This document shows, in pieces, positions 1-64,000 of a stretch of DNA of 64,000 nucleotides. A program made the position numbers and the translations under genes. Source of the DNA: Eledone cirrhosa (Eukaryota). The DNA is taken from the NCBI GenBank assembly GCA_964016885.1, contig OZ024743.1, forward strand, positions 309,132,001 to 309,196,000, given 5' to 3'. Each line of letters opens with the position of its first letter. Within the stretch, counting starts at the first letter, position 1. The notes under the pieces were generated by a model that saw only the letters and a list, made by a program, of their open reading frames with translations, made no database searches and was not told the origin of the DNA.

Positions 1-422
1 ACACACACACACACACACACACACACATGTGTGTATATACAAGCATACACATACACACACACATATATATATATACACACACATATACATACATTCACAC
101 AAACATACAACGTACATACATACACATACATGAATACACTCCACTACATATTAACACACGCAAATAAATATATGAAAAAAATATATAAATATATATATTA
201 ACAACATTTTTGACAGCGATACATGCCCCAGCTAACAGGACAGACACGCGTGGTAAGTAATACACACATAAGCACATATACATACGTTCGAAATAGTAAA
301 CACATACACACACTCTCACACATAAATATACATATACAAATACATAAACACGTACATACACATACATACACGAACACGTACACGTATACAATATAAACAC
401 ACACATGTATATGTAATTATAT

Positions 423-475
<53 letters not shown>

Positions 476-941
476 CATACATATATATATATATATACAT
501 ACGAAAATATAAAAATATAAACGCACACACACATATAAATACGTAAACACACATATACATACATAGCTAAACAATTATACACATGCAAATACGTATATAT
601 CAAAAGAACGCACAACCAAATACAAACACACACATATATACACACACACACACACCCAAACCAACGCATACATAAAAATAAATAAATACACACGCACACA
701 TATACATACATACACATACATACACATATATACATATATACATATACATATATATATATACACATATATATATAAATATACATATATATACACACATACA
801 CGTACACATACACACATGCATACACATACACACACACATATACATGTGTGTATGTGTAAAGCTCAGTATTAGATAAGACAAATGAACCTTACGTAAACGT
901 ATATATAATAGTAAAGTAATAAAGCCATACAAGGCAATTAA

Positions 942-999
942 TCCATTCACCAGAGGTTTCTTAAAAGCAAAAAATGTTTCCTTCAATCTTCAGAAAGAA
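942..999 (-). ncRNA. Type I hammerhead ribozyme, probably inactive (GUG at the cleavage triplet)
   Basis: Minus strand CTGAAGA-stem II-GAAAC CTCTG GTG AATGGA. Confidence 0.6.
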
Positions 1000-3360
1000 A
1001 AAAAGGTCTGGTTTATCCACATATGCATACATATACACACACAAATATACAAATATATACACACATACAGACACGCACACACACATATATATATACATAT
1101 ACATATACATATATATACAGACATATATACATATATATATATATACATATACATACATATACATACATACATACACATATATATACATACACAAACATAT
1201 ACGTACACATATACATATATACACACAAAAATACATACACATACACATAGGTATGTGAAGGGCAAAACAAAAAGAATATATGGGGGGGGGGGGGGGGGCT
1301 AAGAGGAGGTAAAAATATAAGGGGAGGTAAGGGAGAAAAAAAATTTTAAATATACAAGAGTACAGAAGGTAGAAGCAGCAAAATAAAAACCGTAGCAAAA
1401 GTAAAGAGCAGAGAAGGAGTTCAAGGCGGTTGATTTATCGTAGGAGTGTCAATCCAGTTACAGATCAGATGCGATTTCAGATGAGGACAGCATCTGAAGA
1501 TCTCAGTCTTAGAGTTAAGGCAAGCGGAAGTGGCTCTCAAGTTTAGCAAAATCCTATACTTTTCTGTGGTACACAAAGAACAATTCTTTGTGCCCCTTTG
1601 GTACTCCCTCGAATGGTCTAATATAGACCAATCAATAGAGTACGGGATATTACTATCCTTGAGATCCCATACCTTACTTGCGAGGGCCCTTGATGTTCGT
1701 TTATCTGAGTGTTTAAAAGAAGCGACATGTGAGTAAAATCTGGTTTTAAACCTGTCCTGGGTCATACCGACATATCGCTCGCTTCTGGCTGGCTGGTTGT
1801 TGATAACTGGCGTTATTTTAGCCTCATAAACGACAGATTTTGTGTTACATTTACCCTGCAATGGGCATTCATCCGGCTTCCTGCAACTGCATCCTGGATT
1901 TATCCTCGTACGGTTTGAACTGGTGATTTTGGACTTCATGGATGGGCAACAAGAGTAGCTGATCTTAACTACATTCCTATTAAAAATCTTATAATATCTA
2001 TGAATAGGAGGGAAATGTTTGTCTAATAGTTCAAGGAATTTCCTTCCTACATTAGTTTTGACATTTAGAGAGAAGGGGGGTGTGAACCAAATAATCTTCC
2101 TTTTCCTGTTATTATGGTTAGTTTTAGGGGGGGGGGGGGAGTAGGTAAATAAGAAATATTTTCTGTAAAACCGCTGTTCTTAAGGGCTTTATTATAATAA
2201 GGGGCGGCTTTATTAAAAATGTCTATAGACGAAGATAAGGTAGAAATCCTACGGCTAATGTTAGGAATAAGATTATTAAAAACTATAGGGGGATGGCAAG
2301 ACTCTTTGTGTATATACCTAAGATTTTCATTAGGTTTATGATAGGGTTTAAAAGAGGCAGTAAGTAGATCAAGATTAATATCAAGAAAGTTAGCATTAGT
2401 AAGGTTCGTATCTATAGTAATTTTAAGGTTAAGATTAGCAAAAGTACTAATTAAATCTTTACGGAATTTATCAAGATTATGGCCATTAGTGGTATGAGAA
2501 ACTGCTAATCCGTCATCACGGTATAAACCGATATTATGGGACGGAAATTTCTCTTTGAGTGTGTGGAGAAGGAATAATCCTACTAAGTCGCACACATCCG
2601 CACTGTCATAAGAACCCATTGCAACATCGAAAGAGTTTTCAGGGTTTGACTTTTTAACCCAAATATTATCATTAGTAAAAAGTAAAGTTTTTCTAGCATG
2701 AAAGATAATGTCCTCTTCTAATTTGGAGATATTAATGAAGGGTCTTGCAAAATCTAAGGCTTTAGTTAATAAGGAAACAGTAATAGAAGGGTAAAAATCG
2801 ACAATATCAAACTGGGTAAATCTACACTTATTTTTACCTTGTATATTATTGAACCAAGAAATAACAGAGGAAGTATTTAGCCACTGTGAAAGGACAGTGT
2901 TAGTTCTAATTTGGAGAATTATTTTTCTTAAGATTTTCTTACTAGCAAGGCCAACCTCGGATTTAGCCGGGTTAATCAGTCTACAACTAGGTCGATTAGT
3001 AAAGTCCAATTTATGGTCTTTAAGGGTAATATATGCTTTACGCTTAGCTAAGCTTTCAATCCGGTTATCTATTTGTAAAGAACTAGCTAGTTCTTTAGCT
3101 TCTTTATTGATAGTATTGTAGCTATTAATATTAGTTAATTGATATTTATTGGTAATACTATTAGTTAAAAGTTGGTTATACAAATTACTATTAACTTCAA
3201 AGAGGTTTTTGGTTTTATCAGAAAGAACGAAAGTGTTTGTGGAATTTCTAAAATTAGAGATATCGTGAGAAAGTTTAGTTTGAAAATTATTATTGTACTT
3301 ACGAAATTTGATATCACTAATTAGATTAACGAGGTCTAATTCGAAGTTGGCCATGTCTTA

Positions 3361-3415
<55 letters not shown>

Positions 3416-3477
3416 ATGACTATATGTATGTGTATATGTGTGTATATATGTGTATATGTGTGTGTAGGTGTACGCTC

Positions 3478-3544
<67 letters not shown>

Positions 3545-3744
3545 ATATGTATATGTGTATGCGTGCATTTATATATATGTGTATATATGTATGTGTGTGT
3601 TAGTATGCTTTTGTGTTTTTTTGTGTGTGTTTGCATGTGTAGTTTTATTTTATTTTTCCTTTCCTTCTCCCTTTTCCAGCCTCACTTTCATATAGATTGC
3701 ATTTTTGTTTTTAGAATCCATATTCAATAAACAAACCAGGATTT

Positions 3745-3802
3745 TTCATTCTGAGGATTGAAAGCAAAACCTCTTGCTTTTAAGAAACCACTGGTAAATG
3801 GA
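3745..3802 (+). ncRNA. Type I hammerhead ribozyme
   Basis: ttcatt CTGAGGA ttgaaagcaa-aacctc-ttgcttttaa GAAAC CACTG GTA aatgga. Confidence 0.85.
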
Positions 3803-3859
3803 ATAATTGCCTTATGTTGTTTATTACATAATAATAATAATTATATATATATATATATA

Positions 3860-4353
3860 AATAAGCGAAATGCAATTTCCGATTTGTGTTGGCAAGCGCT
3901 CCATGGAGCAAAAGAGACCAGAGCAATAATCATATGTTATGAACGCCATACAAACTGAGACGGCGGTTAAGAAGCTATCAACCACCTAAGCCCCCCAAAA
4001 CGAAGCAAGCTAAATGGGTCAAACAAAATAAATGAATGAAATATTTACCCGGACCCCTGGAATTGATGGTATAATCCAGTACAGGGTCTCTGCGACACCT
4101 AAATCAATAATACTATCTGCTTAAAAAAAATAAGCCTTTGGTATAATGATCGAATACGGATATCACTTTCTCAACAGGTATTTTGTTCTGCGCTAGCGTT
4201 TTGAACCTCACAGTGTTTTAAAAGCACATGTGTAACTCTACAGGGGAGAAAACCCCAAATTTTGGCAAATGATTTCAGTATGTGTAATCGATGCAAAAAT
4301 TGCAAGAACAGCACAAATCGAATTAAGCTCTCGACCGGGTAGTTTTTAAAATA

Positions 4354-4360
<7 letters not shown>
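3860..4360 (-). mobile_element. Non-coding repeat homologous to 58368-59072, with hammerhead-like junction at 4056-4178
   Basis: Shared blocks (tttacccg.acccctgg, ctgcgac.cctaaatcaa, gcgcttgcca); flanked by (TA)n. Confidence 0.6.
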
Positions 4361-4424
<64 letters not shown>

Positions 4425-4816
4425 CACTCACTCACACCCATACATATATATATAATATATATACATACATATATACATATATATATGTGTGTGTGTCTGT
4501 GTGTATAGTGCGTTATACATTTATGTTTTTTTTAATCTATTTTCCCATTCCCTTCCATGTGAACTACTTCCACGAGTATTAAATAAAGCATCTGAGCCCT
4601 TGTTTTCGAGGTTAGACGACAAAATGAATATGCTATTTCGAAGCTAATTGTACGGAGTTACATACCTGGTGCCAATCGGTTCGAACATTTATAAATTTGC
4701 CCTCTGAAACGATTGCAAATCAACTGCACATTAACTTATTCCTTAATTTTTTTAACATTATACATACACACACATGCACACATATTCAAAAGATACATAT
4801 AAGTCCATATACACAA

Positions 4817-4862
<46 letters not shown>

Positions 4863-4916
4863 TTGAGAAAAAGTTTTAAAATAAATTTCAAAAAGTTCAC
4901 TGTACTTACTATATGT

Positions 4917-4997
4917 GCCTTTACCACGGTTTCCGATCCCAAAATAAACAGATAATCCAAGCAGATTTTCATTGAGAAAGAGATGATCATCAGAGGC
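4917..4997 (-). ncRNA. Type I hammerhead with enlarged stem II (pLTR-like element ~4860-5460, partial tandem)
   Basis: gcct CTGATGA ...long insert... GAAAC CGTG GTA AAGGC; homologous to 57471-57556. Confidence 0.7.
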
Positions 4998-5455
4998 TTT
5001 TCTCACTCGGAGAATATAAAATTCTCGAGTTCAAATCACAAACTGGCGTCATACAAAACTGTTCCCGAATGAGAGTGAATGGGAGAAGAAACAATTTTGT
5101 CTAGTGCCGTGTGTAAAGACAGAAAGCAAGGCGGACAGGTCAATGTCCTGCTACTAAAAATAGCAAACCGTTCAAACGACCAAAAGTTTTCTCAACCTTA
5201 GGGGTGAATAATAATAAAAGTATGTGTTCCTACATGTAAAAAATACATATAGGGATACAAATATTGTCCAACCGTATGCCAGTGTGGTTCTATGGCAGGT
5301 TAATAAATTAACAAGCCAGAACATATAAAATCAAGGTCTAGCAAATAGAAAAAAAGTTTTAATATAAATTTCAAAAAGTTCACTGTACTTACTATATGTG
5401 CCTTTACCGCGGTTTCCGATCCCAAAATAAACAGATAATCCAAGCGGATTTCCAT

Positions 5456-5583
<128 letters not shown>

Positions 5584-6079
5584 CACAGTTGAATATTTTT
5601 CAGATATATATACATATTTATTTCAAGTTTTCTTGCAATTTCCTTACGAACATCCATTGGTTAAATTTTTTTATCCTTTGATAAGTTACATTTACAACTT
5701 TCAGCTTAATTCTACTTCAATTTAATATCCTCCAATTCTTAACTTTGATACAACGTGTTAAGAATTGGAGAATATTTGCATATGAGGAAGATGGATGCTA
5801 AAAGCACCAGTTGTGGTGCTTCTACTTTTATCTACAACCACCAAAAAATTAGAAACTCTACGATAAGAAATTTAAATACAACCGAACTGTATACCTATAA
5901 ATTTATGCACACTATTTTCAACTTACAATTTGGTAAGCCGTTAAACTTAGTTTTTGACACTTCTTGTTTTGACCCCATAAACCTGTGCCTTTTACTATAC
6001 AAATTATTAAACATGGGCAAATCTTTCTTTGGGTAAAAATATTCTAATTTGGTTTAAAAGTATTCAAAAAATTATCTTT

Positions 6080-6540
6080 AATTCGTTATTCACGTCAATC
6101 ATTACTTATTGTCATGAATCTTGGACAATGACCGAAAGAATGCGATCGAGAATACAAGCGACCGAAATCGGGGTCCTCCGAATGGTCTTTAGAGTAACGT
6201 TACTCGTTAGAGTGCATAGCTCGGAGATCAGAGAGTCGCTGAAGTACGGCCGCTACTTCTCCGAATTGAGAGATCACAGCTCCAGTATTACGGAAATGTG
6301 GCTCGAATGCCACAGGAAAATATCGTTGGACATATTTTACGGGCAAAACCAACCGACAAGTGACCCAAGGACAGATCCTGTGCAAGATGATTGGATAACA
6401 TCCCTTAGCTTGGCTGGTCTAGCTTCGGGTCCAGCTGGATCATCTGGAAACAGTTGCTTCTGACAGGACTTGCTGGCGCGAGTGTTAGAGGATTCTGCCC
6501 AAACGACACTCTCAAGTATAAGTGGGCGAAGAAGAAGATC
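6080..6540 (+). mobile_element. RTE-clade LINE 3' fragment
   Basis: Translation ITYCHESWTMTERMRSRIQATEI resembles the RTE RT C-terminus; ends near gaagaagaag. Confidence 0.7.
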
Positions 6541-7406
6541 TTTGTCTTTATGTCAGTCATCATGATCTCAATTATTTTAACTTTCACTTATAATTAGTGA
6601 TGGTTTCTCTGGAATCTTTAAATATAAGTTTTACATATAATTCTGCTTTGAATATCAGTCTTTAACGCAGAAGTATATATTCACAATTACTTGTCACCTC
6701 AAGTGGGCTTTGACTTGCGGTAGAAAACACCGCCCCGATATTTGTTGGTAGAGATGTGGCTCGGGGACCAAGAACGCCGGAAACCTCCACTGCCACAGGC
6801 TCAGCCACAAACCTACCAGAGAGTGGTCGATAGTATTCAAATTCCATTACAAGTTATAACACGATATAATCCTCTCCATCACTTTGGATATTTCTACAAC
6901 GCTGCTATGATTCAGAGATATTTAGTGATTTGTTCATGAATAGCAGGATATTATTATATATTTAGGTTACTTATAGAACAGTGTATAAAACTATAATTCT
7001 GTAACGTTCAGTAATGCTCTGCTCTAGGATCTTCTCCCTAGAAAGCTGCCTAATTTGCCTAAAGCTAGATCCGATTCCTGTCTACAATACATGATCGACT
7101 GTTTCATTGCTTGATTTCTAATCTAATTTACTCTGAAAATCAAGGAAGGAGATTTGTTCAAATATACATTTATGACACTCCATATCAACTGGATCTGAGA
7201 ATAAAAATACTCAACCACAGGCATGGTTATGTGGTTAAGGAGCTTGCTTCATAACCATGTGGTTTCTGATTCATCCTTCTTCGGCTCACCTTAGGCTCGT
7301 ATCTTCTACTAGAGTCTCAAGTTGACCAACGATTTGTGACGAAAATTTGTTATACAGAAACTGTAGAAGCGTATCGTACACCCCCCCCCCCACATATATA
7401 TATATA

Positions 7407-7470
<64 letters not shown>

Positions 7471-7759
7471 CGCGTGTATGTGTGCGCGTGTTTGTGTGTG
7501 TATACATATGTGTGTCAATCTATTCGTGTGTGCGTCTGTGTTTATATCCCGAAATTTTGCGATTCAATAAACAGAGATCGAAGAGTGAAGTATTTAGCTT
7601 GAAACAATAAATACTGGGGTTGATAAGATCGACTCAGTGACTTTAAGACGGTGCCCCAGTATGACCGCAGTCTCACGGCTGTCACATTCGAGAGAAATAG
7701 AACTAATCAATGGAGCTGCAGGTTAATTAGTTTACAACTTTATTTGAATATAATAATTG

Positions 7760-7935
7760 TTTCTACTTTTGGCACAAGGCCAGCAAATACCCAGTGTATT
7801 ACTGGTACTTTATTTTATCGACCCCGTAAGGATGAAAGGCAAAGTTAACTTCGGCGGGATTTGAACTCATAATGGCAAGGGCCGTAACTCTATGCGTCAA
7901 AGCATGGCGTCCGACCCTCTACCGATACTGCCAAA
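7760..7935 (-). mobile_element. tRNA-related SINE (Octopus-type)
   Basis: ttatcgacccc..ggatgaaaggcaaagttaacttcggcgggatttgaactc; same family at 8245-8400, 17690-17800, 24320-24460, 25555-25670, 61165-61550. Confidence 0.75.
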
Positions 7936-8244
7936 ATAATAATGAATATTATTGTGTACAGTGTTCAGATGCACTACAACTCATCAAAGGTACATGTATA
8001 GTACATAGAATAATGTACAAATGTCTGGAAAGTGAACAGTCATGATACACACGCAGATACATGCGTGTGTGTGAATGGAGAGGGGAATATCAGGTGTAGT
8101 GTTCGCGAATTTCGGGAAGCATGGAAGTTTGGAAGGATCAGTGTCCCGACAGATAACAACTGATGCAGGGTGTTTGTTCCATGCCTCGGCAACTCTGAGC
8201 GTGAAAAGATCTTTTACTTTAGCTCACCCTTTACTTACTAGTTG

Positions 8245-8400
8245 ATGGCGGCGAATTAGCAGAGTTGTGAGAACGTCGGTTAGAGTGTTTTGTAGTATTT
8301 GTTCTGGCTCTCAATTTCTGAGTTCAAATCCCACTGTGGTTATTTTGGCTTTTCATTTTTTTTAAGGTCGATAAAAAGTACCAATCTAGTACTGGGGTCG
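8245..8400 (+). mobile_element. tRNA-related SINE (same family)
   Basis: ggcggcgaattagcagag...gagttcaaatccc (B-box)...ggtcgataaaaagtacca. Confidence 0.7.
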
Positions 8401-8880
8401 ATTCTTCCTATCTCTCTTACCCCTTCTCTCTATTTCTCCCTCTGTCTGTCTGTCTCTTTATCTCACTCTCTCTCTATCCTTCTCTGGAAGAAATCTTCTA
8501 TGCTCAGATCTGGAGAGGGCTCCACCAAGTTTTAAAAAATTACTTAAGAAACGCCGTATGCCACCACGGCACCCTTAAGACACTACCAAATATTACGGGT
8601 GAATACGTCCATACTTCATTGGAAATATATCATTTTTGTTGAAAGTTTATTTACTGAAGACAAAGTTGCCTCGCGTTCTATCCTCCTCCATTCTCAACAC
8701 GGGTCGGATACCAGCCTGTAGTTTCGAGGTACAGAAATGGTGAAGTCCACAACCCTAGAGAGATGAGATGTATATTCCAGGTACAGTCAGTGGGAGCTAG
8801 CTGCGACTGGGACTAAATAACTTTAGATAAAATAACTTTGATTCTTGTATCTCTTTGGAATTCGCATCATCCAAATCGCG

Positions 8881-8942
8881 AATGTCCTGACGATGCTTTA
8901 GTATTATGTGCTAATGTTGAAGTTGAAACGTGTGTAGACATT
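8881..8942 (+). ncRNA. Type I hammerhead ribozyme
   Basis: aatgtc CTGACGA t gctttagtatta-tgtgc-taatgttgaagt t GAAAC GTGT GTA gacatt. Confidence 0.85.
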
Positions 8943-8996
8943 AATAGAATGATTTGAAGTACCTCTTTGGTTGTCAATTGATATATATATATATAT

Positions 8997-9112
8997 ATAG
9001 GAACCAGTAAGACCCCGACGGCTGAGCTCAAGCCGTTTCAACGGCTAATTCTGGACTGAATTAGCCGTTGAAACGGCTTGAGCTCAGCCGTCGGGGTCTT
9101 ACTGGTTCCTAT
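8997..9112. repeat. Perfect ~55-bp-arm palindrome made of duplicated hammerhead 3' halves
   Basis: ataggaaccagtaagaccccgacggctgagctcaagccgtttcaacggctaattc-tggact-reverse complement. Confidence 0.9.
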
Positions 9113-9190
9113 TACCCACTCTACTACCTTAAATATTGAGAGTACTTTGGTGCGTTATGGTCCACCTGGTTCCTTGCCACATTTCCTTCG

Positions 9191-9250
<60 letters not shown>

Positions 9251-9327
9251 GTTTCTGTATATATATATAGTAATAATAAACGTGAAGACTAAAATATAAA
9301 GAGGGCTCGATAAGGATTATATATATA

Positions 9328-10130
9328 TACTAACAGTGCTACCCGGCGTTGCACGGGATAACGTATTTTCGAACACGGGCCGCCAACAGACCCAATCGTG
9401 GAAAAACTGCATGCCTCGACGATATGTAAAGAAAATAAACCGAATACTCTGATGGCTGGATAATCTTTAAGATTTTCCTCGATGAAGCAGGAAAACGCAG
9501 GTTTTCACCTAATGCGGGCTCCACTAAAAGTTGGATTTTCTTTGCTCACTGTATGAAGAAGACCAATACATAGTTACCGGCTTTCATTTTAGTGTTGTGT
9601 GAAATATATAACCGCCTTAGCTAAGCCACGGCTGGCAAAGAAGTAATGGTCTGGTGGTACGTAAGTAAGCAACTCTGTGGCTTAAAACGCCAGGAAGAAG
9701 TTGTGTGCACTTACCAATTGTTTGGGGAATGAGTGTGAGATTTGTCTTGATCAAGGGTGGCAGAATAACCGGAGACAACAGACAGCCAGTCATACAGACA
9801 GATATTATAAGGGCGCGTTCTGGATGGAGAGGGAATTGTGGGAAGTGACGTAATGCAGACAGTCAGACATACAGACAGATATTATAAGGGCGTGACGTTA
9901 TATGTATGTATCTATCTAAAAAGAGAAAGACTAAGAATTATAGACAGAGATCGCTAAATCGCATAATGCGGTCCTTAGAGCATTGAACATTTGAAATTTG
10001 TTTTGCTCAGAATACTCCCTGAAACGTTACATGTGTAAAGTTTGAAAAAAGTCAGTTGGGTACTTCTCTAGTTTTGGGGATTCAAACTCACACACACACA
10101 CAGACATACATCCTCAGTTTTATATATATA
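9328..10130 (-). mobile_element. Non-autonomous Helitron
   Basis: Minus strand starts TATATATAAAACTGAGGATGTATGTCTGTG and ends with hairpin cccg-tgcaacgc-cggg then GTTAG|T; 5'-end fragments also at ~25960-26110 and ~55880-56030. Confidence 0.7.
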
Positions 10131-10139
10131 TATTATATT

Positions 10140-12235
<2,096 letters not shown>

Positions 12236-13175
12236 ACTATACTAACACCCACTAACACCCCCTTCATCAAACTACACACACACCAGTACACCACACTCCC
12301 TCCATCGACCCCCACACCCTTCTCTCCCCGCTCCACCCACACCCTTTCTCCAACACTCACTCATCCCACTAACACCTCTACTAATACCCCCCTCACTCCA
12401 ACTTTCACACCTACCCATCCTCGCCCCTTTACCATTCCACCCTACTGCTGCTATGCCCTCTGACCACCTCCCAGCACACACAGACACACAGCACTCCTAC
12501 TGCCTTGACCACTTCCTGTTGCACGCGCACCCCACATCTCCCCTCTTCCGACCCTCTCTTCATGGATTACTCGTATGTGGATTTTGACCGCGGAATCAAC
12601 TACCATCCTAGGAGTTTACCAACCATTCAACCACATCTTCTTACGGAATCACCTTTATAACTCACCCACACACACACCCCAAAACAATTTTTTTTCCAAC
12701 ACGCCACCTACACCCACAACACGCTTAAACCCCACACACACGTTCTTTCCACCACATATTTACACCTTCAGCCTCCGGATTCCTCTCCCCCCACCCCTCT
12801 ATCCACACACGCACACACACTCCGACCTACACCCCACCCCACACACACCTCTACCTGAACATGCAACCCCGTTCTTCCCCCAACCCTTGCTTTCACATAC
12901 ACACACACACACACACACACGTACACCTACATACACACACCACCTTCAGCCCTCCCCGCTCGGACACCCCGTCTCCCTCTCCCCATTCCACCCGCCACCA
13001 CCCCTACACGCCCCACACCCTTCTACCACCTGTTTTACCCCATTTTAATTTAATTTTATTTTAATCATGCTTTTATTTTTAATTTCATTCGCACCGTTAC
13101 CTCCCACCCCCTTTTCGCTATATGTCTCTCCACCACTCCCCTACACACCCTTTGAACTCTTTTCCCACACTCTTT

Positions 13176-13210
13176 TCACCTGAAGAAGAGCTTATGCCCG
13201 AAACGTCGTT
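13176..13210 (+). ncRNA. Degenerate minimal hammerhead at the end of a C-rich pLTR-like tail (12240-13300)
   Basis: cac CTGAAGA agagcttatgccc GAAAC GTC gt; AATAAA about 35 bp downstream. Confidence 0.5.
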
Positions 13211-13972
13211 CCCCACCACCACCCCACTCTCAAGAACGTGAAATTAATAAACATTCGTTGTACTGCCTCTCTGTTTTGTTCCTGTTCAAATTTTCCATTA
13301 TATATTTATATATATATATATATATAAAACACACCGTATTTATATATATATATATATAAAACACACCGTATATATATATATATATATATAAATGAAAAGT
13401 ATAGAAATTGATGTGAGCATGAAGCTAACAGTATTTCATAAATGTATATATATATATATATATATATATAGTTAAAAGAATAGAGGTGTAACACACAAGT
13501 TATTATATATTGGTAAACGGAATAGAAAATGCTGACAAATTGTTCACAGTTGAAAAATGGTTTAATTAGGAATAAAAGAGTATTAGTGATTGTATGGGTT
13601 AGTATTCAGTTGTGGTTTTAAGTTTTTAAGTTTTTACCGGTTGCGCATTTCTAAATGCTTTTCAAAAATAATTTTGAGATAGAGTGTCCGTGCTGTTTGC
13701 TCTGATCTGATTAGTTTTGGGAATTCTACCTGTTTTTATGTTAAAAAAGTGGCTCCAATTTGCAAAAATTCTTGTGGTCAAAACAATTTTGATTGGTCGG
13801 TAGAGGTCATGTGAATGTAAAAAATTGATTTTGCGCCAAGACTGTTTTTATGTTAAAAAAGTGGCTCCAGCAAAAATTCTTGTGGTCAAAACAATTTTGA
13901 TTGGTCGGTAGAGGTCATGTGAATAAAAAATTGGTTTTGCGCCAAGATTGAGAAATGACTCTTTCACAACAA

Positions 13973-14034
<62 letters not shown>

Positions 14035-14100
14035 TAGTAGTAAGGTGTTCGATGTTGTGATAATGGTTAGCAGCGATGTGTGTCAAATGGCTATTAAGAT

Positions 14101-14135
<35 letters not shown>

Positions 14136-14250
14136 GCAGAGTAATTCATGGTGGCAGGGATGGTCAGTAAGAATGTGTCTGAAAGCAATGGGGGGGGGGG
14201 TATTTTAGCATGTCAAAAGATATTTTTCAGCTTTTGTCTTATACGGAGAA

Positions 14251-14291
<41 letters not shown>

Positions 14292-14481
14292 AGTCTCTTT
14301 GTATGTTGATGTACGCGTGTGTATGTGTGTGTGGGTGGACCAGTATTTTTTTCCCCCTGGTAAAATGGTGTACATTATTCGATTTTTTCAGTAAAATCGG
14401 TTCTCTTAATAGAACATCAAAAATCTTAACAATAAAAGGTGTGAAATGATATTCACTATATATATATACACATACATATAT

Positions 14482-14573
<92 letters not shown>

Positions 14574-14719
14574 TACATATATACATACATATATGCACAT
14601 ATATTTTTTTGTGTTGCACCATAGAGCATGTGTGTTTACGTATGTCATTGTGTTTATATGTGGGTAGAGATGTGTGCTGATGCAGGTATGTATGTTGACG
14701 TGTGTATGTTGTGGGTTCG

Positions 14720-15937
14720 TCTTAGGGAGAAGTGTTTAGACGGGGTCCGTATTTGTTAATGAAGTAAGATTCCTTGCTGATCCGCTGGGTGTGGGTGGCA
14801 TTATCTTTAAATTTGTAGAGGGGAAAGATTCTGAAGTTGGGATGATTTTGGGCGGCACAGGTATCAATGTGTTCACTCAGTGGTATTTTCCTGTATTCCC
14901 GTATTTTGATTTGGGATCTATGGACAGTCAATAATTGAAATGGAATCCAACGTGCCCTAAAACTCAGTACCCAGGACCTTAGACACCCTAAAGTAAATCA
15001 ACCAAAACTAAAAGCTCTTCCATACATCTCCACACACAACCCCTCAACAATGAGGCCTTTGACACCATCCTCCAGAACATCCCTGTATTGAAAAAGGACC
15101 ATAGAATGAACCAAATTCTACGAACACATGATATCATAAAGAGCAAAAGACAATCCAAGTCAATGAAAAACATCTTAACACATGCCAAAGTACTGCCAAC
15201 CACAACAACGAAACCCACAGTAAAAAAATGTGATAGACCCAACTGTGGCATTTGCATCAACCTAATAGAGGGTTCGGAATTTTATTTCAAAGATGGACAA
15301 CGTTTTATAGTAAAACACAATTTCACATGTGCATCGGAAAATCTAATATATGTATTAACTTGTTCAGGTTGTCGAGAACAATACATAGGGGCAAGACCCA
15401 AAACAGCCTCCGCCAACGCATGACCGTCCATAGATCCCAAATCAAAATAGGTGTAAGTGCACTAAATCCCTTTCTATCAATCTCCCCTCTCCTACCGAGC
15501 ACAGGAAGATATATGTATGTATATTGCTTCCACCCCCTCACTGACCAGCAGCTGGCCATCTGGCCATTGCTAAATTTGACCTTTATAAAATAACCCACAC
15601 CCCCAAATAACTTCTCATTCACTACCAGAAGCAGTCAACGAGCTGCTACCAAGATGAAAACTACTATGAAATCCCACAATGAATTTTATACTTGAATTTT
15701 CAAATCTCAAATTTTAACTCTTCTTATTATTAATTTTTCTTAATATTAATCAACATTTGAAAAGATGGCTTTTGCAGACCCATCGAAACCGGTCATTTTT
15801 TATACCCTTTATTATTTCCTTACCTTATAAAATTATATGTTTTTTCACAAAAAAGTATTCTGTCTCTTATATATTCCATGTGCCATTACCAACCACAATT
15901 TTCTCTATAACCTTCGTTTTGTGTAGTAAATTACACT

Positions 15938-15940
<3 letters not shown>
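14720..15940 (+). mobile_element. Rearranged Penelope-like GIY-YIG fragment with inverted piece (14720-14930)
   Basis: CxxC..NLIYVLTCSGCREQYIG in ORF 15088-15423; inverted continuation MTVHRSQI..KESYFI. Confidence 0.8.
15753..15798 (+). ncRNA. Hammerhead with U3:A8 core (UUGAAAA)
   Basis: acat TTGAAAA gatgg-cttttgcagac-ccatc GAAAC CG GTC attt; stem I weak. Confidence 0.6.
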
Positions 15941-15991
<51 letters not shown>

Positions 15992-16254
15992 GTTTATGAA
16001 ACATACAGTTATATACGTACAAAACATGCACACACACACACACACCCCACATACATACATGCATAAAATTGTTCTGACTAAATACATACTTATTAGCATT
16101 TTATCGTGAGAACTATCTGTCCTCCATATATAAAAACCTAATTATTCAATTAAATGATGTAATTGCTTTCCCGATTATTGCTTATTGCCTCGATAAATTA
16201 TTGTCTTAATTCCCGACTCTTCATTATTCACTTAACCATAATTGGCCCAGTAAA

Positions 16255-16264
16255 TATATAAAAA
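16255..16264 (+). promoter_or_regulatory. TATA box of the Cys-rich secreted peptide gene
   Basis: TATATAAAAA about 70 bp upstream of the ATG at 16330, in non-repetitive sequence. Confidence 0.55.
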
Positions 16265-16329
16265 CAGTAGCATGTTCTTTAACGACACATACACCTGATC
16301 AAGCTGCTCCAAGATAAACATTTACCAAG

Positions 16330-16371
16330 ATGCCTTTCTTCACCACCCGAATTATTTGTCTCTTCTCTGTC
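16330..16371 (+). CDS. Exon 1 of secreted Cys-rich pre-pro-peptide (MPFFTTRIICLFSV, first part of signal peptide)
   Basis: ATG, hydrophobic codons, donor GTC|gtaagt, phase 0 matches the next exon. Confidence 0.75.
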
Positions 16372-16589
16372 GTAAGTGATATTTTTAAAACTAATTTACA
16401 ATATCTTCTGTTTTTTATAACCCATTGTTGTTGTTGTTGTTGTTTTTTAGCTTCATTTTCTCTCTTATAAAGATGTGTGATCAAAAGACATCTCAGTCGT
16501 AAGGTATGTTTTTTTAACTGATTTGCTCTATCGTTTGTGCCTATGTATAATCCATTTTCACCAACAGTGATGCCGAAGCACCAGATATC

Positions 16590-17372
16590 CTGCACAACAT
16601 TGCCAGCTTCGATCAGTTTTATAGTTTCAGGATCAATGCGGTCAAGCCAAACATTCTAACAACAGATAGCTCGCCGGCCATTGTGCGTCATGCTGGCATT
16701 CAGATTGAGCAAGTCCGGGAGTTCAAATATCTCATCTTACTGTTTGCAGAGAAAAGTTTGGCGTCAACTGCAGAAATCAACAGCCGAATCGGATATGTAA
16801 CTTCTGCGTTTGGTTCCCTTCGAAGGTGACTCTGGAAGAAGCCTCATATCTCCATAAGGAACAAGATAGGTCTTTTCTGCACATTTGTGCTACGTGTCTT
16901 CCTCTACAGGGCTGAGACTTGGACCATCCTCAAACAAGACATGAACAAGCTCGAGGGGTGTAAAATGCGATGTCTTCATCAGATCCTCGGTGTCTTTCGA
17001 TGCGACCGAATCTCAAACAACACCATCCGAGAACAATGCCAGAAGCAGCCGATCATTAAAGACTAAATCCAACATCGCAGGCTACAGTAGTTTTGCTATG
17101 TCTGCATGAGAACGGGAAGACTAGCACCAACTTTTGTTACGACAGTGACCTATGCACTGGAGAATCCAGTGCAGAGCAACGAAGAAGACATGGGCAAAAC
17201 AAATCGAGGAGGACCTGAAATCGCAGCGCCTCGACCTCGACCATGACCATGCTAAGGTCAGCGCCATGGATAGAAAAGCATGGGAGAAAATCATCATCGG
17301 GGTCCATCATGCAGCGGCACCCACAGCAACGTATTGGTTGAGACGACAGTCTTCCCCAATCGTCGAAGAAGA
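16590..17372 (+). mobile_element. Decayed RTE-clade LINE 3' fragment in intron 1
   Basis: Remnants of EFKYL, LYRAETW, LRY/W motifs with stops; ends gaagaagaag. Confidence 0.7.
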
Positions 17373-17835
17373 AGTTGTTATTGCTGTGTTATCGTTCTCT
17401 ATGACTGTCTTGACGTGTCGAATCTATTTCTGTGCGTGATAAACTTAAGCGCAAGGCTATCAAAATAGTCTCAAATGAGAACAAACTTCATGAGCTCTTA
17501 ACGTTTGGTGAGGTCGTAAGGTCGCCGTAATGACATACGGTATGTCTTTGGCATTTAAAACTGATGAAACCCATATCTCACTAGGTCTGAACACAGTTGG
17601 TTACTACCAGAAAGAAAGTGAGAGAGAAAGAGAGAGAGATAGAGAGGAGGGGGGGGGGGGGGGGGGAGAAAAAGACACGTGAAGAATCAATCCCAATAAT
17701 AGACTGAAACTTTATCGATCTTGAAAGAATGAAAGGCAAAGTTGACCTCAGCGGAATTTGAACTCAACGAACCGGAATGAATATCGCAAAGCATTCTATC
17801 CAGTTTTGAATATTAATTTAAAATTCTCTTTTCAG

Positions 17836-17889
17836 GTTTTACTTCACGTAGTAAGTGGCTTATCTCTTGGAGATATCTTAGATAAGAGG
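17836..17889 (+). CDS. Exon 2 (VLLHVVSGLSLGDILDKR: end of signal peptide plus propeptide with dibasic KR)
   Basis: Acceptor ttctcttttcag|, donor AGG|gtaagt, 54 bp, phase 0-0, open frame. Confidence 0.8.
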
Positions 17890-17934
17890 GTAAGTATCAT
17901 CTATTATTTATGTAAAATGGATATGATAATATAT

Positions 17935-19620
17935 ATATATATTGTTATACTTGAAGAGGGTCATATTTGTGTAATATTGCCAGAATTAATAACAGAATAC
18001 ACTCACTGTTTGGTTCGTTTTCGCTTCTGTGTCTTTTATATCGGTAATCTAATATAATATAATATACTCGGTCCTCAATGTTGCCATTGACTGACCGACG
18101 GTCAAAAATAATACAGATACAATATAGACACAAACACATATATATAGTTTATCATAAATCTTTCGTTGCACATCTGCAACATCGTCAGTGGTTCTATTGT
18201 TTTCTCCTGTTGAATTGTATGGCTACGCCATTTTTATTCAGTCTGTCTATATATTTATTTATTTATTTGCTTGTTTGTTTATTTTATTTTGTCTTCTTTG
18301 CGCATGCGTTTGCGTGTGTGTATAGTGTTTTGTTTGATGTGTGATGTGTGTTCGTGATTGGGTGACTAATGTGTGTTTATGTGTTTGTTGTTATTGTGCT
18401 TGTGTATGTATTTATTTATTTATTTATTTAATTAATTTAATTTTATTTACTTATTTATACTTCTTTTAGGTCAGTGTTGTTTGTTTGGGTGTTGTTGTTA
18501 TTCCATTCATTCTTTCTGTTTAGTCTTGGTCTTCTAATTTCTATTTCACTGGCCTCTCTGATTTGCCTATCTGCTGGGTCATTTCTATGTTTAGATATTA
18601 TTCTAATTTCTATGTTGTCTATGTTACCGTCATGTTGTTATCTGGAATGTTCGTATAGTACTGACCCCTTTTTTCGTCCTTTTAGTTCCCCCCAGTGTTG
18701 GTCTATCCTTTCACCTATGCTACGAGCTGTCTCACCTATGTATGTTGTTGTCATGTTTCTGCAGGTACCCTCTGTACATCTTATGCTATAGACTACGTTT
18801 CTAGCTTTACAGTTTATCCGGGGGTTTACCTTACATATGATACATTTCCTATTGGTACAGTGAGTTTTCTTAAAAGGGTAGGTTTTGCTGATCAGGGATT
18901 TTATGGTGGTTCCTGGCTTTTCTACCACCTTAATTTTTAAGTGGGTCTTTCTCAGAGCTTTTCTACACTGGTTAGCTTAATTTCCCTCCAGGGGTAGCGT
19001 CCACAAAAATGACACTCTGGTATCTCTGGTATCTCTGGTTGTCGTACCATGAGGTGGCTTTCCCTATCTTATGTCTAGTCCTATCTAAGCTATTCCATGA
19101 TTTGCTCCTGTATAATGGGCAAATTCCTTTCATGTCCAGTTCTATGAGGGTCTTATACTTCTCCATGGATCCTTCGTATACTCTGACTCTGTCTCTTTGG
19201 TTGTAGCCAGAGAACTGCGTGCGGTTTATGAAGTGTTGGATGTGTCTTTTCATTTCTGTTGGGTCGCACATGCGGGACACATTCTTCATCACTCGTACCA
19301 AATCTGCGATCAGAATATTAAACTTAGCACTACTGGACATTGCTGAGTTTTTGAGTATCAGGTATTTGGAGGCCATGGGTTTAGCATAGTGTGAGTGGAG
19401 AATTTGGACTCTCTCGTCTATAGTGTTAATCCAGAGTTCTGTGTCTAATACAGGTAGTCTATTGTTAGGGTGTTTGGAAGGGAAGTCGATAGTTACAGTT
19501 ATACTCTGGTGTATGGAATTAGCTATCTGCTGGATGCTTTCCATTGTGCTACGTTCTAAATCAAACTTGTTAGTGCTCTCCCCACTAGAGAGCACTAATA
19601 AGTTTAGACTTGTGATGTAC
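17935..19620 (-). mobile_element. Penelope-like element 3' half (RT thumb + GIY-YIG + pLTR)
   Basis: ORFs 18972-19595 (LPVLDT) and 18638-18928 (VVYSIRC..YIGETARS); HHR-like CTGACGA-tgttgcagatgtgcaac-GAAA at 18150-18193; second copy 34405-35550. Confidence 0.85.
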
Positions 19621-22600
19621 TTATATTGACAGAATCTTCCTTAGTATATGGGCAGTCCCCATTAGTACTCTATTTTGTATTTCGCCTATACGCGGGTTTC
19701 CTGGGATTTGCGATTAGTAATCATTAGACCCCTTAGGTATCATTCCTAGAGCGCCTACAACCACTGGTATTGTTTTAGTTCTCAATTTCCACATTTTTCC
19801 AATTTCTATCTCCAGGTCCTTATACTTGCTCAATTTTTCAAATGTTTTTATAGACACATTCTTGTCTATTGGAACGGACATATCAATTAGCGGGCATACC
19901 TTATTTTTAAAGTCCTTCAGTATCTATCATATCAGGTCTATTTGCATCTATTTTTCGGTCTGTTTGGATGCTAAAGTTCCACAAGATTGAGATGTGATCT
20001 TTTTCAAATACGGGGGTGGTTGATGCTCCCACCAATTCTTTTGATGGGGCAGGTCAAAATGCTTACACATTATCCAATGTATGTATTTTGCAGCTCTATC
20101 ATGCCTGTTTAGGTATTCGGTTGGAGCTATAGGACTGCACATTGAAATTATATGATCAATGGTCTCTGGTTGTTTTTTACATACACGGCATAATGGGTTG
20201 CATCCATTTTTTATTATGTTGGCTTAGTAATTTTTTGTTGGCAGACACTGATCTTGTGCTGATATAATTAGTTCTTCAGTCTCCGATTTCAGTCCAGAGG
20301 ATGCCAACCACTAAAGTTAAAGTTTTGTCAACATCAGGATTGTTAGCTCTTTCTGGGTATTTTCCATACAGAGGCTTTTCTTGCCATTTCTTAGCCAGTT
20401 TCTGTAGCAGTTCTTTCTTTGCAGTTTCTTTTAGCTGCCTTGCTTTTTCTGTTTTTCATTTCAGCAGTAAATGGAACTTCTGAAATTTGGAGTCCATTAC
20501 TGTATATTTGTGCATCTTTTGTAATGGAGTATGATCTTTTGATGTTTTCGTGTTTCAAAACGAGTTTGATCATCCAATCATGTGATTCCCTTAGATATGT
20601 AGATAATCCAATTGTTGCAGTTTTCAACGTAATATCTAACTGGATTAACCCACGTCCTCCTTTCCTAGGCAGATATATTCTATCTGTATCTGTCTTAGGG
20701 TGTGCATGGTTAAGAATTTTCTAATTTTTGTATCGAGCCTACAGATCTCTGTGCTTGACCAGTTGATGACATTGTAACTGTAGGTTACTACTCGTATGGC
20801 AAGCGTGTTTATGGCATCGATCCTATTCCTTGCATTCTATTCTGTTCTTAAGATTGCTCTTACTCTGCGGTAACATTCCTTCCTTATCCTTTCCCTCATT
20901 GTCGAGTGCTTGATTCTGTCTCCCTCACAAACACCTAGATATTTGTAAGTTTCCGCTTGATCAAGTTCTCTTATCACATTCCCCCGATCAAGATTAATGT
21001 CTGAACTTTTCAGCAGCTTTCCTCAGGTGAACGTTGCTTTGGCGCATTTATCTAGTCCAAACTCCATTTTAATGTCGTCACTGAACTACTTCACAGTGGA
21101 TAATAACCCTTGCAATTGTTCATCATTTTTTGCAAATAGTTACAGATCATCCATGTAGAACAAGTGATTAATGGTTTTGTCATAGACTTTATATCCATGT
21201 TTTGTTTCATTACTTAATGGTATAAGCGTGATGCAGAATAAAGGCGGTGATAAAGAGTCACCCTGAAAAATTCCACAATTAATATTAACTTCTCCAGCTT
21301 CTAGTAATTTATTTTCACTATTCAAAAGGAGAGTCGTTTTCCATGTCTTCATACTGAATGACATGAAACTCCTGACAACGGGAGATATTTTGAAAATCTC
21401 TAAACATTTTTCAATCCAACTGTGTGGCAAACTATCGAATGCTTTTTTATAATCTATCCAAGCAATTGATAGATTTTTGTGTCTATTATGACAATCTTCC
21501 AGTATCATTTTGTTAACCAAAAGCTGATCTTTACAGCCATATGAGCCTCGTTTACACCCTTTCTGCTCTTGGGAAATAGATTAGTTATCAGGTGATCATA
21601 TGTATATTCAGTTAGGACTGATGTTAACATTTTATATATTGTGGTCAAGCAAGTTATCGGTCTGTAATTTTTGGGATTGTTTGTCTCATCATTCTTCGGA
21701 AGTAGGAATGTAATGCCGTTAACTAGCTATGATGGTATCTTTTCTGGCTCCTTAACTATTTCATTGTAAAGTTGGGCTAACAGCTCATGGACTCTGTGAA
21801 GGCATTTATCCGTAAATTTTGTATTTTATCTTTTCCCGGGGATTTCCATTAACTGGTTTTTCTAAGAGCTAAACGTAACTGTTCAACTGTTATATTTTCC
21901 CATGTTTGTTCCTCTTTCATTTGTCTGTCTATCCATGGGGCATGTATATTATGAACTTTTTCTTCGATCCAGATCTTTTCCCGGAATTCTTGCACTTCCT
22001 CCTTGGGTGGTATTGATTTAGCAGTTATTGTTGACTTGCCAATTTTTCTGTAGAAGTTCCTTTGGTTGTTTTTGAACATATTATTGTCTTTATAGAATCT
22101 CGATCGTTTTTCAAAGCGCCTTATACAAGCAGCTTTGGCCGACACTTTTTGCTTGATTTTTTCTTTCAGTCTATGTCACTTGTTGATTTTATACTGTATT
22201 TTCATTTCAATTTTCTAAGTTTAGTTTGTTTAACATGTTTACCTACTTTGTAGTTTGTTAAAATTTCTATGTCAGATCGGAGAAAGTTTATCTGGCGATT
22301 GATGTTCTCTTGCCAAGTAGGTTTCTTGTGGGAATTCCTTTATTTTTCATTTTCACTCCACATAAGTGAGTGGTGAATTTAGCCGATGCATAATAGAGAT
22401 GATTTAGATCAGTAATATTTAGTTTGTTTGTGATGATAATGTTTTTGAGAATTATGTTAATCTCGTGTATTATCTTTTGGTTCTGTTTGGAGTTCTGGAT
22501 CTTCGGGAGGGTGTCTCGTTCACGCATGTCAGATTCTTTCATTTTCATCCATTCGATCATAATTTCATCCTTCAAGTTGGCAAGTTCATTCTCATTCATT

Positions 22601-23385
22601 TCTTTATCATTTACGTTCTCATTGTTTTCATTTTGAGTTTCACCTTGAGCATGCACTCCCTCCACTTTTTCGATCCTTTCTTTAATTTGTTCTGCTGTCA
22701 GTGATTCCGCCCCAACTCTGGGATTCGAAATGTTGCAATTTACCTCGGTTTCACTGACACATGTTTCATTTTCCCTTCGCTGACTTTGTGCTAATAACTT
22801 GATCTGATCAATTTCTATATCAGTTAGTAACTTTTTTTTTACAATATTTCTTCGTATATTGGCTAGTTTGTTACTGTCAATATAGCCTCTGTTTTCGGGA
22901 TGTTTCTTTTTCCAGTTGATATATGTCTGTTCTGTATTCGATCTATTTGATGGGTAATACATGGCAGTGTAGAAAGCCTCAAGGACTTCTTTATTGTCTT
23001 CCCTTGACCATTTTTCTCTCTTTATCTTTGGATTTCTTGGTGGTGAGCATTGAGGGCCAACAGTAGGAGTATTCCGGTTATGGGAGGTCTCCAGCTCCGA
23101 AATGATGGGAAAGTTTGAACCATTAGCTGATTTTTCGATCCCAGTCTGGTTCCTCGCTGAGGGACGCGGCCCTTTTTGACCCGGGTGACGGCCGATCCGG
23201 TATGAGATTTTATCATTTGACATTGACTTTATTTTGTCGCGTTTTATCCTTAACCGCCAAGGAGTAATCATTTCGTGTTACCACTCCTAGGACGAGTGTC
23301 AACCAAGACTAGAGGGGTGGTCCTCCCCTAGAGACACGGCTATTCGCCGCCGGCCGCCATCCCGGTATTTCTTGGTCACGGGGTC
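19621..23385 (-). mobile_element. Decayed near-full-length R4/Dong-like non-LTR retrotransposon (RT + restriction-like endonuclease)
   Basis: [36 protein letters not shown], zinc knuckle then YLNRHD, RPD..IDMSVP, terminal GTAHILRKIL*; many frameshifts. Confidence 0.85.
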
Positions 23386-23753
23386 TTCTTTTTTTTTTTT
23401 ATTATTACCATGAGTGGTTCCTTAATGTGAGCATTGCGTGGCTTAAGAATGAAATTATTATTAATAATATAATATACTTTTTGCTGAAGTTGTCTGTTAT
23501 TGTTGTTGGCTATGTCGGTGGTGGTGCTGGGGCTTTTTCTATTGATGGTGGGGAACGGGGGATCCAGCAGTGCCACTGTCGTTGACGTTTGACCGGGTCA
23601 CTAAGTCAGTCTATTTATATCTTTTGCTAGCCTCTCCCTTTTCTAGTGATACCGCCACCTTCCTCTTTCTTAAGTTAACGTTGCCGCTTCGAGATAAGCT
23701 CTACAGCTATGTCGATGATAATAATAAATAATAATAATGATGATGAATTTCAT

Positions 23754-23850
23754 TACCGGATTGAAAATAATACCGGGAGTGAAAATACCGGGAGTGAAAT
23801 TACCGGAGTGAAAATACCGGGAGTAAAATTACCAGGAGTTAAATTACCTA
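23754..23850. repeat. Short ~16-17-bp tandem repeat (MITE-terminus-like)
   Basis: (a/t)taccgggagtgaaaa repeated about 5 times. Confidence 0.7.
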
Positions 23851-23899
23851 GAAGCACATATATAAGGTCTTCTTTATTATAACTAGTCTTGGGTTTGCA

Positions 23900-24130
23900 C
23901 TTGAAAAGCCGAGGTATTTTGTGGAAGACCAGCATTCTTCCCTCTCCACTTAACCTATGTTGCCCAAAACAAAGGCAAAGGCTGATACAGCTTGGCATTA
24001 GTGACGTCACAATTCATTTCTACAACTGGCGCAACGAGAAACAAAACATCTTGCTTAGAGAAGGACACAACACACTGTTTGGTCCGGGAACAGAAATCAC
24101 AACCATACGATCATGAGATTAAGGCTCTAA
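23900..24130 (-). mobile_element. tRNA-derived SINE
   Basis: Minus strand tggttagagcc..gatttctgttcccggacc..gtgttgtgtcctt; related to 31500-31720, 33672-33990, 36070-36310. Confidence 0.6.
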
Positions 24131-24837
24131 CCATTTTATGTATGTATGGTCCCGTAACTCCTCGGAGTCGCAGAGGCACCGCAGTGACATACGGTATTTC
24201 TTGGGCGTTTTAAAGCCCGGCGGATCCCATCCCTCTCCAGGTCTGAACACTGCAAATTTCTTCCAGAGAAGTACAGAAAGTGAGACAATGGAAATGTGAA
24301 AGCGGTTCGGCCTCAGTACAACACTGGTACTTTTTTTATTGCCCTCGAAAGGATGAAAGGCAAAGTTAACTTCGGAGGGATTTGAAATCAGAGACCAGAG
24401 AGCCGAAACGAATGCCACAAATCCTTCTATCCGACGTTCTAATGACTTTGCCAATCGCCCTAATAATAATAATAGTAATAATTTAGTCGACTTTCCCCTC
24501 CCCCATAATTGTTGGCCTTGTACCTAAACCAATATTTTACTTGTTTAAGTCATTATACTGCGGTCATACTGGAGCAAAACCTTGAAAGAATTTACTTCGT
24601 CATATCCAGTACGTATTGCTTTCAAGCCTGGTAGTTATTTTAAATGATCTCTCTTTTCGGACCGCTATGTTACGGGACAAAAGCACAGACACTGACGCAA
24701 ACGCAACACACACACGGTGTGACGGACACGGCCATATCCGTCTACCAAATTTTAAGCAGCAAACACCATCAGTAATAATATTCATACTACCAATTATCAA
24801 TACCATTAATATTGTTTTTTTGTTAATTCATATTTAG

Positions 24838-24952
24838 GTTAAACAAGAATGTACTGTATCCCTGGAATGTAGCGATCCACATGAAATATGTACTGATCAC
24901 AAATGTAGAAGCCGTATACCCTGCAATAAGGATGATGTCTGCTTTTTTTATG
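24838..24952 (+). CDS. Exon 3 (VKQECTVSLECSDPHEICTDHKCRSRIPCNKDDVCFFY, 6 Cys)
   Basis: Acceptor tatttag|, donor G|gttcgt, 115 bp, phase 0-1, Cys-rich open frame. Confidence 0.8.
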
Positions 24953-25422
24953 GTTCGTCAATATTTATTTTCTTAACTCTAAACGTTATATATCATACTA
25001 TTAAATAGCAGTTATGTATATCATTTATGTCAATACTTCAGTGCAGCTTCGAAAACTATACTTTTACAAATTCATCGGCTTTTTCCAAAAGGTGGTTCCT
25101 GCCCCCAGGGGTGCCCTACTCAATATGTGCCAATTCTGAGAGTTCACATTCATCTGTAGAACAAACGTAGCCCATGTGGTAAGTTTTCTGAAAATCTGTT
25201 GCGAACTCCAGAAGTTATGACGTTTTTTTTGCATTGCACTGCAGTGCTTCAGTCGACTCCAAGGAGGTGGTTAAAGGGGGTTATCTGCCGGGAGTCCCTA
25301 TAATCAATATCTGGAAAAATAAAAGGGCCCATGACCATCCGGAGTACATAAGTAACCTATGTCTTAAGTTTGGTGAAAATACTGTAGAAATGCATAAGGT
25401 TTATACATACGCGCGCGCGCAC

Positions 25423-25456
<34 letters not shown>

Positions 25457-26363
25457 TTTTGTGTGTGCGTATGTATATGTATGTGTATGTTCGTCGGCGC
25501 ATACGTATGTACTGGCCTAAATCTTCACTATTTACTTTTACTATGTTAAGGCAAAGTTAAAATCCCGTCGAGGTTAACTTTGCCTTTCATCCTTACGGGG
25601 TCGATAAAATAAAGTACTAGTAATGTACTGGGTAATTGCTGGCCTTGTGCCAAAAATAGAAGCAACTATTTTAATAACCTGTCATTTTCGTTTACAATTT
25701 TATTTACATCATTCTTAAACTCCGGGGCTGGAAATCATTCGGTTATTTTAAATAGAATATTAGTCTAACGACTCCATTTACACCATAAATTTGGTCTTGT
25801 CTTTGCATGAAATTGTTCTTCTTGGTCCACCACGTCGTTTATACGTAACATAAATTGATAAGCAAATGACGCCATAAAAGGGAAATAACATCTCTATTTA
25901 TACATTTGAACTGAAAAATCAATACATTACAAATTCGAATTTTGCACTTGGCGTGGGTTGATTTGAAAATTCTTTTGACCGATGTCTCCGCCGGACCTTC
26001 ATCTATAAGTGTAGCAATTTCACTGAAATTTGAACGTACGGTTTAGGAGGAGATGTGTGCCGACGGTTGTAGTAGACAGACAGACAACCTCAGTTTTATA
26101 TATATATATTAGTCTGCATAAGCAAGGCATTCTGAAAAAAAAAACAAAAATAAAAAAAATAAACAAACAAAAACGGCACTATGACTGCATCACTTTAAAA
26201 ATAAGAATGTTTTTAGATATTTTTCACTAAATCATAACCATAAATTGTCTTACTACACTTAAAATCCCCTTTAATATAGAGCTCGAAGAAAATTGCACAT
26301 ATTAAAAATAAATTCATAGTGCTTTTTCAACCATTATCCTTACCATTTCCCTCGGGGTACTCT

Positions 26364-26406
<43 letters not shown>

Positions 26407-26410
26407 GCGC

Positions 26411-26484
<74 letters not shown>

Positions 26485-26566
26485 GTTTACATGCCAACAT
26501 AAGAGCAAGAATGAAGGGTTCATTCTACTGATATGGCTTTACAAATGAGGCTTGTTTGCAGATTAC

Positions 26567-26612
<46 letters not shown>

Positions 26613-26762
26613 TTAAGGATACTATTTATGGTTATGTATGTAATAAAACCTTTTATGGTTATATATTTTTTATACAAACCCTAAATAGTGAAAGATAGTC
26701 ATTAATTAAGATAAATAGCTCAATGTAATAACATCGGTTGTTTTACAGAGCAGTTATATGGG

Positions 26763-29700
26763 GATTACAATAATCAAAGTTCAGTTTAAATCATTTATTT
26801 GCTTACAATTGTTTCCTCCGAACCGAGGTTTGGATTCTTTGGAGCAACTATTTAGTGATCTATAACATACTTGACCTCCTTTTCAACACAAGAGACATAT
26901 AAAAACATATGCACATATTGATCCACAGTGGGATGACATCCATCAAAATGATATAGCATGGCAATTTACATATAAAGGTTAAAGGATAAAGATAAAAATG
27001 AAGCATTGGCAGTCTATGAAGATAAAGCAAGAGGAAAGTTTAGAGTAGTCAGTGTATGAAACAATCTCACGTGTAGCATGCACGCGTGTCTTATTTATAC
27101 AGGATTAGAGTGCGTCAGAATGTTACTTGCAGGGTCAGGCAGTTGAAGCAGGCAATCGATATTATTATGTGGGCTGAATTATTAAATCATTTTTTCGCAT
27201 ACACCTGTATGATATACAATCCCGAATGTGGAGAAACACCAAAATATCAAAAATATCAAACATATTATAAAACATATTATATGGTAGGCAAAACAGTACC
27301 ACTGTCTTCGCGCACACCACCACTCACATAATCCATGAGACGCAATATATAGACCACGGGTCTATCATATAATTCACGATGGTTCGGCATATAACCAAGT
27401 TATAAACCGTATCTTGTCGATTCTTAATTAATCATGTTGTTTAGTTTTGTGTGATGATACTATATTCCGGAAGTGTGTGTATGACCAAGGGGAGTTAATG
27501 CGTAAGGGGAGGTAACTAGCTGGTTTTCTTAGTTAAATTTATTATCCTAAATTGCATTAATGGTGTTTCAAATAAGTGCCTATCATATGATGTTATAACT
27601 AATTTCTAGATTATGTTACTTATCTATAGGTTACAGTGTTGTCTATTAAGAAGTACTAAAGGTGTATATATCAGGATGATTACCTTCTATTAAGGGGTGT
27701 CATATCTGAACATTCTATAAGAAGAGTCAGACCCCCAAATCAATGTTCTATGTAAGTGTAATTCCTCCCGCAGGACCTGGCATGGTCCTATTATTTTATA
27801 TGTGACTCCCGGTAAGCTCTGGGTCATTGTATGTCTGAATCCTTGGTAAATCTGAATATCTCCAGGGTGGTCTGGAGTTCAAATCTCCCATATAAAGACA
27901 CCAGTCTGGCCACCAAGCAATACATAAACTCCTATCTCATATATAAATTAAATTAGGTATCTTATCTACAAATTAGAGTGGAGTCTATTAATAAGTACTA
28001 AAGGAGTTCATATCATGATTATTACAATCTGGAGATCAAATCTCCTATATAAAGACACCAGTCTGGCCACCAAGCAATACATAAACTCCTATCTCATATA
28101 TAAATTAAATTAGGTATCTTATCTACAAATTAGAGTGGAGTCTATTAATAAGTACTAAAGGAGTTCATATCATGAAGATTACAATCTGGAGATCAAATCT
28201 CCTATATAAAGACACCAGTCTGGCCACCAAGCAATACATAAACTCTCATCTCATATATAAATTAAATTAGGTATCTTATCTACAAATTAGAGTGGAGTCT
28301 ATTAATAAGTACTAAAGGGGTTCATATCCTGATGATTACAATCTAATATGGAGTGCCACAACTGGACAATCCATAAGAAGAGTCGGACTACAAAATTAAT
28401 TATAAGGGTCTCACTACTAATAAGGGTCTTATTACTAATAATGGTCTTATTATCATACAGGACTCCCGGCAAGTTTCGGGTCATTGTATGACTGCATTCA
28501 CGGTAAGTTCACCAGGGTGGTCCGGGGACCCGTTCTCTCATCAAAAGATACTAGTCAGGTCATCAAGCAACACAGAGACTCCTAACTGATGTATCACCTG
28601 TGCATAATTCATTGTACTGATCGTATAGAATATATAGTCACATAATAATAAGATTACTTACTTAGTCATCAATCTAGCTCATGGTGGCACTCCATGCACA
28701 GGACTATGTTAGCACAACCAATACCGTGTCTACAGTTTATATTAATCATATATTTGTGCAATGCAGTTTAAGTAATCCACGGCCGAGATATCAGAATTAG
28801 AAGTACATGGGGGTATCCCCAGGGTAGATGGTTCTATAATGCTGCCAGTATTACCTTTAGAGTATATAAATGGGTGTGGAGGTGAGGTGTAAGGTGTGCT
28901 ACTGATGCTAATTGCTAGTGGTGGTGACGGTTCCAGTCTGACATTGTTATATATAGGGTTTAAAGTTTTGGAAAGAGTGTCGGAAGCGGTGTTGGCAAGA
29001 TCCGAACACTTCTGATTTTTTATTAAGGAGATTATGGTTAGAGAAGATGATAGTATGGGTCTCTAGTAGACAGAGGTTACAAAATTTATTAGGTTGAGTC
29101 CTGTATGATAATAAGACCATTATTAGTAATAAGACCCTTATTAGTAGTGAGACCCTTATAATTAATTTTGTAGTCCGACTCTTCTTATGGATTGTCCAGT
29201 TGTGGCACTCCATATTAGATTGTAATCATCAGGATATGAACCCCTTTAGTACTTATTAATAGACTCCACTCTAATTTGTAGATAAGATACCTAATTTAAT
29301 TTATATATGAGATGAGAGTTTATGTATTGCTTGGTGGCCAGACTGGTGTCTTTATATAGGAGATTTGATCTCCAGATTGTAATCTTCATGATATGAACTC
29401 CTTTAGTACTTATTAATAGACTCCACTCTAATTTGTAGATAAGATACCTAATTTAATTTATATATGAGATAGGAGTTTATGTATTGCTTGGTGGCCAGAC
29501 TGGTGTCTTTATATAGGAGATTTGATCTCCAGATTGTAATAATCATGATATGAACTCCTTTAGTACTTATTAATAGACTCCACTCTAATTTGTAGATAAG
29601 ATACCTAATTTAATTTATATATGAGATAGGAGTTTATGTATTGCTTGGTGGCCAGACTGGTGTCTTTATATGGGAGATTTGATCTCCAGACCACCCTGGA

Positions 29701-30798
29701 GATATTCAGATTTACCAAGGATTCAGACATACAATGACCCAGAGCTTACCGGGAGTCACATATAAAATAATAGGACCATGCCAGGTCCTGCGGGAGGAAT
29801 TACACTTACATAGAACATTGATTTGGGGGTCTGACTCTTCTTATAGAATGTTCAGATATGACACCCCTTAATAGAAGGTAATCATCCTGATATATACACC
29901 TTTAGTACTTCTTAATAGACAACACTGTAACCTATAGATAAGTAACATAATCTAGAAATTAGTTATAACATCATATGATAGGCACTTATTTGAAACACCA
30001 TTAATGCAATTTAGGATAATAAATTTAACTAAGAAAACCAGCTAGTTACCTCCCCTTACGCATTAACTCCCCTTGGTCATACACACACTTCCGGAATATA
30101 GTATCATCACACAAAACTAAACAACATGATTAATTAAGAATCGACAAGATACGGTTTATAACTTGGTTATATGCCGAACCATCGTGAATTATATGATAGA
30201 CCCGTGGTCTATATATTGCGTCTCATGGATTATGTGAGTGGTGGTGTGCGCGAAGACAGTGGTACTGTTTTGCCTACCATATAATATGTTTTATAATATG
30301 TTTGATATTTTTGATATTTTGGTGTTTCTCCACATTCGGGATTGTATATCATACAGGTGTATGCGAAAAAATGATTTAATAATTCAGCCCACATAATAAT
30401 ATCGATTGCCTGCTTCAACTGCCTGACCCTGCAAGTAACATTCTGACGCACTCTAATCCTGTATAAATAAGACACGCGTGCATGCTACACGTGAGATTGT
30501 TTCATACACTGACTACTCTAAACTTTCCTCTTGCTTTATCTTCATAGACTGCCAATGCTTCATTTTTATCTTTATCCTTTAACCTTTATATGTAAATTGC
30601 CATGCTATATCATTTTGATGGATGTCATCCCACTGTGGATCAATATGTGCATATGTTTTTATATGTCTCTTGTGTTGAAAAGGAGGTCAAGTATGTTATA
30701 GATCACTAAATAGTTGCTCCAAAGAATCCAAACCTCGGTTCGGAGGAAACAATTGTAAGCAAATAAATGATTTAAACTGAACTTTGATTATTGTAATC
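26763..30798. repeat. 4-kb inverted repeat (two 1703-bp near-identical arms, 630-bp spacer) from a Penelope-like tail
   Basis: Arms 26763-28465 and 29096-30798; spacer holds GIY-YIG C-terminus NKFCNLCLLE (28947-29095, -); each arm has three 157-bp tandem units. Confidence 0.92.
30714..30762 (+). ncRNA. Variant hammerhead (CCAAAGA core); mirror copy 26799-26847 (-)
   Basis: ttgct CCAAAGA a tccaaacc-tc-ggttcgga g GAAAC AATT GTA agcaa ATAAA. Confidence 0.6.
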
Positions 30799-31499
30799 TC
30801 TCTCTCTCTATATATATATATACTATTTCTCTTCGGTCATAGCTATCTAAATGGCCTCAATGCTGCGTCCACGCTGTTTCGGTGGCTTTTGTTCCGTTTG
30901 CGCCCGTATTGTTCGATAGGGAACGATCGAAAGTTTAAATCTAAATATAAACTCTTTAAAACAAACGGCTTGGTATTCAAGTGATTAGGTATGAAAAGGA
31001 TTAGTGTATTTTGAAGTGTGATATGGTGTATAAAGCTGATTTCTAACACCGACCTGTCGTCTTGGAAGCTGATTTGTCCCACTTATAAAAATATGAAAAT
31101 TCATGATTGTTTTTTTTTGAAACAGGTTTCCGTCACATGCCTATCTTCCACTTTATCTAGCTCATTTAAAATACAGCCGATTGAATTAAGAAAAATATCA
31201 GATATTTGATATTCAAGTATCATAAAACATTACTTGCAGTCTCATTCTAAATAAACATAAATACTATATATAAGAAGATGTAAGATGCTCAAGCCCCAAA
31301 AATAACTACATTTACAGTCAGTTGTTATAGAATAGCTTATAAAAATTGGGTAATAACCATCTAGAGACAGAAAAATATTGTCAGTGACTGACTGTAATTA
31401 CAGTTATTTTCTGCGCTTGATCATCCTACATATTGTAAATTTATTTTCTGCGCACTTCGTACGTTCTGAAATTCGAATTTTAAACACATAGGTAACATT

Positions 31500-31720
31500 C
31501 GATTGACAAAATCCCAGACCTCATTCACTTAACGAGTGGAGTGGAACTCATCAAATCGGACCGAAGAAACAATGTTTCCATTGGGCTTTCCAATTGCTAC
31601 TACAGAAGAAGCAACGTCAAATAAAGTGTCTTGCTCGAGGACATAACGCATCCCCTGGCTGGGAATCGAAATCACAAGCTCATGATTGCGAATCCAATTC
31701 TCTAACTCCTTAGCCACACG
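31500..31720 (-). mobile_element. tRNA-derived SINE
   Basis: A-box gtggctaaggagttagag, B-box gatttcgattccc; homologous to 36070-36310. Confidence 0.75.
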
Positions 31721-32094
31721 CTATAAACACCATTAAACTAGTAAGTAATCACTGAAACATAAATGTAACGTATGTTATGATTATATCAATTGATAGAAAC
31801 TTTGAAGAAGATGATGGGAATGGAGCCAGTGATGAAAGTTGCGAAGTGAGATGGAGTGAAATAGTTAGGTCAAGGAAGAGGGAACCAAGGGTGACATAAC
31901 TAAAGATTAGGAAGAAGAAAATGAAAGACAAGTGCAGACGTTAGGACAAAATGGGGTTTACAAGGGTAACTTCTGCTTTAACAGGGAAAATGGTATTGGA
32001 ACTCTTATTATAGTTGTTGTATAATATTTCGTAGGCATAATTACATCTTCAAGTAGATGCTTCACATACATTCAGCTTTGGTGAACATAACCCT

Positions 32095-32420
32095 AGCCAG
32101 GCGTTGATGTCATCAGACGGTGTCCAACATTCATTGGTTGTTTCGACCCTCAACCGTAATGATCTCTAACTGGTGGGTCAGTAGTGATGTCTAACTTACT
32201 GCTCATCTTCCCCTCCTGGCTTCCAGCCTATCTCCTCTCTCCTGCTCCAAAACCAACAAGAGGCCCTTTCTGCTACTCTCCCTCATCCTGCAAACTGAAG
32301 CCTCGTTCTCTCTTCCTGTTATTCCAATGGTGGTGAGCATTCTCCATAGTGAATGAGTCGGAAATCCCTTGCAGTCCATCTTCACTGGAACCAGCCAGGC
32401 CTGTCAATCATTCTCCCTAC
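32095..32420 (-). mobile_element. 3' end of an RLE-type LINE (R2/NeSL-like)
   Basis: WLVPVKMDCKGF matches the PVEVGCRGF endonuclease motif. Confidence 0.6.
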
Positions 32421-32449
32421 AAATAATTAATGTCTCGTATCCTTTACAG

Positions 32450-32563
32450 CTGCTGCTGATGTTGCCAATGAGAGCCCTCATCCGAAATGTTATGTACTGT
32501 TAAATGAAGACCCACCTAAACCTGGCTATGGGATTTGTGCTGTTTATGAAAAAATCAGTGCCT
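32450..32563 (+). CDS. Exon 4 (AAADVANESPHPKCYVLLNEDPPKPGYGICAVYEKISA, 2 Cys)
   Basis: Acceptor cctttacag|, donor T|gtaagt, 114 bp, phase 1-1, open frame. Confidence 0.78.
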
Positions 32564-32844
32564 GTAAGTTGTGTAAATATTCTGCATTGACTAGCACACT
32601 CACAAACACACACACACACACACACAGACGCACACACACATATACACCCGTACACACACGGCCATACACACACACCCAGGCACACACAGACACACACACA
32701 TAAAAACACCCACACATACATACATACATAGAGAGAGACACACACACACTCATACACAGCCATATGCCCCTACACACACATACATTTATCTAAAATGGCT
32801 TTCATAACTGAATTGCTAAAACAATTCCACACACTCGACAATTC

Positions 32845-32886
<42 letters not shown>

Positions 32887-32934
32887 CGCACACACACACG
32901 CACACACACACACATATATATATATAAGCAAATA

Positions 32935-33500
32935 TTAGAGAGGAAAAAGAGTTTTTCAGTAGAAAATGCAGAAGAGATTCTTTCAGTATAATATCAAAAC
33001 ATTTATTTATAAAGTGGATATTACGCATTTAATAATACCGGTTTCAGAATTATATGCTTTTTAAACTGCGGATTTGCAAAATGTAGTTATGTTGCATATT
33101 TATACGAATAATAAAAATAAAAAGGTGAAGAAAAATGATTAGTTTTTACATACACATTTAGAGAGAAAACTTCATATTTCTGTCCGTCTTTGTCCTTCTT
33201 TCTCTGACAGTCAGCCAACTAACAGAGAAGGAAGGACAAACACGGTTAGAGATATGAACTTTCCTCTCTAAACATGTACTGTATGTAAAAACTAATAATT
33301 TTTCTCTCCCTTTATTTTTATTATAAATATGCAACATAGCTACATTATGCATATCCGCAGTTGAAAAGGCATATAATGCTGAAACCGGTATTATTAAATG
33401 CGAAAATATCCACTTTATAAATAAATAAATAAATGTTTTGATATTATACTGATAGAATCTCTTCAGCCTTTTCTACTGAAAAAATCTTTTTTCTCTTTAC
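32935..33500. repeat. ~560-bp imperfect rod-like hairpin with U3:A8 hammerhead at 33357-33394 (+) and a degenerate mirror copy
   Basis: gcag TTGAAAA ggcat-ata-atgct GAAAC CG GTA ttat; arms complementary to a centre near 33210. Confidence 0.75.
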
Positions 33501-33555
33501 TATTTATTTTTATATATATCAACTCGTGTGTTATTTTCCCACATTACACACACAC

Positions 33556-34021
<466 letters not shown>

Positions 34022-34152
34022 ATATGTATATATATGTGTATATATTATATATATGTGTATATATATATATATATATAGATAGATATATATATATATAGAT
34101 AGATATATACGATATATTAACAAATGGAAACTATATTTATAAAACCATATTT

Positions 34153-34215
34153 ATTTCATTATACATATTTCGAGGACACCAAGTTAAATTATGGTGTGCT
34201 TTCATCAGATAAAAT
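34153..34215 (-). ncRNA. Type I hammerhead (AUA family) in a short fold-back element 34110-34380
   Basis: attttat CTGATGA aagcacacca..tggtgtcctc GAAAT ATGT ATA atgaaat. Confidence 0.8.
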
Positions 34216-34373
34216 ATAATATAGATCAGTTTTATAAATAAATATTGACATACCCTTAAATATAGTTTCCATTTGTTAATATATCGTATTTTTACTCCAA
34301 TAATTTGTTGAGTTCTTTAGATCAGTTATAAAGATATTTGCTTGTTGTATCCCAACAATTTAAATAGAACTTC

Positions 34374-34404
<31 letters not shown>

Positions 34405-34410
<6 letters not shown>

Positions 34411-35546
34411 ATATCAGAGTGTCATGTTTGTGGACGCCACCCCTGGAGGGAAATTAGCTAACCAGTGTAGAAAGGCCCTGAGAAAGACCCACTTAAAAAT
34501 AAAGGTGGTAGAAAAGCCAGGAACCACCATAAAATCCCTGATCAGCAAAACCTACCCTTTTAAGAAAACCCACTGTACCAATAGGAAATGTATCATATGT
34601 AAGGTGAACCCCCGGATAAACTGTAAAACTAGAAACGTAGTCTATAGCATAAGATGTACAGAGGGTACTTGCAGAAACACGACAACAACATACATAGGTG
34701 AGACAGCTCGTAGCATAGGTGAAAGGATAGACTAACACTGGGGGGAACTAAAAGGACGAAAAAACGGGTCAGTACTATACGAACATGCTAGACAACAACA
34801 TGACGGTAACATAGACAACATAGAAATTAGAATAATATCTAAACATAGGAATGACCCAGCAGATAGGCAAATCAGAGAGGCCAGTGAAATAGAAATTAGA
34901 AGACCAAAGCTAAACAGAAAGAATGAGTGGAACAACAACAACACCCAAACAAACAACACTGACCTAAGAGAAGTATAAATAAATAAGTAAATTAAATTAA
35001 ATAAAATAAGATAAATAAATACATACACAAGCACATAAACACACACTAGTCACCCAGCAGACACAACACTATACACACTAGTCACACATCACACATAACA
35101 CTATACACACACGCAAACGCATGCGCAAAGAAGACAAAATAAAATAAGATAAACAAACAAGCAAATAAATAAATAAATATATAGACAGACTGAACAAAAA
35201 AAATGGCGTAGACATACAACACAACAGGAGGAACAATGAATATAACACCACTGACGATGTTGCAGATGTGCAACGAAAGATTTATGTAAATTATGTAAAC
35301 TATATATATATGTGTTTGTCTATATTGTATCTGTATTATTTTTGACCGCCGGTCAGTCAATGGCAACATTGAGGACCGAGTAAGTTAGATCGCAGATATA
35401 TATATATAAAAGACAGCGAGAAGCGAAAACCAACCAAACAGTGAGTGTGTTCTGTTATTAATTCTGGCAATATTACGCAAATATGACCCTCCCCAAATAT
35501 AACAATATGTGTTTCGACACACGATTTCATATAAAAAACCTCGCAA

Positions 35547-35550
<4 letters not shown>
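34405..35550 (+). mobile_element. Penelope-like 3' fragment (copy of 17935-19620)
   Basis: ORF 34406-34735 near-identical GIY-YIG; HHR-like motif 35246-35290; flanked by (TA)n. Confidence 0.85.
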
Positions 35551-35597
<47 letters not shown>

Positions 35598-35693
35598 TAT
35601 ATATATATACGTTATTCCGGGTTGAATCGGAGGTAACCACAGTAAGTAAGGTACTCAATACATAGCAGAGTATAAAAGTTTTAATATAGATGA

Positions 35694-35795
35694 GATTCTA
35701 CAGGACTAGAACTGTTTCATTCATTAGAAATCATCAGGAATCTCCTGATTCCTGATGATTTCTAATGAATGAAACAGTTCTAGTCCTGTAGAATC
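35694..35795. ncRNA. Back-to-back pair of complete type I hammerheads (- 35694-35742, + 35747-35795)
   Basis: gattc CTGATGA tttc-taat-gaat GAAA CAG-ttctagtc-CTG TA gaatc on both strands. Confidence 0.85.
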
Positions 35796-35826
<31 letters not shown>

Positions 35827-36069
35827 TATATCAGATTGTCTAGTGACTCTCTGGACAGCCTGTATTTACATACACAGGACAACACATTCATTTTTTCAAA
35901 TGTCTTGTTTTGAGGCCCTTTAACAGTTTTCCTTATTTTTGTTATTGTTTGTTGCTAGTGTTGTTTACTATTGTGGTTGTTGTTGTTGTTGTTGTTGTTT
36001 ACTGTTGTTTACTGTTTACTGTTGTTGTTGTTGTTGTCATTTATAAATATATTTATGATCATTTATGAA

Positions 36070-36310
36070 GGCACGTGGCTGAGTGGTTAGAGAATTGGAT
36101 TCCCAATCGTGAGGTTGTGATTTCGATTCCCGGACCGGGCGATGCGTTATGTCCTTGGGCAAGACACTTTATTTCACGTTGCTCTTTCTGCCTGGATTTG
36201 CGACCGACAGGTAGTATTAGCAATTAGAAAGACCGATGGAAGCATTGTTTCCTCGGTCCGATTTGACAAGCTCCACTCTGCTAAGCGAATGGGGTTGGGA
36301 ACCTGTCGAT
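36070..36310 (+). mobile_element. tRNA-derived SINE
   Basis: gtggctgagtggttagag...gatttcgattcccggaccggg...tccttgggcaagacac. Confidence 0.8.
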
Positions 36311-36391
36311 CAACTGATATATATGATCATTTTATTCGTTTATACGTTGTGGTAATAACTGAATGTGATCAGAAATATTGTTTTATTTCAG

Positions 36392-36465
36392 TGAAACCTG
36401 TACAAAGATTGAGAGGTCCTAATGTTGGTGATTTGGACATTAATCATTTAGAATTACCAAATTAG
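36392..36465 (+). CDS. Exon 5, last coding exon (LKPVQRLRGPNVGDLDINHLELPN*)
   Basis: Acceptor ttttatttcag|, phase 1, TAG stop, AATAAA near 36494 and 36575; joined CDS 399 nt. Confidence 0.7.
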
Positions 36466-37136
36466 CTTTGAAAATGTGCATTCATTCTACAAGAAATAAA
36501 ATGTGTTAAGCAAAAGCTAAATTGATATTAAATCGAATATTCCTTACTTCCAATGAAATGTAACACATTTTGGTAATAAAATATTTCTTGAAAATACAAA
36601 ATTGTCATATTTTTCTTGTATCAATAAGCAGGTATTTTTTTTTCGTTCTGTCATTATAAGTAGGCGGTAATATCAGTTCAATAATTTCATTTTACAGACA
36701 TTTTTTTTTATCAATTACGATCATTTTATTTCCTATTTTCTTTAATCCTTATAAAACATGATTTAATTTTTGACATTAAAAAAAAAAAAATGTTCTATAT
36801 TTACATATTTCAAATTTCCTAGATACATGGAAGGGCGATAGAGTGATGTACCTGCATGATGCGTTATTTGCTTTTCGTTTACTAATAAATCATTCGGAAT
36901 TTACAGATAAATTTTTTTCATTTTACTTAGAAGAAAATGTTTACGAAAAAACATTACAAAAATCTATTAAAATGTAATTGATATCTATATAACACACACA
37001 TATATATAATCTCCATATATATATATACATATATATATTTAGATAAGTTATATCGGGTTCAACCGGGAGTAACCACAGTAAGTAAGGTTCTCAATACATA
37101 GGAGAGTATACATATTTAATATATAATATAGAAATG

Positions 37137-37193
37137 GATTCTACAGGACTAGAACTGTTTCATTCAGGAGAAATCATCAGGAAGTCCTGATAT
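37137..37193 (-). ncRNA. Type I hammerhead, same family as 35694-35795
   Basis: ttc CTGATGA tttctcctgaat GAAA CAG-ttctagtc-CTG TA gaatc. Confidence 0.75.
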
Positions 37194-37769
37194 ATATATA
37201 TATTGAAAGTCTGCTGTAGTGGGATCGGGAAGACCACAAATCAAAGAAGTACTCGATACATGGTATGATGCAGAATGGGTATATATTTACTAATACACAC
37301 ACACACACAGACACGCACGCATGTCTATATATATACAAATATATAAACATATATATATATATCAAATTATAAAATAAGAGGAAATAATAGACAAAAATAT
37401 ACCTATGTTTCGCTGATTCATATGCGGCAATTGTGTATCATAAACATGCACCATCGTTGTCAAGCCAATCAGCTTGTCAAGGCACCTCAGAGAAAAGGAC
37501 TGTTTTCCAGATGCGTTTGTAGCAAATGAGAAAATCTCAGAGGGAGGAATTAACACGTGATACATCGGCCAAGAAAAAGGATTGTATAGCAAGTGAAAAT
37601 ATCTCAGAAGGCGGAGGGAGAAATTAATACACGATACAGAGGTTACAGGTAGAAAGGTGGACAGACAGTGACTATCGTATTTGCTAGAGAAAGCAGTTAG
37701 TACACTTTCAGGTTAACTCGACCACACATATATATATATACACACACACACACATATATATATATATAA

Positions 37770-40620
37770 GAGAGTATTGAAGTTTGCTTGAAGCATTGTG
37801 GAACAATAAGTAAATATTTATAAGTCGTTTGGAAGCCTCGACAATGCAAATGGGTAAATCTCCGGGTAACAAGGTCCGCTGGTGGAGAGAGAGATATGTA
37901 AGTGGGTGTACGTTGAGATGCGTGGTGTGTATAAGATGTGTGAGATGTGTAGAATGAAGAGAAGAGTAAAAGAATAAAAATAATAATAACAACACAAGAG
38001 AGAGAGTTACCTTGGGAGAGATTTAATAGTCCCTATATATTTCGGATTCACATCCATCAACTGGGGTTTTTTCCGGGGTGGGGGAAAAGGTTGTCTGTCG
38101 GACAACTCGGAACGCGTCTTTCGCTGTCTGTTGATTTGAATATCTGAGGTATTCGGCCGAGCGCGCGTGCGCATGAAATGGGGCGGTCGTACAGAGGTCA
38201 GCGGCCGAATGAGGGAGTGGGATGGCGCTAGCTGTCAGTCCATTCTCTGCCTGTTTGTTAAATGTTACTGTGTGTGTGTGTGTGCGTGTGTTGTTGTCTC
38301 GCTTGAGTGTGTGTGTGTGTGTGTGTGCGTGTGTTGTTGCCTTGTTCATCTGCATTGGCAGTGTAGTATGTTCGTATGGTGGAATGCTACTGTGTGTGTG
38401 TGTGCGTGTGTGTGTGTGTGTAGTTGTCTCGTTTGCGTGTGTGTGCGTGTGTTGTGTGTTGTTGCATCGCTTGTTAACTTAGATACAACCTCCTCACGAG
38501 GAACAGCAGACTACCCGCCTTCTACCACCTCGTGAAAACACACAAACAGGGACCCGACCTGAAAATCAGGCCCATCGTATCGAGCGTGGAGGGACCACTC
38601 TACAAAATTTCATGGCTCCTAGCCAGAATACTCAAACCCATCTTAGACACCTTGCCGGGACACGTTAACAGCTCCGAGGAGGTGTTGAAGCGCCTGCATC
38701 AAATGGATCCCGACACCAGAAAGAATAACAGATATGCCTTCAGCCTTGATGTAGTCGCTCTCTACACCTCGGTCCCGGCACTCCCGGCCGTCAATATACT
38801 AATGGAACGCGTTCAATCCACCGACCTACACTGCTTCGGGCTCACCACTACTGACAGCCACCAACTCCTATCCATCGTCGTCGACAACACCTACTTCGGA
38901 TTCCTTGACCAAATATACCAACAAACCTCGGGATTGCCCATGGGATCAAGTCTATCAGGTGTGCTAGCGATCTCCTACATGGACAACCTCGAACGAAAGG
39001 CTCTCAACGCCTGCCACCCCAACGCCGTAGCCTTTTTCTCAAGATACGTGGACGATATCCTCATCCTCACATCTTCCCAAGACACGGCGAACAGAATCTA
39101 TGAGACGTTCAACAACACGGACGAGAACATTGACTTCAGTGTTGAACACCCAACGAAGACGGGTCACTTGCCCTCCTCGACTTCCGAATCAACATCACGG
39201 AACAAGGAGGGATCCACTGCAACTTCTACAGAAAGGCAGCCTACAGGGACCTATTCGTTCACTACAAGTCCGCCCTCCCTAACAGTGTCAAAAGAGGATA
39301 CATCACGAACGAGATCGCGCGAATCAAAAACAGATGCAGCGATCCCGCCAGTGGTGTCACTCATACCAAGCGATTCCTCGAGGTGCTGGAGACGAACGGG
39401 TACCCTACCTCGATCACAGACAGAATAGGAGACACCAGACGCAAGAGACAGAGACGCACCAAGGCAAGTGCTTCCTTAAAATGCCACACCTGGGCGAGAA
39501 AACCACCAACGCTATCCGCAAGGCTATACGGAGGGAGGGCCTCGACATCCACCTGGCCCACTCGGGCCCCTCCCTGCGAAGATGCCTCTCCAGAAAACCC
39601 GAAAAATCTACTGACGCATGCTCCCTCAGACACTGCCCGATACACCATGCTAACTGTTGCCTACGCACATACGTCGTGTATAAGATAGAATGTGACAGGT
39701 GCAACCAATACTACATAGGTAGCACAATTCGACCTTTGCACATCCGGATCAAGGAACACATTAAAACCAGGGCCTCGTCTTTCCGGAAACACATAGACAA
39801 ATGCGGAAACAAAGACGGAAGGCCCATTGTCACAATTCTAGCGACTGAAAGAAACGTCGGCACGTTACGTATTAAGGAAGCGCTTCTTATCAAACAACTG
39901 CAACCGCAAATAAACAACCGATTAGAGAGAAGCGAAATGAAATGGCTGGTTTAAGTTAACAAGCGATGCAACAACACACAACACACGCACACACACACAC
40001 ACGCAAACGAGACAACTACACACACACACACACGCACACACACACACAGTAGCATTCCACCATACGAACATACTACACTGCCAATACAGATGAACAAGGC
40101 AACAACACACGCACACACACACACACTCAAGCGAGACAACAACACACGCACACACACACACACAGTAACATTTAACAAACAGGCAGAGAATGGACTGACA
40201 GCTAGCGCCATCCCCATCCCACTCCCTCATTCGGCCGCTGACCTCTGTACGACCGCCCCATTTCACGCGCACGCGCGCTCGGCCGAATACCTCAGATATT
40301 CAAATCAACAGACAGCGAAAGACGCGTTCCGAGTTGTCCGACAGACAACCTTTTCCCCCACCCCGGAAAAAACCCCAGTTGATGGATGTGAATCCGAAAT
40401 ATATAGGGACTATTAAATCTCTCCCAATGTAACTCTCTCTCTTGTGTTGTTATTATTATTTTTATTCTTTTACTCTTCCCTTCATTCTACACATCTCACA
40501 CATCTTATACACACCACGCATCTCAACGTACACTCACTTACATATCTCTCTCTCCACCACCGGACCTTGTTACCCGGAGATTTACCCATTTGCATTGTCG
40601 AGGCTTCCAAACGACTTATA
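37770..40620 (+). mobile_element. Penelope-like element (5'-truncated) between ~660-bp inverted pLTRs
   Basis: RT ORF 38532-39428 (RPIVS, SLDVVALYTSVP, GLPMGS, RYVDD), GIY-YIG 39334-39954 (VVYKIEC..YYIGST..EALLI); arms ~37819-38481 and 39952-40619. Confidence 0.92.
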
Positions 40621-40639
40621 TATATATATATATATATAT

Positions 40640-41888
40640 TAACGTGTTTGCATTGTAACAGACAAAGTTAGCTATTAATGAAATAAACTAATTAAAGTGA
40701 ATACAATTTGTCTGTCTCGATATAAGTCAATAAAGACAAGCTTATATTGGCAAAGGCAAGCTTATATTGGCAATATAGTATATTGCTCCTTAACTGTAGA
40801 GCTGATCTTTAATCCCGCATAAACGGCTGTTATTTCTAGCACCGGGAATGCGGGACGGCTAATTTGGCCTGGCTGCACACGTGTAGTCAGACCTGCTAAA
40901 TTTTTGATGTGGAATATACTAATTTTACTGGGTTCCTGTTGATAAGCACAGAAGATTTGAATATTTCACTTTTTATTTCAATTCCATTTCGATTCTCTTT
41001 ATTTTTCAATTCACGTACCATCGTTGCGAAACATATTTAGGTTTCGAGGTTCAAATTCATCTACGGAGCAGGTTTGGATTTTGAAATTTAAATTTGTCCA
41101 GGAACCACCGCGTTTGCCAATATAAGCTTGTCTTTATTGACTTATATCGAGACAGACAAATTGTATTCACTTTAATTAGTTTATTTCATTAATAGCTAAC
41201 TTTGTCTGTTACAATGCAAACACGTTTTGTGTTTATCATATATTTTAATGGATTTAACTGCTCGGAAATGCCCCCTTTTCTTGGAGCTGAATTATTGTAA
41301 ACGACTGAGAGTTTATTCTCAAAATATAATACATTATATTGCTCCTTAACTGTATGGCTGATCTTTAATCCCGCATAAACGGCTGTTATTTCTAGCACCG
41401 GGAATGCGGGACGGCTAATTTGGCCTGGCTGCACACGTGTAGTCAGACCTGCTAAATTTTTGATGTGGAATATACTAATTTTAATGGGTTCCTGTTGATA
41501 AGCACAGAAGATTTGAATATTTCACTTTTTATTTCAATTCCATTTCGATTCTCTTTATTTTTCAATTCACGTACCATCGTTGCGAAACATATTTAGGTTT
41601 CGAGGTTCAAATTCATCTACGGAGCAGGTTTGGATTTTGAAATTTAAATTTGTCCAGGAACCACCGCGTTTGCCAATATAAGCTTGTCTTTATTGACTTA
41701 TATCGAGACAGACAAATTGTATTCACTTTAATTTGTTTATTTCATTAATAGCTAACTTTGTCTGTTACAATGCAAACACGTTTTGTGTTTATCATATATT
41801 TTAATGGATTTAACTGCTCGGAAATGCCCCTTTTCTTGGAGCTGAATTATTGTAAACGACTGAGAGTTTATTCTCAAAATATAATATA

Positions 41889-41890
<2 letters not shown>
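40640..41890 (+). mobile_element. 556-bp tandem dimer with inverted 5' arm, retrozyme-like
   Basis: Units start 40781 and 41337; 40641-40772 is an inverted copy; flanked by (TA)n; hammerhead-like folds 40931-41106 and 41487-41662. Confidence 0.8.
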
Positions 41891-41962
<72 letters not shown>

Positions 41963-41974
41963 ATATATATATAT

Positions 41975-43120
41975 AAGTATGTATACGTACATACATATAT
42001 TTATACAGACGTACAGTAGCATGAATATATATATACATACATGTACACATATATATATGTACGTATGGATTCTCCGAACATTTATTATAATGCTCGGTGT
42101 GTTTGTAAACAAACAACCCGAATTAAGCCGTACAGTGTCTAACAACCATCGTTGCTCATTTGTTCAACACTGACAAAGGAACGCTGTACTAGTTTCAAGC
42201 TTATTAGCTATCGTCAGCAACGTATACCTTCCTGCCAGATGGTTCAACGTCTGAAAGTATATACTTTCCTTATGCATATTAACGGCCGAGCAGCCTAATT
42301 TGCATATCGAGTGAGTTAATCGGCCGGGGTACCGAAAATGATAATCGGAAAAAATGAAACGAAATTTCATTTCTCGCTCTTAGTACGGCTGTTATTTAAA
42401 TATAAGTATGTATACGTACATATTTAAGTAACAGCCGTACTGAACAAATTAGCAACGATGCTTGCTAGACACTGTACGGCTTACTTCGGGTTGTTTGTTT
42501 ACAAACACACCGAGCATTATAATAAATGTTCGGTGAATCCATATGTACATATATATATGTGTGCATGTATATATATATACGTACTACTGTACGTCTGTAT
42601 ACATATATGTATGTACGTATACATACTTATATTTAAGTAACAGCCGTACTAAGAGTGAGAAATGAAATTTCGTTTCATTTTTTCCGTTTATCGTTTTCGG
42701 TACCCCGGGCGATTAACTCACTCGATATGCAAATTAGGCTGCTCAGCCGTTAATATGCATAAGGAAAGTTTATACTTTCAGACGTTCAATCATCTGGCAG
42801 GAAGGTATACGTTGCTGGCGATAGCTAATAAGCTTGAAACCAGTACAGCATTCCTTTGTCAGTGTTGAACAAATGAGCAACGATGGTTGCTAGACACTGT
42901 ACGGCTTAATTCGGGTTGTTTGTTTACAAACACACCGAGCATTATAATAAATGTTCGGAGAATCCATACGTACATATATATATGTGCATGTATGTATATA
43001 TATATACATACTACTGTACGTCTGTATACATATATGTATGTACGTATACATACATATATTTAAGTAACAGCAGTACTAAGAGTGAGAAATGAAATTTCGT
43101 TTCATTTTTTCCGTTTATAT
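41975..43120. mobile_element. 427-bp retrozyme-like repeat (one inverted copy, then partial-tandem direct copies)
   Basis: taagagtgagaaatg recurs at 42650 and 43077; HHRs at 42181-42223 (-) and 42809-42851 (+); third copy 56520-57060. Confidence 0.85.
42181..42223 (-). ncRNA. Minimal type I hammerhead
   Basis: acgttg CTGACGA tagct-aata-agctt GAAAC TA GTA cagcgt. Confidence 0.85.
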
Positions 43121-43143
43121 ATTTATATATATATATATATATA

Positions 43144-43215
43144 TAGAAAGATTTGAATGGATACAGTTTAGTTGAAAGTCCTTTCAACTAAACTGTATCC
43201 ATTCAAATCTTTCTA
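43144..43215. repeat. Perfect 35-bp-arm hairpin at the end of a (TA)n-inserted element
   Basis: tagaaagatttgaatggatacagtttagttgaaag-tc-ctttcaactaaactgtatccattcaaatctttcta. Confidence 0.9.
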
Positions 43216-43323
43216 TTTTTCTCCGGATTACTTTTGGAACTACAACTGGAACCGTCGAGCAAACTCTACGTGAGCTGTCAATCTACTGTATGTAATATTT
43301 ATATTACAATACAACGGAAAATA

Positions 43324-43397
<74 letters not shown>

Positions 43398-43856
43398 GGG
43401 ATAACAAGTCATAGCTTTAGGTAATCCAGTTAGAGGTTGTGAGTACTCTCTACTATGGATAGTTTTAAATTCATAATAAATTGAAGTGAAAACCAGAAGG
43501 TGCGTGTGTTTTTATGGCCGCATGACCCTTCCAAAGTATAACAATATATATACATAAATAATAGGGTCGGATGAAAAGTTCATAAGCTGAAAAAAATAAT
43601 CTGATCGAATGACCAAATGAAGATTATGTTTCAACATAGTCCCTGGAAAGAAACAATGGAGTTATTATTAATAATTTAGAAATTATTGTATGCAAGATTT
43701 CACAGCTCTAGCATCACTTCTCCATAGTCATCCTATGAACCTTTCAGCATACCCTCGTATATATATATATATATATATATATGAGTGCGTGTGTGCGTTT
43801 GTGTGTAAAAAGTAAACAGATATAACAAAGCATTCGACACAGTCCAGTGAAGAAAT

Positions 43857-44230
<374 letters not shown>

Positions 44231-44385
44231 ACACACATACACACACACACACATATATATATGACGTCTGAAATCACTCATCAGAATGAAAGTTTAATAT
44301 GGGCGTAAGATATGAAATTAAAAACAAGCTATTACAAGCTGAAATATATGTACGTGTATATGTGTATATGTGTATGTATATATAC

Positions 44386-44484
<99 letters not shown>

Positions 44485-44509
44485 TGTAATAAAGAAGATA
44501 AGATAATTA

Positions 44510-44582
44510 TTTCATTTACCAAAGGTTTCACGAAAAGAGACGAGCCTGGCACAGACGTCTACCTTCGATCATCAGAATGAAA
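44510..44582 (-). ncRNA. Type I hammerhead (family of 3745 and 59958)
   Basis: tttcatt CTGATGA tcgaagg..cttttcgt GAAAC CTTTG GTA aatgaaa. Confidence 0.8.
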
Positions 44583-44903
44583 TTTTATTTAAAATGGAAG
44601 TGAGATATGGATTTCAAAACAGAGTCTAGGACAATTGAAACCGAGGCTTAAATAAAATAACGGACATAATGTAAAGTGGAAAATAAAAAATGTATATTTA
44701 TATATACAAACACATATACAAGCACATACTCACGCATATACATATACTCACACAATCACACATACGTGTATGTGCGCCTACATGCAAATACAAACACACA
44801 TATTCATGCGTTCCTACACTCACACATGCGCACAAACACGCACACATGCAGAAAGACGTACCCATAAATATACACATATATACATACACACACATCTCCA
44901 TAC

Positions 44904-44937
<34 letters not shown>

Positions 44938-45084
44938 GGCAAGTAAGTATGTTTTGAAACAGTGAGCGAGTTTGAAATTAGAAAATATATAGCTTTCACC
45001 GTATTTTTGACTAAAGGAATTTTAGCTTGATAAAGGGGTTTAGAACCCTCAGATGAATGGAAAAAGATGAGTATTGACGTACAT

Positions 45085-45156
45085 GGGAGTCGAACCCACA
45101 TCTGTGGTTATCGCGACCACTGTGCTACCATTACACCAACACATCATCCATCTCTT
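45085..45156 (-). other. tRNA-like cloverleaf (SINE head or pseudo-tRNA) inside an inverted-repeat element 44937-45335
   Basis: GATGTGT TG GTGT-AATGGTA-GCAC A GTGGT-CGCGATA-ACCAC AGAT GTGGG-TTCGACT-CCCAT GTACGTC; wobble-rich acceptor stem and G33. Confidence 0.65.
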
Positions 45157-45335
45157 TCCATTCAAATTAGAAACTACATTCTTAGCGAGGGTTCTAAACC
45201 CCGTTATCAAGCTAAAATTCCTTTAGTCAAAAATACGGTGAAAGCTATATATTTTCTAATTTCAAACTCGCTCACTGTTTCAAAACATACTTACTTGCCA
45301 TTTAAACTCGCTAAGAATGTAGTTTCTAATTTGAA

Positions 45336-48300
45336 TTAGTGTCTGTCCTTAGGGCATCAACATACGTTAACCTTGGTCTTCCTCTTCTAGTGTGTCCATG
45401 TAGGGGCCCCCAAAGGAGCACTGAGTGCATTGTCAACTCTGGATGTCGGTGAGCATGTCCAGCTAACCCCAGTCTCCTCTGTGTCACTTTTGAGCTGACT
45501 TTTGGGATGCTCCCATACAGCTCTGAGTTGTTCATCCTCAGTGTATACTGATTAATGTTCAGAGCCATCCTCAGCAGTCTCGTGTAGCACCCATCCACCA
45601 TCTGAGTGAGTTTCTTGGTCAGTGTCCATGTCTCAGACCCATACAGCAGCACAGACTCCACTACAGCAATGAAGAGGCGGATTTTCAGGTCTCTACGAAG
45701 GTCCGACTTCCACACCGATCTCAAGCTGTGGCACGCCGCCCAGGCCTTGCTCTTCCTCTCAACCACACCATCTTCCGTATTCCCAATCTTTGCTCCCAAA
45801 TACAGGAAGTCCTCAACCAATTCCAGCGGCTTCCCGCCTACATTAGTGATCCCCTCTGGCTTCTCAACATTCTCTACCAGATATTTTGTTTTAGTCTCGT
45901 TCATTCTCAGCCCCACACTCATCGACAGAGTCTCAACCTCCCGCATCAAATCCTCTGCCTCCTTCACTGTGTTTGTCACCAAAACTATGTCGTCGGCAAA
46001 TTCAGCATCCGATACCTTTTTCGCCTTAACTCTCCTGCTCTGAGCCGGTGCTACAGTAAAGGCAGAGTCCTGGTGTTTCTCCAGTGCAAGGCGCATACAA
46101 TAGTCCACTACGATGATAAAAAGGTAGCGAGCCAATGTATCTCCCTGGAGCACTCCAGCCAGTATCTCAAAGAACTCTGTCATCCCATCAGGTGTAATGA
46201 CTTGGGCTTTGGTGTTGGTGTAGAGCAGTGATATCAGGTCCACTATCTTCTTGGGGATTCCATAAGCCTGTAAGATCTTCATCAGGCAGTGACGGTCCAC
46301 AGAATCAAAGGCCTTCCTAAAGTCAATGAAAACCATGACTGCAGGAAGGCACTTTCTAATATCCTCCTCAGCATCAGGATGTGACTGGTGGTTGATCTAC
46401 ACTCTCTGAAGCCGTTCTGGTTGTCCCTGAGCTTCTTCTCCATCTCAGGCTGGATCCTGTTAAGAATCATCCTGTTGAGGGTCTTTGCCACAAGTGACGT
46501 CAGTGAGATCCCCCTGAAGTTGTTGGTGTTAGAGAGATCTCCCTTCTTTGGCACTGAGACGATGTTACTGATCCTCCACTGATTCGGGGCAACTCCTTTC
46601 TCCAGTGCCCCGTTACAGAACCCCAGGATGATATCAAAATCACACGTCTTCATCACCTCTGATGCCACTCCATCTTCTCCATGAGCCTTGCCCTCCTTGA
46701 TCCTCTTCTTGGCACTCTGAAGCTCCTCTCTGGTGAAGGGCTCTGTCTCAACATCCAGTTCCTCAAACAGCTGCCTGATCTCCCCAATGCTCTGGGCTGT
46801 GGAGGGTGGCTCTCCTAGTAGGGTCCTAAAATGGTCTAGCCATTTCCTCTTCCTATCCTCGGGCCCCGTTCCCTGGATCTGACTCGAACACCTTCTCTTC
46901 CTCCCTGTGATCTCGCTGATGATCCTCCAGCTCTCCTTACATCCAGATCTGTCAATCGCTCTCTCCACACTTCTGATCTTCTCTATCAGTGCCTCCTCTC
47001 TGACCTCAGTGTAAGCGGTACAGAACTCTTCCCTCATCACCTCCACATTCTCCATCCTCTCCTCTGTAGGATCAGCATAGAATTGGTCCCTGGCAGCTTT
47101 CATGTGTTCTCTTGCTGCACACACTTTTGGGTTTGCAGAGCTGACGTGCTTACCTTTGTTCCTTTTCCTCGGTACCAGGGTTTCACTTGCTTCCGCCACT
47201 GCATTGGCGAAGTGCCCGTACCTCCTCGTCACACTCTCCTCACTCCACCCAATCTCTCTCTCCTCTGACTCTCCACACAGTGCACTAAACCAGTTTCTCA
47301 CTTCCACTGTGAACCTCTCCTGTAGCTTATCATCTTCCTTGAAAGCTCCCCAGTCATAGATTGCTCTCCGGGGCCGAGCCTTGCTCTTTCTTAAGCTCAC
47401 CCGGACCTCACTCATAACAAGTCGGTGGTCACCACCCAGTGTACTGAAATAGCTGTATGGTTCCGTGTTCAGAACACTATTCCGCCACTTTTTCCTCATC
47501 AGAATGAAATCAATCTGGGACTTGGACAGGTGCATATCTGAGATGTAGGTCCACATCTTCCCCAGATTCTTCCTAAACCTTAGGTTGGTCGCCATTAAGT
47601 TCGCCTCCAGCAGGGTGTCTCTCAGTAGTCTTCCATTTCGGTTGGTGTTGTTATGGAAGTACCAGCAAGGATCATCACTGCCCTCCTTACTCAGATGTGC
47701 ATTGAAGTCCCCCAAAACAAGCAGGATATTGTGTGCCTGAGTGGTGTTGACAGATCTACACACCTCCTCATGGAACTCTTCCGCACTCACATCACTGTCC
47801 CTCTCGGTTGGACTATAGGCTGAGATGACTGTCAGTCTTGGGTTTCCATTGAAGGTTACCCTCAACACTCGCGGGGAGATAGGCATTATTTCCCTCACCA
47901 ACAGATTGGTTTTTACACTGAACACAAAACCCACTCCTCCTACTGCAGCATTTGTTGTGTTCTTCACTGCCGATGTAGTGATGAGCTGGCTCTTCCTCCC
48001 GATCATCACACTCCTCACGGGCTCATCGTGTAGGATCCTGTGTTCTTGGATCGCAAGTATCTATATACCACTCTCCTCGAACAGATGTCCCAACTCCTCT
48101 CTCTTCTCCAGCGTCCGAATAGTCCTCACATTCGAAGTGCCCATTTTGATGGCTCTTCTGCAGGACAAAACTGCATTCTTTATATTTGTCTCAGAGACAG
48201 CTGATCCATCATCCACTGGCTCTCTCTGTGGCTCTAAGGCAGCAGAGTCATAACAGCCAGGCTGCTCCTTGACAGTGTAATTAGGGGCTCTAACCCTAGT

Positions 48301-48535
48301 GCTGTTAGATCGACTCTCCATATTTCTTTTCAATGGCTGACAATACCTTACCGGCGTCACTCGAATAAGGTAGTTATTTAACCCATAAATGGAGCCCTAA
48401 CAGGTACTACCACCCCGGGCCAGGGCAGACCTGGGAGTCATGACAACTAAGGGGTAACTTCACATTCCCCACATCTCCTGAACTCCCGAACTGGAGCCTT
48501 GCCACTGGATGTAATTTAATGTCATACCCAGGACA
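45336..48535 (-). mobile_element. Near-full-length RTE-clade LINE (APE + RT), few frameshifts
   Basis: GTSNVRT, GVGF, SAYSPT, GDFNA, QIDFI, GDH (APE); NFRGISL, QNGFR, FIDFRKAFDSV, GVLQGD, FADD, FLYLG, LLYGSETW, RGRP (RT); 5' leader tgtcctgggtatgac. Confidence 0.92.
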
Positions 48536-49510
48536 TATATATATAGAGAGATATCAAATATATATATATCAAATCATCCTAGAATTAATTATAATAATAA
48601 TAAACAATTTAACTTAAACACTAAACCAAACAAAAAAACTCGAACTAGAAATATTATTTGGTACTCTCCCCCATTCTCATTAAGCGTTAAAACACCTTTA
48701 GCAAAGCTATTCTTTAAAGCACTCTATAAATGTTTTCCTAAAGCCCACAGATACCACTCTATTTTTAACAGACACACTATAAAACTATCCTACTCTACTA
48801 CTATGAACATAGCACAAAATATAAATAGAATTAATAATAGAAACTTAAATTTAAACCCTAACCAAAATAACAATAATAATGTTTCTAACAACAATATTCA
48901 GAATAATAGTACCGTTCCGAACAACACCAACTCCAGAAAATGTAACTGTAGAATCAAATCAAACTGCCCTTTACAAAATAATTGTTTAGACAAAAACGTA
49001 GTTTATAAATGCACAGTTAAAACTAGAGACAAAATATTTAACTATATTGGTGCCACTTCAACAAAATTCAAAGAACGCTGGAATAACCATAAACACACAT
49101 TTAAGAGATCCGATAAAAAATCTTCTACTTCACTTTTACATCTAATTTGGAACTTAAAAAACAACAATATCGACTATTCAATATCTTGGAGAACGATTTC
49201 GAAAGCACCTGCATACCGAAATATGGCTTTCTCAAGATTCTGTAACTTGTGTATCGAAGAAATTTTTTATATAATTAACTGTCAAAACTCTATTAATCTT
49301 AGAACAGAATTATTTTCTTCTTGCAGACATCGCAAAAATTCCACGTTCAGAACTATTTTTAATTTATAATATTCCTATACACCTTCAAAATGATCCTATC
49401 TTCTTTAAAAATGTAAATTTAAAAATTTTTAAATATTTTTAATATTTTTAATATTTTTAATATTTCTATTTTTTTTTTATATTTCTAATATTTTTACATT
49501 TTGACATTAA

Positions 49511-49583
<73 letters not shown>

Positions 49584-50726
49584 AGGGCGGTGCCCCAGCA
49601 TGGCCTCAGCCGGATGGCTGAAACAGGTAAAAGGGTAAAAGAGTAATATATATATATATGCAAAAGTTCTATTTAAAATTGTTGGGATACAACAAGTAAA
49701 GATTTTTATAACTGATATAAAGCACTCGACAAATATTTGGAGTAGATATACGATATTAATAAATGGAAACTATATTTATAAAACCATATTTATTTCATTA
49801 TACATATTTCAGGGATATGTGTGTGTATATATCTATGTGGTGAGAGGTATGTTGCAGATGTGCATAATATTAAACACATGAATGGTAATCGTATATATGA
49901 GGACATGATTGTTAATCGTATATATTTGTATATATATACTGTGAAACTTTTATAACACAATGAGTGTATAGCAGTGATTAAGAGAAATTATTTACATTTT
50001 GTATGGCTATATTGTTGGCTTGAGTAAACATAATTTCTATTTTCAGGACGTGCGTATATATATGTATGTATATATACATATGTATTTGTATGTCTTTGCA
50101 TAAAATACTAATCTCTATACCAAGGGTACATTTTGAACTCAGATTTTGGTATATTGATCTCAAGTTTCTAAACTAAACATATGGTCATTATTGAACAATG
50201 TTTAATTTCTCATATTATATATCTATGTCCCATTCATGAATATTGATACTTATATTTATATTTTTATTATTCATTTCATATAAATTGTTAACTTAACTTA
50301 ATATGACATGACGTAAAGTTGTCACTGTCCCCCTCTCTCTTTATAGTATTTCTCTCTCTTGAGTTTCTCTTTCTGTATGATGACTTGATATCTCTCTGTT
50401 GCTTTCCTTTGTTTTTCTTATTCCTTTGTTTTTCTTATTCCTTTGTTTTTCTTATTCCTTCCTTTTCTTTCTTTTTTATTTCCTCCTATCTTTATCTATC
50501 TCTTTCTTTTCTCCATACTTTTCTCTCTCTCTCCGATATTTCTCCAGGTTTTCTTTCTCTTTTCTTTCTCTCTCTCTGTCTTTGTTCTTTTCTCTCCGTC
50601 TTTTTCTAATTGTGCTTAACACTATGACTTATTATATGAACAAATCAATATCAAGACAGCCTCCAAAAGTAATGGTTGTATTTTAAAGGGTACGTCAAAC
50701 CTATTTGTAAAACTGTTATATATTGT

Positions 50727-50789
50727 ATTTTGTCTGATGAAGGCATACCATAGTTTAATGTGGTATCCCTGAAATATGTATAATGAAAT
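50727..50789 (+). ncRNA. Type I hammerhead (AUA family)
   Basis: attttgt CTGATGA agg-catacca..tggtat-ccct GAAAT ATGT ATA atgaaat. Confidence 0.8.
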
Positions 50790-50844
50790 AAATATGGTTT
50801 TATAAATATAGTTTCCATTTATTAATATCGTATTATATATATAA

Positions 50845-50894
<50 letters not shown>

Positions 50895-51797
50895 TTTAAT
50901 ATTTTTAATTCTGACATTATTTTCCTAAATATATTTTTTTAGTTGTAGATTGATAATCTTTAATTGACATTTTGAAAATTTATCCTCTTTACGATAGCTC
51001 TTCGAAATAAACTTTCACACATCTTTCGACTAAAATAATTAATCTCACACGAAATAATATGTAATTTTCTTTATATATTTTCTGAGTTAATCACTCATCA
51101 AATTTAACGCTTAACAAACAAAATTGGAGTTATCTTTCCTTTCTCAATCGTGCAAATTTAGACATATTATAGAACTTCGCTAAATTAACAATATTCTGAA
51201 AACATTTTCAATGTTGAACAAAATATTCGAATCTACAAATTGTTCTCATCTCACAACTTGAAATACTTATTTTTTTAATGTAAAATACAAAATCAACATT
51301 ATTCGTAACTCATATTAGAAATATAAACAACTAATAATTAGAAATTATTTATATTTCTATAATACTAATATATGCACAATTATTAATCTATATAGATATT
51401 TATATACATATAACCTATTGTAATGTAACAAGATAAAAATACTTACAACCATAATTCTTCATATAATCTAATTGATTATATATATAATATAGGTAAATAA
51501 ATTTAAATTTAAACTCTGGAATCATATTCCACCTTTCCCCCAAATTAACGTAAATACAAGTTCTTCTTTATTTTTTCTTCTTTCCTACGCATACATACAC
51601 ATATCCTAATTATTTAAATTCTCCATAGCGTCTAAAATAACGTTTTCTCTGCCCTTTACCTCAACTTCATTTGCATACTCATCTTAATAATTTGAAATAT
51701 CTTACGTTTCTTCTCTTATCCCTTCACTATCCAAGGAAAACTTGAACCGTTAAGGTATTTTTCTTGGTTATGTCAAAATTTATAAAACACACTTCGT

Positions 51798-51856
51798 ATT
51801 TTATCTGATGAAAGCGTACCAAAATGTTGGTACACTTGAAATATATATAATAAATT
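51798..51856 (+). ncRNA. Type I hammerhead (AUA family)
   Basis: attttat CTGATGA aagcgtacca-aaatgt-tggtacactt GAAAT ATAT ATA ataaa. Confidence 0.8.
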
Positions 51857-52619
51857 AAATATGGTTTTATAAATATAGTTTCCATTTATTTAATATCATT
51901 GTATATATATATATACACCCACCGCCTTCATTCCGTCCACCTCTCTTAACCCTTTCTTATCTCACCACACAGATCGCTTTATAAACACATACCTTTTACC
52001 AGGACCATTATATTATACACAATTTCTTTCCCACCTGTTTATTTTATTTTATTTTATTCATACCCTCCCCCATTTCCTATCACACTTTTAACACAAACAC
52101 ACCCAAGATACACGAAAATTTCATGTTATTAAAGAATAATGCTAATGTTAAAATCTAAGGAGAATAAAATTTTACTATAAATATCAATCTTATTTAAAAT
52201 CTAAGGAATATAGATCTATAAAAAGAAATTAAATTAATTTAATTGATAGGTATATTTATAGGGATACATTTATATTAATTCATATAGATATAATAAATAA
52301 GAGTTAGATGTTATTAAAGAATGTTGTTAAAAACGAAGAAAAACATTTTTTTTTTGGGGGGGGGATAAATGTAATAGTGAGAAATAACAAACTTATATAG
52401 ATTATAAGGAATTTAGATACATAACAGGAAATTAGAATAGTTTATATGTATACTTATTGGTATAAATTTTAGGAAAAGATAGCTGTAAAAGGGAAATAAA
52501 ATTATGCAGTTCTTAGTAGTAGAATATTAATTATAGGTTAACTAATTTAAAATAATTAATTATAATAATTTGTAAAATATAAGTGTATATTAATTAGGTT
52601 TATAATATTTAAAAGTTTT

Positions 52620-55140
52620 TTCTAATTCTATGATTGCATGATATAATTAATTCTTGTCGCTTATTTAATAGGATATCCTTAGATTTCATTATTTCAAAAA
52701 GTTCCTGGGAACATAATCTACATTCATATCTATTATTTTGATAAGGGGTGGCCCTTTTGAGTACACTCCAGGTCAAGTTATAATCGATATTCTTTTTTCT
52801 ATAATTATTAATTATTTCAGCTAAGGATGTTGTATTAGCTAATGCGGCATTTTTAAAACTGTGTTTGTGGGTATTAAATCTTACTTTAAATTGGTTAGAA
52901 GTAGCTCCTATATATGAATAAATTGAGTCCTTAGTGCTAATTTTACATTTATATACTATGTTATTAATAAGGCAATTTCCTTTTAATGGGCAATTTCCTT
53001 TTAATGGGCAATTTACTTTGTTAGTTACAACCTTTCGTGAATGTTATATCAGGGGAGTTAGTCAAATTAGGTGTGGAATTTTCTCGACTTGTTGTATGTG
53101 AATGAGATGGTGGTTTGCTGTGGTTTATTTTAGTATTATGGTTAGTTTGATGTGTTGGTGGTATATTCATGTTTTTTTTTACATTTATATGCATTGTAGG
53201 CACTTATATTTTGTTGTATATTTTTGGTTGTTGAGTAGGAGAATTTGACCGTTGATCTATTTAAAATTTGATGGTATTTATGGTTTGGCGGGAAGTTTTT
53301 CTCTAGGATAGTAAACATTTTTTTAGCTATATTATCTTTAATTTGTAGATTAAATGGACCATTATACCAAGTAACTCGTCTATTACGGTTTCGATGTTGT
53401 TTTTTTTTATTATTATACGATGTATCCTGATGTTTACTAAGAATTAGTATTAGTGATTTTATTACACATATTTTTAGTTAGATCCACTGATTTAGGTGTT
53501 TTAGCCTGATTATTAGGAATTTTGTTAGTAATGTTATTAACATATATTGGAATATTAGGATGAATGGGTTTTTGAAAGTTATTATATTGTATATTAGAAG
53601 AGGTAGAGAAATTAAGTTTTAAGTTGGTATTTTGGGGTATAGTGTGAGTGGCATTTAGGTGTGTGTATTTCATTTGGTGTTTGTTGGTAATATTGGGTTG
53701 TATATTTGTAGTATTATTGGTATAAGGTATATATACTAATTTGTTTTTGTGGCTGCTTCTAGCTAAAGCTTCGTTATAAAAGGTCGCATTTTTATCAAAT
53801 ACATCCTGGTTAGACGAAAAGTTAGAAATTCTGAGTGAGATATTATATGCTAGGTTTTTAAGGATAGATTTAGGGTGATTAGATTTTGAGTGTATGTAAT
53901 GTAAGTTTTGGTTAGGTTTATGGTAAGGTTGGTAGATACCCGTAGATAAGTCTAAAATTATATCAAGGAAATTAACTACTTTACTTGTGTTTTCAAATGT
54001 AATAGTGAGACTATAATAGTCTTTGAGGAAAGTTGTAATAAGTTTTTTGTTTTTCAATTTCTGATAGGCTAAGGTTAGTGGAAAGAAGAAGACAGTCATC
54101 ACGATATAAACCACCTTTAAGGTGAGGGAAAAGAAGCATTTATGTTAAATAGAAGAAAGATCGGTAATTTGGGCAGAATCGCTACAGCCCATAGTAATGT
54201 CGAATAGATTACTATATGTATTTCTGGTCCAGTATTCCTTCTGAAATTCCAGTAGTGTTTGTCTAGTGTGCGTGATAATAGTAATGTCATCCATAGTTAA
54301 GTTTGATCTATTTTTGGCAAATATCAAGGCTTTGTTCAGGAGTATGGGTGATATACATGGATAATAAGCATCTATATCGAATTGTAGAAATGAAGCAAAT
54401 GATTTATCACTAATACTAGTAAACCAGTTAATTACCTGGGATGTGTTTTCCCAGAGTGGTAAATTAACATGTTTTCTTAATTGTGGGATGACTCTATCTA
54501 AAAATCTTTTACTAATGATGCCAATGTCAGATTTGGAAGGGCATATAAGTCTTATAGAAGGATTAGAGTTAAAATTAGATTTGTGATCTTTCAGGTTAAA
54601 ATGTGGTTTTTTCAGTGCCAAAGGTTCAGTTCTAGCTTCAATATTGAGTTTACTTACTATGTTGTGTGTTTTGTTGTTGATATTGGTAAGTGCCGCATTA
54701 TTTTTTTTTTTTATAATTATTCCTGAGTTCTTTATAAATGAACTCATTGTAATTATCAATATCCATGTGGTACAGATTTCCAGTTTTGTCAGAGTGGACA
54801 TGGATTTTGTTAGATTCTTTTAGTTCCAATAGGGTAGAATCAAGATCCTTTTGAAAATTAGATTTATATTTCTCAAATTTGAGGTGTTTGATTAAGTTAA
54901 AAAGGTCTTTCTCGAAGTTTTCAAGCAAGGAGTTGTGTGGTGGGTTCTTATATGTAGTAAAATCATATAAATATTTTTTATCTGTACATTTTGTTTTTTT
55001 ATCAAAATGGTAGGCCCTCCATCTGACCCTTTTGATGAATTGGTTGGTTTTTCGTATCATAAGAAGTAAGAATTCATCCTTAGAGGGTATTGGTATATTC
55101 TTTAAAGAAGTTCCCAAGTATTATTTTTCCATTGTGATAA
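52620..55140 (-). mobile_element. Full-ORF-span decayed Penelope-like element
   Basis: N-terminus SLKNIPIPS..RVRWRA, RT FDIDAYYP, MG, YRDD, NFLDI; GIY-YIG (VYKC..YIGATSN) at ~52620-53030; frameshifted. Confidence 0.88.
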
Positions 55141-55160
55141 GGATAATGGACAAGAAAAAG

Positions 55161-55228
<68 letters not shown>

Positions 55229-55296
55229 GTGAGTATTTTTTCACAAAATGAAAAATAACCGAGGTGTCCTACACGAGTGAAAGTATAAAGAAAAAA

Positions 55297-55842
<546 letters not shown>

Positions 55843-56208
55843 AAAATCGATACATTATATTCGATTTCGTCACATAGGGTGGGTCAATTTGAAATTTTTT
55901 TTCCGATGTCTTCGCTAGGGCTCAATGTACAAGTATAGCAATTTCGGTGCAATTCCGTGAGAGATTCTAAGAGGAGATGTGTGCCAAAAATCGATAGACA
56001 GACAGACAACCACAGTTTTATATATATAGATATAGTAATAATAATAAATTTGAAGACTAAAATCCATAGAGGGCTCGTATTATATTTGTTTTTTCCCGTT
56101 CTTTGCCAGGGAACGTTTCCACGAACCAAAGTATCGTCTTCCTGTTTTCCTCCGGTTGCAACGTTATTTTTGAAATATTCACTTCTGCGTTCACAGATTG
56201 ACTTTGTT

Positions 56209-56259
56209 AGTTTCAGAAGATCCTGTTAAGGGTGAAAGCAGCGATTCTTTGCTTAAACT
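56209..56259 (+). ncRNA. Variant hammerhead (U4A, CAGAAGA)
   Basis: agttt CAGAAGA tcct-gtta-agggt GAAAG CA-gcgattctt-TG CTT aaact, AATAAA downstream. Confidence 0.6.
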
Positions 56260-56747
56260 TTAATTTGTTATTTTAATAAATAAATATATATATATATATA
56301 TATATAGTAGTGGAACACTGGAAGGTAATATCCGTAGTGGTAGAACACTCAGTCCAAGGGACGAGTTAGGTAGAAGTAGTTACACAACAGTTAGTTCACC
56401 ATACCGAGAACAATTGTTTCACCTTAGCGGTTGTCCTTCCTGTTCCGGATAACGATGTCCCTTACGAGGTGAAAATCAGCTAAGGTGAAACAAATGTTCT
56501 CGGCATGGTGAACTAACTGTACGTCTGTATACATATATGTATGTACGTATACATACATACTTACATTTAAGTAAGTGCCGTACTAAGAGTGAGAAATGAA
56601 ATTTCGTTTTCATTTTATTTCAACTTATCGTTTTCGGTATGCCTGACCGACGTAACTCACTCGATATGCAAATTAGGCTGCTCAGCCGTTAATTTTCATA
56701 AGGAAAGTATATACTTTCGAACGTTCAACTATCTGGCAGAAGGGTAT

Positions 56748-56790
56748 ACGGTGCTGATGATAGCTAACAAGCTTGAAACTAGTACATCGT
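56748..56790 (+). ncRNA. Minimal type I hammerhead (427-bp family)
   Basis: acggtg CTGATGA tagct-aaca-agctt GAAAC TA GTA catcgt. Confidence 0.88.
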
Positions 56791-56940
56791 TTCTGTGTCA
56801 GTGTTGAACAAAAAGGTGACGTGGTTGCCTTAACACCGTACGGCATAAATTCAGGCTGTTAAGTTTGTTTACAAACGAACAAAGCGGCGTTATAATAAGC
56901 GTCCGCTAAACTGATACGTGCATATATGTATGTGTACCTG

Positions 56941-57010
<70 letters not shown>

Positions 57011-57221
57011 TGCTACTGTACGTCTGTATACATATATGTATGTACGTATACATACATACCTATATATATATATATATATATATTATTATTGTTGTTATTG
57101 TCATTATTGTTATTGTTGTTATTATTATTAGTATTCATTGTTATTATTATGGGTTTTTTTCTCGTGCAATCGCCATACTCGATAACGTTGGTTCAGCCAT
57201 TATATGTTTATATATGTGTGT

Positions 57222-57333
<112 letters not shown>

Positions 57334-57470
57334 TATATATATATGCATATTGAGGTGTCGGTAAACAACTAACATATACTCAATATATATATATATATAT
57401 AATCAAGGTTTAGCAAATAAGAAAAAGTTTTAAAATAAATTTTAAAAAATTCACTGTACCTGCTATGTTT

Positions 57471-57556
57471 ACCTTTACCGTACGGTTTCGACGCTCAAAA
57501 ATAAATGGATAGTCCTTGCGGGCCTCCATTGAAAAGAAAAACTCTCGTCAGAAGGT
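57471..57556 (-). ncRNA. Type I hammerhead with enlarged stem II
   Basis: acctt CTGACGA ga...tc GAAAC CGTACG GTA aaggt. Confidence 0.8.
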
Positions 57557-57868
57557 TATTTTCACTCGGAGAATATAAAATTCCCGAGTTCGAATTACGA
57601 ACTGGCGCTATTTAAAATTGTTCCCGAGATGAGAATGAATAATGTGGAAGCAATTCTGCCCAGTGCCGTGTGCAAAGATAGAAGGCCTGAGGCGGAGAGG
57701 TCAATCTACTACCACTATAAATAGCAGCAGTCAAAACGAACAAAATGTTATCTCTTTTATATATATATGTTTCTCGACCGTTATATTGCGTGACTATCTC
57801 CCCCTCCGCCTTTTGGGATTCTTTCTCAAGTCGTGTAGACGCGTTCTTGAGACTAGTAAAATGAGGTA

Positions 57869-57958
57869 TCCTCTTGATAAGTCGGCAGACCTCGCAGGGA
57901 CTCTATATCTTTATGATGTATTGTTTTTGTTTATGCCACGAAACTACGTAGTCGAGGA
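57869..57958 (+). ncRNA. Type I hammerhead with U3:A8 core (UUGAUAA)
   Basis: tcctc TTGATAA gt-cggca...tgcc-ac GAAAC TACGTA GTC gagga. Confidence 0.82.
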
Positions 57959-58367
57959 ATCTAGGAGCAGTTTAGGTATGATACATTTTATTACTAATTA
58001 TATCTAAATGTTTCTTCTCTCTTCATAATGTAATTTAACTCTGATACTGGTTCAGTCTAGTTCAACCGGATTGGTCTGTCCCAGTCATTCATTGAGCAAC
58101 ATCGGTGAGGTTGGCACCCTTAACTCACGGTTGGGTGTGGATGCATTCATGTATATGTGTGTGTCCGCATGTATCTGTGTGTTTCTAAATATATTATATA
58201 TATATATATGGAGATGTGTGTATATGTATATATATATGTGTATATTTATGGGTACGTCTTTCTGCATGTGTGTGTGCGTGTGTGCGCATCTGTGAGTGTA
58301 GGAACGCATGTATATGTGTGTGTTTGTATTTGCATGTAGGCGCACATATACATATGTGTGATTGTGT

Positions 58368-59072
58368 TTGGCCTTTAACGTATGTTGTAGCTCTGATTCA
58401 TTCTGAATCATCGAGCGCTTGCCACACATCTCGGAAGTTGTTTTTCGTTAATTCCTGAGCCGAAATACGATTCTCGCTAATTTATATTTGTATTAATCTC
58501 CAGAGTTTAACTATTGACCAGTTAATTTTCTTGATTTTTTAGTTGATTCTATTGACTGATGTTAAATTTAACCATTCTGTCGAGAGCTTTATTCAATTTG
58601 TGATATTTTGCATTCTTGCAATATTATACATAACTGAATCCATTCGCCTAAAATAAGTGTTGCCTCCATTGCTGAACTCCACGTAGAGTCAGTAATAGTC
58701 ACACTTTGGATTAGCAATTGCGTAAAAACCTGTTGATAAAGTGGCTTCCTTGTTCAATCATCTTACCAGAAGCCTAACATTTTTTATATAAGCGGACAGT
58801 ACTTGATTTAGGAGTCGCAGAAACCCAAATACTGGTTTTTACCAACCTTCCAGGGGTTCGGGTAAATTTTCAATCACATATATTTTTATTGTTTGACCCG
58901 AATTACTTGGTTGTTTCTTTGGCTGTGCGGATGTTTTGTTTAACCATCATCTCAGTGTGTTTGGCCTTTAACGTATGTTGTAGCTCTGATTCATTCTGAA
59001 TCATCGAGCGCTTGCCACACAACTCGGAAGTTGTTTTTCGTTAATTCCTGAGCCGAAATACGATTCTCGGTA
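58368..59072 (+). mobile_element. ~592-bp unit with ~110-bp terminal direct repeats, hammerhead-like junction 58729-58854
   Basis: tttggcctttaacgtatg...gattctcg repeated at 58368 and 58960; homologous to 3860-4360. Confidence 0.7.
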
Positions 59073-59096
59073 ATTTATATATATATATACACACAC

Positions 59097-59199
<103 letters not shown>

Positions 59200-59957
59200 C
59201 ACATGTGTGTACATGTTTGTATGTATGTCTATGTACGTGTGTGTGTAATATATGTTTGTGTGTGTGTATGTGTGTGTATATATATCTCAATTTACATAGT
59301 CTTATGTAATTATATGTATTTTTGTACATCAATGTGTTTATGTACGAGTTGCGCGGGGGTGTGTGCGTGTGTTTATACCCTACTATTTTGTTTGTTACTT
59401 TTTCGGCTGTCTGGTCAGTTGGATACATATATTAAGTCAACAACTCGAAATGCGCTTATGTTTGGTTCTATGTATACTCACGCATGTATATATGTGTGTA
59501 TGTATGTGTATGTATATGTATATGTATACGTATGTATATATATATTATATATATATATATGTATGTATATGATGTGTGTGTATGTGTGTGTGTATGTATG
59601 TGTGTATGTATACCTGTATGTATGTGTGTGTGTTTATGTATGTGTGTGAGTATGTGTATATATGCGTGTATGTAGGTGTATATGTAAGTATATATATATA
59701 CTTACATATACACCTACATACACGCATATATACACATACTCACACACATACATCCACACACACACACGTACACACACAGACAAACATATATATATATATA
59801 TATATATATTTATTTGTACCCTCTAACCTTACGTTCTGCTTCAGTGTGTATATTTTCCCGTTATTTTATTTCTTATCTTTATTTTATTATATTTCAGCCT
59901 CGCTTTCATTTGTAATAGCCTTTGTTTTTAAATTCATATCTTACGTCTATATTAAAT

Positions 59958-60030
59958 TTTCATTCTGATGAACGATTTGAGACGTCTCTGTTGAGCTCGT
60001 CTCTCTTCGTGAAACCTCTGGTAAATGGAA
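59958..60030 (+). ncRNA. Type I hammerhead
   Basis: tttcatt CTGATGA acga..tcgt GAAAC CTCTG GTA aatggaa. Confidence 0.82.
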
Positions 60031-61159
60031 TAATTGTCGTATGTTGTTTATTACATAAATATATATAAATATATATAAAAATGTGGGTAATATTATCCAA
60101 TTACAAGTATGAGAATAGCTCAATATAAAATAACACGTATATTACAGCGCCGAAATACCTTAGACACAACACTCAAAGAGTGTTTAGAATATTTAATCAC
60201 TTACGATCGTCTCATCCTAACGCAAGGCCGAAATCATCGGAGTATATAATAAAAGTTAAAACACAAATAAAATATCAGAAGTTTGTCATGAACATTTTGA
60301 GGATACATAATATGGGAAGAAAGCATAAGTATCAACATTTATATAAGAAAAGATAGCGAATGTAGAAGAAGCATATGAAAAATATGAGCATGGAAATGCA
60401 ATAAAATAAAATTAGGAGCAGCTAAAAGCATTACAAATTAAAAAAAACATGCTGAAACATGCTGCTATAAAGAAGTTATGAATAGGGCAAGACATATATC
60501 ATAATTAGTAAATAATCATATATCATAATCATTACAAACACTAGCAGAATAACACCACCCTTCGGGTGGTTTTCTGCTAGCATGTGTGGTGTGTATATTG
60601 ATATTATACGCCAGTATATATACATGTAGATATGATACATCAAATAAAATCGTAATAGACAATATATAATACATAGAAATTGAGCGAAAACTACGTTACA
60701 CTGTCTTATATGATCACTAACGTAATCCATGATACATTAAAAAAGACGATATTATATATAAACTGCATTAGGAGAAAATTAGTGACAGAAAACTAGTATG
60801 TTTATTTAAGCGATGGCCAACCGGAAGTGTTGACATTTCAAAAATTTTAAAGAAGTGAATCTTTAAATAAACAAAATATATTTAATCAATAGCCACGAAA
60901 TTTAGTAGATAAATTATGTAATATTCATTCATTATTTATTCAAAGTAATCCAACTTATTTTACTAATGGGATAAAAAAAGTATAAACCATACGCAGTCCC
61001 GCGTTCCTCCCTTTATTATAGTTTAGATTTATAAAGTTAATAAGAACAGATGTGCAGTTCAGCTATGAATTTAAGAATATAAAAATGCATCTCCAAAATA
61101 TATTTTAATAAAAAGTTCGACTGCGTCATTCAGTCAAAAAGATAGACTATTATTTTTCA

Positions 61160-61560
61160 AAAGTAATAATTGTTTCTACTTTTGGCACAAGGCTAGCAAT
61201 TATCCCAGTGCATTACTGGTACTTCATTTTATCGACCCCATAAGGATGAAAGGTAAAGTTAACCTCGATGGGATTTGAACTCAGATCGTAAAGGGACGTA
61301 ACTATGTTGGAAAGCATGGCGTCCGACCCTCTACCGATACTGCCATTACAAAAGTAATAATTGTTTCTACTTTTGCCACAAGGCCAGCAATTATCCCAGT
61401 GTATTACTAGTACTTAATTTTATCGACCCCATAAGGATGAAAGGCAAAGTTAACCTCGGCGGGATTTGAACTCAGACCATAAAGGGCCGTAACTCTTTGT
61501 TGCAAAGCCTGGCGTCCGACCCTCTACCGATACTGCCAATCCACCGCCCAAAAGTAATAA
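61160..61560 (-). mobile_element. Two tandem SINE copies inserted in the Penelope-like tail
   Basis: Two ~190-bp copies with gggatttgaactcag; aaagtaataat at the boundaries. Confidence 0.8.
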
Positions 61561-62034
61561 TATCGGATGAGTGTAGTCAGAAAAATCAAAATCAAATATA
61601 TGTTAAAGTGTTATTATTATTAATCAAACCATTCAAAGGAATTAATGTTGAGTAAATATAATCAGGAAAGTAAAATCCAATATAGAATAAGTGTTCTCAT
61701 TGAAAAAAAGCACCATATATTTGAATAGGAGGGAGAAAGTCTTATATACTAAGCATAAATAACTCCATCTTAACATAGAGTTTGAAAATTTATCGTAAGT
61801 TGATGGTTGATACAAAATTAAGAATAAAAGGGAGGTAATTCAAAAAATATGTTTTATAAGAGAGTTACACATTATTAAATGGAAAAATAAATATTTAGTA
61901 AGTCAAGGTGTAATTACATAACAAATTATTAGGTTTAATGATTATAGAACTAAGGAATTATTAAAAAATTTTAAAACTATTTAAAAAATAATAATTTACA
62001 AAATACAAATAAAATAATTTGTCAATAATTACTA

Positions 62035-62120
62035 AAATGCTATGTATTATAAAAAATGCTATGTATTATTAAAAAAATGCTATGTATTATAAAAAAAATG
62101 CTATGTATTATTAAAAAAAT
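62035..62120. repeat. Minisatellite aaaatgctatgtattat x4
   Basis: Visible direct tandem repeats. Confidence 0.85.
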
Positions 62121-64000
62121 TTATAAACATGTGCTAAATAATATCGAACGATAAACAAGTATAAGAAAGGATAAAAAAGTTTTTAAAATTATCTAAGGAT
62201 AAAAAGATTTATACTAATTAAATAAATATTTAATAAATTATATCAGTATTGAAGGTATACTACTGAAAAATCGAGAGTGAGGCAATGGTTAATATCTAGT
62301 ATAATATTAGTAAAAATAGATTCAGATAAAAGTGAGTCTTATTAAAGATAATGAAATAATATAATAATATAATAAAATAATAAGATGTCTAAATGTGATG
62401 GGGTGGTTATAATAAATTGCAATCAAAATTGTAGGGATCAGAACAGTGTTGATATAAGAATGTAATGATACTAATATTACTAAGATATATATATAAATAA
62501 ATCTACATTGGTATAAGATAGTTACTAGATTTAAAGTAAAAAGAATGGTGATTAATATGAGGACAAGTGGAAAAAATCTTAAATTTCCTATTTAATAAAT
62601 TTAATTTAGAATAAATAATAGTATGGGACTCAAGAAGACAAACATTACAAAATTTATTGGGAGGTTTATAAGAAGGAGTTTTTGTAATCACATTCCAGGA
62701 CAGGGTGTAAGGTGTATTATTACTCTTCAGAAATGATATGAAATTAGATAAAGAGGTTGCATGCTTAACCTTAGAGTTCTTAAGAGTATGAAGATGTGAA
62801 TTATACCTCGTCTTGAAACTATTCGATGTAGAACCGATATTGGTTTTCGAGTAGGAGGAAGATATGACAGTGCAGGAATAAATAATATTCTTAACAAGAC
62901 AGTTTCCATTAAGAGCATACATTATTAGGCCTACAATTACAATTATAACTATTGCATTTATATGCTCATATTTTTCATATGCTTCTTCTACCTTTGCTAT
63001 CTTCTCTTATATAAATGTTGATACTTATGCTTACTTCCCATATTATGTATCCTCATAATGTTCTTATGACAAACTTCTGATATTATATTTGTGTTTTTAC
63101 CTTTATCATATACTCCGATGAATTCAGCCTTGTGCTAGGATGAAACGATCGTAAGTGATTCAATGTTCTGAACAAGCTTTGATTGTTGTTTATAAAGTAT
63201 ATATATATTAATAGTAATAAGAATAATCGAAGTTGCATCTGCAAGTAGCAGATTAGCCCCGATCATCGAAGACTGTCACAAAGCATTCTATGATAGAGTA
63301 ATTGATAAATTTACCCTCAGAATGAACACAAGAAGTTAGGTAATAGTGACACCATGAATAATGTGACCAGAGGCATGTTTCCACATTAATACTACAACAA
63401 CGAAACATACAGACAGGTTAAAGACGAACCTGGACCTGATCAATAAATATTAATCGATAAATATCACCGATAGGTTTCTGGGAATCTGGAAGTTACTCTC
63501 CAAGTTGCGTAATGTATATGCAAATCAGTAATGCATCCTAAGATGGAACGGGGGATCTCCCTTCTTCAACAGGTTTTTCGTTCCAAGTATCCACTTTCAT
63601 GGGGTTCTGAGACAACACCGCCATTCGACTGTAGCAGTAAATTTGGCAGGTCACGTGTCATTACTCAAAAAGAGGAATGTCATTTTCCTGAGTTTTTGTG
63701 GGTACATTTAAAAGTGAGAACAAAGGATTTATTCACAGTCTCGAGGTAAGCGCTCAACTAGGTTTTCAAACAAACAATTAAACAATCAATTAATTAATTA
63801 ATTATAAAGGCTAGGAGAAAATAATATTAGTAATGTGTACAATCGAAGTTTCTGCTGCAAGTAGCATATTAGCACCTGATCTGCGAAGACTGTCACAGAG
63901 CACTCGATGATAGAGTAATTAATACATTTCTCCTGTCTCGTAGTCTGGTGACAGTTGGGGCGCCACAGATGACCTGTCAACCAACTCCTTCCATTCCTCT

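What the first reader, a model, noticed from the sequence alone, without database searches (positions are those of the whole stretch)
57869..57958. Recurrent U3:A8 covariant hammerhead cores (UUGANAA) in several unrelated element families
Seen: complete type I folds with TTGATAA/TTGAAAA in place of CTGANGA at 57869 (best case: 5-bp stem I, palindromic stem III, GUC), 15753, 33357 and three copies at 55360-55776. Established: C3-G8 is a tertiary Watson-Crick pair in the active HHR, and the U3-A8 swap is a known but uncommon natural variant. Inference: its repeated use in unrelated flanking sequences suggests selection for activity; CUGANGA-based searches would miss these motifs.
Basis: partly seen in the sequence, partly recalled or inferred. 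Interest (0 to 1): 0.75.

Follow-up and report, generated by a model that had tools for sequence, protein, structure and literature searches.

The report
Swapped-pair hammerheads in Penelope-type repeats
These are real copies of a predicted self-cutting RNA motif with an already published swap in its core, carried by thousands of copies of a non-coding jumping repeat and by sister Penelope-type retrotransposons in this animal genome, one of which has also changed a normally fixed core base yet still spread, so whether cutting is needed at all becomes testable.

Summary
The motifs are real. Five of six cited U3·A8 cores pass a hammerhead descriptor (0 in 100 shuffles); the sixth has G17. In 800 kb of blind genome sample: C3·G8 60, U3·A8 15 (2 spurious), mismatched states at background. 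U3·A8 is published as a natural variant, including about 1,300 hits in Schistosoma Penelope-like elements (PLEs).

The 57869 motif lies in a non-coding 593-nt tandem retrozyme-like element (5,838 exact cores) inserted in (TA)n. Units within an array are 1.1% apart versus 3.8% between arrays, and 30 of 30 two-armed insertions pair two fixed ends. This suggests rolling-circle copying by a borrowed PLE enzyme.

The families are not all unrelated. The 15757 and 55xxx motifs are terminal repeats of sister Neptune/Nematis-type PLEs (57% protein identity), so they likely share one origin. Selection keeps the fold and the 3·8 pair; cleavage is untested.

This scan found the 593-nt element and the swap before on other DNA of this genome. 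New member of a known kind.

The parts
57864..57963 (+). Type I hammerhead of the 593-nt element (R593): stem I, U3·A8 core 57874-57880, long loop II, GAAA, 10-nt palindromic stem III, predicted cut after C17 (57953)
57768..58032 (+). 5'-truncated R593 unit (monomer positions 329-593), preceded by a TA repeat; ends at fixed end 1
   Evidence: L001
58034..58195 (+). R593 tail (monomer positions 3-164) ending at fixed end 2 in (TA)n; this insertion is one-armed and has a single hammerhead
15447..15948 (+). pLTR of PLE family N1 (99.8% to the pLTR of L151, which has an unbroken 1138-codon RT/GIY-YIG frame); U3·A8 core at 15757; it cuts off the ORF of family N3
55216..55810 (.). Three inverted pLTR pieces of PLE family N2: cores 55392(-), 55444(+, G17), 55773(-)
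33210..33519 (+). Older (~88% identity) family F33, U3·A8 core at 33361, weak proximal stem I; no linked ORF found
32914..33206 (-). Inverted second arm of F33 with a decayed core (G5 lost)
14939..15446 (+). 3' part of the N3 ORF (Cys linker and start of GIY-YIG), ~57% identical to N1
57410..57730 (-). Neighbouring canonical C3·G8 tandem element (~490-nt unit, core 57551); homology to R593 not supported

Best explanation
The motifs are type I hammerheads with the known U3·A8 core, inherited within a few retroelement lineages (shown), and at 57869 the motif likely cuts, as a dimer, tandem transcripts of a non-coding 593-nt element into monomers that would circularise and be copied into TA repeats by a borrowed Penelope-type enzyme. 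Steps: (1) multi-unit arrays are transcribed (inferred; no RNA data). (2) Two palindromic stems III pair and the nascent RNA is cut after C17 (predicted). (3) The monomer is ligated into a strongly self-paired circle in which stems I and III are sequestered (fold predicted). (4) A PLE RT/GIY-YIG protein nicks (TA)n and primes at two fixed sites on the template, running through the cut site for up to several rounds (fixed ends, arrays and TA flanks shown; enzyme and circle inferred). In the sister PLE families N1-N3 the U3·A8 core sits in the pLTR and was likely inherited from one ancestor; cleavage there is probably slow or protein-assisted and may be dispensable. The swap likely recurs because it needs only two transitions through a U·G wobble.
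For: Descriptor counts vs shuffles. R593: 5,838 exact cores, 10 with a non-U at position 3 and none of those C3·G8; 593-nt tandem units, longest stop-free frame 134 codons. Over 65 loci: 1.12% within arrays (115 pairs) vs 3.75% between (8,506 pairs); 55 locus-private variants lie in all units of an array (25 from one locus), 9 in some units, 181 in one unit. 30 of 30 complete two-armed insertions pair end 593 with end 161-171. Circle z -4.9 vs 60 shuffles, stems I/III unformed, palindrome self-duplex -12.9 kcal/mol. Inherited variants at 0 of 25 sites in the 3' half of the ribozyme vs 40 of 193 nearby sites, p 0.006. Stem II sequences differ among N1, N2, N3, F33 yet stay paired; the R319 family has compensated stem I and two different palindromes. 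Literature: U3-A8 natural, and reported active in vitro (PMC3088659); retrozyme circles (PMC7229834); two internal RT starts (PMC11167929).
Against: No cleavage assay and no RNA evidence here. In a full double-mutant scan of a type III hammerhead only the G·C swap rescued this pair; all other mutants in that region were low (PMC9901934). In an anole PLE, cleavage was not needed for insertion in vitro (PMC11167929). N3 spread to 6,347 copies with A13C. The conservation test drops to p 0.08 without locus L202. Array homogeneity could also come from homogeneous source arrays or repeated template jumps. No autonomous partner of R593 was found. R593 is longer than the 170-400 nt circles of PMC7229834.
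Confidence: 0.68

Rival explanations
1. The fold is selected as a structural or protein-binding element (dimerisation, RT loading) and U3·A8 cores cleave little or not at all; arrays come from uncleaved multimers or template jumping.
For: A13C fixed in a young family of 6,347 copies (98 of the first 100 listed); 2-3 bp stems I in N1, N3, F33; every insertion runs through the cut site; PMC9901934 and PMC11167929.
Against: The 3·8 pair stays Watson-Crick in all six families examined while mismatched states are rare; R593 and R319 have good stems and an intact core; array-wide private variants imply a single-monomer template.
Confidence: 0.22
2. U3·A8 arose separately in each family because it is functionally favoured over C3·G8 here.
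Against: N1, N2, N3 are sisters; C3·G8 outnumbers U3·A8 about 4:1; G3·C8, the swap that rescues in PMC9901934, was not seen (0 in 800 kb), which fits mutational ease better than advantage.
Confidence: 0.07
3. The motifs are chance matches in AT-rich DNA, multiplied by transposition.
For: UUGANAA is AT-rich; a loose unstructured pattern gave 22,160 hits against 18,941 for its control; local fold z only -1.65.
Against: Structured descriptor 15 vs 0.33; same pLTR position in three sister PLEs; compensatory changes in stems I and II.
Confidence: 0.03

Closest known systems
Metazoan non-LTR retrozymes (Cervera and de la Pena 2020, PMC7229834; Li, Clavereau and Pollet 2026, 10.64898/2026.07.22.740005)
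   Same: Non-coding tandem units with one type I hammerhead each, dispersed monomers to multimers, self-paired predicted circle, palindromic helix III, coexistence with PLEs.
   Different: U3·A8 core; 593-nt unit (170-400 nt in the 2020 paper, 51-972 bp in the 2026 preprint); 58-nt stem-loop II; (TA)n targeting that hides target duplications; two fixed 3' ends paired in inverted insertions.
Hammerheads of PLE pLTRs, including the U3-A8 variant of Schistosoma mansoni Cercyon elements (Cervera and de la Pena 2014, PMC4209133)
   Same: Same core covariation (about 1,300 hits there), short helix I, palindromic helix III, position in both pLTRs, mostly solo or inverted copies.
   Different: Here in PLEs with a CX4CxxC linker; one sister family adds A13C, which I did not find in the parts read or in searches.
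Natural core variants of hammerheads (Perreault et al. 2011, PMC3088659, section 8)
   Same: Reports C3-G8 covarying to U3-A8 in several natural examples.
   Different: Rare there; about a fifth of descriptor hits here. A13C is not among the variants named in that section's text (the figure was not seen).
Poseidon PAc of Anolis (Frangieh et al. 2024, PMC11167929)
   Same: Two internal RT start sites giving a tail, AT-rich targets, hammerhead upstream.
   Different: PAc tail is 30-40 bp, R593 tail about 165 nt; R593 has no ORF; PAc core is C3-G8.

Membership tests
Type I hammerhead ribozyme (57869) | Three helices around the core, open ends in stem I | tested here: met
Type I hammerhead ribozyme (57869) | Conserved core with a Watson-Crick 3·8 pair, G10.1-C11.1, A15.1-U16.1, H17 | tested here: met
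   U3·A8, G-C, A-U, C17; family-wide
Type I hammerhead ribozyme (57869) | Site-specific self-cleavage | not testable with these tools
   needs an in vitro assay
Type I hammerhead ribozyme (57869) | Loop 1-loop 2 tertiary contact | not tested
   stem I has a bulge and loop II is long; no contact was modelled
Type I hammerhead ribozyme (N3, 13665) | Invariant G12-A13-A14 box | tested here: not met
   C13 in 98 of the first 100 of 6,347 matches; 25 copies of a shorter-stem subfamily have A13
Non-LTR retrozyme (R593) | Tandem units, one type I hammerhead per unit | tested here: met
   (up to 8 cores in L154)
Non-LTR retrozyme (R593) | No protein-coding capacity | tested here: met
   longest stop-free frame 134 codons; no PLE protein hit within the element
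Non-LTR retrozyme (R593) | Highly self-paired monomer | tested here: met
   circular fold z -4.9
Non-LTR retrozyme (R593) | Accumulates as circular RNA | not testable with these tools
   no RNA holder listed
Non-LTR retrozyme (R593) | Large target-site duplications when present | tested here: inconclusive
   both flanks are TA repeats
EN+ Penelope-like element (N1, N2, N3) | RT plus C-terminal GIY-YIG with CCHH, between direct pLTRs | tested here: met
   L151 1138-codon frame, RVT_1 E 1e-6 (just under the curated cut-off); GIY..YIG and CCHH read by eye, no Pfam GIY-YIG hit; 480-540-nt direct repeats
Neptune/Nematis-type PLE (N1, N2, N3) | CX2-5CxxC linker between RT and EN | tested here: met
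   present in all three; feature from PMC8557442
Neptune clade specifically | Placement on an RT tree with reference elements | not tested
   no reference sequences on hand
PLE pLTR (F33, 33361) | Flanks an RT-EN ORF | tested here: inconclusive
   no shared ORF in 20 loci; one nearby ORF remnant is not linked

The most novel reading that the evidence does not exclude
U3·A8 is a permissive background on which the hammerhead core keeps evolving: a young PLE family with U3·A8 plus A13C (about 6,300 copies) is either a new active natural core or proof that a PLE can flourish with a catalytically dead hammerhead, while its sisters keep GAAA. Three sister elements thus form a natural experiment on whether PLE hammerheads must cleave. 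Alongside, R593 arrays record rolling-circle reverse transcription of single RNA circles, some of them A-to-I edited, primed from both target strands at two fixed sites.
Probability: 0.3. Interest if true: 0.62.

Novelty: new member of a known kind. Interest (0 to 1): 0.33.

Why it matters
The swap itself is published, so it matters modestly. About a fifth of this genome's hammerhead-like motifs would be missed by CUGANGA descriptors, which affects censuses and claims that some PLE clades lack ribozymes. Two open questions become testable. First, whether PLE hammerheads need to cleave: three sisters differ in the core (GAAA, GAAA, GCAA) and the counted N2 and N3 families both exceed 6,000 copies. 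Second, how retrozymes are reinserted: array-wide private variants and strictly paired ends give specific predictions for a circle-templated, two-start mechanism.

Tried and rejected
Rfam scans found no hammerhead, canonical or variant. Repeat finding on the window was swamped by microsatellites. A loose genome-wide pattern was no better than its control, though it gave the lead to R319. Search for an autonomous partner of R593 by its stem III with a shorter loop II gave 14 hits, by their listed sequences mostly deleted R593 copies or chance. Homology of R593 to the canonical 57551 family: pairwise z 3.7 but no profile hit, so rejected. F33 direct pair at 5 kb (L153) was a segmental duplication. 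The PLE-like ORF at 52609-55120 is not the owner of the 55xxx motifs. A canonical core near one N3 copy (L248) was a separate insertion. Expression: no RNA holder listed. Contigs of four runs of unknown kind cover the unit and join end to start; a 621-nt cyclic contig in X5 fits a circle or a tandem DNA array equally, so it was not used. Pile-up of 5' ends at the cut site could not be judged because loci were chosen by the ribozyme region. One fetched region held no R593 segment (L197); duplicates L011, L025, L027 and the duplicated locus L159 were dropped. Lunse et al. on PLE hammerhead variants was not available and may bear on U3·A8 and A13C; one of the supplement files of PMC4209133 could not be searched; bioRxiv supplements were not seen.

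Full report
Setting. The window lies in a 3.0-Gb animal genome, rich in microsatellites and PLE remnants. The repeat content looks octopus-like from recall; this was not established. Family labels below are mine.

Observation. At 57869-57958 the sequence gives stem I TCCTC/GAGGA, core TTGATAA, a bulged 6-bp stem II, GAAA, the palindrome ACTACGTAGT and C17. The local minimum-energy fold has this three-way shape with an extended stem I, but its energy is not exceptional (z -1.65). Five of the six cited cores pass a relaxed descriptor, with 0 in each of 100 shuffles; 55444 fails on G17, a base that slows but does not abolish cleavage in tertiary-stabilised hammerheads (PMC3884650, passages). In 80 evenly spaced 10-kb stretches a strict descriptor found C3·G8 40 and U3·A8 12, a relaxed one 60 and 15, with U3·G8 0, C3·A8 1, G3·C8 0 and a shuffle mean of 0.33. 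Two U3·A8 hits in each count are spurious (AT tandem repeat, L085). So only the two paired states occur in number.

The 57869 element (R593). A 27-nt pattern with positions 3 and 8 free has 5,838 exact matches and 0 for its control; 99 of the first 100 are U3·A8, one U3·G8. Ten matches have another base at 3, all with A8. Copies are 593-nt tandem units without a long ORF, 5'-truncated, often inverted, flanked by TA repeats. The window copy covers monomer positions 329-593 plus 3-164 and has one ribozyme. Of 65 loci, 33 are one-armed (21 end at 593, 12 at 161-171), 30 of 30 complete two-armed insertions have one end of each kind, one is cut by the locus edge and one is complex (the lead came from e1-8814041). 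Two fixed ends match the two internal RT starts behind the PLE tail (PMC11167929, parts 1-2 of 4 read). Units in one array differ by 1.12% against 3.75% between arrays; of locus-private variants, 55 are in all covering units (25 from L202), 9 in some, 181 in one. L154 has five private changes in all 7-8 units on both strands. This is what repeated passes over one monomer would leave; 'private' is relative to 65 of roughly 3,000 loci, so rare subfamilies can mimic it. The circular monomer folds far better than shuffles (z -4.9) and hides stems I and III; the palindrome can pair between molecules. Inherited variants avoid the 3' half of the ribozyme (0 of 25 sites vs 40 of 193 nearby, p 0.006, in 30 loci not chosen on that region; p 0.08 without L202), while one-unit mutations do hit it.

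The other families. 15757 (N1) lies in a 500-nt stretch 99.8% identical to the pLTR of L151, which has an unbroken 1138-codon RT/GIY-YIG frame between two such repeats. The 55xxx motifs (N2; 6,177 exact matches, 100 of 100 listed U3·A8) are pLTR pieces of L191-type elements. A third family (N3), whose ORF end lies at 14939-15446, has a pLTR alignable to N2 (z 10.3). The three proteins are 56-58% identical and share the Cys linker that PMC8557442 (passages) gives for Neptune and Nematis. All carry UUGAAAA and the CCGG palindrome with different but paired stems II. F33 (33361) has the same build, is older, and has 39 U3·A8, 2 C3·A8 and 1 A3·A8 among 42 exact matches; no ORF was tied to it. Outside the window a 319-nt tandem family (R319; 751 matches, 100 of 100 listed U3·A8) shows compensated stem I and two palindromes. 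R593 and R319 could not be aligned convincingly to the PLE pLTRs or to each other. The minimum is therefore one PLE lineage plus one or two retrozyme lineages.

A13C. N3 has GCAA in place of GAAA: 6,347 exact matches, C13 in 98 of the first 100, 3 of 3 in the blind sample and one at 13665 in the window. A shorter-stem subfamily has 25 copies with A13. That A13 is near-invariant is from the consensus quoted in PMC7151607 (one passage) and recall. Searches found no paper on a natural A13C hammerhead, and two look-ups in earlier notes found no mention, but the most relevant paper (Lunse et al., seen only as a reference in PMC6765202) was not available.

What is known. Perreault et al. (PMC3088659, abstract and section 8) report natural U3-A8 and cite in vitro activity. 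Cervera and de la Pena 2014 (PMC4209133, parts 1-2 of 4 and a supplement search) report about 1,300 U3-A8 hits in Schistosoma PLEs and low activity of PLE hammerheads even as dimers. Retrozymes: PMC7229834 (parts 2-3 of 6) and 10.64898/2026.07.22.740005 (parts 1-2 of 5). Against easy activity: in a full double-mutant scan only the G·C swap rescued this pair (PMC9901934, passages), and PAc insertion did not need cleavage (PMC11167929). Searches (listings) and a term search in PMC13282606 showed no description of cephalopod retrozymes. Earlier notes of this scan describe R593, R319 and UUGAAAA pLTR motifs on other DNA of this genome.

Verdict. Real, well above chance, a known variant in known kinds of element. 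The cross-family argument for repeated independent selection is weaker than stated, since several families are sisters and mutational ease (two transitions) explains why U3·A8 and not G3·C8 recurs (inference). The fold and the pair are conserved; cleavage is predicted. The most useful additions are the A13C sister family and the array evidence for a single-monomer template. Interest 0.33.

Noticed in passing
window 13633-13758 (-); L269, L088, L076: PLE family N3 has a U3·A8 core with A13C (GCAA) in about 6,300 copies, and only a 3-bp A-U stem I.
   Followed up: partly
R593 arrays, e.g. L167, L154: Template-inherited variants lean to sense-strand A>G over T>C (24:15 by recount; one search ran 24:16, p about 0.005) unlike one-unit variants (6:19); L167's three private array-wide changes are all A>G. 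A hint of A-to-I editing of the RNA template; polarity of shared variants is uncertain.
   Followed up: partly
L217-L231, L039, L277, L281: R319, a second U3·A8 tandem family (~319-nt unit, 751 exact matches) with compensated stem I and alternative palindromes.
   Followed up: partly
window 57410-57730 (-), 4866-5165, 5329-5459: Canonical C3·G8 tandem family (~490-nt unit) back to back with R593; shares a 10-nt loop II word with it, but a profile test found no homology.
   Followed up: yes
window 3751, 10332, 42217, 50734, 51805, 56754, 59965: Further canonical C3·G8 type I hammerhead folds; none is reported by Rfam.
   Followed up: no
L083, L089 (310-nt period); L068, L071 (466-nt period): Canonical-core tandem retrozyme-like arrays in the blind sample (11 units in L083).
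   Followed up: no
window 26763-30798: A 1,703-nt perfect inverted repeat with internal 157-nt tandem units, 630 nt between the arms.
   Followed up: no
window 1421-3357, 38478-39954, 48515-49369, 52609-55120; 45326-48060: Several other PLE-like ORF remnants and a long LINE-type RT/endonuclease remnant (family names from recall, not tested beyond).
   Followed up: no
window 45075-45145 (-): tRNA-like match above the Rfam cut-off, just beyond the end of the LINE remnant; possibly a SINE head.
   Followed up: no
window 63066 (+): A hammerhead-like fold with an A3/A8 core, long stem II and palindromic stem III; probably a decayed copy.
   Followed up: no
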